A stretch of DNA of 64,000 bases, from assembly GCA_963712005.1 (NCBI GenBank), contig CAVQGK010000024.1, positions 728,600-792,599 of the forward strand, written 5' to 3'. Positions 1-64,000 of this stretch are shown here, in pieces. A model generated the notes under the pieces. The model was not told the origin of the DNA. It did not search any database and was given only the letters and a program-made list of their open reading frames with translations. The position numbers and the translations under genes were made by a program. The first letter of the stretch is position 1, and the number at the start of each line of letters is the position of its first letter. The stretch comes from an uncultured Chloroflexia bacterium (GTDB lineage Bacteria > Chloroflexota > Ktedonobacteria > Ktedonobacterales > JADMIN01).

Positions 1-79
1 AATGTTACTGTAGTCGCTACGATGGCGAACTTGCGGAGAGCAGGTTCGCTTAGACGTCTGCTGCCCTAGAATTGGGCAT

Positions 80-793
80 GTGTCACTGGGATGGACGCCC
101 CTCGTGTACGTGAGAAGATTCATGTCGGACTCATCGGTAAAACGCTTCACCGCGCTTGCTGGCATCGCGAGCGTCATCCTGTACGCATTGGGCGACGCGC
201 TGATCGCCGACTTGCCATCCATCAATGCGTCGGGGCGTACCTTCGCATCCTATGCGGCAGGCCACCAGACCCAGTTGCTAATGTTTGTCTATGTGTGGGG
301 CGCGACAGTCGCGTTCAACCTCGTCTTTCTGACTGGATTGTGGAGCTACCTGCGCCACGACACCAGGGCATCTGAAGTCTTTTCGACGCTAGCGCTTGGC
401 GCGGGGTATATAGTCTGGGCGATTGTACTGGGTGGGCTTATCTTTGTGCTGGAGCTTGGCTACCGGTCCGCCACCCTCGAACACACTACCGCCACGTTGT
501 TGAGCGACATGGCGTTGCTAGCCGCGACACTCTCTGCATTCCCAACAGTCGTCTCGGTCAGCGCGTTCTCCGTGCTGATCCTGCGGACCGGTGCGCTGGC
601 TCGCTGGATTGGCTGGCTGGGCTTCGTCGTCGTGGCCGCGCACCTCGTTGCCGCTGGTGCGTTTGCCCAGGATGGATTTTTCTCGCCCTCCATCGTGAGT
701 GTCTTCGTGGCGCCGCCGCTCTTCTTCATCTGGGTATTCATAGCAAGCCCTGCGCTGTTGTTTGCGCGTTCGCGAAAGGCGCCAGTGGAATAG
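80..793 (+). CDS. integral membrane protein of unknown function (about 6 TM helices)
   Basis: 237-aa ORF that is hydrophobic throughout (LLMFVYVWGATVAFNLVFLTGLW, YIVWAIVLGGLIFVLEL, FVAPPLFFIWVFIASPALLF). GTG start at 80; alternative ATG at 122. Confidence 0.55.
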   Translation: MSLGWTPLVYVRRFMSDSSVKRFTALAGIASVILYALGDALIADLPSINASGRTFASYAAGHQTQLLMFVYVWGATVAFNLVFLTGLWSYLRHDTRASEVFSTLALGAGYIVWAIVLGGLIFVLELGYRSATLEHTTATLLSDMALLAATLSAFPTVVSVSAFSVLILRTGALARWIGWLGFVVVAAHLVAAGAFAQDGFFSPSIVSVFVAPPLFFIWVFIASPALLFARSRKAPVE

Positions 794-819
794 GGCTAGC
801 ACGACAAGAGGCCATTATT

Positions 820-1546
820 TCAGTGTCCCAGAAAGTCGGCGGTGGCATCGAGGAAGCGCTGGCGCTCGCGCAACAGAAAGAAGAGATGGCCACTCGCAAA
901 TGGGAGCAACTTCGAGCTGCGGATGCCGCGCTGCATCTCCTCGGCCAGCGCGAATGGGGCGGTGTTGTCGCGTCTTCCATGCATAGTGAGCGTAGGCGCC
1001 TGTATTTCAGCCAGCCTGGCGGTGCAGTTGAACGAGGTGGATGCGTCTCGCTGGCGCACGAAGGCATAGCGTGGCTGCGGATTTTTACCCTGGAACATCG
1101 GCACGCTGGACAAAAGGCCGAGAACCCGGAAACGCCAGCCGCGTGGATGTACCCGCGCGGACGTGGAGACGAGCGCCAGCTTCTCAACTCGTTCCGGGTG
1201 CGCCAGCGTCAACGCCAGCGCGATGCGTCCGCCCATCGAGATACCGAGGACATTTGCGCGCGATGCCCACGGCATCCATCAGTCCAATGGTATCGCTCGC
1301 CATCATCTCGATGGTATAGGGGATATCAGGCTTATCGGTACGACCCGCGCCACGGTTATCGAATGCCAACACGCGATATCGCTCGGCAAACCAGCGGATG
1401 ATCTGCTCAACCTCGGAAACGTCGATCGCCAGGCCAAGAATCAACACTAACAGCTGACCTTCGCCGCGTAGCTCGTAATACATCTGGATGTCGTTGACCT
1501 GAACCGTCGGCATAGCGCGCTCCGTCACATCGGATCGCTGGCGCAC
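820..1546 (-). pseudogene. alpha/beta-fold hydrolase, split by one frameshift
   Basis: The N-terminal ORF 1184..1546 (VLAFDNRGAGRTDKP) and the C-terminal ORF 820..1275 (NVLGISMGGRIAL nucleophile elbow, GHLFF) are two halves of one hydrolase. The frames switch inside the gcgcgc run near 1253-1264. Confidence 0.75.
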
Positions 1547-1548
1547 CT

Positions 1549-2139
1549 TCAGGCATAGTGTTCAATGCGCCAACCTGATTGCACGGCCCAGTCCTCTGCG
1601 GCCGCCATGATAATGTCACAGACAGGATCCTTTACCTCGTAGTACAGATCCCAGTCGTACGAGTCATTCCGTGCCAGCGCTACCTTCACCTGAGCATAGG
1701 CCTCCGCCGCCAGTAAATGCGTCCGCAGGTAATCGCGGAAGAGCAGCGGATAGCGCCCGTTGGCGTTGCCAGCCCGGCGCACATGGATGTGTGTTGGACG
1801 CATGTCGGCGGGCGGCCGATACATCAGCTTCCGCCAGTTGTGATCGCCGTCTGTCGAAGTTGGCGGCACATGGTCGCGGTCGATCTCCGTGGCACGCGTA
1901 CAGCCAATTCGCGCAATTGCCGGATCGAGCGCCAATGCATCCAGCTCAGCCACGGTGATCTGCACATCGATGATATCCTTCGCCGAGAGTCCTGGCACAG
2001 AGGTGGAACCGATGTGGTCGAGACGCAGCGCCAAATCGCCAAGTGCGCCTCCGAGGCTGGTCGCGATTTGTGCGAACTCCTCTGGCCACTCCGGGCGGTA
2101 GTCTACGATGACGATCTCGCGATTCTTCCTGGCGTTCAA
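1549..2139 (-). CDS. GrpB/UPF0157 family protein
   Basis: 196 aa. IVIVDYRPEWPEEF...HIGSTSVPGLSAKDIIDVQITV is typical of GrpB. Confidence 0.75.
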   Translation of the reverse strand: MNARKNREIVIVDYRPEWPEEFAQIATSLGGALGDLALRLDHIGSTSVPGLSAKDIIDVQITVAELDALALDPAIARIGCTRATEIDRDHVPPTSTDGDHNWRKLMYRPPADMRPTHIHVRRAGNANGRYPLLFRDYLRTHLLAAEAYAQVKVALARNDSYDWDLYYEVKDPVCDIIMAAAEDWAVQSGWRIEHYA

Positions 2140-2164
2140 CTGCCTGCTCCTGCACTAGCGCTTT

Positions 2165-3625
2165 CTACGTGGCGTTACCGCGCCGACGCCTGAGCCATGC
2201 CTGAATCGAGGCTTCGCCGCCCTGAGCCGTCGGCTTGTAATACTCGCGGTCACGCATCTGCTCCGGCAGATAGTCCTGCGGGCGCGCGGGTGGTGGACGC
2301 GACGGATCATCGGGGTCGGGCTGGCCCGCGTAAGTATCGTGCGCGTACTCGTAGCCTTTGCCGTAGTCGAGCTGTTTCATCAGGTCCGTCGGCGCGTTGC
2401 GCAGGTGCAGCGGCACCGGATCATTACGGGTCGCGCGCACGTCCTCCCGCACCGCATCATAGGCGGTGTAGAGCGCGTTGCTCTTGGGGGCGGTCGCCAG
2501 ATGAACGACCGCCTGGGCCAGCGCCAGCGCGCCCTCCGGCATACCAATGAAGTGGACAGCTTGCTGCGCTGCGACACATACCACGAGCGCCTGTGGGTCA
2601 GCCATGCCCACATCTTCACTGGCGAAGCGGATCAGCCGCCGCACGACATAGAGCGGGTCTTCGCCCGCCTCCAGCATGCGCCCAAGCCAGTAGAGCGCAG
2701 CGTCGGGATCCGAGCCACGCAATGACTTGTGCAGCGCCGAGATGAGATTATAGTGCTCTTCGCCCGCTTTGTCATAGAGTAGCGCGCGATGCTGCAACGC
2801 ATCCTCGACGGTTGCCAGAGTGATGTGGCGCGTGCCATCGTCCGTTTCTGAGGCGACACCCGCCGCCAGTTCCAAAGCGTTGAGGGCAGTGCGCGCGTCA
2901 CCATTGGCGTAGGTCGCCAGCGCGTTGAGCGCGTTATCGTCCATCGCGATGGGCTGCGCGCCAAGCCCTCGCCCGGCATCGTGCAACGCTCGATTGAGCA
3001 GCGTCCGAATATCGTCGTCACTCAGCGCACGCAGGGTGAAGACGCGCGAGCGCGAGAGCAGCGCCGCGTTCACCTCGAAGGATGGGTTCTCGGTTGTCGC
3101 GCCAATCAGCGTGACGGTTCCACGCTCGACATGCGGTAGAATGGCGTCTTGCTGCGACTTGGAGAAGCGGTGAATCTCGTCAATGAAAAGAATGGTCCGC
3201 CGACCCGTCGCGCGCAGCAGCTTCGCCGCGTCATCCACCACCCGCCGCAGATCGGCAACGCCCGCCGTCACCGCGCTCAGCGCCACGAAGCGCGCCTGCG
3301 TCGTGTGCGCAATCACGCTGGCGAGCGTCGTCTTGCCGCTGCCTGGTGGCCCCCAGAAGATCATCGAGGGCGTCTGGTCGCGTTCGATGCTGCGACGCAA
3401 GGCGCGTCCTTCCGCCAGGAGGTGCTCCTGCCCCAGAATCTCATCCAGCGTCTGCGGGCGCATCCGCGCGGCGAGCGGGCGCGCGTTTGGTGGGAGATTG
3501 GTCGCCTCAGGCGCGTCGAGCGCGCTTTGTGGGATGGTGGGCTTGCGCAACTGCCTGACTTGCGGCGCGGGTGTCACCTCGCCAAAGAGCGATGCCTGCT
3601 GGCGTGGCTCGTCGGTTCCGCTCAT
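2165..3625 (-). CDS. rarA: replication-associated recombination protein A (AAA+ ATPase RarA/MgsA)
   Basis: Walker [22 protein letters not shown], and MgsA C-terminal motifs ([16 protein letters not shown]). ATG at 3625 is preceded by GGGAGG. The ORF track extends 5 codons further upstream. Confidence 0.9.
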
Positions 3626-3793
3626 ACACGCCTCCCACATGCTTGAACATACGACCTAGAAAGAGCTTCCCTGCCAGTATAACATGTCGCACGATTGTTG
3701 GAGATATCTGCCTGGACGCACTGGCCGTATGGTGTCATACTATGGCTGGCCTGACACCTTGAGCAACCTGACATCAGAAGGACTCTGGATACT

Positions 3794-4570
3794 ATGGCAC
3801 AGGATCCCAACATACTGCTGACACAGCAGTATCATGACGCATCACGCCTGACCGCACGTGCTACGCTCCATGCACGTTTCAGCACGAATCCGACACGCTG
3901 GTTTTCCTGGCTTTTCGACCGATTTCAGACGCCCGCGAGCAGCGCTGTGCTCGAACTGGGCTGCGGGCCGGGGTGGCTCTGGCTCTCGAATCGCGAGTGC
4001 ATCCCCGCAGATTGGGATATCACGCTCACCGACTTTTCCGAAGGGATGCTGGCAGAGGCCCGGCAAAATATGGCACATGTGCCCCATGCGTTCACCTTCG
4101 CCGTGGCCGATGTGCAGGCGATTCCCTATCCCGACGAAAGCTTCGATATGGTGATCGCCAACCACATGCTCTATCACGCGCCCGATATCCCCGCCGCGCT
4201 GGCAGAGATTCGCCGTGTCTTGAAGGCTGGCGGGCGCTTTTATGCCTCAACACTCGCTGGCGATTACATGCGGGAACTGGAACGGTTTCTGCCTCGCCGC
4301 AGGCCGCCGCATCTCAGTTTCAATCTCGACAATGGCGCAGAACTGCTCGCGGCGCAGTTTGGCAATGTGACGCTCCATCGCTTTGACAACACGCTGGTCG
4401 TGACCGAGGCCGAGCCACTGATTGCCTACATCATCTCAATGACACCTCAGTCTGCCACCGAACTGCACGAGCATATCCACCGTGACGCCGGGCCGCTTGT
4501 CCAGCGCGCGCGCGATGAGTATGGCGAGGTGCGGCTCACCGCCAACGCCGGTCTCTTCGAGGCGTGGTGA
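3794..4570 (+). CDS. class I SAM-dependent methyltransferase
   Basis: 258 aa, with motif I VLELGCGPGWL and FDMVIANHMLYH. Confidence 0.8.
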   Translation: MAQDPNILLTQQYHDASRLTARATLHARFSTNPTRWFSWLFDRFQTPASSAVLELGCGPGWLWLSNRECIPADWDITLTDFSEGMLAEARQNMAHVPHAFTFAVADVQAIPYPDESFDMVIANHMLYHAPDIPAALAEIRRVLKAGGRFYASTLAGDYMRELERFLPRRRPPHLSFNLDNGAELLAAQFGNVTLHRFDNTLVVTEAEPLIAYIISMTPQSATELHEHIHRDAGPLVQRARDEYGEVRLTANAGLFEAW

Positions 4571-4590
4571 GGCATGGTGACGTCGCGCGC

Positions 4591-5301
4591 TCAGATGGTC
4601 ATGATGACGAAGCTGGTGATCACCAGTTTTACCTGGGACGCCTCGATGAAAAGTTGGGCAGGCGAGTTGAGCTCAGGATTGGTGATACCTCCGATAGAGC
4701 CAGCGCCACCGGGAAAGTAGACGGCCCGGTTGCCATAAACATCCAATCGGTAGGTGCGCACATTGCTGCCAATGATCAGTTCCCAGACGCGATCAGTACC
4801 GTCCGCCCCAAGCAGTTGCGACTGCCCATGGTAAGGTAGCGGGCCGAAGCAGGCTGCCTCTGCCGCAAACAACCGGGAACCAGCGGTATCCTGAGCAAGG
4901 AGGCCGAAGTAGTTGTTGCAACTGGTCGTCTTGAAGGTCACATCCACCATGCGCGCCGTCATCAGAATCCGGTAGTTCTTCGCCGTTACGGTATACGGCA
5001 CCGGCAGATTCTCCTGTGTCTGGCCATCGGTGACTAGCGCGCCGTCTTGAATCGACCAGTGAGGCGGCAACTTCCAGGCGCCCGCGCCATGCGACCAATC
5101 CGCCTTAAAGACCACCAGCGGCGTTGCGAGGGGCGTGGGCGTCGCGGAGATGGTCGCTGTGGGAGCGGGGGCCGAGGCGGACTGTCGCGCGGTGGATGTA
5201 GCGCAGCCAGCGAGGGCTATCACTGCACAGGAGACGACTGCAAGAGCGGTCAGACGAGTGCGTCCTCGCGAAGCTGTCTGAACGAGGTAATTGAATAGCA
5301 T
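4591..5301 (-). CDS. lipoprotein, possible LamG/DUF1080-like jelly-roll domain
   Basis: Lipobox ALAGC after a signal peptide (start ATG 5301), a Thr/Ala/Pro linker, then WSHGAGAWKLPPHWSIQDGALVTDG. Confidence 0.5.
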   Translation of the reverse strand: MLFNYLVQTASRGRTRLTALAVVSCAVIALAGCATSTARQSASAPAPTATISATPTPLATPLVVFKADWSHGAGAWKLPPHWSIQDGALVTDGQTQENLPVPYTVTAKNYRILMTARMVDVTFKTTSCNNYFGLLAQDTAGSRLFAAEAACFGPLPYHGQSQLLGADGTDRVWELIIGSNVRTYRLDVYGNRAVYFPGGAGSIGGITNPELNSPAQLFIEASQVKLVITSFVIMTI

Positions 5302-5433
5302 GGAATCCTCATACACGTTGTGCCAGATCGACAGGGGAAAACGCTCCCGTATGAGGACTTCGACGCGCCTGGCCGCCATCAATTTAGAGGCTATTTCAAA
5401 AGTCGGCGGGCGATATTCGCGCAGTGTGAAGCA

Positions 5434-6021
5434 TCAGGCAGTGGGCCAGACACGCCGCCAGATGCCGGGATAATCGACGACGAAGCCATCGTCATCGACC
5501 GGCAGTACCGCCGTGAAGCCGCTATCCAGGCTCTCGTAGCGATAGCGTTGGCCACCGTCTACATCGTCCAGCCGGGTATAGCGCTGCCGGAATGGCCTGA
5601 TACTCAAATCGGGCGCAGCGAAGTAGACGACGTTGATCTCACGCGATTCTCCAGGCGCAAGCTGAAGCCGCCGTATGGGCAGCGTATTGGTGAGCGGCGT
5701 CAGCATGATATCGACATCGATACAGCCCAGGAGCGCCGCAATCGGCTGATCCTTGTCATCGCGCCAGTTGCCCACGCCATCGGCATACAGCCGAATAGCG
5801 CGCTCACCCACTGCTTCGCTCTCGCTGGTCATCTGAAGCTTACGCGCACGCCACTCAGCATCGCAGACCAGAGAGTAAGTGACGCGCAGCGGCTGCCCTT
5901 CCCAGAGGCGAACAACGGCGCCGCTGAACCCAACTCCACCCGTCGGGTCGCGCGTGATCCGCACATCCTCGATGCCCGGCTCGTCCTCTGGTATCCAGAC
6001 TATGCGCATATGGTTCTGCAT
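5434..6021 (-). CDS. putative glycolipid-binding domain protein
   Basis: 195 aa. LTPLTNTLPIRRL...FTAVLPVDDDGFVVDYPGIW resembles the Glycolipid_bind family as I recall it. Confidence 0.55.
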   Translation of the reverse strand: MQNHMRIVWIPEDEPGIEDVRITRDPTGGVGFSGAVVRLWEGQPLRVTYSLVCDAEWRARKLQMTSESEAVGERAIRLYADGVGNWRDDKDQPIAALLGCIDVDIMLTPLTNTLPIRRLQLAPGESREINVVYFAAPDLSIRPFRQRYTRLDDVDGGQRYRYESLDSGFTAVLPVDDDGFVVDYPGIWRRVWPTA

Positions 6022-6039
6022 GCCATCGTCACCTGTGGA

Positions 6040-7348
6040 TTAGTCCGCCAGTTCTACACTATGCGATGGATCTCGCGAGAGCGCTGCCGCCGTTTTATGG
6101 GCATCCTGTCGCCGCCAGAGCCACGCGGCCAGCAACGCCACCGCTAGACATGGCAGGCCAGCGATGACAAACGCCGCCGGAACACCTCGCCGCGCTCGCC
6201 ACACTGCTGACAATCAGATTGCCAATCGGCGTTGTGCCAACAAAGACCATCGTATAGACACTCATCACGCGCCCACGCATCTCTGGCGGGCTAGAAAGCT
6301 GCGTACGTGTATTCGCCGAGGCCGAGAATGAACTCATGGCGAAGCCAGTCGCCGCGATCAGGATCATCGCGACCGGTACCGAGCGCGTCAGCGCCATCGC
6401 CGCCTCCAGCAGCCCGAAGGCAACGGCCATACCCACCAGCATCCGATTCGTCGGAACGCCGCTGCGCCGCGCCAGCATCAGCGCGCCAATGAGCGCGCCA
6501 GCGCCCAGGGCGGAACTGAGCAGCCCAAAGACCACCGCGTCCGACTGCAAGATCACGGTCGCCTCCAGCGGTAACAGCACATTGAAGTTGAAACCCATGC
6601 GTCCCGATAACCGCGATCATCAGGAAGGTGACGCGCAATTTGGGACGCTCCAGCACGAAGCGGATCCCGTCGCCCATCGCCCGCAGCCGCGCCAGACCGT
6701 GCTGTGGCTCGGAATGTGGCACGGCGCCAGATCCGCGACGCGCATCATCGAGCAGGCCACGATCACCGCAATATAGCTCGACCGCGTTGAAGAGGAAGAG
6801 CGCCGACGTCCCCCCCAGCAGGGCGATCAGGCCGCCCGCGAGACCCGGCCCTACAATGCGTGAAGCGTTGAACTGCGCCGAGTTGAGCGAGACAGCATTG
6901 AGCAGATCATCGGCTGGCACCATCTCGCTGACGAAGGCCTGGCGCGTTGGCATATCGACCGCGTTCACCAGGCCGAGCAATGCCGCCAGAACGAAGACCT
7001 GCCACAATTGCACGGCACCTGTCGCCGTCAGCGCCCAGAGGACGAGCGCGAGCACGCCCGAAGCGACCTGCGTGCCGATCAGCACATTACGCCGCGGCCA
7101 GCGATCGGCGATAGCGCCGCCGAATGGCCCCAACACCAGCAACGGACCAAACTGCAGCGCGCCGACGATGCCGAGCGCCAGGGGATCAGACTGAGAGTCA
7201 GCACGAGCCACTGCTGCGCGGTGCCCTGCATGAAGGTGCCAGTGACGGAAATGAGTTGACCGAACCAGAAGAGCCGATAATTGCGAGTAGCGCAAAGCCG
7301 AGAAGATGCCGCTTCGCGCCGCGCCGTCGCGGGCCGGGCTTGAGGCAT
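6040..7348 (-). pseudogene. MFS transporter (EntS/MFS_3-like), at least 3 frameshifts
   Basis: The N-terminus NYRLFWFGQLISVTGTFMQGTAQQWLVL lies in frame 7079..7348. The middle, LGIVGALQFGPLLVLGPFGGAIADRWPRR, lies in frame 6291..7403. TM7-11 lie in frame 6095..6598. The last TM, FVIAGLPCLAVALLAAWLWRR, lies in a further frame ending at TAA 6040-6042. Confidence 0.75.
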
Positions 7349-7471
7349 CCGCGCGCAATGACGGTACTCGCGAAGGAAGGAAGATTTGTTTTACGCGAAC
7401 CACGAAACCGCCTCACAAACTGAGAATAACCTGAAATGAAGATAAGGATGATACCTTCATTGTATCCTTTG

Positions 7472-7489
7472 ATTGACGTTAACGTCAAT
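7472..7489. promoter_or_regulatory. perfect 18-bp palindrome ATTGACGTTAACGTCAAT (operator-like)
   Basis: Read directly from the sequence. It sits about 125 nt upstream of the MFS start, in an AT-richer intergenic region. Confidence 0.4.
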
Positions 7490-7549
7490 GTTTTGGGCAG
7501 ATGCTGGCTGATGACGTGTTAGATGCGCATCATCCATGCATGGAAAAGC

Positions 7550-7580
7550 AAAAAGGCCCCGGAAGGATCCTTCCGGGGCA
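7550..7580 (-). terminator. intrinsic terminator
   Basis: On the minus strand, the GCCCCGGAAGG/CCTTCCGGGGC hairpin is followed by TTTTTGC, directly downstream of the 7616 stop. Confidence 0.8.
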
Positions 7581-7615
7581 TCGCCGCCTGACGGCAGCCA
7601 GATATAAGCAGAGGC

Positions 7616-7804
7616 CTAAGCCAGCTTGAAGTGATCCTTATGGTAATACTGCATGCCCTGACCGAAGACTTTCACAGCCTGGAGATCCTTGAGCATAATT
7701 GGCTCGCCACATCTCTCACAGACACGGCTGGTCAGAAAGTCTTTGTCATCGCGCTGCGCCAGCGAGGCGCGCGCCGTCTTGGAAAGCTCGCCCTTCTTCG
7801 CCAT
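7616..7804 (-). CDS. small hypothetical protein (62 aa) with CxxC...HxxH zinc-ribbon-like spacing
   Basis: The ORF has its own terminator. Motif CERCGEPIM...YYHKDH. Confidence 0.45.
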   Translation of the reverse strand: MAKKGELSKTARASLAQRDDKDFLTSRVCERCGEPIMLKDLQAVKVFGQGMQYYHKDHFKLA

Positions 7805-8204
7805 GGTTTTTGGTACTCCTCAACGGGGAATTGTGTTGTTCGTCATCAAATAGCGCTATGTAATGGCGCATCGGTACACCTCAGTATATCACAGACGGCC
7901 AAACCACCGCCGTTCTTCGCGGCCTGCCCGCAACGCCGGGGCACGGTGTCTTTTGGCACGAATAGTCCGGTTGCACGCATCAAAGGTCGCTCGTCTCGCT
8001 TGCGGAAATTTGAAAAACTGGCATGTTGCGATACTTCCAGGCTGTTCGCGCGTCTATACATCATAGCTCAGCTATGCGATTCCCCGCGTGCATGGCCGGC
8101 AACTCACAGCACATAGTGTTATGCAAGGACATTTCACTGCAGTGCCGGTACGCCCTGGATTGGCGACAGTTAGCCGCACAGGTAGCTTGAAAGCAGGAGG
8201 ATGC

Positions 8205-9553
8205 ATGACAACGCCGCGCCAAGACGGTCCTTCCCCAGCGCATCTTTCCCCGGTCGATTCCCCTTCGCACGAGCACGCGTTTCCAACATCGCACGAGAGT
8301 GAGGCTATCGCGCTCCAACAGGAGCTGGCAGCGTTGCGCACCGCTCACGAGCAGGAATTGTCAGCGCTACGCGAGGAAATGGCAGCACAGATTGTGATGC
8401 TACGCGCAGCCCTGACGGGGACGCAACCCCAGCCAGTAGTGACCTCTCCCAGCAGGAATGCTTTCACATGCGCCAGTGTCATCCGGCGATACTGTTGAAG
8501 AGCAAGACGAGTCTTCCCACGCGTCAAGCCAATGGCACGACGAGTCGGCGGACGCTACTCAAGTGGGGCGGGGTCGGCGCAGCAGCCGCCCTGGCCGCCA
8601 CCGGAGGCGCGCCCTCACCACGCCGACGGCCCATGCCGCCGATGGCGCGTTTCTCACATTGGGCAACGCGACCAACACGGCCGAACATCTGACTGAACTC
8701 ACCTATAATGGCTGCGAAACGTAGCCAACCGCCTTCAAGTGACTATCGCCAACGATGACAGCACAGGCATTTCCGGTCAGGCGGGTAACGCCCCGTCGGG
8801 GAACAACGCCTATGGCGTATACGGCACTGCGGGCACTGGAGTTGGCGCATACGGTGTCGTTGGCCTGCCGGCGTTGATGCCGTCGGCGTGACATGGCATC
8901 GCTGTTGGCAGCGCAACCTCCGTTGGAGTCATGGGTTCAACGGACGCGGGCTTCGGCGTCGTTGCCATGAGTGGTACAGGTATCGATTTCGCCGCACTTG
9001 GCACTGGACGACTACTCCAGAATCTGTCTGGCTTCGTCGGCGCGCCTACCATTGGCTCTTACGTCATCGGCGAGCAGATTCGCGATAACAATGGCGACCT
9101 CTACATCTGCGTTGTCTCTGGTGCGCCGGGCACATGGCACAAGGTGCTCACAGTGAGTTCGGGCAACACTGGGATCATCAGTTTGTTGTCTGCCCCAATT
9201 CGCCTGCTCGATACCCGCACGGGCATCACCCCAAGAGCCCCTGGACCTCTGGCTCGGTGCATACACTTCAGGTGACGGGCGTCTCAATTGGCAGAATCCA
9301 GGTGCCCAACGGCGCGATAGGCGTGGTGGGTAACGTCACCGTGGTACAACCTACTGGGGGCGGCGACCTGCGCCTCTACCCAGCCAGCGCGCCCCTGCCT
9401 GGCACCAGTTCGATCAACTTCGCCAGTGGCCAGATCATCGCCAACGGCGTGATCGTTGGCCTTGACACCAATGGGCAGATGAACTTCAAGGTCGATATGC
9501 CCGCCGATACCGCGATCAATGTCCTCTTCGATGCCAGCGGCTATATCATGTAG
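8205..9553 (+). pseudogene. frameshifted paralog of the 9609..10874 Tat-anchor Gly-rich protein
   Basis: Pieces in ORFs 8088..8498, 8468..8692, 8458..8724, 8931..9275 and 9134..9553 align collinearly with the downstream gene. Shared segments are the coiled coil, SRRTLLKWGGVGAAAALAA, ADGAFLTLGNATNTAEHLTEL, GAPTIGSYVIGEQIRDNNGDLYICV, LLSAPIRLLDTR and VVQPTGGGDLRLYPASAPLPGTSSINFASGQ. ATG at 8205 follows GGAGG. Confidence 0.75.
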
Positions 9554-9608
9554 CCGCCACATCGTCGCTGGATATTGAGGAGTATCAGGCAAGAAGGTGA
9601 GATATCGC

Positions 9609-10874
9609 ATGTCTGCTCATAACAACGAGTCATTGTCTACCGCGCCGATTGTTCCCGTTCTGACGGAGAAAGCCGCCGACGTACCTGTCCACAGCCATCT
9701 CATGTCACTTCGGCACGAGATACGTGCGCTACGTCGGCGTCAGCAAGACGATATCGAGACGTTTCGCGCGGAGTTGGCGGCCGAGTTTGCGTCGCTCCGG
9801 GCGGTCACCCCTGCTATTTACGAAGACGACATAGTCAGCGCCACTGAACAGCAAGAGTCCTCGGCGCATTTGACGAGTCGACGGACGCTGCTCAAGTGGG
9901 GCGGGGTCGGCGCCGCAGCCGCCCTGGCCGCCGCTGGGGGCGCGTCGCTGAGCATGCCGACGGCTCGTGCAGCCGATGGCGCCAATCTGGTGCTGGGCAA
10001 CGCGAGTAACACCGCCGAACACATTACCGCGCTTAGCTATGATGGCAGCGAGACGAAGCCAACCGCGTTCAAGGGGTCCATCGGCGACAACGGTCTTGCG
10101 ATCAACGGCAACGCGGGAAACTTCAACACCGCTGGCTCCGCAGGTGTCGGTGGCATAGCAGCCGATGGCGCAGGCGCCGCTGGCGTTGCAGGTAACGCTG
10201 GCGCCAACGGGACTGGAGTCTACGGAGTCGCAAAAGGGAGCGCCGCCTGCTGGGGTGTGTGGGGTTTTACTGATGCAGGTGTCGGGGTCCAGGGAGTCAG
10301 CCAGACTGGCATTGACTTGGTGGCAAACGGTTCTGGCCGCATCGCCTCAAATATCCAGCTTGACGTTGGCGCACCCACCACTGGAACGTACCTCGCTGGC
10401 GAGCAGATTCATGATGCGGGTGGCAACCTGTTCATCTGCATCGCGGGTGGCACACCCGGCACGTGGCTGAAAGTAGCCGCTGCCGCTGCTGGCAGGGGTG
10501 GTATGGTCAATCTGCTGTCCGCGCCCATTCGCCTGCTCGATACACGCCTATCGATTGGGAAGCTTCCTGCGGGCTCGGTGAATGTCCTTCAGGTGACTGG
10601 CGTGGATGTTGGTGGAATTAGCGTGCCCAAAGGCGCGACTGGCGTGGTGGGCAACGTCACCGTGGTACAGCCCAATGGTGGTGGCGATCTGCGTCTCTAT
10701 CCTGCCGGCGCGCCCCTGCCTGGCACCAGCTCGATCAACTTTGCCAGCGGCCAGGTCGTTGCCAACGGTGTGACGGTTGGACTCAACACCAGCGGACAGA
10801 TCAGCATCAAGGTCGATATGCCCGCCAATACCTCGACCCATGTGATCTTCGACGCCAGCGGCTACGTCATGTAA
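9609..10874 (+). CDS. secreted or membrane-anchored protein: N-terminal coiled coil, Tat-like signal-anchor, Gly-rich repeats, C-terminal beta domain
   Basis: Intact 421-425 aa ORF. Twin-arginine motif TSRRTLLKWGGVGAAAALAAAGG about 95 aa from the N-terminus. GxGxxG-rich middle region. The C-terminal LLDTR...GDLRLYPAG...SSINFASGQVVANGV...FDASGYVM resembles an uncharacterised actinobacterial cell-surface domain. Confidence 0.7.
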   Translation: MSAHNNESLSTAPIVPVLTEKAADVPVHSHLMSLRHEIRALRRRQQDDIETFRAELAAEFASLRAVTPAIYEDDIVSATEQQESSAHLTSRRTLLKWGGVGAAAALAAAGGASLSMPTARAADGANLVLGNASNTAEHITALSYDGSETKPTAFKGSIGDNGLAINGNAGNFNTAGSAGVGGIAADGAGAAGVAGNAGANGTGVYGVAKGSAACWGVWGFTDAGVGVQGVSQTGIDLVANGSGRIASNIQLDVGAPTTGTYLAGEQIHDAGGNLFICIAGGTPGTWLKVAAAAAGRGGMVNLLSAPIRLLDTRLSIGKLPAGSVNVLQVTGVDVGGISVPKGATGVVGNVTVVQPNGGGDLRLYPAGAPLPGTSSINFASGQVVANGVTVGLNTSGQISIKVDMPANTSTHVIFDASGYVM

Positions 10875-10887
10875 GCACTGAGATGGG

Positions 10888-10932
10888 GATTGAATGGGCA
10901 GAGGTCCGTATGCCCTGGTTGCCCATTCAATC
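10888..10932 (+). terminator. 13-bp perfect stem-loop after the 10874 stop (no U-tract)
   Basis: GATTGAATGGGCA, 19-nt loop, TGCCCATTCAATC. Confidence 0.4.
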
Positions 10933-10976
10933 TCGCTATCACCAGGGAATTCGCGAACTACCTGAGGAGAAATCCG

Positions 10977-11183
10977 ATGCTACGAGATAGCTCGAACCCG
11001 GCAACGCCACAGCGCCCACCACGTCCAGCGCCAAAGACGCTGGCGCCAGCGCCGCAGATACCCGCGCGAAAACATCCGCTCACCGCGCGGCCTAAATTCG
11101 CGACGCCACAGGTTCCCGCGCGCACGAATCCACACCCTAAACATCCCGCGCCACAGATCCTGAAGCGCTCAACCGCGAAGTAG
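10977..11183 (+). CDS. small basic proline-rich protein (68 aa), hypothetical
   Basis: ATG lies 7 nt after GAGGAG. Internal degenerate repeats PQ(I/V)PAR. It has no recognisable family and could be non-coding. Confidence 0.3.
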   Translation: MLRDSSNPATPQRPPRPAPKTLAPAPQIPARKHPLTARPKFATPQVPARTNPHPKHPAPQILKRSTAK

Positions 11184-11211
11184 GATCGGTTCTCGCTGGA
11201 TGACGTTGGAT

Positions 11212-11249
11212 GGAGTGGGCGCCCATAGTGAACTATGGGCGCCCACTCC
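11212..11249. terminator. 17-bp perfect hairpin between convergent genes (bidirectional terminator candidate)
   Basis: GGAGTGGGCGCCCATAG, tgaa loop, CTATGGGCGCCCACTCC. Confidence 0.6.
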
Positions 11250-11263
11250 TGATTTACAGCACA

Positions 11264-12631
11264 TCACGCGCTGGGGAAGAGATCCTCCGCCGGGCGCGGG
11301 CCGATGGCCACCTGTACCAGCGGATCCGTCAGCGGGAAGCGTTCGAGCAGGCGCATGATCTGCTCGCGGCTGACGCTATCAACCGCTTCCTTCAACTCCT
11401 GAATCGTCGTCAGCTTCCCCTCGAACCACCACGACCGCAGCAGTGCTCCCATCCGCGCTGCCGAGCTTTCCCCGCGCATCACCAGCTCGCTCTTGAGCTG
11501 CACTCGAGCGCGCTCCAATTCGTCGTCGGTCACGCCCTTCTCGCGCAGGAGCTTCAGCTCATCCAGCATAACCTTGACGGTCTCTGGCGCCTTCTCTGGT
11601 GTCGTCCCAGCGTAGAGGAAACCCGCGCCAGATGCGCCGTTGGGCGCAAACATCGCCGCCACTGAATAGACCAGCCCACGCTTCTCGCGCACCTCGCGGA
11701 AGAGCCGCGAGGTCATGCCGCCGCCGAAAATCTCGGTGACGACCGAGGCGGCGTAATAGTCGGGATCGCCATAGGCCGGGAAGGGGAATACCATCGCGAT
11801 ATGCTGCTGGTTGCCCTCCTGCGGCTCGACAAAGACGGAGGAGGCTGGGTGTGGCAGGGCGGTCGCCGAGGCGGGCGCGGCGCCGCTCCAGCTGCCAAAT
11901 AATTCGCCGACGCGCGCCACCGCGGCATCCCAGTCGAAGTCGCCCGCAATCGAGAGCACCGTACCGGCTGGATGGTAGCGCGCCTGCCAGAACGCATGCA
12001 GGTCATCGCGGGTAATCGCCTCGACGCTCATCTGCGTGCCAAGAGCGCGCCGGGCGAGCGGTGAGTTTGTATAGTAGTGTTCGCGGGCCAGATCGAAGAT
12101 ACGGCGCATCGGCTCATCGTCGCGGCGGCGAATCTCCTGCAACTGCACCGCGCGCATCTGCGTCAGCTCCTCTTCGGGCAGCGCGGGATGGAGCAGCACA
12201 TCGGCAAAAAGATCGAGGGCGGTATCGAGCCGGTTGCCGACAATCTGCGCCGAGTAGCGAGCGAATTCGATGGCCGACTCTCCACCTTTACGCGCGCCGA
12301 GCGCTTCGAACTCTTCCGTGAGTCGGCGTACCGAGCGATGCTCCGTTCCCTGGAACATCATCTCAGAGAGCAGGTAGGTCAGGCCGAGCCGGTCGTCTGG
12401 CTCGTCGCGTATGCCCGCATCGAGCTGAATGCCGAATGTGACGGAGGCCAGGCTTGGCATGCGCTGCCCGACCATACGCAGGCCATTCGGAAAGACGTGC
12501 ATGAAGTAGTTCGAGGCCAACTCGCTGCCCGTCGTGCTAGTCGACTCTGAAGTGTTCACCCAGTGCATCCTTTCTGCCGGCGAAAGAATACGCCGGGGCT
12601 TTCTCGTCATGATTGTACGATACCATAGCAT
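11264..12631 (-). CDS. M16 (pitrilysin/insulinase) family protein lacking the HxxEH zinc motif
   Basis: M16 fold motifs are present (FPNGLRMV, MMFQGTEHRS, two-domain length). The zinc-site position reads TYLLSEM instead of xHFLEHM. The start is uncertain (ATGs at 12631, 12568 and 12502). Confidence 0.75.
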   Translation of the reverse strand: MLWYRTIMTRKPRRILSPAERMHWVNTSESTSTTGSELASNYFMHVFPNGLRMVGQRMPSLASVTFGIQLDAGIRDEPDDRLGLTYLLSEMMFQGTEHRSVRRLTEEFEALGARKGGESAIEFARYSAQIVGNRLDTALDLFADVLLHPALPEEELTQMRAVQLQEIRRRDDEPMRRIFDLAREHYYTNSPLARRALGTQMSVEAITRDDLHAFWQARYHPAGTVLSIAGDFDWDAAVARVGELFGSWSGAAPASATALPHPASSVFVEPQEGNQQHIAMVFPFPAYGDPDYYAASVVTEIFGGGMTSRLFREVREKRGLVYSVAAMFAPNGASGAGFLYAGTTPEKAPETVKVMLDELKLLREKGVTDDELERARVQLKSELVMRGESSAARMGALLRSWWFEGKLTTIQELKEAVDSVSREQIMRLLERFPLTDPLVQVAIGPRPAEDLFPSA

Positions 12632-12655
12632 CCGCCCGCTGCCGAAATCAGCCCG

Positions 12656-13965
12656 TCAACCCTGCGGCAACGACTCAGCCGACGTCGAATCGACCGGCTC
12701 ATGCCGACGCGACCAGCGCGGCAATATCGCCCGCATGGTGATCCCCTGCCCGAGGAGCGTTATCAGCACGACGCCATAGGTGACGAATTCGAACAGGCTG
12801 CCATTAGGTATCCCTTGCGGCAGGCTGAGCACCAGCGCCAGCGAGAGCGCGCCCCGTAGGCCCGGAGAGCAAGATGATCGGTCGCCAGCTACGCGGCACC
12901 GGCATGATGCGAGCTACGCAGACTCTTCTGCGCGTTCCGCCGACGGTGCGCATACCAGTGGGCAATGCCGTTCTGAAGCGTCAGCAGCAGAAAAATCATC
13001 AGCGCCCGCCCGACAACAACACCGACGATTGCCCAGAGCAACGGCCCAAAGACCGCGCCGAGATGCGAGTTGCTAATTTGGATGCCCAGCAACAGAAAGA
13101 GCAGCGAGTTGGCAATGTAACTAATGAACTCCCATATATCGTCCACCACATCGCGGGTGCGTTCTGACATGCTGCGTTGACGCCCATAACTGCCAAGTGT
13201 GAGGCCAGTCATCACGACCGCCAGCAGGCCCGACGTGCGGAGCAGGTCGCCCACCAGATAGACACCATATGCGGCGCTAAAGGTGATGGTCATCTCGATC
13301 AGGTGATCGTCGAAATGCCTGAGCAGCCGTGAGATGGGAAAGCCAAAGGTCAGCCCAAGTCAGTCGGCCCACCAATGAATGAGCCAGACCGTCTCAACGC
13401 CCACCTGCCACCCGGCGATGCGTCTGCGCCGACTTGCCCTCCTCGATCGAGCAATAGGCCAAGGACAATCGTATAGGCGGCAGCGCCAATACCGTCGTTG
13501 AAGAGACTCTCGCCCTCGATGATGGTACGCATCCGCTCGCCTATTCCCAACCGGCGGAAAAGGCTGACGACCGCCACCGGATCGGTAGGCGAGATGATCG
13601 CGCCGAGCAGCAGCGCTTCAAGCCAGGTCAGGCCAGCGCCGAAATGGAGGGCCGACGCGGCCACCGCCAATGAGATCAGCAGGCCAGGCACAGCCAGCAA
13701 TAGACACCGGCAGCCAGTTCTTCAGCAGCACCGTAACACTGACATTCCATGAGCCTTCAAAGAGCAGCACCGGGATGAAGATAAAGAGGACCACATCGGG
13801 ATTGAGGTGAATGCCGGAGACGATGGGAATCCGACCGAGCGCCAGACCCACCAGCACCAGCGCGAGCGTATAGGGAAAGCGGAACTGCCGGGCAACCAAC
13901 GCTACGACCAGCGAGACAATCAACAAGAGCACCAGTTGTTCGATCTGCTCCTCCGCCAGCGCCAT
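12656..13965 (-). pseudogene. Na+/H+ antiporter (CPA1/NhaP type), at least 3-4 frameshifts
   Basis: The fragments FPYTLALVLVGLALG, AIISPTDPVAVVSLFRRLG...GESLFNDG, YLVGDLLRTSGLLAVVMTGL and LSLALVLSLPQG lie in four different frames. The final stop is at 12656-12658. Confidence 0.75.
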
Positions 13966-14079
13966 CGCCTGCTCCTCTCACCAGCAGCCAGATCCGCCGC
14001 CGCCGCTCAGGCAAAGGCGCGGACCTGCTCCACTTGCTCTACAGGATATACACGCAATATCCGCTTCAGCCAGCCCATC

Positions 14080-14827
14080 TCACGGCGTGTCGCCCGCGTC
14101 AGATCCGCCCGCGACGGGTCGCGCAAAGGCCAGCCCCCAGACCGATGCTGCTCCGGCGTCGCGTAATGGCTCGGCAGCGGCGTCGAGCGTACTGCCGGTC
14201 GTCGTCACATCATCCACCAGCACAATCCGCCGCCCGGCGACGCTCTTTGCGGCAGTGGGGTAGGAGAGGGCAAAGGCGCCAGCCACGTTCAGCAGACGCT
14301 CCGCTCGCGAGAGAGGGGTCTGCGCCCCGGTTGCACGCGCGCGTACCAACAGATCGGTACGAACGGTCAACCCCCTGTGACGCCGCGAGGGCGCGCGCCA
14401 GCAGTTCCGCCTGATTGTAGCCTCGCTCACGCCGTCGGCTGGTGTGCAGAGGGACTGGAATGATCATATCGGCGGTATGAACATCGGCTTGAAAGGGCGC
14501 TGCCATGAGCGGCGCGAGACGTTCAGCCACACGCCGCTGACCGCGGAACTTGAGCGCCAGGATAGCGGGGCGAACCGCGCCCGCATAGGTGACGGCCACC
14601 CGGACTCCGTCGAGATACTTCGGGCCATGACCATTGGCGCAATCCAGGCAGAGACTTGAGGCGGAATCGGTCGTCACGTGGATTGTCTGGCCACAGCGGG
14701 CATACATTGGCGCAGCGGGCGGCTGCATGCTACTCAGGCAACTGGCGCAGACCGCCACCCCCACACGCTGACAGACGACACAGCGCGGTGGGAAAATCAT
14801 GTCCAGCAGGCTGCTCAGTCCCGGCAT
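14080..14827 (-). pseudogene. comF: ComF family phosphoribosyltransferase-like protein, one frameshift
   Basis: The N-terminal Zn-finger region (PPRCVVCQ...CASC...CLDC) through IIPVPLHTSRRRERGYNQAELLA lies in the frame of ORF 14210..15814. The PRT motif IVLVDDVTTTGSTL lies in ORF 14080..14430. The frames switch at the C5/G5 homopolymer at 14371-14375. Confidence 0.75.
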
Positions 14828-14874
14828 AGCGCACTCACCAACCCACTCATCATTTAGAACGGGGGTACACACCT

Positions 14875-16503
14875 TCACCCGGTGGGAGCGACCGGCGTCC
14901 CCACACGCCGTAGCAGCGTGACGTCGCCCGCGCGCCCAACGACTTGGTAGTGGCCTGACTGCAACATGATTCCCAGCATATGCTCGTCGTCCGCGCGCGA
15001 GACGGAGATGGCGTCGGGAATATCCACGGCTACATACTCGGCAAGGTACGACTGCGGGTCGGGCATCAGATAGATGGTATAGCGGCTGCTCAGGCGAGGA
15101 TTCAGCGAGTCGGTGGCCGCGACCGTGGCCGACTGTGGCACGCGGTCCAGCAGAGTGTTGACCTCGTTCTGATGGGGAATCGGTGTATCGCCAGCGTGCC
15201 AGAATGACCCGATCATACCGCCTGCCGTCGTGGTGAGATTCCACCAACCAGTCACCAGCAGCCAGAGAACCACCAGCGCGCAGAATCCAACGCGAGGGGA
15301 CGGGGATATGCTCCAGTAGCCTGCGCCAGCCCCAGACCACCAGCCGCGCCAGTGCGGTGATACGCGCCCGGAGCGTCGTCTCAGTTGTGCACTCAGGTCG
15401 AGGAGTCGGTTCGCCGCGCTCGACCCGTTGTCGCGCCGCCAGCAATGCCGCAACGCCGTAGATCGAGGCGGGCATGACATACGCCAGAATCACCGCATTA
15501 TACTGAAAGAAGCCGCTGTACTGCTCCACATGCGCGCTGAGAATATTGACCGCCAACTCAGGCAACGCGCAGAGCCAGAGCGCGGGCATGAAGATGCCCA
15601 GCCCACCCCCAGTACGCAGCAGCATCGCCAGATAGCCAAATCGGTCGGCATCGAGGATGGTCAGCGGCAGATATGGATTCGCGAGGATGTTCTTCAGCGC
15701 CGCGCCCGCTGAGCCACCGAGCCAGCTATAGCGATACCAGAAGTTGTTGCCGCCAGACATGCCGCCGTTGAAATGTGGCAGGATGACACGCAAAGCACAA
15801 CGCGGCATACGCAATCGAGAGCAGCGTCACGGCCAGACCAAGTCGGGGACGTTTATACCAGAAGATGATGAGCACGCCCAGCAGCGCCAGCGAGAGCGCC
15901 ACATCCTCTTTGGTGAGCGCGGCCAGAATCGCGGCCACCACGAAGATGCGATAGCGTCCGGCGTCGAGCGCCCAGATCGCGAGGATGAGCAACGGGGTCG
16001 CCAGCGCCACGCTATGGAAGTCCCAGAGCGCCGCGCCAAGAAACTCCGGCGCGAGCAGATACGAGGCGGCAAAGGCGACACCGAGTAGCGGCAGACCCGG
16101 CAGGCGGCGCAGGCTGAGCATGAAAGAGCGGAATCGCGCCGAGCGCCATCGCCACGTTCTGGATCACGATCAGCGTCTCGGGCCCATCATGGATGAGATA
16201 GAATGGCGCGATCAGCACCAGGATAGGCTCGACATGGATGCCAAGGCGCGTCGGTGGCCCGAACCAGTCTAGCCCACGATTGGTGAAGCGGAAGGGGTTG
16301 CCGTGCAGGGTATTCCAGACGGCCTGATTCATGTTGCCGAGGTCAAAGGCGTCGGCATGGTAGGTCTGGTAGCGTGCGATGCTATGCTGGCAGACAAGGA
16401 TACTATCGACAACGACGAGCAACAGCACCAGCGCCCATGCGAGACGCCGCTGGCCTTCCAAGGTGCGCAACGCATCGCCAGAAACGCCGCAGCCACTGGC
16501 CAC
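14875..16503 (-). pseudogene. DUF2079-like polytopic membrane protein, at least 3 frameshifts
   Basis: Collinear fragments lie in ORFs 16012..16503 (YHADAFDLGNMNQAVWNTLHG), 15726..16121, the 5' half of 14210..15814, and 14875..15480. Confidence 0.6.
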
Positions 16504-16578
16504 TGCTGGCGCATCGTGTGGCGTTGGCGCGGCGTGCGTCGTTCGATGGAGTCGTCATGAGGGCAACATTCCGGGTAC

Positions 16579-17049
16579 TTAGAGCGGCTTGACCCGCACG
16601 AGCGCGTCGCCCCTCTGGACGAGCTGGCCATTTTGCGCCGGAATCGAGGCGATGATGCCCGACACCTCGCTTTTGATCTCGTTGAAGACCTTCATCGCCT
16701 CGACGATGCACACGATCTGCCCCGCCTGCACCATCTTTCCGACTTCGGCAAACGGCTCGGCGCTGGGCGACGACGCGGTATAGAACACTCCAGTGAGTGG
16801 CGCGACGATCGCGACGCCGACATCGGCCGGGTTGGGCGCCATTGCGGACGCGACTGGCTCAGCGCGTAGCGGGCGCGGCGCGCGTGTCGCGGAGACAACC
16901 TGTGTCGCCGGAACAACGACAGGCGCATCAAGGCGACGCCGTAGCGCAATGCGCACGCCGTCCTCAGTGAGGTCAAGCTCACTGACGTCGGTGCCTTCGA
17001 GCGCCTCGGCCAGCGCTTTTACCCGGCTGACAAGCGATTGACGTTCCGT
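16579..17049 (-). CDS. accB: acetyl-CoA carboxylase biotin carboxyl carrier protein
   Basis: Biotinylation motif CIVEAMKVFNEIKSE. The N-terminal homology (VSRVKALAEALEGTDVSELDLTEDGVRI) continues upstream of the GTG at 16956, up to an ACG codon (17047-17049) placed 6 nt after GGAGG. No canonical start codon exists there. Confidence 0.8.
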   Translation of the reverse strand, partial: TERQSLVSRVKALAEALEGTDVSELDLTEDGVRIALRRRLDAPVVVPATQVVSATRAPRPLRAEPVASAMAPNPADVGVAIVAPLTGVFYTASSPSAEPFAEVGKMVQAGQIVCIVEAMKVFNEIKSEVSGIIASIPAQNGQLVQRGDALVRVKPL

Positions 17050-17107
17050 AGGTCGCCTCCTCTATTCCAACCGCATCCGGCAACATCAGGATGATCGTTA
17101 TTTATCA

Positions 17108-18349
17108 CTAAGCTTCGTAGCGACGCATGACCAGCACCGCGTTGTGTCCGCCAAAGCCCATCGAGTTAGAGATGGCAATCTGCGGATTCGTTGTTCGCGC
17201 CTCGTTCGGCACGTAGTCCAGGTCGCATTCTGGGTCGGGATGCTCAAGGTTGATGGTCGGCGTGATTATGCCGGTATGCAGCGAGAGCGCCGTCACCGCC
17301 GCCTCGATTCCGCCAGCAGCGCCGAGTGTGTGGCCGATCATGGACTTCGTCGAACTGATCTCCAGCTTGCGCGCGTGATCGCCGAAGACCGTCTTGATCG
17401 CCTGCGTCTCGTTACGGTCATTGTAGACTGTCGCCGTGCCATGCGCGTTGACGTAGTCCACCTGATCGGGAGCGATACCGCCCTTCTTCAGCGCCTTGCG
17501 AATGGCGCGCACGAGGCCCTCGCCGCCAGGAGCTGGCTCGGTGATGTGGTACGCGTCGGCGGTGCTGGCATAGCCGACGATCTCCGCATAGATGCGCGCG
17601 CCACGCTTGCGGGCGTACTCCTCGTCTTCCAGGATCAGCACGCCCGCCCCTTCGCCCATGACAAAGCCATTGCGCGTTGCGTCGAACGGGCGGCTGGCAT
17701 GAACTGGGTCATCGTTGCTGCGCGAGAGGGCATGCATGCTGGCGAACGACGCGATACCCATCGGGGTAATGCCACACTCGCTGCCGCCCGCGATCATTGC
17801 CACCGCATCACCGCGCCGGATAATCTCCGCCGCCTCGCCAATCGCATTGGCGCTGGTGGCGCAGGCCGAGACCGTGGCGAAGTTCGGTCCCTTCGCGCCA
17901 GTTTGCATCGAGATAAACCCGGCCGCGATGTCAGTGATAAACATGGTGATGAAGAATGGACTGACCCGGTCAGGTCCGCGGTCGAAGAGCACCTTGAATT
18001 GGTCATGGCACGTTGCCAGGCCACCAATACCTGAGCCGATGATGACGCCGACATCTTCAGCGTTCTCGTCATTGATCGTGAACTCGGCGTCCGCCAGCGC
18101 CTGCGTGCTCGCGCCCATCGCATAATGCACAAAGCGGTCGTTGCGCCGAACCTCCTTGCGATCCATATACTGTGACGGGTCGAACCCCTTCACTTCACAG
18201 GCGATACGGGTCTCCTGATCGCTGGCATCGAAGACGGTAATCGGACCACCGCCCGACTGCCCCTCACATAGCGCCTTCCAGGTAGACGGGGTATCGTTGC
18301 CAACGGGCGAAACGATCCCGATGCCGGTCACTACGACGCGCCTGGTCAT
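17108..18349 (-). CDS. fabF: beta-ketoacyl-ACP synthase II
   Basis: MTRRVVVTGIGIVSPVGN, active-site ACATSANAIG, HGTAT and GHTLGAAG. ATG at 18349. Confidence 0.9.
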   Translation of the reverse strand: MTRRVVVTGIGIVSPVGNDTPSTWKALCEGQSGGGPITVFDASDQETRIACEVKGFDPSQYMDRKEVRRNDRFVHYAMGASTQALADAEFTINDENAEDVGVIIGSGIGGLATCHDQFKVLFDRGPDRVSPFFITMFITDIAAGFISMQTGAKGPNFATVSACATSANAIGEAAEIIRRGDAVAMIAGGSECGITPMGIASFASMHALSRSNDDPVHASRPFDATRNGFVMGEGAGVLILEDEEYARKRGARIYAEIVGYASTADAYHITEPAPGGEGLVRAIRKALKKGGIAPDQVDYVNAHGTATVYNDRNETQAIKTVFGDHARKLEISSTKSMIGHTLGAAGGIEAAVTALSLHTGIITPTINLEHPDPECDLDYVPNEARTTNPQIAISNSMGFGGHNAVLVMRRYEA

Positions 18350-18518
18350 ATGATTGCTACCTCTCAGCAAGTCCGTTCGCGCTCTACCCAGAGACAGAGC
18401 TGGCCGGTTGTTAGATTGTCTGGCCATCGCGCCTGTGGCACGCTATGGCATACGCTATTGTACCAAATTGCTTCAAGCGTTCGGGGGATTGCCGTGCCCC
18501 ATACGCTCCGACCTTTTC

Positions 18519-19874
18519 TCAACCCTTGATGCCAAATTCTTCGCCATGATCGGCCAGGAAGTTGGTATACACTTCCCCGCGCACGAAGGTGTCGTGTTCC
18601 AGGAGCTTGAGATGGAAGGGAATCGTCGTCGGAACCCCCTCGATCTCGTACTCACCCAAGGCCCGTTTGCCGCGCGCGATGGCCTCCAGACGGGACGGCG
18701 CCCAGACGATCAGCTTCGACAGTAGCGAGTCATAGTGCGGCGGCACGTCGTAGCCAACGAACAGATGCGAGTCCACGCGCGTGCCGGGGCCACTCGGCGG
18801 CAGATATTTCTCGATGGTGCCGGTCTGCGGGCGGAAGTCATAGGACGGGTCTTCGGCGGTGATGCGGAACTCAATGGAGTGCCCACGAAGAACCACATCT
18901 TCCTGGCTAAACCAGAGCGGCTCACCTGCCGCCACCCGCAACTGCGCCTGCACGAGATCGATGCCCGTCACCCACTCCGTCACGGGATGCTCGACCTGGA
19001 GGCGCGTATTCATCTCCATGAAATAGTAGTTGTTGTCTTCATCGACCAGGAATTCGAGCGTGCCGACCCCGCGATAGCCGATGGCCAACGCCGCCGCGAT
19101 GCCTCGCTGGCCCATCTCACGCCGGAGCGCCTCTGGCAGGCCAGGGCTGGGCGACTCCTCGATCAACTTCTGATGGCGACGCTGCACCGAACAGTTGCGC
19201 TCACCCAGATAGACGCCGTTGCCGTAGTTGTCACAGAGCACCTGCACCTCGACGTGCTTTGCTCGTCCCAGATACTTTTCGAGATAGAGGCCATCGTCGT
19301 GGAAGGCCTCGCGCACCTCGCTCTGCGCCGTAGTGAAGACGTGGTCGAACTCCTCGGGACGCCGCACCAGCCGGATGCCACGTCCGCCGCCGCCCGCCGC
19401 CGCCTTCAGCATCAGGGGGAAGCCAATCCGCGCGGCCGCCGCGACGCCCTCGCCCACTGAACGCAGCACATCCGTGCCCGGTAGCATCGGCAGGCCGCCG
19501 CGCATCATCGCATCGCGCGCCTGCACTTTATCGCCCATCTGCACCATCGCGGCGGGCGGCGGCCCAATGAAGACGATGCCGCAGTCCGCGCAAATCTCGG
19601 CGAAACTGGGGTTTTCAGAGAGAAAGCCATAGCCGGGGTGAATCGCTTCGGAGCCAGTAAGCATGGCGGCGCTGATGAGGTTGGGGATGTGCAGGTAGCT
19701 CTTGCTGCTGGGGCCAGGACCAATACAGATGCGTTCATCGGCCAGACGAACCGGCAGGGAGTCCTGGTCCGCCTCGGAGTAAGCGATGACCGTGCTCACT
19801 CCCAACTCGCGACAGGCACGAATCACCCGCAACGCAATCTCGCCACGATTGGCGATCAGCACCTTATTGAACAT
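18519..19874 (-). CDS. accC: acetyl-CoA carboxylase biotin carboxylase subunit
   Basis: MFNKVLIANRGEIALRVIRA, ATP-grasp motifs and EMNTRLQVEHPVTE. Confidence 0.92.
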   Translation of the reverse strand: MFNKVLIANRGEIALRVIRACRELGVSTVIAYSEADQDSLPVRLADERICIGPGPSSKSYLHIPNLISAAMLTGSEAIHPGYGFLSENPSFAEICADCGIVFIGPPPAAMVQMGDKVQARDAMMRGGLPMLPGTDVLRSVGEGVAAAARIGFPLMLKAAAGGGGRGIRLVRRPEEFDHVFTTAQSEVREAFHDDGLYLEKYLGRAKHVEVQVLCDNYGNGVYLGERNCSVQRRHQKLIEESPSPGLPEALRREMGQRGIAAALAIGYRGVGTLEFLVDEDNNYYFMEMNTRLQVEHPVTEWVTGIDLVQAQLRVAAGEPLWFSQEDVVLRGHSIEFRITAEDPSYDFRPQTGTIEKYLPPSGPGTRVDSHLFVGYDVPPHYDSLLSKLIVWAPSRLEAIARGKRALGEYEIEGVPTTIPFHLKLLEHDTFVRGEVYTNFLADHGEEFGIKG

Positions 19875-20082
19875 CTATTTCTCGTGCCTCGTCTCTCACA
19901 TCGTCTACAATTTGGACTCGCCCAGGCGCACAGAAAGACCCCGTGCCCGCGCACACAATTGGGGCATTTGGCCACAGTGTACCATCCAGTGTATCACGCG
20001 CCCAGTGCGCGGTGTAGAGGTATACTGCTGGCCTGCGCGGACAGGGAGTCAGAAATCGCGAATTTCTGGCGGGAAGCGTTAA

Positions 20083-20577
20083 TTAGTCGAGTCGGCCTTC
20101 ATTGGCAGCGCGCTGTTGTTGAGCATAGAGATTTGTCCACATCCAGGCGAGGCGCTCATAGCAGCCATCGTGGGTGCGATTGCCAGTTGGCGTCTGCCAT
20201 GCCCAGCCGCGAATCCGCTCGCCACAGACCTCGCATTTGAAGCGATAGAGACTCAGTTTCTGCTTCCGGCTGGAGTAAAAGCGATTCATCGTACGGGTAT
20301 AGGAGAGCAGCGGCACGCCATGCGATGTCACAGTGCTGGATACGCCGACCAGCGACTGCTCTCGCTGGAGCACCAGACCGCGTCCATCATCCTGCGCATA
20401 CATATCGTCATCATCATAGCCGTCATAGTCGCCATACTGGCCATAGTCGGCATTCGCATAGCCCTGCTCGCCATATCCATAGGACTCGCCGTTGCCGGTG
20501 TAACCTTCATCATCATCCCATTGCTGATACCGCTCACTGCGACCCCGCATCGCGCCTGCTCCTCTCGGCCACGCCAC
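20083..20577 (-). CDS. hypothetical protein: Asp/Tyr/Gly-rich acidic N-terminus plus C-terminal CxxC...HxxC module
   Basis: 164-aa ORF with the low-complexity stretch YGYGEQGYANADYGQYGDYDGYDDDDMY, then FKCEVCGERIRGW...THDGCYERL. Confidence 0.45.
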   Translation of the reverse strand: MAWPRGAGAMRGRSERYQQWDDDEGYTGNGESYGYGEQGYANADYGQYGDYDGYDDDDMYAQDDGRGLVLQREQSLVGVSSTVTSHGVPLLSYTRTMNRFYSSRKQKLSLYRFKCEVCGERIRGWAWQTPTGNRTHDGCYERLAWMWTNLYAQQQRAANEGRLD

Positions 20578-20826
20578 TCCGCCAGAATTCGCCCGAAACT
20601 TACCATGCGGCTGCTTCGAGAGCCAAGTATAGCACAGCCTCTCTCATCGTACTATCATGCTGGAACCATTGGGCCACGCCAGCAACGGTGCTACCGTCTC
20701 TCGGCCTGCCATCACGGCGTGGTAAAATCATGTCTGGCGTAAAGCCAGGACGAAAGCTGTTCAGCCTGTGCTCACTGCTGAGCCAGGAAACACTCACATG
20801 CGGCGAGACTCGATTCACAGGGCAGT

Positions 20827-21426
20827 ATGATCGAATCATTCAGGGCGCATATGCCTAGATCGTTCCCCACCGCTTCCCAGGCGTTACGCTACGGGATGCT
20901 GGCGTCGGCGCTGCTGGCCGTCGTGCTGGTGGTCGCCTTCCGTGCCACCGCGCCGTCGGCGACAGCCACGCAAAGGCACATCAATCAACCAGCTACGACG
21001 TTCACGTTGCCCGCCGAGCGGGCTGGCATCAAGCTGTCAGCGCCAGCCACCTTCGCGCCTGCTAACGGAAAGCCGACGTTGCTGGTCTTCTTCTACACAC
21101 TCTGCACGCACTGCTTGCTGCAGATGCAGTCCACTCACGCCGTCACCGCCGGATTCCCAGGGCTGCAAACCGTGTATATCGATTCGCCATCTGAACTGTC
21201 AAACCTGCCCGACCTGATGATGCAGCGCCTCGGCATCACCGATCCGGTGCTGCTCGATACCAATGGCCAGGTTGCCGCGCGCTACGGGATCGCCTACTAC
21301 CCTTCGCTAGTGCTAATCGACGGACGCGGCATCGTGCGCGCAATCTGGACCGGCGAGACTGACGCCGCGACACTCCATAACGGGATAGCGCGGGCGCTAG
21401 CGACAAATGGCAATGGGAATGGGTGA
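20827..21426 (+). CDS. TlpA/ResA-like thiol-disulfide oxidoreductase (thioredoxin fold), membrane-anchored
   Basis: N-terminal TM helix, LLVFFYTLCTHCLLQ (CxxC), and YYPSLVLIDGRG. Confidence 0.7.
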   Translation: MIESFRAHMPRSFPTASQALRYGMLASALLAVVLVVAFRATAPSATATQRHINQPATTFTLPAERAGIKLSAPATFAPANGKPTLLVFFYTLCTHCLLQMQSTHAVTAGFPGLQTVYIDSPSELSNLPDLMMQRLGITDPVLLDTNGQVAARYGIAYYPSLVLIDGRGIVRAIWTGETDAATLHNGIARALATNGNGNG

Positions 21427-22072
21427 CACCATGACGCCCATAACCGAGCCACGTCTGATACTGCTTCTCGGCGGCGCGCGGAGCGGCAAAAGCGCCTATG
21501 GTGAGACACTGGCAACGCAACTGGCAGGGGAGGCGCCCGTGCTGTATATCGCCACCGCGACCGTCAGCGACGACGAGATGCGCCAGCGTATCGCGCGACA
21601 TCAGGCGAGCCGCCCGGCGCACTGGCTCACCGTAGAGGAGCCACAAAACCCCGCCAACGCTCTACACGCTAGTCCCGCGTCCGTGGCGCTCCTCGACTGC
21701 GTGACCCTGCTCGTCGCCAATCTCCTGCTCGCCAACGCGGATGTCCACGACAGCTTCGACGAGACGAGCTTTGCGAATGGCGTGACAGAGGCAGTTGAGG
21801 CACTGGTGGACCGCGCCATCGGCGACCTGCTGGAGGCATGGCGCGCGCACTCGTCCACACTTATCCTCATCTCCAATGAGGTGGGCATGGGGATCGTGCC
21901 GCCCTACCCATTGGGGCGCATCTATCGCGACTGCCTCGGGCGCGTCAACACGCGGTTGGCCGCGGAGGCCGATATCGTCTTGCTGATGGTCGCCGGTCTT
22001 CCGATTGAGCTCAAGGCGCTGGCGGACGCCTGGCAGCGCGAGGCAACCAGACGCTTCGGCACGCAAGGCTAG
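21407..22072 (+). CDS. cobU: adenosylcobinamide kinase / adenosylcobinamide-phosphate guanylyltransferase
   Basis: P-loop LLGGARSGKSAYGE, YIATA...DDEMRQRIARHQ, ISNEVGMGIVP. The start may be the ATG at 21431. Confidence 0.85.
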   Translation: MAMGMGDTMTPITEPRLILLLGGARSGKSAYGETLATQLAGEAPVLYIATATVSDDEMRQRIARHQASRPAHWLTVEEPQNPANALHASPASVALLDCVTLLVANLLLANADVHDSFDETSFANGVTEAVEALVDRAIGDLLEAWRAHSSTLILISNEVGMGIVPPYPLGRIYRDCLGRVNTRLAAEADIVLLMVAGLPIELKALADAWQREATRRFGTQG

Positions 22073-22087
22073 CGCCACCCGATGTCG

Positions 22088-23563
22088 CTAGGTGTTGAGC
22101 GGGCTTGCGGTATAATACTGGGCCAGCCACTGCCCCGCTAGCTTGCTATCCTTCAGCGTATCGCCGCCCCAATAGCTACTCGACGCCCAGTCGCTCCGGG
22201 CGCTTCGTGCGGCGAGCGGTTGGTCGGAATACCACATGACACCCTGCCAGAAAGGCGCGGCGGAGAAGACCTGGAACAGCGCCTGGAAGTCGTTCAACTG
22301 TTCATTCTGGTCAGGGCTATCCGGTGACGCGCCGAGTGGGTCGCCGTTTGCGCCCGCCGCGCTGACGTAGCCCGCCCCGGTGAAGAGAATCGGGCGGCTG
22401 AACGTCGAAGCGAGTTTTTCCAGCTTGCCGTAGATATCGCCATTGCCCTGAAGATCAAGCCCCTTGCCGTGCCACGCGTTCACCAGGTCAGGCACGCCGA
22501 CGTCGGCATTCTGCGTCAGCGGGAAGTAGGCGTCAACGCCGATATAATCCACCGCATCCCACCAGGTGATATTGTCAAACTCGCTGCTCGTGGCGCCTTC
22601 AGAGGCTCCGCCCCACGATGCGGCATAGATCAACTTGCCTGTGTACCCACCGCCCGTCAGCGTCTGCTGATGGTTGGTGAAGGGCGCATAGGTGGGCGAA
22701 CGCAGCGCATGGATCACGTGCCGCCAGCCGCAGTCGCGCCGACCCGAACAATTGGGAAACGACTCGCCCGGCACGCCAGTGTCGATACCTTTGGGGTCAG
22801 CCTTGGCCGTGGTGCGCGCGGTATCCTCCGCGGTGTTGGTCAGTTGGTCGCCGATGATGAAGTACGGCAGATGGTTCTGTTCGGAGAGCTGCGCGAAATG
22901 CACCGCAAACTGGGTATAGTTATCGAACCACTTGTGCTCCAGCACCCCGATTGGATCCTTCTCGCCATAGATGCTGAAGTTCGAGGTCAGATTTGACCAT
23001 GCCACCCCAACCAGCTGGCTCGTCTCGTTGACGCCACTCAACTGGTCCTGCTGACGGACCTGAAGCTCCAGAATAGGCGTCAGACCCGCCTTCTTCGCAT
23101 CACTGATCGCGCGGAGATAGATGCTGTCGTCAAAGGTATCCTTATCGCCCGTGTCCTTCGGGTGCCACGCAATCGCGCTCCCGCTACGGACTGGCATATC
23201 GGCCACTACTGGGATAATGACACTGTTCATGTGGTAGGTCTTCGCCTCGAACGTCATATTATCCAGCGAAGCCGACGTGTCGTAGCCACCTCCCGACTGG
23301 CGGCGCGTCCACATCATGGTAAAACCCTGAAAGGGCGCGCTGTTGCTCGCCTGCCCGTTCGGTGAGTTGCCCGTCTGCGCCAGCATCCCCGGCGCCAGAA
23401 ACAGGATGTGCGGCAGAACAAACTGGCCGCCTGCCAGCAGTACCACCAGTAGCGGGATAGCCACTACAGCGCCCATGCTCAGCGCCCGTCGTCCTGGCGG
23501 CCGGCGTCCCGGCGCTGGGAGCGGCGACGTGCCGGGGAGCAACGGGGAAGGCGAGAGTGGCAT
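22088..23563 (-). CDS. membrane-anchored putative glycoside hydrolase (TIM-barrel-like)
   Basis: N-terminal Pro-rich segment plus a TM helix. Motifs YFIIGDQL, WWDAVDYIGVDAYFPL and ILFTGAGY suggest a GH5/GH113-like barrel. The family is not resolved by eye. Confidence 0.5.
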   Translation of the reverse strand: MPLSPSPLLPGTSPLPAPGRRPPGRRALSMGAVVAIPLLVVLLAGGQFVLPHILFLAPGMLAQTGNSPNGQASNSAPFQGFTMMWTRRQSGGGYDTSASLDNMTFEAKTYHMNSVIIPVVADMPVRSGSAIAWHPKDTGDKDTFDDSIYLRAISDAKKAGLTPILELQVRQQDQLSGVNETSQLVGVAWSNLTSNFSIYGEKDPIGVLEHKWFDNYTQFAVHFAQLSEQNHLPYFIIGDQLTNTAEDTARTTAKADPKGIDTGVPGESFPNCSGRRDCGWRHVIHALRSPTYAPFTNHQQTLTGGGYTGKLIYAASWGGASEGATSSEFDNITWWDAVDYIGVDAYFPLTQNADVGVPDLVNAWHGKGLDLQGNGDIYGKLEKLASTFSRPILFTGAGYVSAAGANGDPLGASPDSPDQNEQLNDFQALFQVFSAAPFWQGVMWYSDQPLAARSARSDWASSSYWGGDTLKDSKLAGQWLAQYYTASPLNT

Positions 23564-23575
23564 CTGCTAGTCCTC

Positions 23576-24541
23576 CTAGGCCGGGAACGCAAGCTTGCGA
23601 TACTTCTCGGCAATCTCATACCAGGCTTCTTCCGATAAGCCCAGCTTTTCACGCAGCTCATCCATCGAAACACCCGCGCGCAACTGGCGCACCGCGAAGA
23701 TATCGCGCAGCAGTTGCAGGGTCACGCGCTTATCGAGGTTGGCGCGCTTGACGGCGGCGGCGAGCACATAGTTCATGTTGCGATCCGTACACTCGAAGAG
23801 GCGCTCGCGTGGCTGGTAACGCTCAACATAGCGCTCAAAGACATCCGTCCACTCCGCTGGCAGGGCCATACGCCGCTCGCGCCGCCGCTTCGCCTGGCCA
23901 GGGAAATGCACTTCGAGCGCGGGTTCCTCCGGGTCCGAGAGGTCCACATGGCGCAATGCGACCGCCATCAACTCCTCTTTCTTCAGCCCAGTCGCCAGCA
24001 GCGTCATCACCAGCAACTGACAGCGCGGGTCCGCCTCGGCGGCCTGCTCCAGCCGGGCTATCTCATCCTCGAAGAGCAGTTCTGGAAGCGGCGGCGCTGG
24101 ACGAGTCAGCACGATACGCTGCGAAGGGTCATCCGCGAGCACCTGCTCCTTCGCCAGCCAGCCGAAAAAATTCTTCAGGAAGGTCGCGCGCCGCGCCATC
24201 GTCTTCGGCGCCGGTTGTGTAGCGCGATCCCAGCGCAAATGGCCGAGCCAGCCCGCCAGCGACTCCTGCGTGATCGTGCGCAATGGTGTCTCGCGCCCCA
24301 GAAACTCAGTCAACAGGCGCAAATCCGAGAGAAAGCAGGTGATCGTATACACCGAGTGGTCAGTGCGGCGCAGATACTCCTGATACGGCAACGCGCACGC
24401 GCCCAACACCGATGTTGCGGAGAGCGTGGGAACGACCACCACAGGCTCTGGCTTCGGGCTGGCCACCGACGCGGCGGCGTCGGGGAAGAACAGGCTGGGC
24501 TGCTCCACCGAGTCATCAGATGTTTTGTCTGTGTCGGGCAT
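23576..24541 (-). CDS. tyrosine-recombinase-like protein with degenerate catalytic residues
   Basis: SAM-like N-terminal domain (TITCFLSDLRLLTEFL) and integrase-fold C-terminus. Box I reads ATGLKKEEL (R to K). Box II reads LQLLRDIFAV instead of HxLRHTFA. ATG at 24541; the upstream part of ORF 23576..24937 looks non-coding. Confidence 0.6.
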   Translation of the reverse strand: MPDTDKTSDDSVEQPSLFFPDAAASVASPKPEPVVVVPTLSATSVLGACALPYQEYLRRTDHSVYTITCFLSDLRLLTEFLGRETPLRTITQESLAGWLGHLRWDRATQPAPKTMARRATFLKNFFGWLAKEQVLADDPSQRIVLTRPAPPLPELLFEDEIARLEQAAEADPRCQLLVMTLLATGLKKEELMAVALRHVDLSDPEEPALEVHFPGQAKRRRERRMALPAEWTDVFERYVERYQPRERLFECTDRNMNYVLAAAVKRANLDKRVTLQLLRDIFAVRQLRAGVSMDELREKLGLSEEAWYEIAEKYRKLAFPA

Positions 24542-24761
24542 AGCTGGCCTCGCGTTGATGTATCCCGGAAAAATTGGACTCCCGCGCCCCAGTATGGCCC
24601 ATTCGGGCGCTGTTTGCAAGCCAACGGGACCCGCCATAGGATATACTGGCCGTTGCGCCGCCCGGCAGCATCCGCCTGGCCGGATGGGGTCGCCGTAAAG
24701 TATGTTCGACATCGGTTGCACATGAGTTGTCATCACGATACACGATAGAGGAGCGTACTCT

Positions 24762-27073
24762 GTGTCTGACACGACCGCCGCTTCCGGCGATTTTCTCTCG
24801 CTTGACGAGCTCCAGTTTCCCGAGACACTAGAGTCTACCGAGGTGGCGCGCGTCGTCGCCGTTGAACTGAAACTGAGGCCGACGCAGACACTCGCGACTC
24901 TCACCCTGCTCGACGACGGCAACACCGTCCCATTCATTGCGCGCTACCGCAAGGAAGCGACGGGCAATCTCGACGAGGTGCAGATTCAGGCCATCGGCGA
25001 CCGCGCCGCTGCGTTGCGTGCGCTCCATGCGCGCAAACACGATGTGCTGCGCCTCATCGCCGAGCAGGGGAAGCTCACCCGCGAGTTGGCCGACGCCACC
25101 ATCGCCGCCGCCACGCTGCAAGCCGTGGAAGACCTCTATTTGCCATATCGCCAGAAGCGAAAGACGCGCGCCAGCATGGCACGCGAGCGCGGATTGCAGC
25201 CGCTCGCCGACCTGATTCTGCGGCAGGAGCGCATTCCCGGCCCGGCAGAGCAGGCGCGCATCGCCGCGGCAGAGCCGTTCGTGGATGCCGAGAAAGGGGT
25301 GGATGATGTCGCGTCAGCCCTGGCTGGGGCGCGCGATATCTGCGCCGAGACGATCATGGAGGATGCGACGGTACGCGGCGAGGTGCGCGACACAGTTCTT
25401 CAAAGAGGGTGCGCTGGGGGCGAAACTCACCGTGGATGCGGAGAAAGCGGCGGAGAAAGACCCGCGCGGCGTCTACCGCATGTACTACGAGTTTCACGAG
25501 CCGGTTCCGCGTTTGGTCCCGCACCGCATTCTCGCGCTCAATCGCGCCGAGCGTGAAGATGTGCTGCGCGTCTCGGTGGATGTGCCATTCGAGCGCGCCG
25601 AGCCACTGATTCACAACCACTACCAGCCCGACCGGCGCTCGCCCTTCGCCGAAGAGTTGGAGACCGCCATCAGTGACGGCTACCGCCGCCTGCTCGCGCC
25701 CGCGCTCGAACGTGAGGTGCGCGCCGAGTTGACGCGCCAGGCCGAAGAACACGCCATCGGCGTTTTCGCGACCAATCTGCGTAACTTGCTCTTGCAGCCG
25801 CCGCTCCGTGGCGAGCGTGTGCTCGGCCTCGACCCTGGTTTCCGCACCGGCTGTAAGGTGGCCGTGGTAGACGAAACCGGCAAGCCCATCGACTCCACCA
25901 CCATCTATCCCCACGCGCCCCAGGAGCGCTGGAGCGAGGCGAAGGCGATCCTCAAGGCGCTGATCGCCACCCATCGCGTCGGCGTGATTGCCATTGGCAA
26001 CGGCACCGCCTCGCGCGAGACCGAGCAGCTCGCCGCCGAGGTGATTGCTGAGCTGGAGAAGCTGGGCACGCCCACTGGCTCGCTGGGCTATGTCATGGTC
26101 AACGAGGCGGGCGCATCGGTCTATTCGGCATCCGAGGTGGCCCGGCAGGAGTTTCCCACGAAAGACGCCACCGAACGCGGTACCATCTCGATTGCGCGGC
26201 GGCTGCAAGACCCACTGGCCGAGCTGGTGAAGATCGATCCCAAGGCGATTGGCGTTGGCCTGTATCAGCATGATGTGGATCAGCGCGCGCTGGCGACCGC
26301 CCTGGACCGTATCGTGGACTCCTGCGTGAACTTCGCCGGTGTGGATCTCAACTCCGCCTCCTCGCAACTGCTGCGCCACGTCTCTGGCATCACGACACGC
26401 ATCGCCGACAACATCGTCGCCTGGCGCGCCGAACACGGCTCATTTGCCAGCCGCCAGCAACTGCTCAAGGTCTCTGGCCTCGGTCCCGCCACCTTCGTCC
26501 AGGCGGCAGGCTTCCTGAAGGTACCTGGGGGCAAGGAGCCGCTCGACAACACCTTTATTCACCCCGAGAGCTACGACGCCACGCGCGCAGTGCTGAAGAC
26601 GCTGCCGGGATCGACCACTGAGCGCGCCAGTCGGCCGGGTGCGCGCGTGGCGGATGCTGATCGGCATGAACTCGCGAGGCGCGGGCGCGCAGGCGGCCAT
26701 CGCAGCGCTGGCAGGCGAGGTCAACGTCGGCGTCCCAACGCTGGCCGACATCCTAGAAAACCTGGAAAAGCCGGGACTCGACCCGCGCGATAGCCTGCCG
26801 AAACCGATTCTGCGCCAGGACGTGCTGAAGCTGGAAGACCTGAAAGAGGGGATGGTGCTGCAAGGCACGGTGCGCAATGTCGTCGACTTCGGCGCGTTTG
26901 TGGATATTGGCGTCAAGCAGGATGGCCTCGTGCATGTCTCGGAGATGGCCGACCGCTTTGTCCGCGATCCTCTGACCGTAGTACAGGTTGGGCAGGTCGT
27001 GCAGGTGCGCGTGCTCGCAGTGGATATTGGGCGCGGGCGCGTCCAGTTGAGTATGCGCAATGTTGAAGGCTGA
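24762..27073 (+). pseudogene. tex: Tex (S1-domain transcription accessory protein), 2 frameshifts
   Basis: Three collinear ORFs: 24762..25556 (VPFIARYRKEATGNLDEVQI), 25285..26793 (YqgF/HhH region: GLDPGFRTGCKVAVVD, IAIGNGTASRETE) and 26639..27073 (S1 domain: GTVRNVVDFGAFVDIGVKQDGLVHVSE). The frames switch near 25385-25400 and near 26640-26690. Confidence 0.85.
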
Positions 27074-27183
27074 GGTACTCCAGAATACGCAGCACGGCGT
27101 ATTGACAACATGAGCAACCAGCGGGACAATGCCTGCGCGCATACAGCGCCCATGAGGGTATCTATATCGGGGGGAGAGCGGTC

Positions 27184-28554
27184 TTGGAGAGGTCTGTCTG
27201 GAAGCGCAAAGTCAACATTTTCCTGTTATTCATCCCGCTAGTCATCTTCAGCGCATGGATTGAGGAGCACCTGCTACATGAGGCGCTGGCGGGGCTGGAA
27301 GAACAGCAGCGCGTTCTGCTCGTCGGCGGCGTGATTTTTGTAATTGCCGCGCTCTCGTTGATTCCGCTGGCGGGCTTTCTCGAAAGCGCCGTCGAAGAAC
27401 TGGCCGAATTGCTGGGCGAGTTCCTCGGCGGCCTGCTCCACACCACTGCCAGTAACGTGGCCGAGCTTGCGCTGGCGCTCTCGGTGCTCACATCGTTCGC
27501 GGGCTCGGGCGGCTCCGAGATCGTGCTTAGCTCGGTGGCGGGCGTTATCGTGCGCAATGCGCTGCTATTCCTCGGCATCGCCACCCTGCTCGGCTGTTGG
27601 CGCAATGGCAAGATGCATTTCAGCCCGGAGGCCGCTGGCGAATACTCGACCGTGTTTGCCCTGGCCGTTATCGGACTCTCACTGCCGACGCTGGCCGCGG
27701 TCATCCGAAGCGCCAGCGCAGGCGCGGAGGGCGCCGCTGGTGGGGAATCGGCAGGCGGGGATCTGCTGGTCTTTGGCCATGTGCCATTCGCCGTCTGCAT
27801 TGCCGTCGTGCTGCTGGTGAGCTATGTGGCGTACCTCGTCTTTGTCGTCTTCAGGCCGCGCACCGGCTACAACATGGCAGGCGCGCGCGGGAAGACCGCT
27901 GCCGCCGAGGACGCAGCCGCTGGGGACTCATCGATTCTGGTGGCGCCTGACACGCAGGCGCTGTTTGAAACAGAACGCGCCAGCGCTGAAAGCAAACTCT
28001 CGGCGCGGGCTCAGTTGGCAGCAGAAAAGCGCGCGGCGCGCGAAGAGTCGGGGGAACAGCGATTCCTGGGCGAGCACAAAATCGCGCGCGGACTGCTTGC
28101 GGTGCTCATTCTTGGTGTGGCGGCCGCGGGCGTGGTCGTCATGTCGGAGCATTTCGCCGATTCGGTCAAAGAGATGGTCGAGACCAACGCCGCGCTGCAC
28201 GATTACGAGTTCTTCCTCGGCCTGATTCTGATTCCAGTGCTGGCAGGCGTCGTGGAGCTTTACGGATCGGTGGGGATGGCGCGCCGCAAGAAGATGGACA
28301 TCACGATGGCCATCACGGCGGGCGCATCGATCCAGATGATTCTACTGGTGGTGCCGATTCTCGTCCTGGTCGGCTGGCTGACCGGCCATCCGCTCGGCCT
28401 CGTCTTCACGCCACTGAACGTCATCGTCTTTGGCGCTTCGACCTTTGCCTTCATGCTGCTCAGTCGCGACGGTGAATCGACGATGCTGGAAGGCGTGCAA
28501 CTGGTGGCGCTCTGGCTGCTGCTGGCAGTCGTCGCACTGTTCCTGCACCCGTGA
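27184..28554 (+). CDS. Ca2+/cation:H+ exchanger (CaCA/CAX family) with a long central hydrophilic loop
   Basis: Two alpha-repeat-like segments (TASNVAELALALSVL; GSVGMARRKKMDITMAITAGASIQMILLVVPILV) and about 10-11 TM helices. Confidence 0.65.
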   Translation: MERSVWKRKVNIFLLFIPLVIFSAWIEEHLLHEALAGLEEQQRVLLVGGVIFVIAALSLIPLAGFLESAVEELAELLGEFLGGLLHTTASNVAELALALSVLTSFAGSGGSEIVLSSVAGVIVRNALLFLGIATLLGCWRNGKMHFSPEAAGEYSTVFALAVIGLSLPTLAAVIRSASAGAEGAAGGESAGGDLLVFGHVPFAVCIAVVLLVSYVAYLVFVVFRPRTGYNMAGARGKTAAAEDAAAGDSSILVAPDTQALFETERASAESKLSARAQLAAEKRAAREESGEQRFLGEHKIARGLLAVLILGVAAAGVVVMSEHFADSVKEMVETNAALHDYEFFLGLILIPVLAGVVELYGSVGMARRKKMDITMAITAGASIQMILLVVPILVLVGWLTGHPLGLVFTPLNVIVFGASTFAFMLLSRDGESTMLEGVQLVALWLLLAVVALFLHP

Positions 28555-28569
28555 CCATGCCGACACCGG

Positions 28570-28599
28570 TTGACATCAGCAGCGGACACCGCGTAGACT
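28570..28599 (+). promoter_or_regulatory. sigma-70-type promoter for the T-box leader
   Basis: TTGACA (28570-28575), an 18-nt spacer, then TAGACT (28594-28599). Confidence 0.55.
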
Positions 28600-28605
28600 G
28601 ATGGT

Positions 28606-28965
28606 ACCAATTAAAAAGAGTTCGTCGTGAGGGACGAGTATCCGTGCTACGGCGAGACAGCGAGCCGGGGTAGGTGTAAGCCCGGCAGGCTGGCGCGCGG
28701 AGAAGCCACCCTCAGGCCTAGCGGTGCAATCGCCGCCCGGCCGCGACGCGGGACGAACGCCCACCGTGGCCAGTAGCACCCGCCGGTAGCTCCCCGTTAC
28801 CTAAGAGCAGGGCATCGAGCCATCCGCTCCGTGCCCGGAAAGAGTGGAGAGCAACAGTTGCGCGCTAGCCATGCGCACGCACCGTAGTTCTCAAGCAGGG
28901 TGGTACCACGGGAACCGACTTTTTCGCTCCCGCCCCGAGCAAGGCGCTCGCGGCGGGTGTTTTTT
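28606..28965 (+). promoter_or_regulatory. T-box leader (tRNA-sensing riboswitch), Ala GCC specifier
   Basis: Stem I base TGAGGG 28628-33 pairs with CCCTCA 28709-14. AGTA lies on the 5' side (28637-40). The distal hairpin is GCCGGG-gtaggtgtaag-CCCGGC. The specifier loop reads GAA-GCC-A (GCC at 28705-07). F-box CCGTTA is at 28794-99. The T-box sequence AAGCAGGGTGGTACCACGG is at 28892-28910, with UGGU matching an A73 discriminator. A terminator hairpin plus T7 follows. Confidence 0.85.
28928..28965 (+). terminator. T-box attenuator terminator
   Basis: CCCGCC-CCGAGC, loop, GCTCG-C-GGCGGG, followed by TGTTTTTTT. Confidence 0.8.
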
Positions 28966-29119
28966 TATCTCTGGCCGCATAAGCAATATCTGGCAGCGAG
29001 CGCCCCAGCCTCGCACACTGCGCCTTTCCTGTTGGCAGCCAGTCCGGCGTTTCCCGCCGGACGACGAACTCTGCCCATTTTCATCGCCTGGGTTGGCCCC
29101 AGGGAAGGAGAGCAGTCGC

Positions 29120-30484
29120 ATGAACGATTTCAGTAAGCCGGGACTCTCATCGCCGGAAATCACCCGGCGCTATCTCGCGTATTTCCGCGAGCGCGGTCAC
29201 CTGGCGATCGCGGGCGAGCCACTCACCGCGTCGGAAAGCACCCTGTTCGTGATCGCGGGGATGCAGCCGCTGCTACCATGGCTGCGCGGCCAGACACCAC
29301 CGCCCGCGCCACGCCTGACGGCGATCCAGCGCTGCCTGCGCACGGACGACATGGAAGCCCTCGGAACCAATGGACGCACGCTCAGCAGCTTCAACATGCT
29401 CGGCAACTGGTCCATCGGCGATTACGGCAAACGGGAGGCGATTGGCTTTGCGGACGAGCTGATGAACCTGCTCGGCGTTGATCGCTCGAACGTCTGGGTG
29501 ACGGTCTTTGGCGGGGAACCAGCCTCAGGCCTGCCACCAGACGAGGAGACGGTCGCGGAATGGCGGCGGGTTGGTCAGCCGGAGGAGCGCATTGTGCCAC
29601 TGGGTCCCGTCGACAACTTCTGGACCATGTACGGCCCTGGACCCTGCGGTCCAGATACAGAAATGTTCTTGGATCGCGGCGAGGCGGTGGGCTGTGGTCT
29701 GCCAACCTGCCGTCCGGGCTGCTCGTGCGAGCGCTTCCTGGAGTTCTGGAACCTCGTCTTCATCGAATACGAGTGGCTGCCCGATGGGAGCTACGCGCCC
29801 CTGCCGCTGCGTAGCGTGGATACCGGCATGGGGTTGGAGCGCATCGCGGCGGTGCTCCAGCACAAGATGACACTCTTCGAGACTGACCTGTTCGCGGGCG
29901 CGCACCAGCGTCTGGCGGACCTCGCGCCAGCCGAGGACGATACGCCAGAGCGGCAGCGCGCGCGCCGAGTGATTGTCGACGCGGTACGGTCGGCGCTCTA
30001 CATCAGCCTCGCGGACGTCCTTCCCCGACCGGATGGTCGTGGCTACGTCATCCGGCGGCTGATTCGCCGGGCGGCTCGGCAGGGGCGCATTCTTGGATTA
30101 GAGCGGCCATTCCTCGGCGAGTTGGTATCACCAATAATCGAGCGCGGTGAGGACTTGTTCTCGCCTGACGAGCGCCAGCGCGCGCCATACATTGCAACGT
30201 TGCTGACCGACGAAGAGCGCCGTTTCCAGCATGTGTTGACCACTGGGCTGCGCCTGCTGGATCGGATGAAGCCCGATGCGGGAGGCATCATCTCGGGAGA
30301 GCAGCTGTTCCGGCTGCATGCGGAGCGTGGCTTCCCGGCGGACCTGGCGGCGGAAATTCTCGCCGAACGCGGCATAGCCGTTGACTGGTCCGGCTTCGAG
30401 GCGGCGATGGAGCGCCATCAGACCATCAGCCGGGTCAGCGCGACCACTCGATTCGGCGCGAACGAGCAATTGGTCGGGGAATGA
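29120..30484 (+). CDS. truncated alanine--tRNA ligase (catalytic plus tRNA-recognition domains only, 454 aa)
   Basis: AlaRS motifs FNMLGNWSIGDYGKREAI, FWNLVFIEYE and DTGMGLERIAAVLQ. ATG at 29120 follows GGAAGGAG. The gene ends where bacterial AlaRS normally begins its editing domain. The upstream part of ORF 28844..30484 overlaps the T-box and is not coding. Confidence 0.85.
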   Translation: MNDFSKPGLSSPEITRRYLAYFRERGHLAIAGEPLTASESTLFVIAGMQPLLPWLRGQTPPPAPRLTAIQRCLRTDDMEALGTNGRTLSSFNMLGNWSIGDYGKREAIGFADELMNLLGVDRSNVWVTVFGGEPASGLPPDEETVAEWRRVGQPEERIVPLGPVDNFWTMYGPGPCGPDTEMFLDRGEAVGCGLPTCRPGCSCERFLEFWNLVFIEYEWLPDGSYAPLPLRSVDTGMGLERIAAVLQHKMTLFETDLFAGAHQRLADLAPAEDDTPERQRARRVIVDAVRSALYISLADVLPRPDGRGYVIRRLIRRAARQGRILGLERPFLGELVSPIIERGEDLFSPDERQRAPYIATLLTDEERRFQHVLTTGLRLLDRMKPDAGGIISGEQLFRLHAERGFPADLAAEILAERGIAVDWSGFEAAMERHQTISRVSATTRFGANEQLVGE

Positions 30485-30512
30485 TGCCGCACCCGGCCAT
30501 CGACGCACGTCT

Positions 30513-30542
30513 CATCCCCTCCACGATGCTGTGGAGGGGATG
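30513..30542. terminator. 12-bp hairpin between convergent genes
   Basis: CATCCCCTCCAC, gatgct loop, GTGGAGGGGATG. Confidence 0.55.
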
Positions 30543-30561
30543 CGGGCGGGTGCAAGCACCG

Positions 30562-31923
30562 TCAGCGACCGGGCATATCGGCGACCGGCGCATCGTTGAA
30601 CTGAAGCGTCATCGAGCCGAGTGGCGGCACGCTCTGCAGCAGCGACTGGCTATTCGCCGGGAGCGAGATGAGACCCATGCGCATCTTCAGCAACAGAATC
30701 CGCTCGACCGACTGATCGATGCGCGCCTTGGTGAGGCTGCCGTTGTTGAGCGCACTCTTGAGCGCCGAGATCATCGCCCGCATCTGCGAGGCATTCCAGG
30801 GACCAAGCAACATATCGCAGCCAGCCTCAACTGCCATGACGCCAGCCTGTGGCATACTCCATTTGTTCGAGATGCCATCCATGTAAAGCGCATCGGTCAT
30901 CACGACACCATTAAAGCCAAGCTCATTGCGCAAGACACCCGTGATGATGTTCGGAGACAACTCCGCAGGCAGCACCGGATCCAGGGCGGGCATCAGCAGG
31001 TCGGTGGTCATCACCATCTGAACCTTCCCGGCATCGATCATTGCGCGGTAGGGCGCCAGCTCCACCGATTCGATCTGATCGCGCGTGCGGTTGATAACTG
31101 GCAGGCTCAGGTGCGCGTCTTCCAGAGCGTCACCCAGTCCAGGGAAGTGCTTCAACGTGCCCACCACGCCGTTATCCTGCAAGCCGTCGAGGTATGCGCC
31201 CGCCATTTTGGTGACGGAGTCGGCTGTCGAGCCATAGGTGCGGCACAGCAGATCCCGGCCATTGACCAGCTTCACATCCACATCGGGAGCAAGGTCAACA
31301 TTGAAGCCGAGGGCCGTCATATCCTGCGCCATCTTGGCGCCCTGCTGATAGGCGTAGGTCGTCGAGCCAGTGGCGCCAATCTGCGGCGCGCCCGGATGGG
31401 GGCCGTAGATTTGTGTCAGCCGGTCAACGCAGCCGCCCTCTTCATCCACCGTCACCAGCAGGGGGATTTTGACATGCGCCTGGGAGGCCGCGATCAACGC
31501 CTGAGTCTGCTTGGCGTCGTGCATACTGAAGGCGTAGAGGATAATGCCGCCTGCGTGCATCTGCTCGATCATCGCCGCATTGTTCGCGTTGAAGTCAGTG
31601 CCGACATACTCGGCAACGAAAAGCTGGCCCAGCTCCTCATCGAGCGACATCTTACTGATGATCTGATCGGCATATTCGGCAATCGTCTGTACGCGCTGGC
31701 GATCATAGTGTCGCGGTATGAGAAGGGTCGAGTTCGTGGATGTAGGGCCGCGCTGATCGGCTTGAGCAAGAATGGCTTTCTCAGTAAGTGCTATAGGAGC
31801 ATTCGATCCGCATGCGTTCATGACAAAGATAATGGCCAGTAAGAATACCGACGCCGCCAGGTGAACGATCTGCATCCGGCCCAAAGGACGCCTGGACTGG
31901 TGTGAAACTGCACCCTGCCCCAT
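30562..31923 (-). CDS. glycoside hydrolase family 3 (NagZ-like beta-N-acetylhexosaminidase) lipoprotein
   Basis: KHFPGLGDA, GFNGVVMTDAL, and lipobox VMNACGSN. Confidence 0.85.
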   Translation of the reverse strand: MGQGAVSHQSRRPLGRMQIVHLAASVFLLAIIFVMNACGSNAPIALTEKAILAQADQRGPTSTNSTLLIPRHYDRQRVQTIAEYADQIISKMSLDEELGQLFVAEYVGTDFNANNAAMIEQMHAGGIILYAFSMHDAKQTQALIAASQAHVKIPLLVTVDEEGGCVDRLTQIYGPHPGAPQIGATGSTTYAYQQGAKMAQDMTALGFNVDLAPDVDVKLVNGRDLLCRTYGSTADSVTKMAGAYLDGLQDNGVVGTLKHFPGLGDALEDAHLSLPVINRTRDQIESVELAPYRAMIDAGKVQMVMTTDLLMPALDPVLPAELSPNIITGVLRNELGFNGVVMTDALYMDGISNKWSMPQAGVMAVEAGCDMLLGPWNASQMRAMISALKSALNNGSLTKARIDQSVERILLLKMRMGLISLPANSQSLLQSVPPLGSMTLQFNDAPVADMPGR

Positions 31924-32321
31924 AGAACTCTTCCCCTCAAAGAGAGCGACTCTGCGCCGCTTTCATCGCATACATCATAGAAGACGAATGAAGTTGCCTT
32001 CCACGGCAAGGGAACGCCATAAATTGTGCGCAAGTACCCGCTTTTCTGTAGATCTCGAGGAGAAGAGGCAAATGCCTCGGTTGATTGGCGCCATGTTAAC
32101 GCTGCGAGTTCCACATCCTTATGACCTTCGCGAAGGCCGCATGTGGTGTTCATGGGATTGCGTGAGAGTGCTTGATTATGCACGGGCGACGAGTCGAGAG
32201 AGCCGGGGAATACGATTCCTGCCGCCGCGCGCTGTTGTGCTTACAATTAGTGAGACGCTCCGCAGCGATGGCGAGTAACCGAAGCAGCGTATTTGGTTGG
32301 TATCCCTGGCACGTTTTCGAG

Positions 32322-32684
32322 CTAGAAGAGCCGGGCCCCCAGTGGCACATCTGAACGCGGGGCAATCAATACCACCGCGCCCGCATCATCGGCGAGGCCC
32401 AGCGTCAGCACCTCGGAGCGAAAGCCCGCAATCCGACGCGGCGGAAAGTTGACGACCGCCAGCACCAGTTGCCCGATCAACCCCTCCGGCCGGTAGTGCT
32501 CGGTGATCTGCGCGCTCGACTGGCGCACGCCAATTTCCGGGCCAAAGTCTATGCGTAGCGCATAGGCGGGCTTGCGCGCGCCTTTCAACGGCTCCGCCGC
32601 CTCCACGCGCCCGACCCGAATATCCACACGCTGGAACGCCTCAATGTTAATTTCGCCCGGCCTGCTGGCCGCCTCATCCGACAT
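32322..32684 (-). CDS. tRNA-binding (EMAP/CsaA-type OB fold) protein
   Basis: FQRVDIRVGRVEAAEP...LVLAVVNFPPRRIAGFRSEVL. Confidence 0.8.
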   Translation of the reverse strand: MSDEAASRPGEINIEAFQRVDIRVGRVEAAEPLKGARKPAYALRIDFGPEIGVRQSSAQITEHYRPEGLIGQLVLAVVNFPPRRIAGFRSEVLTLGLADDAGAVVLIAPRSDVPLGARLF

Positions 32685-32723
32685 TCCTCGACTACTCCTG
32701 ACTTAGCATGGTACCAGACAGTA

Positions 32724-34403
32724 CTATGGCGCTGGTATGGTTTCCGTTATCGTCGGCGAGACCGCGTCCTCAAGCAGACTGCCATCGGCAAGCTCCCAGC
32801 GCGCGCCGTCGAAGCGGTTCAGCAGCCAGCGGTCGTGCGTAATCAGCAGGACAGGACCAGCGAAGGCCAGCACCGCCGCCTCGAACGCCTCCAAAACATC
32901 CAGGCTCACATAGTTCGACGGCTCATCCAGGAGCAAGACGTTCGGGCCGAGCGCCAGTAGCCGCGCCAGCTCGACCTTGCGCTTTTGGCCAGGGCTGAGT
33001 TGCGCAACGGTTTTCGCCAGGTCTTCCAGGTGAAAGAGGCCATTACCAAGAATTCCAGCGACGAGATTTGACTCGTAGCCTTCCAGACCCTCGCGGTACG
33101 CCTCGAAGACCGTGCGCTCGCCGCTGCCGACCGCTGGCTCCTGCGGCAGATAGCCGATACGCGCGCCCGGAGCCAACCGCACGCTTCCCTCGTCGGGTGA
33201 CTCCAGCCCTAACAGGATGCGCAGCAGCGTCGTCTTACCCGCGCCATTCGGCCCAACCAGCGCAATCCGCGACTCGGGCAACACCGTCAGGCTAACATCG
33301 TGCAAGACCTGGCGGTCGCCATAGCGCTTGCTGACGTGCTCCATCCGTACAATAGCATTCACGCGCAATGCCTCGGCGAGAAACTTCGGCTGGAAGCGCA
33401 TCAAGCGGGGCGGCTTGGGAATCGGGTCAGCCTCGATGCGACGCAATTGCTCTTCAGCGGCGCGTACGTTGCGCGAGACGGCATCCGCCACCCACTCGCC
33501 CTTGCCCTTATACGCCAGCTTATCGTTGTCTTTTGGCTTGCGATTGTGGGCCACCTGCCGCGCCGACTCGCGGATGCGTTTGCGCAGGTCTTTCATCTCC
33601 TCCTGCTGGCGCGCGAACGACTCTTCCCAGGCTTCGCGCTCGGCCGCATTGGCCTGCTGGTAGGCATCGTAATCGCCCTCATAGCGCTTGAGCTTATGAG
33701 TGTACTCATCGATCTCGAAGATGCGGTTGACGCTGCGATTGAGAAACTGTCGGTCATGCGAGACCATCAGCGCCGCGCCCGCATACGCGGCAAGATAGTC
33801 TTCGAGCCAGGCCAGGCTGGCGGCGTCGAGATGGCTCGTCGGCTCATCCAGCAGCAGCACATCCGGCGCGCGGAGCAAGAGCAGCGCCAGCCCAACCCGC
33901 GCCCGCTCGCCACCAGAGAGCGTCCCCAGATCGCGCGAGCGCGGCAGGTAGTTGAGGCGCAGACCCGCGAGGATAGCGTCCATGCGCGCCTCCATCTCGT
34001 AACCGCCGCGATCCTGAAACTGGCTGGCGAGCTGCCCGTACTCCGCCAGGAGTCCGTCGAGCGCGTCACCGCTGGCGCCTGCCATCGCCACTTCCAGCGC
34101 GCGCATGCGCGCCTCGATGGAGCGCAGCCCGCCCAGCGCAGCGGCCAGCAGCCCGTCAACCGTGTGGCCAGCGATATTGGGCAGCGTCTGCGACAGATAG
34201 CCCATCTCCGCCGAGGTGGCGCGCTGGATCTCTCCGCTATCGGCTGTTTCCTCGCCCGTGATGATACGCATCAACGTGGATTTGCCTGCGCCATTCGCGC
34301 CGACAAGCCCTACGTGCTCGCCGGATTCAAGCGCGAACGTGACACGATCGAGCACGGTAACAGCGCCATAGGTTTTGGAGATATTGCGAACGGTCAACAA
34401 CAT
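32724..34403 (-). CDS. ABC-F family ATPase (two ABC domains, no TMD)
   Basis: Two Walker A motifs (GANGAGKST, GPNGAGKTT), two signature motifs (LSGGERA, LSPGQKRK), and a charged inter-domain linker. ATG at 34403; the ORF-track 5' extension is unlikely to be real. Confidence 0.88.
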   Translation of the reverse strand: MLLTVRNISKTYGAVTVLDRVTFALESGEHVGLVGANGAGKSTLMRIITGEETADSGEIQRATSAEMGYLSQTLPNIAGHTVDGLLAAALGGLRSIEARMRALEVAMAGASGDALDGLLAEYGQLASQFQDRGGYEMEARMDAILAGLRLNYLPRSRDLGTLSGGERARVGLALLLLRAPDVLLLDEPTSHLDAASLAWLEDYLAAYAGAALMVSHDRQFLNRSVNRIFEIDEYTHKLKRYEGDYDAYQQANAAEREAWEESFARQQEEMKDLRKRIRESARQVAHNRKPKDNDKLAYKGKGEWVADAVSRNVRAAEEQLRRIEADPIPKPPRLMRFQPKFLAEALRVNAIVRMEHVSKRYGDRQVLHDVSLTVLPESRIALVGPNGAGKTTLLRILLGLESPDEGSVRLAPGARIGYLPQEPAVGSGERTVFEAYREGLEGYESNLVAGILGNGLFHLEDLAKTVAQLSPGQKRKVELARLLALGPNVLLLDEPSNYVSLDVLEAFEAAVLAFAGPVLLITHDRWLLNRFDGARWELADGSLLEDAVSPTITETIPAP

Positions 34404-34730
34404 ATGAGGTGATCCCCCTTCGCCACGCTGACGGAACGGGGTGTCCTGGGTGGGATGTGCGTCTGCGTCAGGGGCCGGAAGAAATCGCGCTGAAGTAGGG
34501 AGTTCGTGACCGGCAAGGAAGCACACGCGCTGCCCAGACAACCCGGCAAAACAGGTCTCAGGCAGAGTAACCGGTCAGGGGATGAGATGAGGTCGAGAAT
34601 AATCAACAAGGCACGCGGGCAGATTATGTCGCCGCGTATGGATTGCTCATCAACCGCCGGTTAGCGTGTGTATTCCATCGGTTCACCTCCAACGCGCATT
34701 GTATGCGACGATTGGGTTTGGCGCAACCTT

Positions 34731-36029
34731 CTACTCGCTGAGCGCCAGCCGCTTCGCGAGTCCATTCGCCAGCCTGATGCTGTAGTTCTGGCCGCGGTCC
34801 TGCGGGTAGACCTGGAACATGTTGGCAAGGTAGAGGCCAGGCAACGGCGTCTCGTGCGGCGGGATGTGCGCGCGATAGTCGCGGGTGACGATGGGCTGTG
34901 CGAAGGGCGCGGCGAATCCCCATACATTGGTGATCCAGTCGCGCGAGAACGCCGGATTGAGCCGCTGGAGATAGGGCGCGAACTGATCCAGCGCCTCTTC
35001 TGGCGTTGCGCGCATCAGTGGATGGTCCATTGGCAGGTAGTTGCCGAGGTAGAGCAGATGCTTCCCGCCATACTCATCCGCCGAGATATAGTTGGTGTGC
35101 TCGACCGCCGCCAGGAACGGATAGCCCTCATCGGCGATACTCAGCCAGTAGACATCCTTCATCAGTTGGCGATCCAGCGCCAGAATCAGGCAGTGCGCGC
35201 CATAGGCCAGCCCCCAGTCGTAGCGCGCGCGGAAGTCGGCGGGCAGATCGGGCACGACACGGAAGGTCACCCGCGTCGGCAGCGTCGAGACGACCCGCGC
35301 GAAACGCTCCTCGCCCGCAGCCGTCGTCACCAGCCAGTCCCCGCTGTTGGTCGGGCGTGCGGAATCTACCGTCACGCCGAGCCGCACCTCGCCGCCGCGC
35401 GTCTGGATGCCCGCGACCAGCGCCTCATAGACCTGCTGAAAGCCACCGCGCAGATAGCCCAGCGCAGCGGTGCGGCAATGAATGCGCGCCCAGAACCAGG
35501 GCATCGCGATCTCGTCGGCATAAGAGCCGAACTTGCCACGAAAGAGCGGCTCGAAGGCGAGCGAATAGGCGCGCGGGCCAAGCCAGCGCCGTAGCCACGA
35601 CGACGCGGTGACGCCTTCTAGCGGATCCGCGGTGGGCAGCGCCTTCATCAGCGCGGCAACGGCCCCGAGCCGCAGGCGGTCAGCAACTGGCAGTGGCGAG
35701 AATTGCAGAACTGGCAGCGCCCCATCCAGCCGCCAGGGCTTGCCGTCGATCAGTGAGCTGGTGTTGGGATGGCCCCAGTAGAGCTTCTCCGCCAACCCAA
35801 GTTCGCCTATGAGGGCAATGGCATCGCGGTCCGTGCGAAAGAGGTGATGGTAGAATTTTTCCAGCCACGGACCGCCCTGCGAATCGCCGACGCGGAACCC
35901 CGCCGCCAGACCGCCAGCCACTGGTTCGCGCTCATAGACCACCACGCGCTCGCCCGCGCTCGCCAGCCGCCACGCCAGCGTCAGCCCCAGCGCGCCGCCG
36001 CCGAGAATCGCCGTGCCATTGCTCGTCAT
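34731..36029 (-). CDS. FAD/NAD(P)-binding oxidoreductase (amine oxidase / phytoene desaturase superfamily)
   Basis: Dinucleotide-binding motif AILGGGALGLTLAWRLASAGERVVVYE at the proposed N-terminus (ATG 36029). Confidence 0.7.
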   Translation of the reverse strand: MTSNGTAILGGGALGLTLAWRLASAGERVVVYEREPVAGGLAAGFRVGDSQGGPWLEKFYHHLFRTDRDAIALIGELGLAEKLYWGHPNTSSLIDGKPWRLDGALPVLQFSPLPVADRLRLGAVAALMKALPTADPLEGVTASSWLRRWLGPRAYSLAFEPLFRGKFGSYADEIAMPWFWARIHCRTAALGYLRGGFQQVYEALVAGIQTRGGEVRLGVTVDSARPTNSGDWLVTTAAGEERFARVVSTLPTRVTFRVVPDLPADFRARYDWGLAYGAHCLILALDRQLMKDVYWLSIADEGYPFLAAVEHTNYISADEYGGKHLLYLGNYLPMDHPLMRATPEEALDQFAPYLQRLNPAFSRDWITNVWGFAAPFAQPIVTRDYRAHIPPHETPLPGLYLANMFQVYPQDRGQNYSIRLANGLAKRLALSE

Positions 36030-36090
36030 CGTGCCTCTTCTAGCCTTCAGCCAATCCATCTTATCCATACGTGCCGGACTCGCCGGGGCT

Positions 36091-37524
36091 TCATCCCCCG
36101 CTGCCGCCCGGCCTCTCCAGCATATCACGCGGCACGGGGCTGCTTGTGGCGTCGATAGCCGACGGCGCCGAATAGCAGTAGCAGAGCAGGCCAAGTATTC
36201 CCAGCGTGCCGAGCGCGCGCAGACTAAGCAGGAGCGGTCGGAGCGGCAGTCCCAGATAGGTCGTCACGGCGGGCGAGGCCGTTGTATCCCATTGATAGGG
36301 CAGCGCAACGATAAGCATAGAGCAGCAGAGCGCCGCGAAGAGCGGTAACGCGATCCGCCAGAAACCCCGATGCCTAGGGATCCATAGCACGGCCAGCGCC
36401 AACGCGACGGCAGCGGCGGGCAGCGCCCAGACGTAGTGATGCACCCAGACGGTTGGCCAGAGGATGACCATCACGCAGAGCGCCATGCCATAACCCGCTG
36501 CATCCTTCTCGTGATCGGCCACCGCGACACCCACTGGACGCCAGCGCCGCCAGAGAACGGATCCAACGGCCAGCCCAAACGCAAGCAATACCACATACTC
36601 CAGCGCGCGAAAGAGCGATTGCGCGCCGGGGAATGTGATAGAAAGCGTGCCTACAAGCGCCCCCAGCAACGCCTCGTTATGCCCAAGGCTCGCGTCCGAT
36701 GCGCCCACGTGCAGCGCCTGCCCGACCGACGCCAGCGCCACACCCGGGCCAACCACGACGACGCACAGCAACACGAGTCCGGCAAGTCCAGCCAGCCCGG
36801 CAAAGACCGCCTGCCAGCGTCGCCGCAGCGCAAAGTAGAGCAGCAGGATGGCGGGCGTAAACTTGAGCATTGCGGCGATGGCGATCAGCATGCCAACCGA
36901 GCGGAAATGTCCGCGCCGCTCCAGTTCGGGCACGAGCGCCAGCGGCAGTAATACCAGCAGGTTTAACTGCCCCGTCAACGCGGTCTGTATCGCTGGCTCG
37001 CTGGGCAGGCAAAGCAGAAGCGCAAGCGCGAGCGCCACGAAGGGAACGGGATTGGCGAGCGTGTTCGTGAGCGTTCGCTTCTGGCCAGTGTCCAGATGGA
37101 TACGGCCGCTCAGCAGTAGCGCAATTTCGCGCGCCAGCACCACTGCGACCGCCAGCCAGAGCGCACAATTCAGCGCCAGCCAGAGCGCCGCCACAGTCTT
37201 GAACGGCAGCACAGTGAAGGGGCTCAGCAGGATGGCGAACAGTGGCGGATAGGTATAGGGTAGCGGCGGACTGACGAAGGTGTGAGCGGCCGCTCCCGCC
37301 CGCGCCAGCACATTTGCGTCGTAGATGTTGGCGTGGACAACGTGCCGGAGCGCCCAGGCGGCGGCGTAGTAGGTCGAGAAGTCATAGCGCCCGCCTACAC
37401 GCAGCATCGAGACTGCCCCCATCGCCCATGTGATGAGCGTGACTGCGCACACGGCCAGCGCTATCAGGCTGACCGCGATCCGCACGCGTATCTGCCGGTG
37501 GTGCGAGGCTGTCGTCTCCAGCAT
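36091..37524 (-). CDS. polytopic membrane glycosyltransferase, GT87/DUF2029-like
   Basis: YDFSTYYAAAWAL...YTYPPLFAILLSPF, then about 10 TM helices. The start is at ATG 37524 or 37539. Confidence 0.6.
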   Translation of the reverse strand: MLETTASHHRQIRVRIAVSLIALAVCAVTLITWAMGAVSMLRVGGRYDFSTYYAAAWALRHVVHANIYDANVLARAGAAAHTFVSPPLPYTYPPLFAILLSPFTVLPFKTVAALWLALNCALWLAVAVVLAREIALLLSGRIHLDTGQKRTLTNTLANPVPFVALALALLLCLPSEPAIQTALTGQLNLLVLLPLALVPELERRGHFRSVGMLIAIAAMLKFTPAILLLYFALRRRWQAVFAGLAGLAGLVLLCVVVVGPGVALASVGQALHVGASDASLGHNEALLGALVGTLSITFPGAQSLFRALEYVVLLAFGLAVGSVLWRRWRPVGVAVADHEKDAAGYGMALCVMVILWPTVWVHHYVWALPAAAVALALAVLWIPRHRGFWRIALPLFAALCCSMLIVALPYQWDTTASPAVTTYLGLPLRPLLLSLRALGTLGILGLLCYCYSAPSAIDATSSPVPRDMLERPGGSGG

Positions 37525-37679
37525 ATGCTCGCCTTTCATCACAGCTTCCCGCCAGAGTATTGAGCATGTCAGCGCAAGATGCAATTGTCTCGCCACGCCT
37601 CGCACAGATGTAGTATGCTCTTAGTACGACATATGCGGAAATCGCGCACGCCGAGGGCGACCGGACAGGAGATAGCAAC

Positions 37680-38000
37680 ATGGCGCGGATGGTACATTGT
37701 GTCAAACTGGGCCGGGAGCTGCCAGGGCTGGAGAAACCACCTGTCCCCGGCGAGCTTGGCCAGCGCATCTATGACAACGTCTCTCAGGAGGCCTGGGAGA
37801 TGTGGCAGGAACATTCTCGCCTGCTCATCAACCATTATGGGCTGAATCTAGCCGACCCCGACGCTCGCCAGATTCTCCGCCAGGAGATGGAAAAGTTCTT
37901 CTTCGGCGAGGATGCGGCGATGCCTGAGGGCTGGGTTCCTGAAGGGGCTGGCGGCGCAAAGGGCAAGGGCGGCGCACCTGCCGCGCCTGCGAAGAAATGA
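37680..38000 (+). CDS. YggX-family Fe(II)-trafficking / oxidative-damage protection protein
   Basis: VHCVKLGRELPGLEKPPVPGELGQRIYDNVSQEAWEMWQEHSRLLINHYGLNL matches the YggX pattern, with an added Gly/Ala/Lys tail. Confidence 0.8.
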   Translation: MARMVHCVKLGRELPGLEKPPVPGELGQRIYDNVSQEAWEMWQEHSRLLINHYGLNLADPDARQILRQEMEKFFFGEDAAMPEGWVPEGAGGAKGKGGAPAAPAKK

Positions 38001-39466
38001 GAGCAGCGGGCGCAATCCTGTTGGTGGCGTGCTACGAGTTAGGCCACCAGCCGCTCAGCCTTGCCTCGCCTCTGGCGGTTCTGCGCCGAGCGGGGTTCAT
38101 GCCGGTTGCGGTCGATACCTCCGTCACCGAGCTATCCGATAACGCCATCGCGGCAGCCCAACTGGTCGCCATCTCCGCGCCGATGCATACCGCGCTACGG
38201 CTTGGCACACACGTCGCCGCGCGTGTTCGTTCGCTCAATCCCACCGCCCACATCTGCTTCTACGGCCTCTACGCCACCCTCAATGCCGAATATCTGCTGC
38301 GTGACGTTGCTGACTCGATCATCGGCGGCGAGTATGAGGAGGCGCTGCTGGCGCTGGCCGAGTCTCTAGAGACTTCCAACGGCAGCGCGCCCGAAGCGAT
38401 TCCTGGTGTGCGCACCCGCGACCACGATGCGTCGCCGGTTTTGCGGCGGCTGGAGTATGTCGCGCCGGAACGTCGTTCGCTGCCCGCGCCGCAGTCCTAT
38501 GCCTATCTGGTGCGCGGCGACGAGATGGTTCCGGCGGGCTATGTCGAGGCGACGCGCGGCTGCCTGCACACCTGCGCCCACTGCCCGATCACACCGGTCT
38601 ACGGCGGACGCTTCTTCGCGATTCCGCGCCCGCTCGTGCTGGAGGATATCCGCGCCCAGGTGCGCGCTGGCGTCGGGCATATCACCTTCGGCGATCCCGA
38701 CTTCCTCAACGGCCCACGTCACTCGCTGGAGATCGTCCGCACGATGCACGCCGAATTTCCACATGTGACCTTCGACGCGACAATCAAAGTCGAGCATATT
38801 CTCGAGCGCCGTGAGGTTTTCCCTGAGCTGGCCGCGCTCGGCTGCGCCTTCGTCGTCTCAGCGGTCGAGTCGCTGAGCGAGGGGGTACTACGCCACCTGA
38901 TGAAGGGCCACAGCCGCGCCGACGTGGCCGAGGCGCTGGATATCCTGGACGACGCGGGCATCCCCATGCGCCCCACCTTCGTCGCCTTCACCCCATGGAC
39001 AACCGCCAGTGACTACCTCGATGTGCTGGACTTCATCGCCGAACACGGGCTGGTGGAGCATGTTGACCCGATCCAGTATGCTATCCGCCTGCTCGTGCCG
39101 CCCAGCTCCGCCCTGCTGGATGACCCCGATGGGCGAGATTGGCTCGGTCCACTGGATGAAGAGGCGCTCAGTTACACCTGGCAGCATCCCGACCCACGTA
39201 TGGATGCATTACAGCGCGAGGTGCAGGCGTTGGTCGAGCGCGCCGCCAACCAGCGCGAACCAATCGCGGTGACGTTCGCCGCCATCCGTCGCCTGGCATC
39301 GGAGCGGCTGGACGCGCGGGAACCAGCACTAGTGGGCGCTGGCATCTCTGACGCCACTGGCACATTGCGACGGTCGCGGCGACCTGTCCCCCACCTGAGC
39401 GAACCGTGGTTCTGCTGAGCGGAACCCACCGCGGACCAGTTCGGTCCCCTCATCCCCAAGCTGTAA
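37997..39466 (+). CDS. B12-binding-domain radical SAM protein with C-U-A-E-P tail (putative selenoprotein; TGA 39416-39418 read as Sec)
   Basis: CX3CX2C motif (RGCLHTCAHC). After ...EPWFC the TGA is followed in frame by GCG GAA CCC (A-E-P) and 13 more sense codons, up to TAA at 39464-39466. The start ATG overlaps the yggX-like stop (ATGA). Confidence 0.7.
39419..39450 (+). promoter_or_regulatory. candidate bacterial SECIS hairpins immediately 3' of the UGA
   Basis: GCGG-aaccca-CCGC (39419-32) and GGACC-aguuc-GGUCC (39433-47). The second loop lies 20-24 nt after the UGA and contains GU. Confidence 0.4.
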
Positions 39467-39569
39467 GCGACGCAGCTATTATCGTCGGTTGCACGTGATG
39501 TCTATTTCACCGTGTGATACGCTGGAATAGCGCAAGTCATGTCGTGCATTCCCACTTGAGAGGCAGCAC

Positions 39570-39800
39570 ATGAGCCATATCATCGAACTTACTGACGAAC
39601 AATATGAAACATTGCGCCAGGTCGCCGCGCGGGACCAGGAGACACCTGAGCAGCTTCTTGAGAGAATGGTCAATGCGCTTACAGTGATCCAGGGCACTGT
39701 TTACTACACCGATGACGACCTTTTACGCGCTCTCGGAGCCGACGACGAGGAGTTGGCTGACTTGGCAAAGCTCGAAACGGCAGCCCATGTCGACGAGTGA
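39570..39800 (+). CDS. putative antitoxin (76 aa, acidic)
   Basis: Small acidic ORF that overlaps the downstream RelE/ParE-like gene by 14 nt. Confidence 0.5.
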   Translation: MSHIIELTDEQYETLRQVAARDQETPEQLLERMVNALTVIQGTVYYTDDDLLRALGADDEELADLAKLETAAHVDE

Positions 39801-40080
39801 GCTACTGCCAGACTTTCACCGCGACTACGGAAAGCTGACCGAGGCGCAGAAGAAAGCCTTCCGTCTGGCCGTAAAGCAATTTGTCATCGATCTGCGACGC
39901 GGCTCGTTTCGTGGTAGTTTGCGTATCAAGCCCATGCAGAATAGTCCCAACATCTTCGAGATGACGTGGGAAGGGGAGGATGGGCGAGCCACCTTCGATT
40001 ACGGCCCAGAACAACGGCCCGGAGAGAAGCCTATCCGTTGGCGGCGTATCGGCGGCCATGAGATATTCGACCGCCCATGA
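39787..40080 (+). CDS. RelE/ParE-superfamily toxin-like protein
   Basis: 97 aa. The pattern FHRDYGKLTEAQKKAF...IFEMTWEGEDGRATFDYG...IRWRRIGGHEIF resembles RelE/ParE. Confidence 0.55.
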   Translation: MSTSELLPDFHRDYGKLTEAQKKAFRLAVKQFVIDLRRGSFRGSLRIKPMQNSPNIFEMTWEGEDGRATFDYGPEQRPGEKPIRWRRIGGHEIFDRP

Positions 40081-40091
40081 TTTCGAGTGGC

Positions 40092-41243
40092 TTAGTGCGT
40101 TAGCCGATAGAGACGTACTGCATTGTCATGGAGAATCGCTCTGGCGGCGGTCTCGGCCTCTGCGACGGTTAGCTCGCCGTATGCCACCGATTCGCCCAGT
40201 GCCTGGCCGAGAATGCGGCGGCCGTCGCGCGCGCTGATCCAGTGAAGCTCGGGAATCCCAACGGCGTCGGAGCTATAGAGCAGCTTCGAGGTGGACGCGA
40301 CACCCAACGCCGCCCGGGTACATGAGAGCATCTCGCCGTAGCTGAGGAATGGAATGCCATAAGACAGGTCAAGGTAGACGTGTTCGTAGACCGCCGCGAG
40401 ATAGCCGCCCTGGCGCGTGTATGGGTAGCATTCGTGTAGCAGCACCACGCGCATGCCGCGATAGGGCCGATGCTCCAGCACGGCGCGCAGATGCAGCGGG
40501 TTCGCCAGCAGCATGTCGGCGTCGGTATCGCCGTAGCCGGTGTGGAACTGGACTGGTAACTCTTGTCGCGCGGCCTCCGTGAATGCCACGTGCAGCAGCG
40601 TATCCAGCAGGGGTTTGTGTTGCAAGCGTAGATGCCCTTGATCGGCCACTTCTTTGCGTGCCTGCGCGAATGATTCCAGCGCCTCGGATGTCTCCCACCA
40701 GCGGATATCCAGCCCGGTGCGATAGGCGACGATACTCTTGAGGCCAACGTAGCCCTGCGCGCGCACATCAGCAAGCGCGGCGCGCAACGCTTCGGTGACA
40801 GCATCCAAGGTATCGTGCTCCGCGATCAACGCCTGCATCAGATTTTCAAGTCGGAGAAACGCACCCACCCGACAGCCCGCGAGCGCCGCGACATCCGCGT
40901 CTGGCATGAGCAGATGAGCCGCTGGATATCCCTGGTCTATGAGCAATGTTTCGACGTTACCAGCATGGAGAAACGTACGGATGAGGTCGTCGGATTGATA
41001 TCGATTGCGCGCGTCCAGGATCGCTGACTCCGTGGCCTCGCAGTCGAAGAACAGCGCCAACTCGCGGATCAGCCGGTGGTAGAAGAGCGTGGAGGGCACA
41101 TGCTCCTGCCAGATGCTTTCGTCCGCGGACTCCGTGAAGTGGCGACGCCAGGCCATGACATCAGACGGTTGCTGTGTCCGATAGAGTCCGTGGCAGTGTT
41201 CGTCTATGACCGGAATATCAGTCAGGTCTAGCGCCTCCGTCAT
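40092..41243 (-). CDS. amidohydrolase-2 type metal-dependent hydrolase (TIM barrel)
   Basis: N-terminal IDEHCHG metal-binding motif, plus VQFHTGYGD and VLLHECYP. ATG at 41243. Confidence 0.7.
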   Translation of the reverse strand: MTEALDLTDIPVIDEHCHGLYRTQQPSDVMAWRRHFTESADESIWQEHVPSTLFYHRLIRELALFFDCEATESAILDARNRYQSDDLIRTFLHAGNVETLLIDQGYPAAHLLMPDADVAALAGCRVGAFLRLENLMQALIAEHDTLDAVTEALRAALADVRAQGYVGLKSIVAYRTGLDIRWWETSEALESFAQARKEVADQGHLRLQHKPLLDTLLHVAFTEAARQELPVQFHTGYGDTDADMLLANPLHLRAVLEHRPYRGMRVVLLHECYPYTRQGGYLAAVYEHVYLDLSYGIPFLSYGEMLSCTRAALGVASTSKLLYSSDAVGIPELHWISARDGRRILGQALGESVAYGELTVAEAETAARAILHDNAVRLYRLTH

Positions 41244-41449
41244 TTCTGTCCCTCTTGCCTGCGTCTCATCGCACTCCATCGGCTTGACAGCCAATTTTGC
41301 CGACGCCGCTCGTAGCGTTCGAAGCTGTAACAGTCGTACACTGTAGTCAATCTGTTCGCAGATGTACCGTCTCTTCGATACATCCAACGGCCATCATACG
41401 TCAGCAGGCAGTAGCCTCGCATGCATCTGTCAAAGCCCGGAGGAAAGCC

Positions 41450-42817
41450 ATGGACAGCGAAACTGTTCTCCAACGCGCCGAAGAGGCGCATCTGCGGCTG
41501 GTGCGCTTCATGTACTGCGATAACGGCGGCATCATTCGCGGCAAAGCCACCCATATCAGCGGGCTGAAAGACCGCATGGCCGAAGGAATCGGCCAGTCGC
41601 TCGCCATGCAGGCATTCGCGGGTATCGACGCGCTGGCGGCGGTTGACGGCATGGGGCCAGTTGGCGAGTTTCGTCTCGTGCCAGACTCAGACACCTTCGT
41701 CGTGCTGCCCTTTGCGCCCAACACCGGTATGATGCTCTGCGACCTTTATTCGCAGCAAGACCGCCAGCCGTGGAGCGCCTGTCCGCGCGCCTTTCTCAAG
41801 CGCATGATCGCGGCGGCGGCAGACCTGGGCATTGCCATACAGGCCGGCGTGGAGCACGAGTTTTACCTGGCGCATCAAGCTGAGGACGGCAGTTACGCTC
41901 CCTATGACCGAAGCCTTTGCTACAGCAGCATTGGTTTCGACTCGTCAGCGCTCATTATCGATGATATCCTGGCGGCGCTGGAACAGGAAGGCGTTGAGGT
42001 CGAGCAGTTCATGCCAGAGCTAGGTCCGGGACAGCAGGAACTCTCGATCCACCATGGCGATGCCCTGCGCGCGGCGGATAACGTGCTGCTCGTGCGCGAG
42101 ACCGTTCGTGGCGTTGCCCAGCGCCACGGTGTGCTGGCCTCGTTCGCCGCAAAGCCGTTTCTCGACCAGGCTGGCAGCGGCGCGCACATCCATTTCAGTC
42201 TGTGGGGACTCCCAGGCACGGCCAATGCGGGGCAAAACCTGTTACATGATCCTCAAGGGCAGGGCCAGATCAGCCAGCTAGGATACTATTTCATCGGGGG
42301 AGTGCTCGACCACCTGCCAGCGCTGCTTGCGCTCACCTGCGCCAGCCCTAATTCGTATCGTCGGCTGCTGCCGCATTTCTGGAGCTCCGCCTATACCGCC
42401 TATGGCTTCGACAATCGGGAGGGCGCAATTCGCATCCCATCGCCCTTCTGGGGACGAGAAGCGGAATCGACCAACTTCGAGCTAAAACCGGCCGATCACA
42501 GCGGCAATCCGTATCTGGCGCTTGGCGCGCTGGTCGCGGTTGGGCTGGATGGCATCCGCCGCCAGTTGCACCCAGGCGATCCCGTAGATGTTGACCCAGC
42601 CAACCTGAGCGACGAAGAACGCCAGCGGCGTCATATCAGCCGATTGCCAACCTCCCTCGATGAGGCGCTGGATGCGCTGGAGCAAGACGCTGTGCTGGGC
42701 GATGCCCTCGGCCAAACTGAGATGACCGCCTACCTCGCTGTCAAGCGCCTGGAATGCCAGCACTTCGCCGACATGCCGCCCGAGCAGGAGGCTCGCCAGC
42801 ATTTCTATAAGTATTAA
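41450..42817 (+). CDS. glutamine synthetase family protein (gamma-glutamyl-amine ligase-like)
   Basis: GS beta-grasp and catalytic motifs (RFMYCDNGGIIRGK, GVEHEFYL, MPELGPGQQELS, GSGAHIHFSLW, NREGAIRIP). ATG at 41450 follows GGAGGA. Confidence 0.8.
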   Translation: MDSETVLQRAEEAHLRLVRFMYCDNGGIIRGKATHISGLKDRMAEGIGQSLAMQAFAGIDALAAVDGMGPVGEFRLVPDSDTFVVLPFAPNTGMMLCDLYSQQDRQPWSACPRAFLKRMIAAAADLGIAIQAGVEHEFYLAHQAEDGSYAPYDRSLCYSSIGFDSSALIIDDILAALEQEGVEVEQFMPELGPGQQELSIHHGDALRAADNVLLVRETVRGVAQRHGVLASFAAKPFLDQAGSGAHIHFSLWGLPGTANAGQNLLHDPQGQGQISQLGYYFIGGVLDHLPALLALTCASPNSYRRLLPHFWSSAYTAYGFDNREGAIRIPSPFWGREAESTNFELKPADHSGNPYLALGALVAVGLDGIRRQLHPGDPVDVDPANLSDEERQRRHISRLPTSLDEALDALEQDAVLGDALGQTEMTAYLAVKRLECQHFADMPPEQEARQHFYKY

Positions 42818-43090
42818 GCAGCGGTGAATTTGCCCACGTCGTCCAGTGATATGAAGTAGGTAACATACGCCAGATCACCCTTTCATATAAGGCTTGCTGC
42901 TGACGCCTGCGCCGCTCCTGCAACGTACTGTTACAGCGCTCGTATTAACATAAAGGAGAGTATGAAAGTATTCGTTCCGGCAGGTGACAGTCAGGCAGGA
43001 CGCTGGTTGTTGCTCGTTGGCTCATAGATGCCTCACTAGCCAACGAACATACCAGCCACGCGACGGTGAGCGCTGGATTGCGAGGCGAGC

Positions 43091-43778
43091 GATGTCGATG
43101 CCGATGACGTTTCTCTCGATGCCAGGGCCGTTTCTTTCGGTGCTGGCGGATCCCAATGTGGCATACCTCCTCTTCATTCTGGGAATCGTCGGGCTTGTCG
43201 GCGAGTTCCACCATCCAGGTACCCTCTTTCCTGGCATTATCGGCGGGATCGCGCTGGTGTTGGCGGTGCTGGGCTTCAGCATGCTGGGCGTCAACTGGTT
43301 TGGCGTGGCGCTCCTTGTCCTCGCCGCCGGCCTCTTCGTCGCCGAGGCGCATTCGCCACAGTTTGGCCTGATCGCGCTGGGCGGTGTCATCGCCTTTGTC
43401 GCAGGATCGCTGCTTCTTTTCACTCCGTTCGCGAGCGCAGCGCCCGAAGCACCTGACAGGTCCATCAGTCCCTGGCTCATTGGCCTCGGCACGCTTGCGG
43501 TGAGTAGCTATATCCTCGTCGTTGTGCGCGCCGTGCTGCGTACCCGTCATCTTCCGAGCAGGAGTGGGACCGAGGCGTTGCTCGGGAAAGAAGGTGTGGC
43601 GACCACCGACCTGGCGCTGCGCGGGACTGTCCGTGTCAACGGCGAAGAGTGGAGCGCCGTCGCGGAGGTCGGGCCGATTCAGGCAGGCGAGACGGTGGAG
43701 GTGCTCGCGGTGGAAGGAATAACGCTCCGCGTGCACCGACCCTATGAATGGAGGCTGCCAGATGATTCACTGCTCTGA
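43091..43778 (+). CDS. NfeD-like membrane protein (TM region plus C-terminal OB fold, no ClpP-like protease domain)
   Basis: LADPNVAYLLFILGIVGLVGEFHHPG, 4-5 TM helices, then VRVNGEEWSAVAE...VEVLAVEGITLRV. Confidence 0.75.
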
Positions 43779-43830
43779 GCGTCACACATATAGCTCGTGA
43801 GTCTCATGTTTTCGTAGAGGAGGCGTCACC

Positions 43831-44799
43831 ATGTCGGCAATAGCTTTTGTGATCGCCGTGCTCGTCATTCTCCTGGGCGTCGTTCTTATTGGGATGGCAA
43901 TTCGCGTCGTGCCGGAGTATCAGCGTCTGGTTGTGCTGCGACTTGGCCGTCTGGTGGGCGTGCGCGGTCCTGGCCTCGTGCTGCTCATTCCGGTCGTCGA
44001 CAAGGGCATTCGCACTGATCTGCGCGAGCGTGTCTTCGACGTCACGCCGCAGGCCTGCATCACCCAGGATAATGCCACGCTGTCCATCGATTTTCTGATT
44101 TACTCCAAGATCGTGGACCCCGCATCGAGCGTCATCAACGTGCAGCAGTATGAAAACGCCTCGCGCGGCATCGCAATTACCACGTTGCGCGCGGTTGTCG
44201 GAGATATGCTGCTCGACTCGGTGCTTTCCCGCCGCGAGGATATCAATGCCACCCTGCGCGGCAAGCTCGACGAAGTTACCGAACGCTGGGGCATCAAGGT
44301 CACGGCCGTGGAGATTCGCGAAATAAGCCCGCCGCACGAGATTCAGGAAGCGATGACCCGGCAGATGTCCGCCGAGCGCAGCCGCCGCGCCATCATCCTC
44401 GAAGCCGATGGCAAGCGCGACGCCGCGGTGCGGGTCGCCGATGGCCAGAAGCAGGCCGCGATTCTCGAAGCCGAGGGCGCGCGCCAGGCGGCCATCCTGC
44501 GCGCCGAAGGGTATTCGCAGGCACTGGCGCAGATATCTTCGGTCGCGGACCATCTCGACAATCAGACGATGAGTCTGCAATACCTGGATGCGCTCAAGGC
44601 ACTCGGCGCTTCGCCCTCCACCAAGCTGGTGGTGCCTGCTGAGTTTACCAACCTGCTCAGGCCGTTCATCGAGCATACAAACACCGCGCAGCACGCTGTC
44701 GATGCCACCGCCGAGGCCAGCTCTGGCAGCGCTGCCAATGCCGCGAATTCTTCCAATGGCGCTACGCCAACAGGCGCCACCGCGCAGAGTCACCCGTGA
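43831..44799 (+). CDS. SPFH/band-7 (stomatin/slipin-like) protein
   Basis: VPEYQRLVVLRLGR...GPGLVLLIPVVD, plus an EA-repeat coiled coil (AEGARQAAILRAEG). Confidence 0.88.
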   Translation: MSAIAFVIAVLVILLGVVLIGMAIRVVPEYQRLVVLRLGRLVGVRGPGLVLLIPVVDKGIRTDLRERVFDVTPQACITQDNATLSIDFLIYSKIVDPASSVINVQQYENASRGIAITTLRAVVGDMLLDSVLSRREDINATLRGKLDEVTERWGIKVTAVEIREISPPHEIQEAMTRQMSAERSRRAIILEADGKRDAAVRVADGQKQAAILEAEGARQAAILRAEGYSQALAQISSVADHLDNQTMSLQYLDALKALGASPSTKLVVPAEFTNLLRPFIEHTNTAQHAVDATAEASSGSAANAANSSNGATPTGATAQSHP

Positions 44800-45154
44800 C
44801 ACTTGTCGCGCTGATGTCGCCATGATGCCTTGAAGGCTGACACGTTGGGTCGGGCAATTGCTTCAGGCTCGACCCAATGTGTTGGTGGCGACTGGCGCGA
44901 ACACCGCACATCCTCGAACGGCTAGCCCATCGCCATTGCGCTCCTCTCGCTCCTTATCCACCTCCACATACCATCACGGCATTTCTGTGCGGTCAGATAT
45001 GCGCTCCCCATGTGTCGCCACATTCACTTTGTGTCGCGAGTCACTTGATTTCGGTTGCCTGAACCCCTATACTCGCTGTCACAGTGCCGTGCTTGCTTAG
45101 AGCCTTGTCAGCATCTTTTCTGGACTTGCACATCATTCCTACCACGCGGCATCT

Positions 45155-46468
45155 GTGTTCCAACGTGGTTTTCGCGTGAACGAGAGTAGTGCGCCGGGCC
45201 TGCCGTCTGGATTAGCGATACACAGGCCGCGGCGAGAGGAGAATGTCTTGAGAAGGCACAAGCATGGTCTCATCCGATCGGTCATACTGTTAGGGTGCTG
45301 TGCGCTCCCGTTATTCGCGTGCAGCATCGGTGCGACAACCTCACCTGGCAGCGCTGCGGTCCCTACCGCGACACCGATCCCCTGCGCAACCGTGGCGACC
45401 GGAAGCGCGCTGGTCTGGGTGCAGGCGAAACAGGTTGTTGGTCGCATTCCCGCCAGCGCCGCGACGGCGACTCTCAGCAACTTTGTCTATCCGTTGGGGA
45501 TTCAAGATGAGAACGCGGTCGGCAATGCGCCGACGCCAACGCTCATCGCCGTGGCGCCCGACGCGCATCACCTCGCCGTAGCGATCACACAGTACGTTCC
45601 CTTTTCGGTCGAGTTCAACCCCTACATTGTCGATACCACGACCCACGCGGTGACCAGGGTTCCGCTTGCGCATCCCATCACGAACGCGCAGTCAGATCAG
45701 CCACAGCGCCTCTTTGCCTGGGCGGATGACCATACGCTGATCGTCTTTGCCGGGGCCAGTTCTCCAGCGCAAAGCTACGACCTGACGACAAATACCCTTA
45801 CCCCGCTTTCAGGCACGGATGGCGCCGTCGAAGGGGTCGTGCGCTGCTCGACGCTCTTCTACATGACGTACACCGGCATCAGTGTTCCTGCCAGCCCGGT
45901 CGTTCCCGAGCTGATTCACCGCGTTGATCTGACCTCGCACACCGCCATTGGCGCACCCATCACCATTGGGACAGTCGGAACCTGGGGAGGCGCTGAGGGC
46001 GAGGTTTTCTACGGCGGCTGGGATGTATCAGCCGATGGCGCCCATATCGCCTATCAATCGCTTGCATCAACCGTTACTGGTGGTGGCAGCGGTATGACCC
46101 AATCATCGCACTGGTACGCCGCCAACGCAGATGGCAGCAGCGCGGTGAGTATCTTGCCGACCCTCACATCGAACGACCCGGCCTACCTCGCGATCTCGCC
46201 CGACGGCGCGCAGGTTGCTGTCACCAGCGCCGATCCAGCTCCCAACGTGGCGTCGGGCCCGATGAACGGCGGAGCCACCCGCTTCTATGACTCGCCGAAC
46301 GGTTTCTCCCGCCCCGCATGGCGTGCGGATAGCCAGGCGTTCTACGCCAGCAAATTGCAGTACATCGATGCGTCAGATACTATTGGCCAATTCCCACTGG
46401 GGGCTGGCGCGCATGCTACCGGCTCTACGGCGATTTCACCTGGCGACATGCCCGTGAGCCTACCGTAA
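45155..46468 (+). CDS. hypothetical lipoprotein, possibly a beta-propeller
   Basis: Signal peptide and lipobox (LLGCCALPLFACS). Repeated ...ISPDG/VSADG... strands are reminiscent of TolB-like propellers. The start is uncertain. Confidence 0.5.
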   Translation: MFQRGFRVNESSAPGLPSGLAIHRPRREENVLRRHKHGLIRSVILLGCCALPLFACSIGATTSPGSAAVPTATPIPCATVATGSALVWVQAKQVVGRIPASAATATLSNFVYPLGIQDENAVGNAPTPTLIAVAPDAHHLAVAITQYVPFSVEFNPYIVDTTTHAVTRVPLAHPITNAQSDQPQRLFAWADDHTLIVFAGASSPAQSYDLTTNTLTPLSGTDGAVEGVVRCSTLFYMTYTGISVPASPVVPELIHRVDLTSHTAIGAPITIGTVGTWGGAEGEVFYGGWDVSADGAHIAYQSLASTVTGGGSGMTQSSHWYAANADGSSAVSILPTLTSNDPAYLAISPDGAQVAVTSADPAPNVASGPMNGGATRFYDSPNGFSRPAWRADSQAFYASKLQYIDASDTIGQFPLGAGAHATGSTAISPGDMPVSLP

Positions 46469-46672
46469 CCTTCGTGATCGACGTTCACGAGACACCGTGT
46501 GCGTGGCCGTTCAGGGATTGCCCTGGGCGGCTGCGCCCGTGAAGCAAATCCAGGATAACTTCCGCGCCACATTCAGACTGTACATGCGAGCGCACGCATG
46601 CGAGTGTTTATCTGACCTACCCTGTGTCGGCTGCATCACCCACATATCACCGAGTTAAAGGGGAGCAAGAGG

Positions 46673-47467
46673 TTGATAACGGCGCTGAAGCACTGGAACG
46701 GTCGCTTCCTTGTATTGTTTGTCGCGCTGCTGCTTACAGCTTGTTCGCCTATTGGTGTCCGGCAGTCTGTCACGCCTCAGCACTCGCTCGCGCAAGATGG
46801 TGGTGTCCGGCTCACCTTGCGCGCGGCGTGTCTTCCCACCGCGCCTACCTGCGATCTGGCCAAACAGCGCGATGCGGCAATTGGCGTTCTTACCCGGAGA
46901 CTTTCGGGGAGGTCCGACGTTCACGATCCAGTTGTGCGTGCCGACGGCTCGACAGACATCATCGTCGAATTGCCCGGCATCACGGGCAGTACGCAGATCG
47001 CGGACATCACATCGCTGCTGACCAGCAGCGGCATGGTCGCGATTCTCGACACAGGATCGGACTTCCTGCCAGTCGGTGCAAACACAGCGGGCAAGACCTG
47101 CGCCAATTCCTGTGCGCCGGGACAATATCATGTCGCATTCACCGGTGACCAGATCGACCACAATCAGGTTGCCGCACAACCTGATAACCAGAGTGGCCAG
47201 TGGGTTGTGCAATTTGCGTTTGCGGGATCAGCCAGGCAACAATTCGCTTCTTATACTGCGTCGCACATCGGCGACTATCTCACCATTACGGTCGATGATG
47301 TCGTCGTAGAATCGGCGACTATACAGATCGAGATTGATGGTAATTGCCAGATTTCCGGTATGACCGAGTCTGACGCGCAACAGTTGGCTGCCAATCTCAA
47401 ATTGGGGGCATTGCCCGCCACGATCACTGTTGTTTCGAGCGACCAGGTAGCACCGAGTGCGGGATAG
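46673..47467 (+). CDS. lipoprotein with a SecD/SecF P1-head-like domain
   Basis: Lipobox LLLTACS. The C-terminus, YLTITVDDVVVESATIQIEIDGNCQISGMTESDAQQLAANLKLGALPATITVV, parallels the SecD P1 head (LDG-V-SAP-I---I-GG-I-G-F---EA--LA--L--GALP). TTG start. Confidence 0.55.
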   Translation: MITALKHWNGRFLVLFVALLLTACSPIGVRQSVTPQHSLAQDGGVRLTLRAACLPTAPTCDLAKQRDAAIGVLTRRLSGRSDVHDPVVRADGSTDIIVELPGITGSTQIADITSLLTSSGMVAILDTGSDFLPVGANTAGKTCANSCAPGQYHVAFTGDQIDHNQVAAQPDNQSGQWVVQFAFAGSARQQFASYTASHIGDYLTITVDDVVVESATIQIEIDGNCQISGMTESDAQQLAANLKLGALPATITVVSSDQVAPSAG

Positions 47468-47497
47468 GTCGCGTTGCACGGGTACAGAGGCCAAAGA

Positions 47498-48169
47498 TCA
47501 CTCCGTCGGTTTGCGTGCGAAGATGTACGCCCGCTGGCTCTGATGCTCGACATCCTGCCCGTATGGCTGCCGCACCAGCGACATCTCGACCGTGAATCCG
47601 GCGTCTCGTAGTAACGATTCAATCTCGCGCGGCTGGAGGAACCAGGTATCCAGCGAGACCTCCTGCCCCCACCACTCGTCCATATGACGCTGTTCATCGC
47701 CCATATGAAACGCCAGCAGGAGCAGGCCGCCGGTACGCAGCACTCGGTGGAATTCCGCGAGCGCTTGTGGCCTCGCCTCCGGTGGCAGATGAATGACCGA
47801 GTACATCGCCACGATACCGCCCCACGACTCATCGGGCGTCGCCAGCGCGAGCATCGAACCCTGCTGGAAGGAAATCTCTGGCAAGCGTTGTTGGGCAATT
47901 GCCACCATCTCTGGCGAAAGGTCAACGCCAATGACCTGCGCGCCCAATCCATGCAAATAGGCGGCGACATGCCCAGGGCCACAGCCGATATCCGCGATGA
48001 TGCCGAGCTCGCCAACCTGCTCGGCAAAGCACGCCAGCAACGCGCGGTCCAGCGGCTTGCCCGCCAACTCCCCGGCGATGCGCGCCGCATATTCCCCAGC
48101 CACGCGGTCATAGGAGGCGCGCGTGTTGGCGAGATTTCCAGGGTCATTTCCAAGGTCATGTGACATCAT
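47498..48169 (-). CDS. class I SAM-dependent methyltransferase
   Basis: Motif I IADIGCGPGHVAAYL, plus VAMYSVIHL. Confidence 0.8.
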   Translation of the reverse strand: MMSHDLGNDPGNLANTRASYDRVAGEYAARIAGELAGKPLDRALLACFAEQVGELGIIADIGCGPGHVAAYLHGLGAQVIGVDLSPEMVAIAQQRLPEISFQQGSMLALATPDESWGGIVAMYSVIHLPPEARPQALAEFHRVLRTGGLLLLAFHMGDEQRHMDEWWGQEVSLDTWFLQPREIESLLRDAGFTVEMSLVRQPYGQDVEHQSQRAYIFARKPTE

Positions 48170-48290
48170 TCATACTCTTCCTGGTGTGTCTCAGATAGAT
48201 CTCAAGAAGGCTCCTTGCACATGATACAATGCCCGTGAGTGAGTTGGAACCAGAGTTGCGCGCGCTTCAGTGGAACATCGAGGCAGAGCA

Positions 48291-48617
48291 ATGCAAGCAG
48301 TCGAATATGTGCGTAGGCGAGATGGCGGCTGGTACGTCGGCGAGAGTGGCGTTTCGGTTTACAGTGTGGTTTCGCTATGGCGTCAAGGTTTCTCCCCGGA
48401 GGAGATACAGGCGAGTTTTACGCCGCTCTCGCTGCGTGATGTTTATGGAACTATCCTCTACTACATGGAAAACCGTGATCAATTAGATGCATATTTTCGC
48501 GAGCAAGACGACCTCTTTCGGCGCAAGAAGGCCGAAAGTGAGGCGCAAAGGCCTGAGTTCTATGCTGAGATGCGTGAGCGAACTGCCCGATTTCGGGAAA
48601 CAGACTATCGCTCATGA
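48291..48617 (+). CDS. DUF433-like small protein (putative antitoxin or regulator)
   Basis: VSVYSVVSLWRQGFSPEEIQASFTPLSLRDVYGTILYY is the DUF433 pattern. Its stop overlaps the next start (ATGA). Confidence 0.6.
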   Translation: MQAVEYVRRRDGGWYVGESGVSVYSVVSLWRQGFSPEEIQASFTPLSLRDVYGTILYYMENRDQLDAYFREQDDLFRRKKAESEAQRPEFYAEMRERTARFRETDYRS

Positions 48618-49003
48618 GTGTAGCTGATGACGCACACGACCAGAAACCACGATTCCTCACCGACGTGAACTTTAATGCTCGCATCATGGTGGGACTACAG
48701 CGTATCGCTCCCACTGTCGATCTCAAAACAGCCCAAAGCGCTGGTTTCCAAACTACGCCTGACCCTGAACTACTTTCTGAGGCGCGACAACTCGATAGGA
48801 TTCTCCTCACTCACGACATCAACACGATGCCAGACCATTTCGCGACTTCCCTCGCCGGTTTAGCAGAAGGCGAACATAGTCCCGGAGTCATGCTAATGGC
48901 ACAGGAACTCGCTATCGGCATAGCAATTCAGGAACTCTATGAAGTATGGTCGTGCAGCAGTCATGAGGAATGGCGCGACCTCTTCACATACCTACCACTG
49001 TAA
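48614..49003 (+). CDS. DUF5615/Mut7-C-like PIN-related protein (putative toxin)
   Basis: FLTDVNFN...DPELLSEARQLDRILLTHD. Classic pairing with DUF433. Confidence 0.55.
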   Translation: MSVADDAHDQKPRFLTDVNFNARIMVGLQRIAPTVDLKTAQSAGFQTTPDPELLSEARQLDRILLTHDINTMPDHFATSLAGLAEGEHSPGVMLMAQELAIGIAIQELYEVWSCSSHEEWRDLFTYLPL

Positions 49004-49975
49004 TTACCCAAAAGCTGGCTCGCGGATCATCCGGTAGTAGCCCGGCTCCGGCAGGTAACCGAGCGCGCGGTTGATCGCCAGCATCGGCGCGTTTTCCGAG
49101 TCGTTGTTGGTGCTGATGTACTCGGCGTCATAGCGGCGCGCGCATGTGATAGCCAGCAGCTTGAGCGCTTGGGCGATTCCCTTGCCGCGCCAGGCGGGAT
49201 CAACCCCGGTGAACATGTTATACATCGAGTTCGTGTTCGCGAAATAGCCGACCGCCGCCATGCCAACCCAGGTATCGCCTGTCGCAGCGACGATCTGCCC
49301 ATCGGGACGATACCATGATGCGCCGCAGACTGTCTTCTGGAACTGCTCGAACGGCATAAAGTCACCATCATGTCCAGGAGTATCGCGCGCCAATGCGGCG
49401 TTGAGGTCGTACAGTTTGCGCCGCGCCTTGTCGGTATCGCCAAGGTCAGCCAGAGAGAAGAAGCGAATCCCTTCCGTTTCCGCACGCTTCACCGCGCCCG
49501 CGAACCGCTGCTCATCGAAGTCGGCCAGATGGAGTCGCGACTCGAAGATGTGGCGATCCCGGCGAAAGCTATAGCGCTCGGCGAAGCGCAGACCCTCGGC
49601 AGAGTTGTCGCGCACCTCGGCTACCAGCCGTGTCGCCCCCTGTTCTCTGGCGAAGGCAAGCGCGGCCTCGGCCAATTGCGTCCCCAGGCCCTGCCGCCGA
49701 TGGTCCGGCGCGACGACCGTCGATATCCAGAATTGGTGCGGCGGCTCCCACGGCCAGCTCGCGGCATCGCTGAATCCCACCATCGCCGCCGTGTCTGCCT
49801 CGTCTAGCTCATCGAAGGCGGCGAGCCGCTGCCGCATCAGTCCCGTGGGCGCGTTGCCCTCCCACTCCTGAAGCAGCTCAGGCGTTGGCGGCTCTGGATC
49901 GCGCACAACCAATAACGCCGCCAGCGCTAGAAAATCGCGCGACGTATCGAGTGGGCGTATCCGCATGGTAGCCAT
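49004..49975 (-). CDS. tandem-GNAT N-acetyltransferase
   Basis: Two acetyl-CoA motifs (HRRQGLGTQLAEAAL; WRGKGIAQALKLLAI). Confidence 0.8.
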   Translation of the reverse strand: MATMRIRPLDTSRDFLALAALLVVRDPEPPTPELLQEWEGNAPTGLMRQRLAAFDELDEADTAAMVGFSDAASWPWEPPHQFWISTVVAPDHRRQGLGTQLAEAALAFAREQGATRLVAEVRDNSAEGLRFAERYSFRRDRHIFESRLHLADFDEQRFAGAVKRAETEGIRFFSLADLGDTDKARRKLYDLNAALARDTPGHDGDFMPFEQFQKTVCGASWYRPDGQIVAATGDTWVGMAAVGYFANTNSMYNMFTGVDPAWRGKGIAQALKLLAITCARRYDAEYISTNNDSENAPMLAINRALGYLPEPGYYRMIREPAFG

Positions 49976-50041
49976 CTCCAGGAGACTATAAGACGCCTAT
50001 TGGTTCATCATGATGCGCGCAGCGGGAGGCGGACGGTCTAC

Positions 50042-51484
50042 TTAAAACTCGCCCGCCTCGTCGGCCATACGCACCATTCGCGGGGTAAACTTGCCCAGCA
50101 CATCGATCAGGTCACTCTGTGCGGCGACGACCGTCTCGATATCCTTGTATGCCTGGGGCGCCTCGTCCACATTGCCGCCAAGTAGCGTTACGCCTCGCTC
50201 GCGCAGATAGGCATCCCGCGTTGTCCTGGTAATTGACTCGAAGGCGGCCCGGCGGCTCATGCGGCGGCCCGCGCCATGCGACGCCGAGTTGAGCGCTACC
50301 TCCGACCCGCGCCCACGCACGACGTAGCCCGCGTCACCCATCGAGCCGGGAATGATGCCCATCACACCATCACCCGCGGGAGTCGCCCCCTTGCGATGTA
50401 CAACCGCACGCGAACCATCAGGCAACTCCTCCAACCAGGCAAAATTGTGGAAGTTTTCTACGACAGCCGCCGACCTCAACTTCATCGCCACCGCCACGCG
50501 CTGGTGGATGACGGCGTGATTCGCCGAGGCGAAGCGTCCCGCCAACTCCATCGAGAGCCAGTATTCCTGGCCCGCCTCGCTGGAAAGCGAGAGCCATGCC
50601 AGATGGCGCAGCGAGGCATCCAGGCGTGGATGCTCCCGCGACGCCAGCTCGGTATAGGTGTTGGCAATCTTGAAGCCAACGCCCCGCGAACCACTGTGTG
50701 AGAGCAGCGCCAGGTATTCGCCCGCATTCAGGCCAAGCTGTTCGTCGTCGGCATAGAGGCGGAACGCGCCCCACTCGACGAAATGGTTGCCGCTGCCAGA
50801 TGTGCCCAACTGCTGCTGAGCCTTGATCTTGAGCGACTTGAGCAGCCGCGTCGCCAACCATGCCGGGTCGTCCAGCACGGGATGATCGGGACGGTCGCGC
50901 AGCTCCCAACCCTCGCGCAATCCGAAGCGCGTGCGATCCAGCAGGGCGTTACGAAACTCGGCGCGCCGCTGGCCAAGCACGATCGGCGAGATGTCGTAGA
51001 TCGAGAGCCGCATGCGACAGCCAATATCGACGCCAACCGCGTACGGAATGACCGCGTCATCCGCCGCCAGCACGCCGCCGATGGGCAGGCCATAGCCCAC
51101 ATGCGCGTCAGGCATGAGCGCGCCCTGAATCGCGACGGGCAGCCGCATCGCATTTTCCATCTGGGCAACCGCCTGACCCTCGATCAGGCGCTCGCCCCAG
51201 ACCGCAAAGCTCGCGGGCTGGTCTCGGACAATATCTTCCGCCTCATCGTATGGCCGCTTGGAGCGGCGCAGACACTCGCGTGCCAGCGCCGCGAATGTCG
51301 GGTCAGCCAGATATTTGCCCGGCTCCTCGCGTACGCCGTCCAGCCAGACGAGGATGGCGTCCTGTTCGAGGCCGGTCTTCGCCAGGTCTTCCGCGGCCGA
51401 TTTTGCCAGCCCGATGATCTTGCCTTCGGGCCAGCCGTAGGTTTTGAGTATCTTGCCGGTTATCATTACAAGCCTCTTCAGCAT
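50042..51484 (-). CDS. rtcB: RtcB-family RNA 3'-phosphate ligase with an N-terminal extension of about 100 aa
   Basis: PDAHVGYGLPIGGV, GSGNHF, SHSGSRG, HRKGAT and SASHGAGR. Confidence 0.88.
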   Translation of the reverse strand: MLKRLVMITGKILKTYGWPEGKIIGLAKSAAEDLAKTGLEQDAILVWLDGVREEPGKYLADPTFAALARECLRRSKRPYDEAEDIVRDQPASFAVWGERLIEGQAVAQMENAMRLPVAIQGALMPDAHVGYGLPIGGVLAADDAVIPYAVGVDIGCRMRLSIYDISPIVLGQRRAEFRNALLDRTRFGLREGWELRDRPDHPVLDDPAWLATRLLKSLKIKAQQQLGTSGSGNHFVEWGAFRLYADDEQLGLNAGEYLALLSHSGSRGVGFKIANTYTELASREHPRLDASLRHLAWLSLSSEAGQEYWLSMELAGRFASANHAVIHQRVAVAMKLRSAAVVENFHNFAWLEELPDGSRAVVHRKGATPAGDGVMGIIPGSMGDAGYVVRGRGSEVALNSASHGAGRRMSRRAAFESITRTTRDAYLRERGVTLLGGNVDEAPQAYKDIETVVAAQSDLIDVLGKFTPRMVRMADEAGEF

Positions 51485-52072
51485 CGAGACGAATCTCGAA
51501 TAGCGCGCATAAAAATAGCGCGGATGTCATCAATCGGACACCCGCGCCTGCTCTCTGATCGAGTACGTCTCAATCCATCCTCCGACGGCGAGAATGAGTG
51601 TACGCTTGTTGGCAGGCACGGGGATACAGCGCTTGGGTAAACGGCGCAATGCCGAGTAGCTTCTGTCGCATGCTGCGTCCTCCTGTCCTTCGTGCTGTCG
51701 ATCATCGGTTCATTGGTTCATTGGTGCGCTCAACTGGCGCCGCGCATAAGGTAACATACTGGAGCACTTACACGCAAGGGTTGTCCCGTTCACTCAAGCA
51801 GAAATCTGACACCTGCCACTGTCTAGCCGCCCTGGACATAGGGACAGCTATACATGCGCCGCTTGCCGCTCGCGCCACGCGAGCGCTACGATGTGACATT
51901 GAGACAGGGGGACACCTTCCGCCGCTGTCAAACCCGCCACCAGGCTATACCATGTGCTAGACTGACGAGCGGTGACACGTGCCAATCAGGCACAGGTTTT
52001 GCGGCAGACAGCATGGGTGTCTCTCTCACCCAGTTTTACCGATTCGCAGAGCGTAAGGAGGATTCCGAAACA

Positions 52073-52693
52073 ATGGCGTACGAACTTCCATCACTACCGT
52101 ATGACTACAACGCGCTGGAACCGTATATCGACGAAGAAACGATGCATCTGCATCATGACAAACACCACCAGGCATACGTCAACAACCTGAACGCGGCGCT
52201 TCAGGGGCAGAGCCAGTTCGATAACATGGGCATCGATGAGCTGATCCGCAGCCTGAATAGTGTCCCCGACAACATTCGCACGACCGTCCGCAACAACGGC
52301 GGCGGCCACATCAACCACAGCATGTTCTGGCAGATCATGAAGCCCAATGGCGGCGGCGAGCCAACCGGCGACCTCGCCAGCGCCATCTCTTCGGCGTTTG
52401 GCTCATTCGATCAGTTCAAGGCAGCGTTCAATGACGCTGGCGCCAAGCGCTTCGGCTCCGGCTGGGCGTGGCTGGTCATCGGCACGGATGGCAAGCTCGC
52501 GGTCACCTCGACGGCTAACCAGGACAGCCCACTCATCGACGGCCTCCACCCGGTGATGGGCAACGATGTCTGGGAGCACGCCTACTATCTGAAGTATCAG
52601 AACCGGCGCCCAGAGTATCTGGCGGCCTGGTGGAATGTCGTCAACTGGGACGAGATCGCCAAACGCTTTGCCCAGGGTATGAGCGGACGCTAG
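52073..52693 (+). CDS. sodA: superoxide dismutase, Mn-type
   Basis: [31 protein letters not shown] and TANQD (Mn-type Gly and Gln positions), and [11 protein letters not shown] follows AAGGAGGA. Confidence 0.9.
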
Positions 52694-52717
52694 CGCGCAC
52701 GTAGCCCTCAATATCTT

Positions 52718-52752
52718 CCCCTCCTCCATGTGGCAGTCACACGGAGGAGGGG
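52718..52752 (+). terminator. sodA terminator hairpin
   Basis: CCCCTCCTCC, 15-nt loop, GGAGGAGGGG, followed by ATTATTTGTG. Confidence 0.65.
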
Positions 52753-53271
52753 ATTATTTGTGCGTTCACGGTTACTCAGTCCAGCTATTCAGGTGACAGT
52801 CTGCCCCGCTCTATGAGGATGCCGCACCAGGTTCGCGTCAAGATGTGGAACACGTCATTGCGTACAAACGATATATCGTACATCCTAAGTCTTAGACAGG
52901 TTATAACCTTGGACACTACAGCGGCCCAGGGTTATGGGATACAATATTAACAACGCAGATATGAATGGCAAGTTTGCAACCCTGAGGCGATTTCCGCGTA
53001 GACATTCCGGGAAACTCAGCTTCAGAGAGGCATAGTCAACCAGGTTCATGTCGGCGTGTTGCAATGAGACAGCTCGATGTGGCGAATGTATCACCGAGAT
53101 GGTCGGGGAAAATCGCCAACGAGATAGATATGGCACACGGCCAAACGAAGGAGGCCCGGGGTGGATATCCAAAGTACTACCCTGGCTGCTGGTAAAGCGC
53201 TGGGTCGCGCGATGTCTGGAAGTTCGCAGGGAGAGAATACACAGAGTATCCCTTCGTCGCGGACAACCGAT

Positions 53272-53901
53272 ATGATCGAGGACACCACTCTCGTGCGCAG
53301 AACGCTTTCTGGTGATCAGGAGGCATTCTCGTCGCTTGTTGAGAAGTACAAGGATCCTGTGTTCAATGTCGCCTACCGCATGCTCGGTAATCCCACCGAG
53401 GCGGAGGACGTTGCCCAGGAAGCTTTTGTCCGCGCCTACACCCAGCTACATACCTACAAAGACACGCATCGGTTCAGCACATGGCTGCTCTCCATTGCGT
53501 CGCACCTTTCGATTGACCAGCTTCGTCGTCGACGTTTTCTCGCATTGCCCCTGGAGAACGTGCCTTTCCTGGAATGGATCGCCGATGTCGGCCCAGGGCC
53601 AGAGCAGTCCGCTCTGCGCCACGAGACCGCTGACGACATGCAGCGCATCCTCAATACGCTGCCGGTCAAATATCGCGCGGTTCTGCTTCTGCGCTACTGG
53701 CATGACTTCTCCTATGAGGAAATTGCCCAGACCCTGGATCTGACTCCGGCCCTGGTGAAAGCCCGTCTCCACCGCGCCCGCGAGTTGGTCGCGCGCACAA
53801 TGAAGGCACAGGGGCTGGACATGACCCTCGCCAGCGAGGAAACAGATGAGCGAGAGCATGGAAAGATCGCGGCAGGCGACGTCGGGCTGGCGGCGCACTA
53901 G
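53272..53901 (+). CDS. ECF-type RNA polymerase sigma factor
   Basis: Region 2 (FNVAYRMLGNPTEAEDVAQEAFVRAY; STWLLSIASH) and region 4 (YRAVLLLRYWHDFSYEEIAQTL). ATG at 53272. Confidence 0.88.
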   Translation: MIEDTTLVRRTLSGDQEAFSSLVEKYKDPVFNVAYRMLGNPTEAEDVAQEAFVRAYTQLHTYKDTHRFSTWLLSIASHLSIDQLRRRRFLALPLENVPFLEWIADVGPGPEQSALRHETADDMQRILNTLPVKYRAVLLLRYWHDFSYEEIAQTLDLTPALVKARLHRARELVARTMKAQGLDMTLASEETDEREHGKIAAGDVGLAAH

Positions 53902-54460
53902 TATCGCCGCCTTCGCCGCGCTATTCGCCTTCATCCTCGCGCGTGTGGCGTTACGCCGCCGCCCAGCATTGCCCGCGGGTACACGACAGGCCAGCATCGC
54001 GGTCGAACCCGCCGAGGATGCGCTCGACCGTCAGATTCGGCTACGCATGCCCGTCACGATGGCCAGCGCGCCCAGCGAATTTACCGCGAAGGTGCTAACG
54101 CGCATCGCGACGGCGCCCGCGCCGCAACAGCAACTTGTCGCGGGTCCAGTTCCACGAGTCGGGTGGCTACGTTCTCTGCGCATTCTCGGCGCGACGTTGA
54201 GTATGGCGCTGCTCCTCATGCTGGGAACAGGGGTGGTCGTCACCCTCATTAACCCCACGCTGGCAGTCGCGATTCTCGACGCGCTCATCTCGGTAGCGAT
54301 TGGTCTGTTGGCGTTTGGACGAATGATCGGCCAACTGATTGGCCGCGCTACCGCAACGCCCTGGGTAGTTCCCGCTGTCCTGGGGGCTTTGCTGGGATGT
54401 CTGCTGCTTTCCTGGGCGCAACTGACTCGCCAGTTCGGGCGCGACCCACAGGAAGCCTGA
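53846..54460 (+). CDS. putative membrane anti-sigma factor
   Basis: Overlaps the sigma gene's 3' end and has several TM helices. The call rests on position only; there is no recognisable zinc-binding motif. Confidence 0.45.
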   Translation: MSESMERSRQATSGWRRTSIAAFAALFAFILARVALRRRPALPAGTRQASIAVEPAEDALDRQIRLRMPVTMASAPSEFTAKVLTRIATAPAPQQQLVAGPVPRVGWLRSLRILGATLSMALLLMLGTGVVVTLINPTLAVAILDALISVAIGLLAFGRMIGQLIGRATATPWVVPAVLGALLGCLLLSWAQLTRQFGRDPQEA

Positions 54461-54467
54461 CACCCCC

Positions 54468-55511
54468 ATGCGCGCCCCACATTCATCGTCGCATACACGC
54501 CATGCGATCCTCCTCGCCGCGCTTCTTGGTGGCGTCGCACTCTTCGCCGCTGCTTTTGCGCTGCCCTGGCAAACCTGGCTGAACGGCGCGCCCAGCGAAC
54601 AGCCCGACTGGCTTGCGCTTTCGTCTGGACCCCTCAACGGAACCGCCCCCGCATGGCATCACGTTCAGCGTGAGAGCTGCACGCCAGATGATCACGATAT
54701 CTTTGGCAAGGATGTGGTCGTTGATACACAACAGTGGTATTGCGGCCACGTCATGGACTACGGCGGCAATATTACCGTGCTTGGCCGTGTAAGCAACGAT
54801 GTCGTGGCGGTTGGTGGGAGTATTGTCGTCTCGGGCGAGGTGGATGGCCGCGTGCTAGCGCTCGGTGGAAACGTGACACTCCTGCCAGGCGCGCATATCG
54901 CTGGCGATGTGCAGACATTTGGTGGCTCTGTGAGCCGCGCGCCTGGTGTTGAGGTCGATGGCCGGATCGATCCTGGCATGACGACTGATCAATTCACGCT
55001 GCCCAATGTCACCAGCATCATTCCCGTCCGCCTCGACTGGACCGATGTCATTTTCTGGGCATTCTCAGGGCTGATCATCTCGCTCTTCCTGCCGTCGCAA
55101 CTGACACGCGTGCGGCTTATGGCCCGACACCAGCCCCTTGGTAGCCTGTTTGTCGGCTTGCTGGCATACGCGATTGGCGTCGTCGCCGCGCTGGTGCTGG
55201 TGCTGAGCTGCCTAGGTATCCCGCTGGCGCTGGCGATAGGCGTGGTGCTGTGGGGAGGCTCGATCTTTGGCACCGCGTCGCTCGGCCTCTGGATTGGCAG
55301 TGCGCTAGTTCCCGGCGCGGCGAGCCACAGACGCCTGCCCTTTATCCTGGCGACCGTTTTGGGGGTTTCGCTGCTGGCCATTGCCAGCACCGCGCCGGTC
55401 ATCGGCGGGATCATTCGCGTGCTGGTGAGTTGCGCGGGTCTGGGCGCCGTGCTCCTCTCGATTGTGACGATGCGCCATCCGTCCCCGACGCGGCGGCGCG
55501 CCCTGGTTTAG
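54468..55511 (+). CDS. membrane protein with bactofilin/polymer-forming-like beta-helix repeats
   Basis: GGNITVLGRVSNDVVAVGGSIVVSGEVDGRVLALGGNVTLLPGAHIAGDVQTFGGSV, followed by 4-5 TM helices. Confidence 0.55.
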   Translation: MRAPHSSSHTRHAILLAALLGGVALFAAAFALPWQTWLNGAPSEQPDWLALSSGPLNGTAPAWHHVQRESCTPDDHDIFGKDVVVDTQQWYCGHVMDYGGNITVLGRVSNDVVAVGGSIVVSGEVDGRVLALGGNVTLLPGAHIAGDVQTFGGSVSRAPGVEVDGRIDPGMTTDQFTLPNVTSIIPVRLDWTDVIFWAFSGLIISLFLPSQLTRVRLMARHQPLGSLFVGLLAYAIGVVAALVLVLSCLGIPLALAIGVVLWGGSIFGTASLGLWIGSALVPGAASHRRLPFILATVLGVSLLAIASTAPVIGGIIRVLVSCAGLGAVLLSIVTMRHPSPTRRRALV

Positions 55512-55638
55512 ATTCGCCTATACCTGTAATCTCTATCCCTCTGATTGTCTTTGACTTTATCTATGCTACAATACCGCAGAACATCTCGTCACCTGTAAAG
55601 ATTACCCATGTCGATTAAGCGGAGAAGGGCCTGCGGTT

Positions 55639-57021
55639 ATGTCGGACACAGTGACAGGCGATGCGCTGCTGGAAATAGACTTGACCGATCTCGCCTACAG
55701 GGGAGATGCGGTAGGCCGCTATAACGGGCGCGCGATATTCGTGCCCGGCGGAATCGCTGGCGAGCGTGTCCGCATCCGTGTGGTGAGTGAAAGCAAGTCC
55801 TCCGCGCGGGCGGAGCTGGTCGAGGTGCTGGAAGCGTCGCCAGACCGTGTCGCGCCACGCTATCCCGACCTCACCGAGTCAGGCGGATTCCAGTGGCAAC
55901 ACATCGCCTATCCTGCCCAGGTCGCCTGGAAGACGCATATCGTCGAGCAGTTGCTCCAGCGTATTGGGCATTTTACTGAACCGCCTGTGCTGCCTACCAT
56001 CGGTATGCCTGAAGGCAGCGACCTCTGGCGCTATCGCACGGTCGCCCAGTTCGCCATTGGCGCGGACGGCACGATTGGCTTCCGTCGCGCCGGTAGCCAC
56101 GACGTGCTGGATATGCCCGCATGCCCCATTGTCCATCCGAAGTTGGATACCCTCTATGTCGCTATTCGCGAGTGGATGCGCGCGCGCTGGGGCGCCGAAG
56201 CTGCCGGATTTACCGAGCGATTCACCATACGGGTCGCCGCAAACCCGCCGGATGAAGCCCCGACCGAGACCGTTGTGAAGGGTTACGGTCTGCTGACCAT
56301 CGAGGCGCACGCCGCGGGCGGACTCGCCAACGGCGACGAGATGGCCGTGCTCGCAAACACGATACATAGCGAGATACCCGGACTGGCAGGGGTCGTCATT
56401 CTTGGGGTTCCAGGTGGGCATGGCCGCATTACCGCTGGCTCTGACTTCATCTTTGAGCGTGTACTGAACAAGAACTACCGTGTCTCGGCGGGTTCGTTCT
56501 TTCAGGTCAACGCCGCGCAGACACCAGTTCTCGTGCGCGAGGCGCGTGCTGCGGCGCGCCTGTTGCCCGCGGATCACTTACTGGACGGCTACAGTGGCGT
56601 TGGATTGTTCTCGCTGATTCTCGCGGATGACGTTGCCCGCGTTCATGCGATAGAGTCACATCCAGGCGCGGTTGCCGACGCGCGTGCCAGCGCAACCCTG
56701 AATCACACCAGCAACGTCATCGCAACCGAAGGGGTACTGGAGCGCGTCCTGGGCGCCATGCGCTCCCCACGTGATCGCGCGGACGTCGTGCTGGTTGACC
56801 CGCCACGCACCGGATGTCTGCCAGGCGCGCTGAGTGAGATACAGCGGCTTGCGCCGCGAACCTTCGTCTATGTCTCCTGCGATCCTTCGACACTTGCCCG
56901 CGATCTGCGCATCATCTGCGACAACGGCTACCGGCTGGTATCCGTACAGCCGGTTGATATGTTCCCCTTCACGACGCATATCGAATGCGTAGCCCACTGC
57001 GAGCGAGTGACTTCCGTGTGA
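55639..57021 (+). CDS. RumA/TrmA-family RNA (uracil-C5)-methyltransferase with TRAM domain
   Basis: TRAM-like N-terminus (GDAVGRYNGRAIFVPGGIAGERV), FFQVN, DGYSGVGLFS, VLVDPPRTG and YVSCDPSTLARD. Confidence 0.8.
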   Translation: MSDTVTGDALLEIDLTDLAYRGDAVGRYNGRAIFVPGGIAGERVRIRVVSESKSSARAELVEVLEASPDRVAPRYPDLTESGGFQWQHIAYPAQVAWKTHIVEQLLQRIGHFTEPPVLPTIGMPEGSDLWRYRTVAQFAIGADGTIGFRRAGSHDVLDMPACPIVHPKLDTLYVAIREWMRARWGAEAAGFTERFTIRVAANPPDEAPTETVVKGYGLLTIEAHAAGGLANGDEMAVLANTIHSEIPGLAGVVILGVPGGHGRITAGSDFIFERVLNKNYRVSAGSFFQVNAAQTPVLVREARAAARLLPADHLLDGYSGVGLFSLILADDVARVHAIESHPGAVADARASATLNHTSNVIATEGVLERVLGAMRSPRDRADVVLVDPPRTGCLPGALSEIQRLAPRTFVYVSCDPSTLARDLRIICDNGYRLVSVQPVDMFPFTTHIECVAHCERVTSV

Positions 57022-57044
57022 GCGGCACGGGGATTGGCTTGTTC

Positions 57045-57780
57045 TCAGGAAGCCTGCGCGCCTTTTGTGTAAAACCGCTGGGCCGCTGCGTCTATCGCCT
57101 GCTTCATCGCCGCACCTGGCGCTTCGAGCACTGGCCCGTGACCCACGGCCAACCGGGTTGGCTGTAGCTCGGTGAGTGCGCGAGCGGTGCGGAGCGAGGT
57201 CGCCTTGTCCCACGTCGCCATCGAGGAGAACGGGAATCGCATCCTGAACATCCCTGAGACGCCAATGCCGGTGAAGGTGAAGAGCGCGTCGCCAGCGATC
57301 AATGTGCCATCCCGGGTATCGAGAAACGCGATGTGTCCAGGTGTATGACCCGGAGCGGCGATCACCCGTAGCGATTCCACCGTGTCGCCGGGCTGGAGCA
57401 CGGCCGTCTGCCGCGTCGTGATGGCTGGATAGTCGCCGCGTGGCTTCGTCTGAGCTTCATCCGCGTCGAGGCTGAAGTCGCGCGCCAGCAATCGCGCCTC
57501 ACGCGCGCCCACCAGCACTTCGGCATCAGGAAGCGCCTGATGGAGCGGATCAAGGGAGCCGACGTGGTCGCCGTGCACATGCGTCAGCGCAATCCGCCGG
57601 ATCGGCGCGCCAAGTTGCTTAGCCGCAGCCAGTATGGCATCCGCTGTCTTCGTCCAGTTGGTGTCTACCAGTGTCAGGCCGTCATCCTCGCGCACCAGGT
57701 AGCAGTTGATCGGAAATAGGATCGTTGACTTCTCTATCTGCGTCAGAAAGGGGCCATGGGTCGTTATCGAGATCGCCATC
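57045..57780 (-). CDS. MBL-fold metallo-hydrolase
   Basis: THVHGDHVG and PGHTPGH. ATG at 57780 lies 8 nt after GGAGG; the track uses GTG at 57788. Confidence 0.85.
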
Positions 57781-57809
57781 GAATACACCTCCGACTCTCT
57801 ACGCCAATT

Positions 57810-57824
57810 ACTAATATAATTAGT
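57810..57824. promoter_or_regulatory. AT-rich operator-like palindrome ACTAAT-ATA-ATTAGT, with a second TAATTAG 21 bp away
   Basis: Read directly from the sequence. It lies 30-65 nt upstream of the MBL hydrolase start, in a locally very AT-rich patch. Confidence 0.4.
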
Positions 57825-58022
57825 TTATAGACTATTTTAATTAGCTCGTCAAGGGTATGCAGTGCCAGTTCTCTAACTGTTGACGCACCGCATTCGGGCA
57901 AATGCGATAACCACACTGAAATTATGAGCCTCCTGGCACGATTGCGCGCTTGGCGGGGCGCGCTCGCGTACCGGGAGGCTTGTTGATCTAGCGTACCTGA
58001 TGGGGCTTTCCGCGGATGCGGC

Positions 58023-58409
58023 CTACGAGCCCGATGCCACCTTCCAGAGGAAACCGTCTGGGTCGCTAAAGTAGCCGAAGTAGCCCCAATTCGTGGCGGC
58101 GGCTTCCTTCACGACGCCCCCTCCAGCTGCCAATGCTTTGCCCATGACCTCGTCCACCGCCTCAGGCGAGGCGACGATGCAGTGGAAAGAGACACTCCGG
58201 AAGCCGGAACCTTCGGCGGAGACGCCCGCATCCTGGGCTGCGGCCTCCCGCTGGTAGAGCGCCATCGACGAAGAGCCGTCACCCAGCGAGAGCTTGACGA
58301 AATGAGGATAGTCCTGCTCGAGCGTGCAGCCCAGACCCTCCGCGTAGAACTGTTTGGAACGGGCGAGATCCTCGACTCCGAGCATGATGGTGGTCACTTG
58401 AAATGACAT
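58023..58409 (-). CDS. VOC/glyoxalase-family protein
   Basis: 128 aa. IMLGVEDLARSKQFYAEGLG...FSDPDGFLWKV. ATG at 58409. Confidence 0.8.
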   Translation of the reverse strand: MSFQVTTIMLGVEDLARSKQFYAEGLGCTLEQDYPHFVKLSLGDGSSSMALYQREAAAQDAGVSAEGSGFRSVSFHCIVASPEAVDEVMGKALAAGGGVVKEAAATNWGYFGYFSDPDGFLWKVASGS

Positions 58410-58541
58410 GGTTGTTTTTCCCTTCTGCGTTTCGACAGTGTTTCGACGGTGTCGTGAGCACCCTACCTGGATGACGAACCGCATCGGCAAAATGTGACCG
58501 CATCACCATTACGCGAACGACGGCGCATGACGCCCAGCGCT

Positions 58542-59087
58542 CTATCCCGCGCTGGGCAAGTCCGGGCCGATATCCACACTGGCTTGCCCGGCGATTGGCG
58601 GCGCCGGATGAGTCGCACTATACGGGTGGCGGCGCATCACCAGGCCCGATTGCGCCAATAGCAACTGATACGCTTCCTCCAACTCGTCGTCGTAGTCATA
58701 CGGCTGGTCGTAGACGACTTCCCGGATGCCCGCCTGCACGGATTCTTTGAGACAGTTAAAGCAGGGGCGTGTGGTCACAAAGAGGCTGGCATGCTCGGTC
58801 GCGGTGCCCTGGCGCGCTGCCAGAGCGATGGCGTTCTGCTCGCCGTGCACGCAGAGGCAATACTCCAGCCCGGCGCCGCTCGGCGCATTGGAGGCGCAGC
58901 GCGGGCAGCCCCCCTCATCGCAATTCTTGACGCCAAACGGGGTGCCGTTATATCCCGTGCTGATAATGCGCTTCTCGATGACGATCAGCGCGCCCACGCT
59001 GCGACGGATACAACTAGAGCGGCTCGCCACCACCCACGCGATGTTAATGTAGTAGTCATCCCACTCGGGGCGTTCTCGTCTGGCCAT
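58542..59087 (-). CDS. dCMP deaminase / ComEB-family deoxycytidylate deaminase
   Basis: WDDYYINIAWVVASRSSC, VHGEQNAI and PCFNCLKE. ATG at 59087. Confidence 0.85.
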   Translation of the reverse strand: MARRERPEWDDYYINIAWVVASRSSCIRRSVGALIVIEKRIISTGYNGTPFGVKNCDEGGCPRCASNAPSGAGLEYCLCVHGEQNAIALAARQGTATEHASLFVTTRPCFNCLKESVQAGIREVVYDQPYDYDDELEEAYQLLLAQSGLVMRRHPYSATHPAPPIAGQASVDIGPDLPSAG

Positions 59088-59509
59088 AGCACACCTCATC
59101 CGCATCTATCGGCGCATTTTCGGACTCCGCTGCATTATATAGCGCCGCGCCGCTTGCGTCATGCCAGAGTGATCGCGTACAATAGCGTGCGGCGAGGCAG
59201 ACAACCGCTAGTTGTCAGCTTGCTCCAAACTGTTTAGCCATGACACTCCTCTTCGTCATGGCGCTGGAAGGAGGGTGACTTTATGAGCATGTCCGCACCT
59301 GCGCGTCATGGTCTGCGCCACCACCTCACCCTCCCCGAGCCGAGAATCGTCGCCGCACGCTGAAGAGCTGCGCGGCGGCCCTGGCGCTGACCCCGAATAC
59401 GCATACCGGCGGGCATCGCTCGTCGCCAACATCCACGTCCCAATGCCACATGGTCGCATTCCGGCCCAGCGCGTGCCGGAAATTACTCAGCGCCAGGAGA
59501 ACAACCGAC

Positions 59510-60580
59510 TTGTCTTCAAAACACCATCTTCGCGCCAGCCCGAAGAGGCGCCTGGCGCAGCCAATACCCCTACGGCGGACCAACTGGCCGAGGGCCTGAT
59601 TGTGGATGGCAGCCGCGGTCTTTACACGTGTCGAGACGCCGGGTGGCGTCCTACGCTGCACCATCCGCGGGCAAGCCTGCGCAAAGAGATGGAATATGGG
59701 TCGAGAGGTGGCGCGGGCCGCCAGGCAAAGCGCGTCACCGTGCGCGATCACGATCCCGTGGCAATCGGCGACCGCGTACGGGTCTTGCCAACCGGTGGCG
59801 ACAGCTGGTGTGATCGAGCAGATCGTCGCGCGGGCAGGCGGTGCGTTCACCCGCCGCGACCCAAACGCGGGCGCGGGCAATCTCCCGTTGACAACCATCG
59901 CGGGGCTGGATCAACTCATCGTCGTCTTTGCCGCGCGCGAGCCTGCGCCACACCTGCGCCTGCTGGACCGCCTGCTCGTGCTCGCCGAGTCACAGAGCAT
60001 CATCGCGTTGATCTGTCTGAACAAAGTGGACCAGCAGCCGAAAGACTGGCTGATCGAGCGATGGAGGTCTATCGCGCGATGGGCTATCCCGTCGGTGATG
60101 ACGAGCGCGGCCACTGGCGCGGGCATCAGTGAGCTACGCGGACGCCTGGCCAGGAGCACACTTCGGCGTTCGTCGGGCCGTCAGGCGTGGGAAAATCAAG
60201 CCTGCTAAACGCCGTACAGCCAGGGCTGGCTCTACGGGTAAGCACGATAGGCGAGACAACCCATAAGGGCCGACATACTACGACGGGCACGCGCCTCGTG
60301 CCGCTGGACGGCCCGCGGTGGCTATATCGCCGATACCGCTGGCATTCGCGCGCTGGCCTTGGGCGCGGCCTCCTTGCGCCAACTCGACACCTGCTTCCGA
60401 GAGTTCGCGCCCTATCTGGGGCAGTGCCGCCTCTCCGACTGCACCCATCTACACGAGCCTGACTGCGCCATTCGCGCGGCGCTAGCGGATGGCACGCTCG
60501 ATGTCGAACGTTACGAGAGCTACGGTAAGCTGTTCGCCGAGGGCAGCGACTCCCCACTATCTCTCGCAGCGCTCGAATGA
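59510..60580 (+). pseudogene. rsgA: ribosome small-subunit-dependent GTPase A, at least 5-6 frameshifts
   Basis: Collinear RsgA fragments are scattered over all three + frames: GLIVDGSRGLYT, GGVLRCTIRG, DPVAIGDRVRV, GVIEQIVARAGGAFTRRDP, NLPLTTIAGLDQLIVVFA, IALICLNKVDQ, VYRAMGYPV, MTSAATGAGISELRGRLA, PSGVGKSSLLNAV, GETTHKGRHTTT, DTAGIRAL and CRLSDCTHLHEPDCAI. The start (TTG at 59510) is tentative. Confidence 0.8.
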
Positions 60581-60584
60581 GATG

Positions 60585-61049
60585 TTAGCGTCTGGCTCGC
60601 TGTCCTGGTTGCCAGAAGAACTGCGCGGTGGCCAGGACAGCGCAGACAATGCCAAGTGCGGCGCTCGGCCAGAAGTTCGGCCCCAACGCAACCGTAGCGG
60701 CCAAAGCCGCGTAGGTCAGCAGGCCAGCGAGCACCCACAGGAAGATCAACGTCGCCAGCGAGAGGGGACCTCCCCGCGCCAGGCTGACGGTGGCAATGCC
60801 GAGCGCGAAGACACCGAGCATGGTGAGAACAGCTACGCCCAATGGCTTCCCTACCTGCTGTAAGAAGCCCGTTTGTGTCGTCTGAACTGAGAGGACATTT
60901 CCTCGCGCGTCGAGCGCCGTCCCACGCTGCATAGCGGTCGGCAGCGCCAATGAGGCGATGACGCCAGCCGCACCCAGGACAGCGACGCCCGCGCCGCTAA
61001 CCACTTCCAGCCGTCGCATAATTGACATATCAGCCTGCTCCTTTACCAA
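60585..61049 (-). CDS. small membrane protein (4 TM helices), hypothetical
   Basis: 154-aa hydrophobic ORF. Confidence 0.5.
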   Translation of the reverse strand: MVKEQADMSIMRRLEVVSGAGVAVLGAAGVIASLALPTAMQRGTALDARGNVLSVQTTQTGFLQQVGKPLGVAVLTMLGVFALGIATVSLARGGPLSLATLIFLWVLAGLLTYAALAATVALGPNFWPSAALGIVCAVLATAQFFWQPGQRARR

Positions 61050-61342
61050 AGTATATCACGGTGGATTGGCACTGAATATCCAGTCCCTCGTCCAGCCTGG
61101 CATTATGGCGGGGTGTGTTGAGCGCAGGTAATCCACGCAATGGTTGATAGACATCACACATCGAGTAGTCCAGGCTAGCTGAGCAGTGGGCTAGAATAGG
61201 ATGGGCAGACGTGGACGGTTACTACAGAGTGTGGGGCACGTCACATTGAGTAAGATAGTACTCACAGCCGCTTGTATTGCTGAGTGATGTGAGATATATA
61301 TCTAACAAGAAGTCTGTGCCTTCATCTCTGGAGTTCTCATTC

Positions 61343-63001
61343 ATGCGTCTGCCAAATCGAAGTCGTCCCCTGCTCTCATTCATCCGCGGAACCACGTTTT
61401 CATCGTCTGGGGTCATCTCAAAGCAACCGTCCACATCGAAGGCTACCGCCAGCGTCCGGCTAGCGCGCAGCCTGCCAAAGCATCCACGGTCGCGCCCGTT
61501 CAAGCACAGCATCATCCGGCGTCGCGCGGTTAGCACGCGCATCATCGCTGCCGAGGACACCGCAACAGACATACCCACATCGCCCGACGCGCTCGTCATC
61601 GTCACGCCAGCGAAGTCAATCAAGGCGGCTGACAAGAACGATGCTGAGCTGAAACGGCGTGTCTGGGGGCTGGCGTTGCCCTCCATCGGCGAGCAGCTGC
61701 TCTCGCTCGGCGTCGGCGTCTCCGACACCTTTCTCTCAGGTCACCTCTCCGACCACGCGATACAGGCGCTCGGCTATGGGCGCGCGACGGCGGTGGCCGC
61801 GGTGGGTATCGCCAGCACGGCAGCCTGGATCGTGCTCACCGTCTTTTTCGGCGTCAACATCGGTGTGACGGCGCTGGTGGCGCGGGCCACGGGCGCGCGC
61901 GATGGCCGCCTCGCCTCACGCACCGTCGGCCAGGGTATCTGGCTGGGCGCAATCATCGGCCTGGCCATGATCGGCCTAGCCATTCCTCTGGCGCATGGCA
62001 TCATCGCGCTGCTCGGCGTCTCAGGTATCGAGGCGGACCTGGCAGCCCAATATATTCGCGTCTACAGCCTGACGATGCCCGCCGCGGGCGCGGCCTCCGC
62101 CATGAACGCGGCGATGCGCGGCTCCGGCGACGCGCGGCGTCCATTGATGGTAATGCTGGTCGTCAACGGCGCGAATATCGTCGCCTCGTGGACGCTGATG
62201 AACGGCGTCCCTGCGCTGGGCATTCCGCCGATTGGCGTGGTTGGCTCAGCCATCGGCGCGGCTACAGGGTGGACACTTGGCTGCATCCTCGCGGCCTATT
62301 TGATGACGCGCAAGCATCCACGCGCGCCACTGCTCACCCGCGCCGCCCTGCGTCCTAATTTCGGCATCATGGGGCGTGTGCTGCGGGTTGGAATACCGTC
62401 GGCGGCGGAGCTAGTGGTCTTTCAACTCGGTGTGCTGACCTTCAATCGTGTCGTGATCGGCCTCGGACCGATCACCTATGCCGCCAATGTGACGATCAAT
62501 ACCGTGGATAGCATCGGCACGCTGCCCGGCTTCGGCTTCTCGGTCGCGGCGACGGCGCTGGTGGGGCAGGCGCTCGGCGCGCACGATACCGATCTTGCCG
62601 AGCGCTCGGTCTGGGCGTCACTGCGACCTGCTGTGTTGGTGATGGTCGTCGTCGGCGTCTTCGAGGCGCTGATACCGCGCATGCTACTCGGGGTATTCGT
62701 GGCTGACCCGCCGGTGCTGAACGCGGGCGACATTGCCATGCGGCTCTCGCTGCTCTTGATGCCTGCCTCGGCGTGCAGCTTCGTCTTCAATGGCGCGTTG
62801 CGTGGCGCGGGCGATACTCGCTTCCCGGTGCTGGTGCGCGCCGCTGGCACATGGGGACTGCGCCTGCCGGTGGCCGCGTTGATGATACCACTCTGGGGGC
62901 TGCCCGGCGCACGCCTGGCAATGGGCCTAGACTTCTGGACGCAGGCGGGCCTCTCGTACTGGCGCTTCCGTAGCGGACGCTGGCGCAGAATGCGCGTCTG
63001 A
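61343..63001 (+). CDS. MATE-family efflux transporter with an N-terminal extension of about 100 aa
   Basis: VWGLALPSIGEQLLSLGVGVSDTFLSGHL, ...MRGSGDARRP..., LRGAGDTRFP and 12 TM helices. The start is uncertain (ATG at 61343). Confidence 0.8.
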   Translation: MRLPNRSRPLLSFIRGTTFSSSGVISKQPSTSKATASVRLARSLPKHPRSRPFKHSIIRRRAVSTRIIAAEDTATDIPTSPDALVIVTPAKSIKAADKNDAELKRRVWGLALPSIGEQLLSLGVGVSDTFLSGHLSDHAIQALGYGRATAVAAVGIASTAAWIVLTVFFGVNIGVTALVARATGARDGRLASRTVGQGIWLGAIIGLAMIGLAIPLAHGIIALLGVSGIEADLAAQYIRVYSLTMPAAGAASAMNAAMRGSGDARRPLMVMLVVNGANIVASWTLMNGVPALGIPPIGVVGSAIGAATGWTLGCILAAYLMTRKHPRAPLLTRAALRPNFGIMGRVLRVGIPSAAELVVFQLGVLTFNRVVIGLGPITYAANVTINTVDSIGTLPGFGFSVAATALVGQALGAHDTDLAERSVWASLRPAVLVMVVVGVFEALIPRMLLGVFVADPPVLNAGDIAMRLSLLLMPASACSFVFNGALRGAGDTRFPVLVRAAGTWGLRLPVAALMIPLWGLPGARLAMGLDFWTQAGLSYWRFRSGRWRRMRV

Positions 63002-63206
63002 CACGTGCCTTCGATTCTATAGAAACATGAGTCATCCCGAATTTTCGTGGAGGACCTCGGAGGTGGGTAGGTAGGCAAGCCAGAGACGGCTGAGCGCCGA
63101 GCGCAAGCGGTAGAGCGGAGTCGAGGCATCTCGGCTCCGCTTGCCTGTCCGGTGACACCAGTAGCGTAAGAGCCAGTGACGGAGCGGGACGGGGGCGGCC
63201 ACCAGC

Positions 63207-63258
63207 AAGGACCGTAGGAAGGACCGTAGGAAGGACCGTAGGAAGGACCGTAGGAAGG
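63207..63258. repeat. 12-bp tandem repeat GGACCGTAGGAA, 4.3 copies
   Basis: Perfect copies at 63209-20, 63221-32, 63233-44 and 63245-56. They encode (FLRS)x4 in the transposase frame. Confidence 0.95.
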
Positions 63259-63550
63259 CATCGGCCAGCGTGACGAGGAAGAGGAGTTTTTGGCGGCGCT
63301 CCCAACTCCCCAAGCGCGGACTCTCCAGCGCCAGTTCGCTCTTGCCATAGCGCCAACTCATCTCGATCTGCCCCCGGCGGGCGTAGGCGTAGACGACGCG
63401 CCACGCGTCCTCGGGCATCTGGATCGGCGCGCTGGTCAAGAGATACCACGGTTCCTGGCCACTTCCCCGGCGAGCGACGACCAGCCAGAGGGGCGAAGAT
63501 GGGTGCGGTCATCGGGCAACCAGACCGGTAGCGCCAGCACGCCGGTGCGG

Positions 63551-63599
63551 CGCGGACAGTGGTGGCGCGGACAGTGGTGGCGCGGACAGTGGTGGCGCG
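63551..63599. repeat. 15-bp tandem repeat CGCGGACAGTGGTGG, 3.3 copies
   Basis: Perfect copies at 63551-65, 63566-80 and 63581-95. They encode (RHHCP)x3 on the minus strand. Confidence 0.95.
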
Positions 63600-63612
63600 C
63601 ATCCCAGAGCAG

Positions 63613-63660
63613 GCGGTGCTCCCAGCTGCGGTGCTCCCAGCTGCGGTGCTCCCAGCTGCG
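63613..63660. repeat. 15-bp tandem repeat GCGGTGCTCCCAGCT, 3.2 copies
   Basis: Perfect copies at 63613-27, 63628-42 and 63643-57. They encode (RSWEH)x3 on the minus strand. Confidence 0.95.
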
Positions 63661-63803
63661 CTGACCACGGGCCAGTTCCCAGGCTTTGGCGGGTTGCCAG
63701 CCGGTGCGCGGCCCCAAGCGTTTGGCGCGCCCGGGCCAGCGCAGCACAAAGCGCAGTTGGCGCTCCAGGACGCCTTGCAGCCAGGGCGGGCCGGCGCAGC
63801 CGC

Positions 63804-63865
63804 GATCCCAGGATCCTAGGATCCCAGACAGGGCAGACCCGCTGCCCCCACCGCCCCCACCGCCG
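63804..63865. repeat. additional short duplications: GATCCCAG...GATCCCAG around the palindrome GGATCCTAGGATCC, and CCCCCACCG in 2.3 copies
   Basis: The 14-bp palindrome lies at 63811-24. The 9-bp repeat lies at 63845-53 and 63854-62 and encodes a poly-Gly run. Confidence 0.8.
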
Positions 63866-64000
63866 CGCACCGTGGCGCAAGAGCGCGTATTCCTCGGTCC
63901 GGCGGTCACTCGCGTGCGGGCCGCGAGTGCTCCACCACTCCACCAGCGCATATGAGCCACCGTTGGCGGTCCACTCGCGCCGCTCTGCCCGAGCAGGAGC

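Follow-up and report, generated by a model that had tools for sequence, protein, structure and literature searches.

Alanyl-tRNA synthetase (AlaRS) is the textbook four-domain synthetase, and its editing domain is especially conserved throughout cellular life since mischarging of Ser or Gly onto tRNA-Ala is toxic. We analyzed a 64,000-nt stretch of DNA (the window) from a soil bacterium of the order Ktedonobacterales (Chloroflexota), in which a gene for an AlaRS lacking this domain lies behind an apparent T-box leader. The question is whether leader and gene are what they appear to be, and what role such a synthetase might have. An earlier note on this DNA had proposed that an Ala-specific T-box controls a stand-alone, editing-less AlaRS; the leader elements, the domain content of the protein and 20 homologous leaders support this proposal. 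We give a probability of about 0.7 to the whole reading, a T-box-induced, editing-free auxiliary mini-AlaRS of Ktedonobacterales.

The leader and the short AlaRS gene are on the + strand. A sigma-70-type promoter motif, TTGACA-N18-TAGACT, was read at 28570-28599 (one occurrence versus 0.5 expected in shuffled sequences), and a TTGAC-N17-18-TAnAnT motif is found 56-62 nt upstream of Stem I in 17/20 homologous leaders. The complete T-box leader (28613-28966) consists of Stem I, Stem II with the IIA/B region, Stem III and the antiterminator/terminator. Stem I (28624-28717), supported by RNAalifold covariation and unconstrained folds, has a closing helix of TGAGGG (28628-28633) and CCCTCA (28709-28714), the AGUA strand of the S-turn (28637-28640), the AG bulge AGCGA (28659-28663), a distal loop (28670-28680) and the specifier loop GAA-GCC-A (28702-28708), which lies directly before the CCCTCA strand and carries the Ala codon GCC (28705-28707). 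The F-box CCGTTA (28794-28799), in the region of the Stem IIA/B pseudoknot, aligns to the CGUUA consensus of the Rfam T-box model RF00230. The T-box sequence AGGGTGGTACCACGG (that is, AGGGUGGUACCACGG) is located at 28897-28911, and its bulge UGGU is predicted to base-pair with the tRNA end A73-C-C-A. The core GGTGGNACCRCG has a single occurrence in the 64 kb, versus 0.08 expected. The antiterminator (28898-28935) is formed by helix A1 (GGG/CCC), a 7-nt bulge (UGGUACC) and helix A2 (CGGGA/UCCCG). Its 3′ strand overlaps the 5′ strand of the intrinsic terminator CCCGCC-CGAGC ... GCTCG-GGCGGG (28929-28966), in which a hairpin at 28929-28957 is followed by a T7 run at 28960-28966. A ribosome-binding site, AAGGAG, was read at 29105-29110, 9 nt before the ATG. 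The promoter, Stem I, distal hairpin, F-box, T-box and terminator with T7 listed in the earlier note were all found in their places.

We also compared the leader with RF00230. Under permissive filters the model matched the window leader over its full length (model positions 1-219, 28613-28925) with 39.8 bits and an E-value of 2.6e-7. Full-length matches at the same position were obtained in 14 of 17 leaders, with 34-68.5 bits and E-values from 3e-4 to 1e-12, all covering model positions 1-219, and the regions of Stem II, IIA/B and Stem III align to the model. The expected full-length match was thus obtained, but at the gathering score of 93 bits there was no match in the window, and every homologous leader scored was likewise missed. 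The deficit results from long GC-rich insertions in the leaders, and the gathering score is a curation threshold rather than a structural feature. Scoring below it, the leader is missed by routine annotation; annotation at gathering scores under-calls T-boxes outside Firmicutes.

The same leader architecture precedes 20 homologous genes. In all 20, GCC stands directly before a purine and the helix, and an F-box, one T-box core and a terminator follow. The GCC is invariant while the flanking loop bases vary, and the Stem I layout of the window (AGUA, GAA-codon-purine, closing helix) recurs in 19 leaders. The F-box reads CCGUUA in 20/20 leaders, at a conserved distance of 97-150 nt upstream of the T-box core, and the bulge is UGGU in 19 of them and UGGC in one. 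AGCGA and a distal loop of the GGUGNRA type are conserved in sequence and position. In an RNAalifold analysis of 15 leaders, double compensatory changes were found at 8 of 18 pairs of Stem I, the variable middle of which aligned poorly with MAFFT. The canonical specifier loop was formed in 12/18 unconstrained minimum free energy (MFE) folds, and Stem III is present in the MFE fold. For the antiterminator, 91.5% of cells were paired across 15 leaders, compared with at most 59% in slid controls. The terminator is kept with its U-run in 20/20 leaders and shows compensatory changes at 6 of 18 pairs. Taken with the family of short proteins described below, the 20 leaders and the covariation of their helices settle the case for a real T-box and a real short AlaRS.

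The specifier could in principle be read in the +1 register as CCN, which always encodes Pro, and A73 is shared by tRNA-Pro. We rejected this register on four grounds: no conserved purine would then separate the codon from the helix, the invariance of the preceding G would go unexplained, specifier loops canonically follow the pattern GAA-NNN-purine, and the gene under control encodes an AlaRS. No tRNA genes were found in the window or in 29 loci.

The regulated gene (CDS 29120-30484, from the ATG at 29120 to the stop at 30484) encodes a protein of 454 aa with aminoacylation and tRNA-recognition domains only. As had been proposed, it corresponds to the AlaRS catalytic fragment, a class IIc core with the class II motifs present: it matches Pfam tRNA-synt_2c (PF01411) over positions 1-435 of 552 (E = 1.7e-105) and TIGR00344 alaS over positions 1-437 of 847, the latter with 372.8 bits, below the cut-off of 457.05. 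It aligns with residues 3-436 of E. coli AlaRS-441, and the Foldseek TM scores against catalytic fragments of AlaRS were 0.68-0.73, with about 0.7 for both 3HXU and 1RIQ. PF07973 (tRNA_SAD) and PF02272 (DHHA1) are absent from the protein, which therefore does not conform to the canonical four-domain prototype (catalytic, tRNA-recognition, editing, C-Ala).

The short protein belongs to a discrete, purifying-selected Ktedonobacterales family, and the truncation is not the assembly artefact that the earlier note had allowed for. All of the 120 best relatives fall within 441-485 aa, and those that are named come from Ktedonobacterales. The family forms a single 50% cluster (621 bits), followed by a full-length protein at 359 bits, and no full-length protein with an N-terminal half of this type was found among 1.84 billion representatives. 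dN/dS within the family is 0.107-0.155. The gene is present in at least 20 independent contigs, one of them a complete chromosome; in the complete Ktedonobacterales chromosome CP126532.1 of assembly GCA_030167145.1 it lies within 1,726,798-1,736,153, and no family members were found on plasmids. The nearest AlaRS are those of Chloroflexota and Thermoleophilia (44-46% identity), and the nearest full-length relative (P0121) is from Thermoleophilia. In a neighbor-joining (NJ) tree the branch of the short clade is the second longest (0.127 versus a median of 0.0105). Three full-length representatives appeared there as sisters of the short clade. We rejected them as true sisters and regard the grouping as long-branch attraction, since their identity to the window protein is no more than 29-41% and at the diagnostic positions most or all canonical residues persist.

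Conservation of key residues, another point on which the earlier note depended, differs between the two sites of the protein. In 121 short sequences the equivalents of E. coli R69, M92, W170, N212, V214, D235, G237, G239, E241 and R242 are 98-100% conserved, those of N212 and D235 at 100%; they include the alanine/ATP pocket residues R69, W170, N212, V214, D235, G237 and R242. The residues that read G3:U70 are not conserved. N303 (E. coli) is Asn in 92% of canonical AlaRS, while the short family has Arg (64%), Pro (12%), His (10%) or Ala (7%); D400 is Asp in 86% of canonical AlaRS and Ala in 97% of the short family. The window protein has P304 and A401 at these positions. Altogether H87, E92, F103, N303, Y308, D400 and T401, which are 86-98% conserved in canonical AlaRS, are lost in the short family, H87 and E92 being residues of motif 2. 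The tRNA-recognition domain is Arg-richer and slightly less acidic (net charge -1.5 versus -3.9), which may hint at charging of tRNA-Ala without C-Ala. Since the G3:U70-reading residues are replaced, tRNA recognition may be non-canonical, and together with the motif-2 changes this might point to another substrate or acceptor. Two other traits, the lack of the 'GGKH' loop of motif 2 (absent in 83% of the canonical set) and an invariant 4-Cys cluster, were rejected as distinctive of the short form because both also occur in full-length AlaRS of Chloroflexota and Thermoleophilia.

The gene following the short AlaRS gene encodes a glycoside hydrolase of family 3 (30562-31923) and is convergent. 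A search of 229,789 nt, covering the surroundings of 35 family members together with the window, found no editing or C-Ala sequence, and no partner gene lies within about 3-4 kb at the 35 loci, so that the proposed lack of a partner in cis holds at these loci. The neighborhoods are variable and contain no biosynthetic genes; since they are not conserved, the short gene is placed outside any operon or biosynthetic cluster. Elsewhere in the window the Tex gene is split over three frames by indels. At one other locus (L118) alaS is split in cis, with a tRNA_SAD+DHHA1 partner 258 nt downstream, and at another (L119) a further short AlaRS-like gene without a T-box adjoins three radical-SAM genes.

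We propose the following mechanism. Across Ktedonobacterales the sigma-70-type promoter would drive a monocistronic unit under a classical transcription-attenuating T-box, whose specifier GCC and bulge UGGU would jointly make it specific for uncharged tRNA-Ala(GGC) bearing the discriminator A73. In the default state the GC-rich terminator would form, ending transcription some 150 nt short of the gene. Once charging of tRNA-Ala falls, the free 3′ end of the tRNA is predicted to pair with the bulge and stabilize the antiterminator, so that RNA polymerase would read into the short AlaRS gene. The product would be a free-standing 'mini-AlaRS' with aminoacylation and tRNA-recognition domains only. 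With the alanine and ATP sites intact, it most probably forms Ala-AMP and charges tRNA-Ala, without proofreading of its own. Since the C-Ala module that binds the tRNA elbow is missing and the G3:U70 readers are replaced, docking on the acceptor stem is probably modified. The earlier note had argued that the protein is probably active since the E. coli N-terminal fragment charges tRNA-Ala. This step is not to be assumed, for the N461 fragment from E. coli has a low affinity for tRNA and does not rescue a yeast knockout (PMC10036535). We believe that the enzyme serves as an auxiliary, demand-induced AlaRS beside a canonical alaS, which we infer indirectly from the long branch, the loss of near-universal residues and a canonical Chloroflexota alaS that has the housekeeping context alaS-ruvX-mltG and no T-box.

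Three other explanations have to be weighed. The T-box might be a chance sub-threshold match, or the short ORF an assembly artefact or decaying pseudogene, as the missed Rfam gathering score and the indels in Tex might suggest. The comparative data already refute this: the same leader and ORF length recur in at least 20 independent contigs including the complete chromosome, the leader helices covary, dN/dS is 0.11-0.16 and no full-length version of the clade exists among the 1.84 billion representatives. More serious, although still unlikely, is that the short protein is the only AlaRS of its host, with editing and perhaps elbow binding supplied in trans by AlaX-type or tRNA_SAD+DHHA1 proteins. 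The enzyme would then be trans-split as in Nanoarchaeum equitans, and the T-box would provide housekeeping feedback as for Firmicutes alaS. No search brought up a canonical alaS of Ktedonobacterales. Among the 120 relatives listed for one canonical Chloroflexota AlaRS (P0134), none is named Ktedonobacter* and none comes from a contig with the short gene, including four large ones (5.07, 1.05, 0.99 and 0.74 Mb). A contig search with the universal motif DTGMGLER returned canonical alaS of other phyla only, and the full-length AlaRS P0131 and P0133 also belong to other phyla. Split alaS genes do exist elsewhere (L118), and a T-box on the sole alaS is normal in Firmicutes (PMC4695836). However, the misses cover only the top 120 matches listed and are hence not evidence of absence. 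The split at L118 is in cis, whereas no partner lies within about 3-4 kb at the 35 loci, and a long branch with near-universal residues lost is the usual mark of a paralogue rather than an essential orthologue. To our knowledge, moreover, AlaRS with the editing domain in cis is nearly universal in free-living cells. In the extreme case the short AlaRS could be the only AlaRS of the order; these would then be the first free-living cells without AlaRS editing in cis.

The third explanation, which we consider very unlikely, is that the protein descends from AlaRS but transfers alanine from Ala-AMP or Ala-tRNA to something else, be it a natural product, a carrier protein or a component of the cell envelope, in the manner of AcmF from Streptomyces ascamycin biosynthesis. 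AcmF, like the short family, is a bacterial two-domain truncation that forms its own clade apart from canonical AlaRS (PMC12945691), the gene at L119 adjoins radical-SAM genes, and the short family has changes in the G3:U70 readers and at some positions of motif 2. Yet AcmF has lost residues for ATP and Ala activation (N219Q, D232E) and belongs to a biosynthetic gene cluster (PMC12945691), whereas N212, D235 and the other pocket residues are kept at 98-100% here and the short family has neither conserved neighbors nor biosynthetic genes nearby. The T-box points the same way. It would place the short family, unlike AcmF, under induction by uncharged tRNA-Ala, which is the wrong logic for a consumer of Ala-tRNA, and L119 has no T-box.

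The auxiliary mini-AlaRS can be compared with several known systems. Few T-boxes have been described in Chloroflexota (PMC2494555). The alaS T-boxes of Firmicutes (Clostridium acetobutylicum, Bacillus subtilis; RF00230) have the same full class-I architecture as the window leader, with S-turn, specifier loop, AG bulge, distal loop, Stem II with the IIA/B region and F-box, Stem III, and an antiterminator with a UGGN bulge in competition with an intrinsic terminator. Both have an Ala specifier and a UGGU matching A73, and both control an AlaRS gene. Unlike them, the Ktedonobacterales leaders are GC-rich with long insertions (34-68 bits versus 93), their specifier is invariably GCC and their target is a truncated AlaRS instead of the full-length housekeeping enzyme. 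Parallels in function are B. subtilis thrZ and tyrZ and Bacillus ileS2, second synthetase copies silenced by a T-box and induced by uncharged cognate tRNA, for instance if activity of the main synthetase becomes limiting or is inhibited (PMC2494555; bioRxiv 10.1101/2022.02.09.479832). Those paralogues are full-length, whereas the short AlaRS is truncated and its auxiliary status is our deduction. A review of duplicated synthetases from 2022 gives no AlaRS example (PMC9437257).

A mini-AlaRS has so far been characterized only in a giant virus, and the short bacterial family seems to be undescribed. The Tupanvirus enzyme (TuAlaRS) is active and specific for G3:U70 although it has lost the N and D readers (PMC10036535). 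Like TuAlaRS, the short family is limited to complete catalytic and tRNA-recognition domains, with no partner that would supply editing or C-Ala (for the short family, none found nearby). The readers are replaced by P and T in TuAlaRS, by P304 and A401 in the window protein and by R/P/H and A across the family. TuAlaRS is viral and eukaryote-derived, whereas the short family is bacterial, nearest to AlaRS of Chloroflexota and Thermoleophilia, under riboswitch control and common throughout a bacterial order. TuAlaRS has been shown to be active, while activity of the short family is a prediction. Its grouping with bacterial AlaRS, in a tree built without TuAlaRS, makes convergence the likely relation between the two. 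A more specific version of our reading is possible, although we hold it only tentatively: a dedicated proofreading-free AlaRS, switched on only when tRNA-Ala(GGC) is undercharged, with non-canonical acceptor-stem recognition (N303 and D400 replaced) and convergent with the giant-virus enzyme. By analogy with thrZ and ileS2, such an enzyme could serve as an inhibitor-insensitive emergency copy; it could also be a means of tolerating or exploiting mischarging with Ser or Gly in place of Ala when alanine is limiting.

The NCBI label 'alanine--tRNA ligase-related protein' hides a coherent, regulated enzyme family. This bacterial family has kept the full alanine-activation site, discarded editing, C-Ala and the canonical G3:U70 readers, and attached a sensor for uncharged tRNA-Ala. 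It opens the questions of how tRNA-Ala identity is read without the canonical Asn/Asp pair and C-Ala, whether an error-prone synthetase is deliberately used under starvation or inhibitor stress, and how the T-box mechanism works in GC-rich Chloroflexota, in which it escapes the standard Rfam thresholds. Other shortened forms of AlaRS differ from it in domain content. In split AlaRS (the alpha/beta enzyme of N. equitans, L118) the catalytic module is likewise on a separate polypeptide, but the short family has a complete tRNA-recognition domain and no partner nearby at 35 loci. The small-AlaRS of about 590-600 aa is composed of catalytic, ATL and editing domains (NF002436; bioRxiv 10.1101/2023.05.29.542759). 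Both it and the short AlaRS are naturally shortened and without C-Ala, and only small-AlaRS has kept the editing domain; the window protein matched NF002436 over positions 5-442 of 595, with 336.6 bits against a cut-off of 529.

The elements of a complete T-box named in the earlier note were all found by reading the sequence upstream of the short AlaRS gene, on the + strand. They comprise a promoter-like TTGACA-18-TAGACT (28570-28599), the Stem I closing helix TGAGGG/CCCTCA (28628-28633/28709-28714), the AGUA (28637-28640) and the specifier loop GAA-GCC-A (28702-28708) of Stem I, a distal loop (28670-28680), the F-box CCGTTA (28794-28799), the T-box sequence AGGGTGGTACCACGG (28897-28911) and a strong hairpin (28929-28957) followed by seven T's. 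Stem I also has an AG bulge, AGCGA (28659-28663). The core of AGGGTGGTACCACGG occurs once in the 64-kb window, compared with 0.08 occurrences expected. The Rfam T-box model RF00230, proposed as a check, did not match the leader at its gathering score, whereas with permissive filters 28613-28925 gave a full-length match (model positions 1-219, 39.8 bits, E 2.6e-7). The alignment shows where the score is lost: at long insertions, rich in GC, within the regions of Stems II and III, not at missing elements. At gathering score no Rfam family was found in the whole 64 kb, nor were any tRNA genes, so that threshold-based RNA annotation would call the region devoid of structured RNAs despite its complete T-box.

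We also compared leaders across the family, of which 35 loci were recovered, 20 with the whole upstream region. Each of these 20 leaders has exactly one GGUGGNACC core (with UGGU in 19 and UGGC in one), an F-box, a GC-rich hairpin with a U-run, and GCC followed by one base (A, G or C) and a CCCYC closing strand. The loop bases other than GCC vary (GAA-GCC-A, GAAU-GCC-A, GAACA-GCC-G, CAAA-GCC-A). A TTGAC-N17-18-TAnAnT promoter lies 56-62 nt 5' of Stem I in 17 of the 20. RF00230 matched 14 of 17 leaders tested over its full length, at a constant position (34-68.5 bits, E down to 1e-12). Double compensatory changes were found at 8 of 18 predicted Stem I pairs and 6 of 18 terminator pairs, and the antiterminator (A1 helix, UGGUACC bulge, A2 helix), whose 3' strand is common to the terminator, is 91.5% paired compared with at most 59% in slid controls. 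When single Stem I sequences were folded without constraints, 12 of 18 adopted the canonical specifier loop, and the upper-helix sequences are completely different between lineages. These data establish the RNA architecture, and the T-box leader is real. A specifier register shifted by +1 (CCN, proline) was rejected because codon and helix would then no longer be separated by the conserved purine, and an invariant G would be left unexplained.

By default the terminator would form and transcription would stop. We infer that the leader binds uncharged tRNA-Ala(GGC), the anticodon pairing with GCC and the free NCCA end with UGGU; this pairing would stabilize the antiterminator and allow transcription of the mini-AlaRS. 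Only the leader of family locus L112 (about 1924-2275) carries UGGC in the T-box bulge; there the base following GCC is C, not a purine, and the -35 departs from consensus. This leader may sense a tRNA whose discriminator base is different, or it may tolerate a mismatch. Compared with the leaders of L099 and L101, which are nearly identical, the region upstream of the short AlaRS gene at L094 (WNFL01016542.1) lacks about 80 nt; lost with them are the -10 and half of Stem I on its 5' side. This is either a natural variant possibly unable to antiterminate or an assembly error.

The coding sequence (454 aa) starts at ATG 29120 on the + strand, with AAGGAG 9 nt upstream, rather than at the GTG further upstream that opens the mechanical ORF. 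The protein spans positions 1-435 of 552 of Pfam tRNA-synt_2c and 1-437 of 847 of TIGR00344, the full-length alaS model. ORF calls and the neighbourhood confirmed that the next gene is convergent. In the window a Tex-like transcription accessory gene (24762-27073, +) is split over three reading frames with shifts near 25,400 and 26,633, so sequence quality is not a given and a check for artefacts was worthwhile; its homologue on L081 is an intact ORF of 769 aa, and the shifts are either genuine or due to indels in the assembly. An assembly artefact, which the earlier note had considered for the truncation of AlaRS, is contradicted by its recurrent length, the lack of a full-length counterpart and low dN/dS. 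The best 120 relatives listed from a collection of 5.8 billion proteins are all 441-485 aa, and the named members among them are from Ktedonobacterales and labelled 'alanine--tRNA ligase-related protein' by NCBI. When 1.84 billion representatives clustered at 50% identity were searched exhaustively, the short family appeared as a single representative (621 bits) and the next match was a full-length AlaRS (359 bits, 46% identity); hence no full-length protein there has such an N-terminal half. A complete 5.07-Mb chromosome (CP126532.1) carries one member, and dN/dS is 0.107-0.155 among the four closest relatives.

The protein aligns collinearly with E. coli AlaRS-441 (3HXU; query 10-438 to residues 3-436), and its AlphaFold model (pLDDT 73, pTM 0.76) superimposes on AlaRS catalytic fragments only (TM 0.68-0.73). 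Comparison of 121 short with 102 canonical sequences bore out the retention of active-site residues: each alanine/ATP-site residue conserved in at least 90% of canonical enzymes (R69, M92, W170, N212, V214, D235, G237, G239, E241 and R242, literature numbering) is conserved at 98-100% in the short family. The active site is intact, and the enzyme probably activates alanine and charges tRNA-Ala, which it would do without proofreading. Other near-universal residues are replaced (E. coli numbering, Met counted as 1): H87 by K or T, E92 by H, N or Q, F103 by G, N303 by R, P, H or A (P304 in the window protein), Y308 by S, D400 by A (97%) and T401 by E or D. The two residues that read G3:U70 are N303 and D400. 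The same kind of reader loss is seen in the Tupanvirus mini-AlaRS, which carries P and T there but is nonetheless active and G3:U70-specific (PMC10036535). In contrast, AcmF, a truncated AlaRS-like transferase, has lost the alanine/ATP-site residues (PMC12945691), which sharply separates it from the short family. The tRNA-recognition domain of the short family contains more Arg and is a little less acidic than that of canonical enzymes, which is weak evidence. An absent GGKH loop and a 4-Cys cluster were rejected as specialities of the short form since full-length AlaRS of Chloroflexota and Thermoleophilia show both as well.

The phylogeny against canonical AlaRS that the earlier note had called for (neighbour-joining, 128 sequences) placed the short sequences in a separate, monophyletic clade on the second-longest internal branch (0.127, median 0.0105), adjoining the canonical Chloroflexota clade but without a specific full-length sister. 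Distant family members have different neighbours (a Ca/Na antiporter and GH3 in the window, a ribosomal-protein cluster on CP126532.1, others elsewhere), so the unit is monocistronic and outside any biosynthetic cluster. No editing or C-Ala sequence was found in 229,789 nt of family DNA, which upholds the claim that there is no split partner in cis. A split alaS with such a partner does occur at comparator locus L118 (ENA ERZ21831262 contig_28, 3001-5654), adjoining dnaA and dnaN, where a 455-aa catalytic/tRNA-recognition gene is followed after 258 nt by a 342-aa tRNA_SAD+DHHA1 gene. At comparator L119 (ENA ERZ24794672, 3001-7377) a 458-aa AlaRS-like gene directly precedes three radical-SAM genes, possibly a tRNA-dependent biosynthetic cluster distinct from the Ktedonobacterales family. 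No T-box was found at these two loci or at a canonical Chloroflexota alaS, which lies leaderless in an alaS-ruvX-mltG context.

To our knowledge, AlaRS editing in cis is almost universal. For this reason, and because the family sits on a long branch, has given up near-universal residues and lies in contexts that are not housekeeping ones, we favour the short AlaRS as an auxiliary copy that would be induced on demand, by analogy with the T-box-controlled thrZ, tyrZ and ileS2. Among the best 120 hits listed by protein searches, no canonical alaS from a genome with the short gene came up; that the short protein serves instead as the sole AlaRS of its bacteria we nevertheless consider unlikely. 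T-box riboswitches are a known class, and Ala-specific T-boxes (PMC4695836) and the viral mini-AlaRS (PMC10036535) have been described. In full-text literature searches, neither a stand-alone AlaRS catalytic module from bacteria nor T-box control of such a module was found described, and the same held for AlaRS paralogues keeping canonical function (review PMC9437257). We see here a variation on these known systems, a family of bacterial mini-AlaRS under riboswitch control whose acceptor-stem readers are altered.

Two genes downstream of the short AlaRS, the window encodes a 120-aa stand-alone tRNA_bind protein (PF01588, Trbp111/CsaA-like; 32322-32684, -). A role as surrogate C-Ala elbow binder is tempting, but the linkage, also present in syntenic L081, is absent in family loci L083 and L084. 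In L099 the short AlaRS gene is followed, about 1.6 kb on, by a HEARO RNA (RF02033, associated with an HNH endonuclease ORF; 4058-4282, +; 129.4 bits, gathering score 83). Long near-perfect inverted repeats lie directly 3' of the short AlaRS stop codon in L084 (5357-5458) and L092 (3777-3860) and about 1.6 kb further downstream in L097 (5306-5379). Plant and animal miRNA models match them spuriously on both strands; REP-like elements or bidirectional terminators are possible identities.

Follow-up and report, generated by a model that had tools for sequence, protein, structure and literature searches.

ArsL, the radical SAM enzyme of arsinothricin biosynthesis, ends in a Cys-rich RCCLKC tail. 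It cleaves SAM to MTA and an ACP radical, and the tail binds As(III) and is needed for the C-As bond, not for SAM cleavage (bioRxiv 10.1101/2024.02.01.577332; 10.64898/2026.04.29.721666). CU motifs have been noted to cluster in proteins handling metals or metalloids (Haft, 2022 preprint). Radical SAM enzymes listed as containing selenocysteine (Sec) include the TIGR04167 GxxU family and TrsS (NF045646) (PMC13188914). The family considered here, the CUAEP/CCAEP-tail radical SAM (seleno)proteins (NCBIfam NF040546, rSAM_CUAEP), is mostly Sec-containing in aerobic soil phyla. The three are different families, in which Sec occurs in different motifs. Relatives occur in at least 586 species-level genomes, and matches at E <= 1e-30 come from 463 clusters formed at 50% identity. 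A literature search with the family name and accession returned one sentence, in the 2022 preprint, and the accession is absent from a 2026 review of prokaryotic selenoproteins.

The locus described here lies in a 64-kb stretch of DNA, the window. It is a two-gene operon of a Ktedonobacterales-type (Chloroflexota) genome, in which yggX is followed by a CUAEP-tail radical SAM gene (Table 1). The best explanation of the locus as a whole, with a probability of about 0.85, is an operon in which a SECIS directs Sec incorporation at an in-frame UGA of the radical SAM gene, the tail of the enzyme would have an ArsL-like role, and YggX would attend to its iron.

Table 1. Features of the yggX-radical SAM operon (positions are those of the window)
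Feature	Position	Strand	Basis or remark
yggX gene (Fe(2+)-trafficking / oxidative-damage protection protein), 106 aa	37680..38000	+	PF04362, NF003817
ATGA overlap: yggX stop TGA 37998-38000, radical SAM start ATG 37997-37999	37997..38000	+	
Full CUAEP-tail radical SAM selenoprotein gene	37997..39466	+	489 codons incl. Sec474, then TAA; NF040546 match, translation
N-terminal B12-binding-like (Rossmann-type) domain, residues ~8-120	38018..38356	+	PF02310 and homolog fold
Radical SAM core, residues 184-324	38546..38968	+	PF04055, 47.5 bits
CxxxCxxC (C189-LHT-C193-AH-C196), [4Fe-4S] ligands	38561..38584	+	invariant in all alignments incl. ArsL relatives
Variable linker, residues 439-462	39311..39382	+	differs in length and sequence even between close relatives
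Tail motif P-x-P-H-L-S-E-P-W-F-C-U-A-E-P, residues 463-477	39383..39427	+	alignment of homologs
Recoding site: vicinal pair Cys473 (TGC) and Sec474 (TGA)	39413..39418	+	TGA/TGC/TGT distribution in 80 genomes
First hairpin, GCGG/CCGC	39419..39432	+	RNAfold; pairing bases not maintained in homologs
SECIS-like hairpin	39431..39449	+	covariation; starts 12 nt after UGA
Consensus stem (7 bp)	39431-39437 with 39443-39449	+	
5-bp core of the stem in the window	39433-39437/39443-39447	+	followed by C-C mismatch and outer G-C pair
Apical loop AGUUC	39438-39442	+	family loop consensus AGUUN
True stop TAA	39464..39466	+	equal distance (15 codons) in closest relatives

The radical SAM gene appears as an ORF of 473 aa (37997..39418, + strand) that ends ...EPWFC, with the TGC of C473 (39413-39415) directly before TGA (39416-39418). 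Past this TGA the frame stays open for exactly 15 sense codons (GCG GAA CCC ACC GCG GAC CAG TTC GGT CCC CTC ATC CCC AAG CTG, or AEPTADQFGPLIPKL) up to the TAA at 39464-39466. The read-through product thus has 489 residues and the C-terminus ...PHLSEPWF-C-U-AEPTADQFGPLIPKL. The preliminary description had been built on this ORF end and the open frame behind it, and every sequence-level statement in it holds. It had also given the family name, and the name proves to be that of a real NCBIfam family to which the window protein belongs. Scored against NF040546 with C in place of U, the read-through protein reaches 715.7 bits (E = 2.3e-215; cutoff 500 bits); the alignment pairs its residues 7-483 with positions 1-467 of the 468-position profile and takes in the tail. 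The C-[U/C]-A-E-P motif of the family is present as C473-U474-A-E-P (39413-39427); the CxxxCxxC core and the WFC-[U/C]-AEP tail are common to both, and nothing essential differs. Neither TIGR04167 nor NF045646 is among the NCBIfam matches of the protein. Close relatives from Ktedonobacterales MAGs, with 91-94% identity, are named after NF040546 in GenBank, and the window protein itself gave no exact match when looked up in public assemblies and the protein collection. The protein had been called a hidden selenoprotein. Gene callers do miss it, but curators already knew of the family and of its Sec status (NCBIfam and the 2022 preprint), and the window gene is a new member.

Homologs were compared in 80 genomes of at least seven phyla. 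At the position of codon 474 the codon is TGA in 65 genomes and TGC or TGT in 15, with an in-frame AEP after it in all; CUAEP and CCAEP, the two forms that had been anticipated, are both seen at the same place. Of two culturable carriers, Ktedonosporobacter rubrisoli has a Sec-type and Thermogemmatispora aurantia a Cys-type gene. Across 65 Sec-type and 14 Cys-type genes, the L, E, W, F, C, [U/C], A, E and P of the tail never vary. Within the tail, close relatives show synonymous changes and retain the position of the stop, which bears out the proposal that conservation past the TGA is at the protein level. Truncation by gene callers, also foreseen, is widespread: of the 120 nearest database clusters, about 100 stop at ...WFC, some among them NCBI-named "(seleno)protein", and the full-length entries among the 120 all read WFCCAEP.

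Bacterial SECIS elements are stem-loops within the coding region. In the E. coli fdhF type the stem-loop begins about 11-12 nt past the UGA, and a G-U in the apical loop lies about 23-25 nt from the U of the UGA. Both properties are shared by a hairpin in the window, although its stem is shorter (5-7 bp), no conserved bulged U was seen in it, and its loop consensus is AGUUN. RNAfold predicts two hairpins after the UGA, GCGG/CCGC (39419-39432) and GGACC-AGUUC-GGUCC (39433-39447). Folding energy alone is not above chance in this region (z = -0.85; 31 of 200 shuffles fold as well). The alignment of homologs is more informative. At the second hairpin 85.9% of cells are paired, with compensatory changes in six of the seven pairs. 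Double-change cells number 76 as against 28.5 +/- 4.1 after shuffling, a count reached by 0 of 500 shuffles, and controls slid along the alignment contain 9-13 of them, 6-8 times fewer than the hairpin. RNAalifold recovers the core independently. The amino acids at +6 and +9 swap among homologs (D..G, G..D, D..D, G..G, S..A) in such a way that pairing is kept. In Cys-type genes only 46% of cells are paired, and the hairpin and the conservation at +9/+10 are absent. A search of 39380-39520 against Rfam at a permissive threshold gave chance snoRNA matches on the wrong strand and no match to a curated model. When the same layout of UGA, spacer and AGUUN was sought in the window and the loci, five weak matches appeared in non-coding-looking frames, none convincing.

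The two hairpins had been noted as compatible in spacing with a bacterial SECIS, and one of them proves to be a conserved element. By its conservation and covariation, the second (39431-39449) behaves as a putative bacterial SECIS, which would let SelB deliver Sec-tRNA to the UGA. The first was rejected as an element since its pairing is lost in homologs, and it is probably incidental. Cys in about one fifth of orthologs, the conserved in-frame tail and the covarying hairpin together mark the in-frame UGA as a Sec site, and the assignment of Sec to TGA 39416-39418 is well supported.

Two other ways of reading this TGA were weighed. If it were a genuine stop, the protein would end at ...WFC and the conservation beyond it would belong to a non-coding RNA element, a terminator or regulator; gene callers do end the ORF there, and the hairpin can be read as a terminator stem. 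Such an arrangement is extremely improbable. In all 65 TGA genes an in-frame A-E-P comes next, identical to that of the Cys-type proteins, the tail accumulates synonymous substitutions, and NF040546 aligns through it. There is no T-run after the hairpin and no terminator-like site on the + strand, where a promoter and terminator scan of the operon yielded nothing informative near the gene ends. The UGA might instead be read without selenium (as a near-cognate Cys or Trp), or reflect a recent nonsense mutation or a pseudogene, and here the results on Sec machinery count in favour. ARAGORN, Rfam and tblastn with E. coli SelA, SelB and SelD found no selA, selB, selD or tRNA-Sec in the 64-kb window; tblastn with the same queries found no SelA, SelB or SelD in the 80 homolog loci, and ARAGORN no tRNA-Sec in 60 of them. 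The sole matches in these searches were two weak PLP-enzyme ones in locus L029. These readings are nevertheless very improbable: 65 species-level genomes from different phyla share the TGA, a hairpin covarying at SECIS spacing occurs only in TGA genes, and published tables list the cultured relatives Ktedonobacter racemifer, Sphaerobacter and Thermomicrobium as having SelA, SelB and SelD together with 5-9 selenoproteins (PMC5029168). TGA serves as an ordinary stop in yggX and at 24 of the 65 true stops of the radical SAM family, so it is not a general sense codon. Because neither the window nor the 80 loci contain the machinery genes, Sec decoding in this particular genome is what we infer.

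In enterobacteria yggX adjoins mutY. In the window it is joined to the radical SAM gene by ATGA, an arrangement typical of translational coupling. Its product matches the YggX models over their full length, with 134.4 bits for PF04362 (Iron_traffic; cutoff 27) and 140.2 bits for NF003817 (cutoff 74), and differs in having a Gly/Ala/Lys-rich C-terminal extension (residues 89-106) past the family models. The overlap had been noted beforehand, and it is conserved: in 45 of 81 loci yggX immediately precedes the radical SAM gene and has its orientation, and 29 of the 42 YggX-linked loci that could be scored have an [A/G]TGA overlap with the radical SAM start. The presence of YggX does not correlate with Sec or Cys type, as it accompanies both. 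Other neighbours are lineage-specific and include a formyltransferase, an ATP-grasp ligase, DUF169, a bacilliredoxin and a PLP decarboxylase. Conserved genes for arsenic, selenium or other metalloids were sought near the gene, and none were found among the loci.

The enzyme has the class B (cobalamin-domain) layout, an N-terminal B12-type domain followed by a radical SAM barrel, as judged in part from a predicted homolog structure. The label "B12-binding" had been used for the N-terminal domain. The Pfam match is sub-threshold (PF02310, 29.4 bits; cutoff 32.1), but the predicted fold of a homolog supports it. The AF2 model is that of a natural Cys-type homolog, P0033, not of the window protein, and has a pLDDT of 89.4. 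Compared at full length with the PDB it matches AprD4 (E = 2.9e-20, TM 0.68-0.72), TsrM, MgmA, OxsB, CysS and TokK. AprD4, the best of these, has a B12-type domain and, to our knowledge, is not known to use cobalamin. Cobalamin use by ArsL is likewise not mentioned in the ArsL papers (10.1101/2024.02.01.577332; 10.64898/2026.04.29.721666). A search of the PDB by sequence gave distant B12-radical SAM matches only, and no ArsL structure. The linker ahead of the tail has no conserved columns, and its pLDDT in the homolog model is 62-69.

ArsL is the closest characterised family, with 33-38% identity over about 400 residues. Its model, NF040542, is second-best for the window protein at 310.4 bits, below the cutoff of 450, whereas true ArsL-like representatives score 477-656 bits. 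The N-terminal domain and the CxxxCxxC core are shared and representatives align end to end. The vicinal CC of the ArsL tail falls on the C[C/U] of the CUAEP family, and this pair is all that the tails share. Where ArsL has RCCLKC (CCxxC), the window protein has WFCUAEP, with Sec and without the third tail Cys. The CUAEP protein also has about 55 extra residues (a helix and the variable linker) before the tail, and no arsM or ars genes occur near its gene.

By analogy, the Cys-Sec tail would be a substrate-holding or redox arm comparable to the tail of ArsL. In the former case the flexible C-terminal tail would swing the pair into the active site, as in ArsL, where it would hold a soft substrate atom (metalloid or chalcogen) for reaction with the SAM-derived radical. 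This radical may be 3-amino-3-carboxypropyl rather than 5'-deoxyadenosyl. An ArsL-like arm of this sort is a tentative assignment, a little short of even odds. A mechanism of this kind has against it that the CUAEP tail offers two chalcogen ligands where ArsL has three, and that no conserved metalloid genes lie nearby. YggX, coupled through the ATGA overlap, would supply or protect the iron of the O2-sensitive [4Fe-4S] cluster in these aerobic bacteria.

The pair could also be a redox centre, as had been suggested, and not a substrate site. It would then cycle between selenenylsulfide and selenol/thiol, either to exchange electrons with the radical SAM active site or to resolve an intermediate. 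Mammalian thioredoxin reductase, with its GCUG tail, likewise carries vicinal Cys and Sec on a flexible C-terminal arm. The resemblance is an analogy only, as that enzyme has a flavoprotein fold and its motif lies 2 residues from the end as against 16 here. The strong preference for Sec over Cys in the closest genomes (65 of 80) is typical of redox catalysis, and in a cluster of four Gemmatimonadales loci a bacilliredoxin-type oxidoreductase (PF06491, 202.9 bits) is encoded just downstream. The bacilliredoxin link is confined to that one order, however, the other loci have no conserved thioredoxin or reductase partner, and in the nearest characterised homolog the equivalent tail binds the substrate atom and does not transfer electrons. 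Redox cycling is somewhat unlikely. It is quite improbable that the tail pair, possibly together with C283, serves as ligand to an auxiliary iron or Fe-S site fed by YggX. The translational coupling of an iron-trafficking protein and the invariance of C283 among close relatives would fit such a site; removal of the tail leaves the Fe/S content of ArsL unchanged (published ArsL work), a tail with two ligands has too few for a cluster, and C283 is conserved neither in distant family members nor in ArsL.

The annotation of the gene should run on to 39466, with codon 474 given as Sec. Cut at ...WFC, the majority of the family's database entries lack the stretch of the protein that is most strongly conserved. 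To what curators already knew, the present analysis adds a covariation-supported putative SECIS, the conserved coupling to yggX and the alignment of the tail with that of ArsL. The family is large and mostly Sec-containing, and its nearest relative forms a C-As bond by unusual radical chemistry. A bolder proposal, and a doubtful one, is that CUAEP enzymes are ArsL-like and attach SAM's 3-amino-3-carboxypropyl group to a tail-bound atom (a metalloid, or Se/S itself), with YggX as a dedicated iron partner. If this were true, the recurrent amino-acid-type neighbours (ATP-grasp L-amino-acid ligase, formyltransferase and PLP decarboxylase) would process an amino-acid-like product, and the family would represent a widespread, so far unseen route to carbon-heteroatom bonds in aerobic soil bacteria.

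The 473-aa radical SAM ORF ends with the codons CCG TGG TTC TGC followed by TGA. Past this triplet the same frame stays open for 15 sense codons (AEPTADQFGPLIPKL) before TAA is reached, as the preliminary description had claimed. Scored with C in place of U, the read-through protein reaches 715.7 bits against NCBIfam NF040546, the CUAEP/CCAEP-tail radical SAM (seleno)protein model, above the curated cutoff of 500 bits; the protein belongs to this family, and the name given in the preliminary description was correct. The alignment covers the profile from position 1 to 467 of 468 and so takes in the tail. In Pfam, Radical_SAM is matched at 47.5 bits and the B12-binding domain below threshold. 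Near-identical proteins in GenBank already bear the family name; family, name and selenoprotein status are already curated, and the gene is not new in kind. Full-text searching for the NF040546 name and accession turned up a single sentence, in the Haft 2022 preprint, which counts the protein among its selenoproteins as one with a CU motif and as yet uncharacterised. A 2026 review of prokaryotic selenoproteins (PMC13188914) lists other radical SAM selenoproteins and does not carry the accession.

Features of the window, with the selenoprotein gene and the ORFs around it
Feature	Position	Strand	Remark
Phage-integrase-family ORF	23576-24937	-	
Tex-like ORF	25285-26793	+	lacks N-terminal part of Tex central region
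Alanyl-tRNA synthetase-like ORF	28844-30484	+	positions 1-435 of 552, tRNA-synt_2c model
Glycosyl hydrolase family 3 gene	30562-31923	-	
yggX	37680-38000		106 aa
YggX residues 89-106	37944-37997		Gly/Ala/Lys-rich
ATGA overlap	37997-38000		yggX stop and radical SAM start
Radical SAM ORF to TGA	37997-39418	+	473 aa
In-frame TGA	39416-39418	+	proposed Sec474
First hairpin	39419-39432	+	RNAfold prediction
SECIS-like element	39431-39449	+	core stem 39433-39437/39443-39447; loop 39438-39442
TAA	39464-39466	+	
Promoter-like hexamers	39556-39583, 39658-39685		
Small ORF	39570-39800	+	76 aa; no Pfam match
Small ORF	39712-40080	+	122 aa; no Pfam match

Truncation by gene callers, which had been anticipated, is widespread: about 100 of the 120 closest protein clusters end precisely at ...WFC, and all full-length members read ...WFC-C-AEP. 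DNA was fetched for 80 species-level genomes (confirmed relatives number at least 586) from Chloroflexota (Ktedonobacterales, Thermomicrobiales and others), Gemmatimonadota, Planctomycetota, Methylomirabilota, Acidobacteriota, Latescibacterota and Myxococcota. The tail codon is TGA in 65 (Sec-type) and TGC or TGT in 15 (Cys-type), with A-E-P following in frame in all 80; CCAEP and C-TGA-AEP thus occur at the same site, the comparison that had been proposed. The motif P-[RH]-L-[TS]-E-x-W-F-C-[U/C]-A-E-P-T-x-x-Q is common to both types. Conservation after the TGA is at the protein level, since close relatives of the window show synonymous changes in the tail codons and hold the stop 15 codons past the UGA. 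Elsewhere these organisms use TGA as an ordinary stop: yggX in the window ends with it, and it is the true stop in 24 of the 65 Sec-type genes.

No selA, selB, selD or tRNA-Sec was found within the 64-kb window or the fetched loci. Peng et al. 2016 record Ktedonobacter racemifer, Sphaerobacter thermophilus, Thermomicrobium roseum and Nitrolancetus as SelD+ SelA+ SelB+, with 5, 9, 5 and 8 selenoproteins, respectively (PMC5029168). The Sec trait therefore exists in the lineage, and we infer it for the window's own genome.

RNAfold places two small hairpins immediately 3' of the UGA, with an energy ordinary for the composition (z = -0.85); both had been described as lying at a SECIS-compatible spacing. 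Only the second is retained; the first was rejected as a SECIS part, its pairing being lost in homologs. In the Sec-type genes, with columns counted from the first base of the UGA, the hairpin has its stem at columns 16-22/28-34 and its loop at 23-27 (consensus AGUUN), with C22, G24 and G28 invariant. Across the 65 Sec-type sequences 85.9% of stem cells are paired, and six of the seven pairs show compensatory changes. Cells changed on both sides number 76, versus 28.5 ± 4.1 in shuffles (0/500 reach 76), and drop to 9-13 in controls with the partner shifted by 1-3 columns. Unguided RNAalifold recovers a 5-bp core with compensatory changes in four of five pairs. Residues +6 and +9 covary (D..G, G..D, D..D, G..G, S..A) with base pairing kept, the hairpin covariation going against protein conservation. 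In the Cys-type genes (14 scored; one more locus was too short) only 46% of the cells in the same columns pair, and residues +9 and +10 lack conservation. The element in the window starts 12 nt past the UGA; its spacing and the position of G-U in its loop agree with the minimal E. coli fdhF SECIS. No Rfam model matches it. In Sec-type genes (alignment A2) the stem sets tail residues +5 to +10, visible in the covariation of D/G at +6 and G/D at +9. The 'conserved tail' of the selenoprotein members therefore reflects in part an RNA, not a protein, constraint.

The upstream ORF matches YggX/Iron_traffic profiles in both NCBIfam and Pfam, and its overlap with the radical SAM start is read directly from the sequence. 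A same-strand YggX lies directly upstream in 45 of 81 loci (the 80 genomes and the window), beside both Sec-type and Cys-type genes and in several phyla; among these loci it is missing from Thermomicrobiales, Planctomycetota and Methylomirabilota. The coupling proposed for the window is conserved, [A/G]TGA being retained in 29 of 42 scorable YggX loci, mostly as AAGAAATGA. From this coupling and the known role of YggX, it most likely serves the [4Fe-4S] cluster of the radical SAM protein. The C-terminal extension of YggX runs past the end of both family models, and its last Lys-Lys codons make up the conserved AAGAAATGA junction to the radical SAM start.

Other neighbours recur elsewhere and are not in the window: a formyltransferase-domain protein divergent from yggX (29 loci), a downstream ATP-grasp L-amino-acid-ligase-type protein (20 loci) and, in some Thermomicrobiales, an arginase-family protein. 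Surroundings in the window are ordinary (amine oxidase, GT87 membrane protein, amidohydrolase, glutamine-synthetase-like gene, NfeD/SPFH, RtcB, SOD). In the Planctomycetota locus L078:6891-9945, and similarly in L076, L077 and L079, the genes after the radical SAM gene encode DUF169, a 162-aa protein lacking Pfam matches and a PLP-dependent Orn/DAP/Arg-type decarboxylase. In one Gemmatimonadota and one Latescibacterota genome (L024:9392-9541, L036:8012-8168) yggX and the radical SAM gene are directly preceded by a tRNA-Gly(GCC)-tRNA-Cys(GCA) pair, and a tRNA-Cys lies about 1.1 kb downstream of the radical SAM gene in an Anaerolineales genome (L026:12563-12634); this proximity may be coincidence. 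Within the window, the overlapping small ORFs just downstream of the selenoprotein gene, near promoter-like hexamers, look from their layout like a toxin-antitoxin pair. The alanyl-tRNA synthetase-like ORF, abutted on the opposite strand by the glycosyl hydrolase gene, may be an alaS that is truncated or frameshifted, or else a short paralog, and the adjacent integrase and Tex-like ORFs may mark an integrated-element boundary.

The second-best NCBIfam model is ArsL (NF040542, arsinothricin biosynthesis), at 310 bits against a cutoff of 450. ArsL representatives align end to end with the window protein at 33-38% identity, their tail CC falling under the C[C/U] of the CUAEP family, which differs in having about 55 extra residues (helix and variable linker) ahead of the tail. 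Searching 1.84 billion representatives gave 463 proteins at E <= 1e-30; of the top 150, 38 end prematurely at W[FY]C, 40 carry CCAEP, 4 the ArsL tail KRCC[IL]KC and a few CCAAP, CCAMP or CCSEP. The variant tails are CCAAP in proteins P0216, P0223, P0247, P0248 and P0254, CCAMP in P0172 and CCSEP in P0146 and P0180. Three distant relatives were scored, and all fall below the NF040546 cutoff: P0216 (333 bits) and P0172 (434 bits), with variant tails, and P0229 (418 bits), whose tail is the normal CCAEP. The model thus misses part of the clade.

ArsL is described as a CxxxCxxC radical SAM enzyme whose cleavage of SAM yields MTA and a 3-amino-3-carboxypropyl radical; As(III) is bound by its tail cysteines, and these are needed for C-As bond formation and dispensable for SAM cleavage and Fe-S content (bioRxiv 10.1101/2024.02.01.577332; 10.64898/2026.04.29.721666). 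A natural Cys-type homolog, as modelled confidently by AF2 (pLDDT 89.4, pTM 0.89; linker and tail less confident), resembles the B12-domain radical SAM enzymes AprD4, TsrM, MgmA, OxsB, CysS and TokK. The ArsL tail role, the tail alignment and this model suggest, with a probability of roughly 40%, that the tail acts as a tethered arm: the variable linker would allow the invariant tail to bring the Cys-Sec pair to the active site, and there the pair would hold the atom with which the SAM-derived radical reacts. The main rival, somewhat unlikely, is that a selenenylsulfide of the Cys-Sec tail would serve a thioredoxin-reductase-like redox role. In a cluster of four Gemmatimonadales loci (L059:11448-11879; also L063, L080) a bacilliredoxin-type thiol-disulfide oxidoreductase (PF06491, 202.9 bits), not in the window, lies 50-140 nt downstream of the radical SAM gene, a weak hint of thiol/selenol redox cycling of the tail.

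The Sec machinery aside, the preliminary description was right in observation and interpretation except for the first hairpin. What is added here is the comparative proof of recoding, a defined SECIS, the conserved yggX coupling and, in the tail that may hold a reacting atom, an ArsL-based mechanistic lead.
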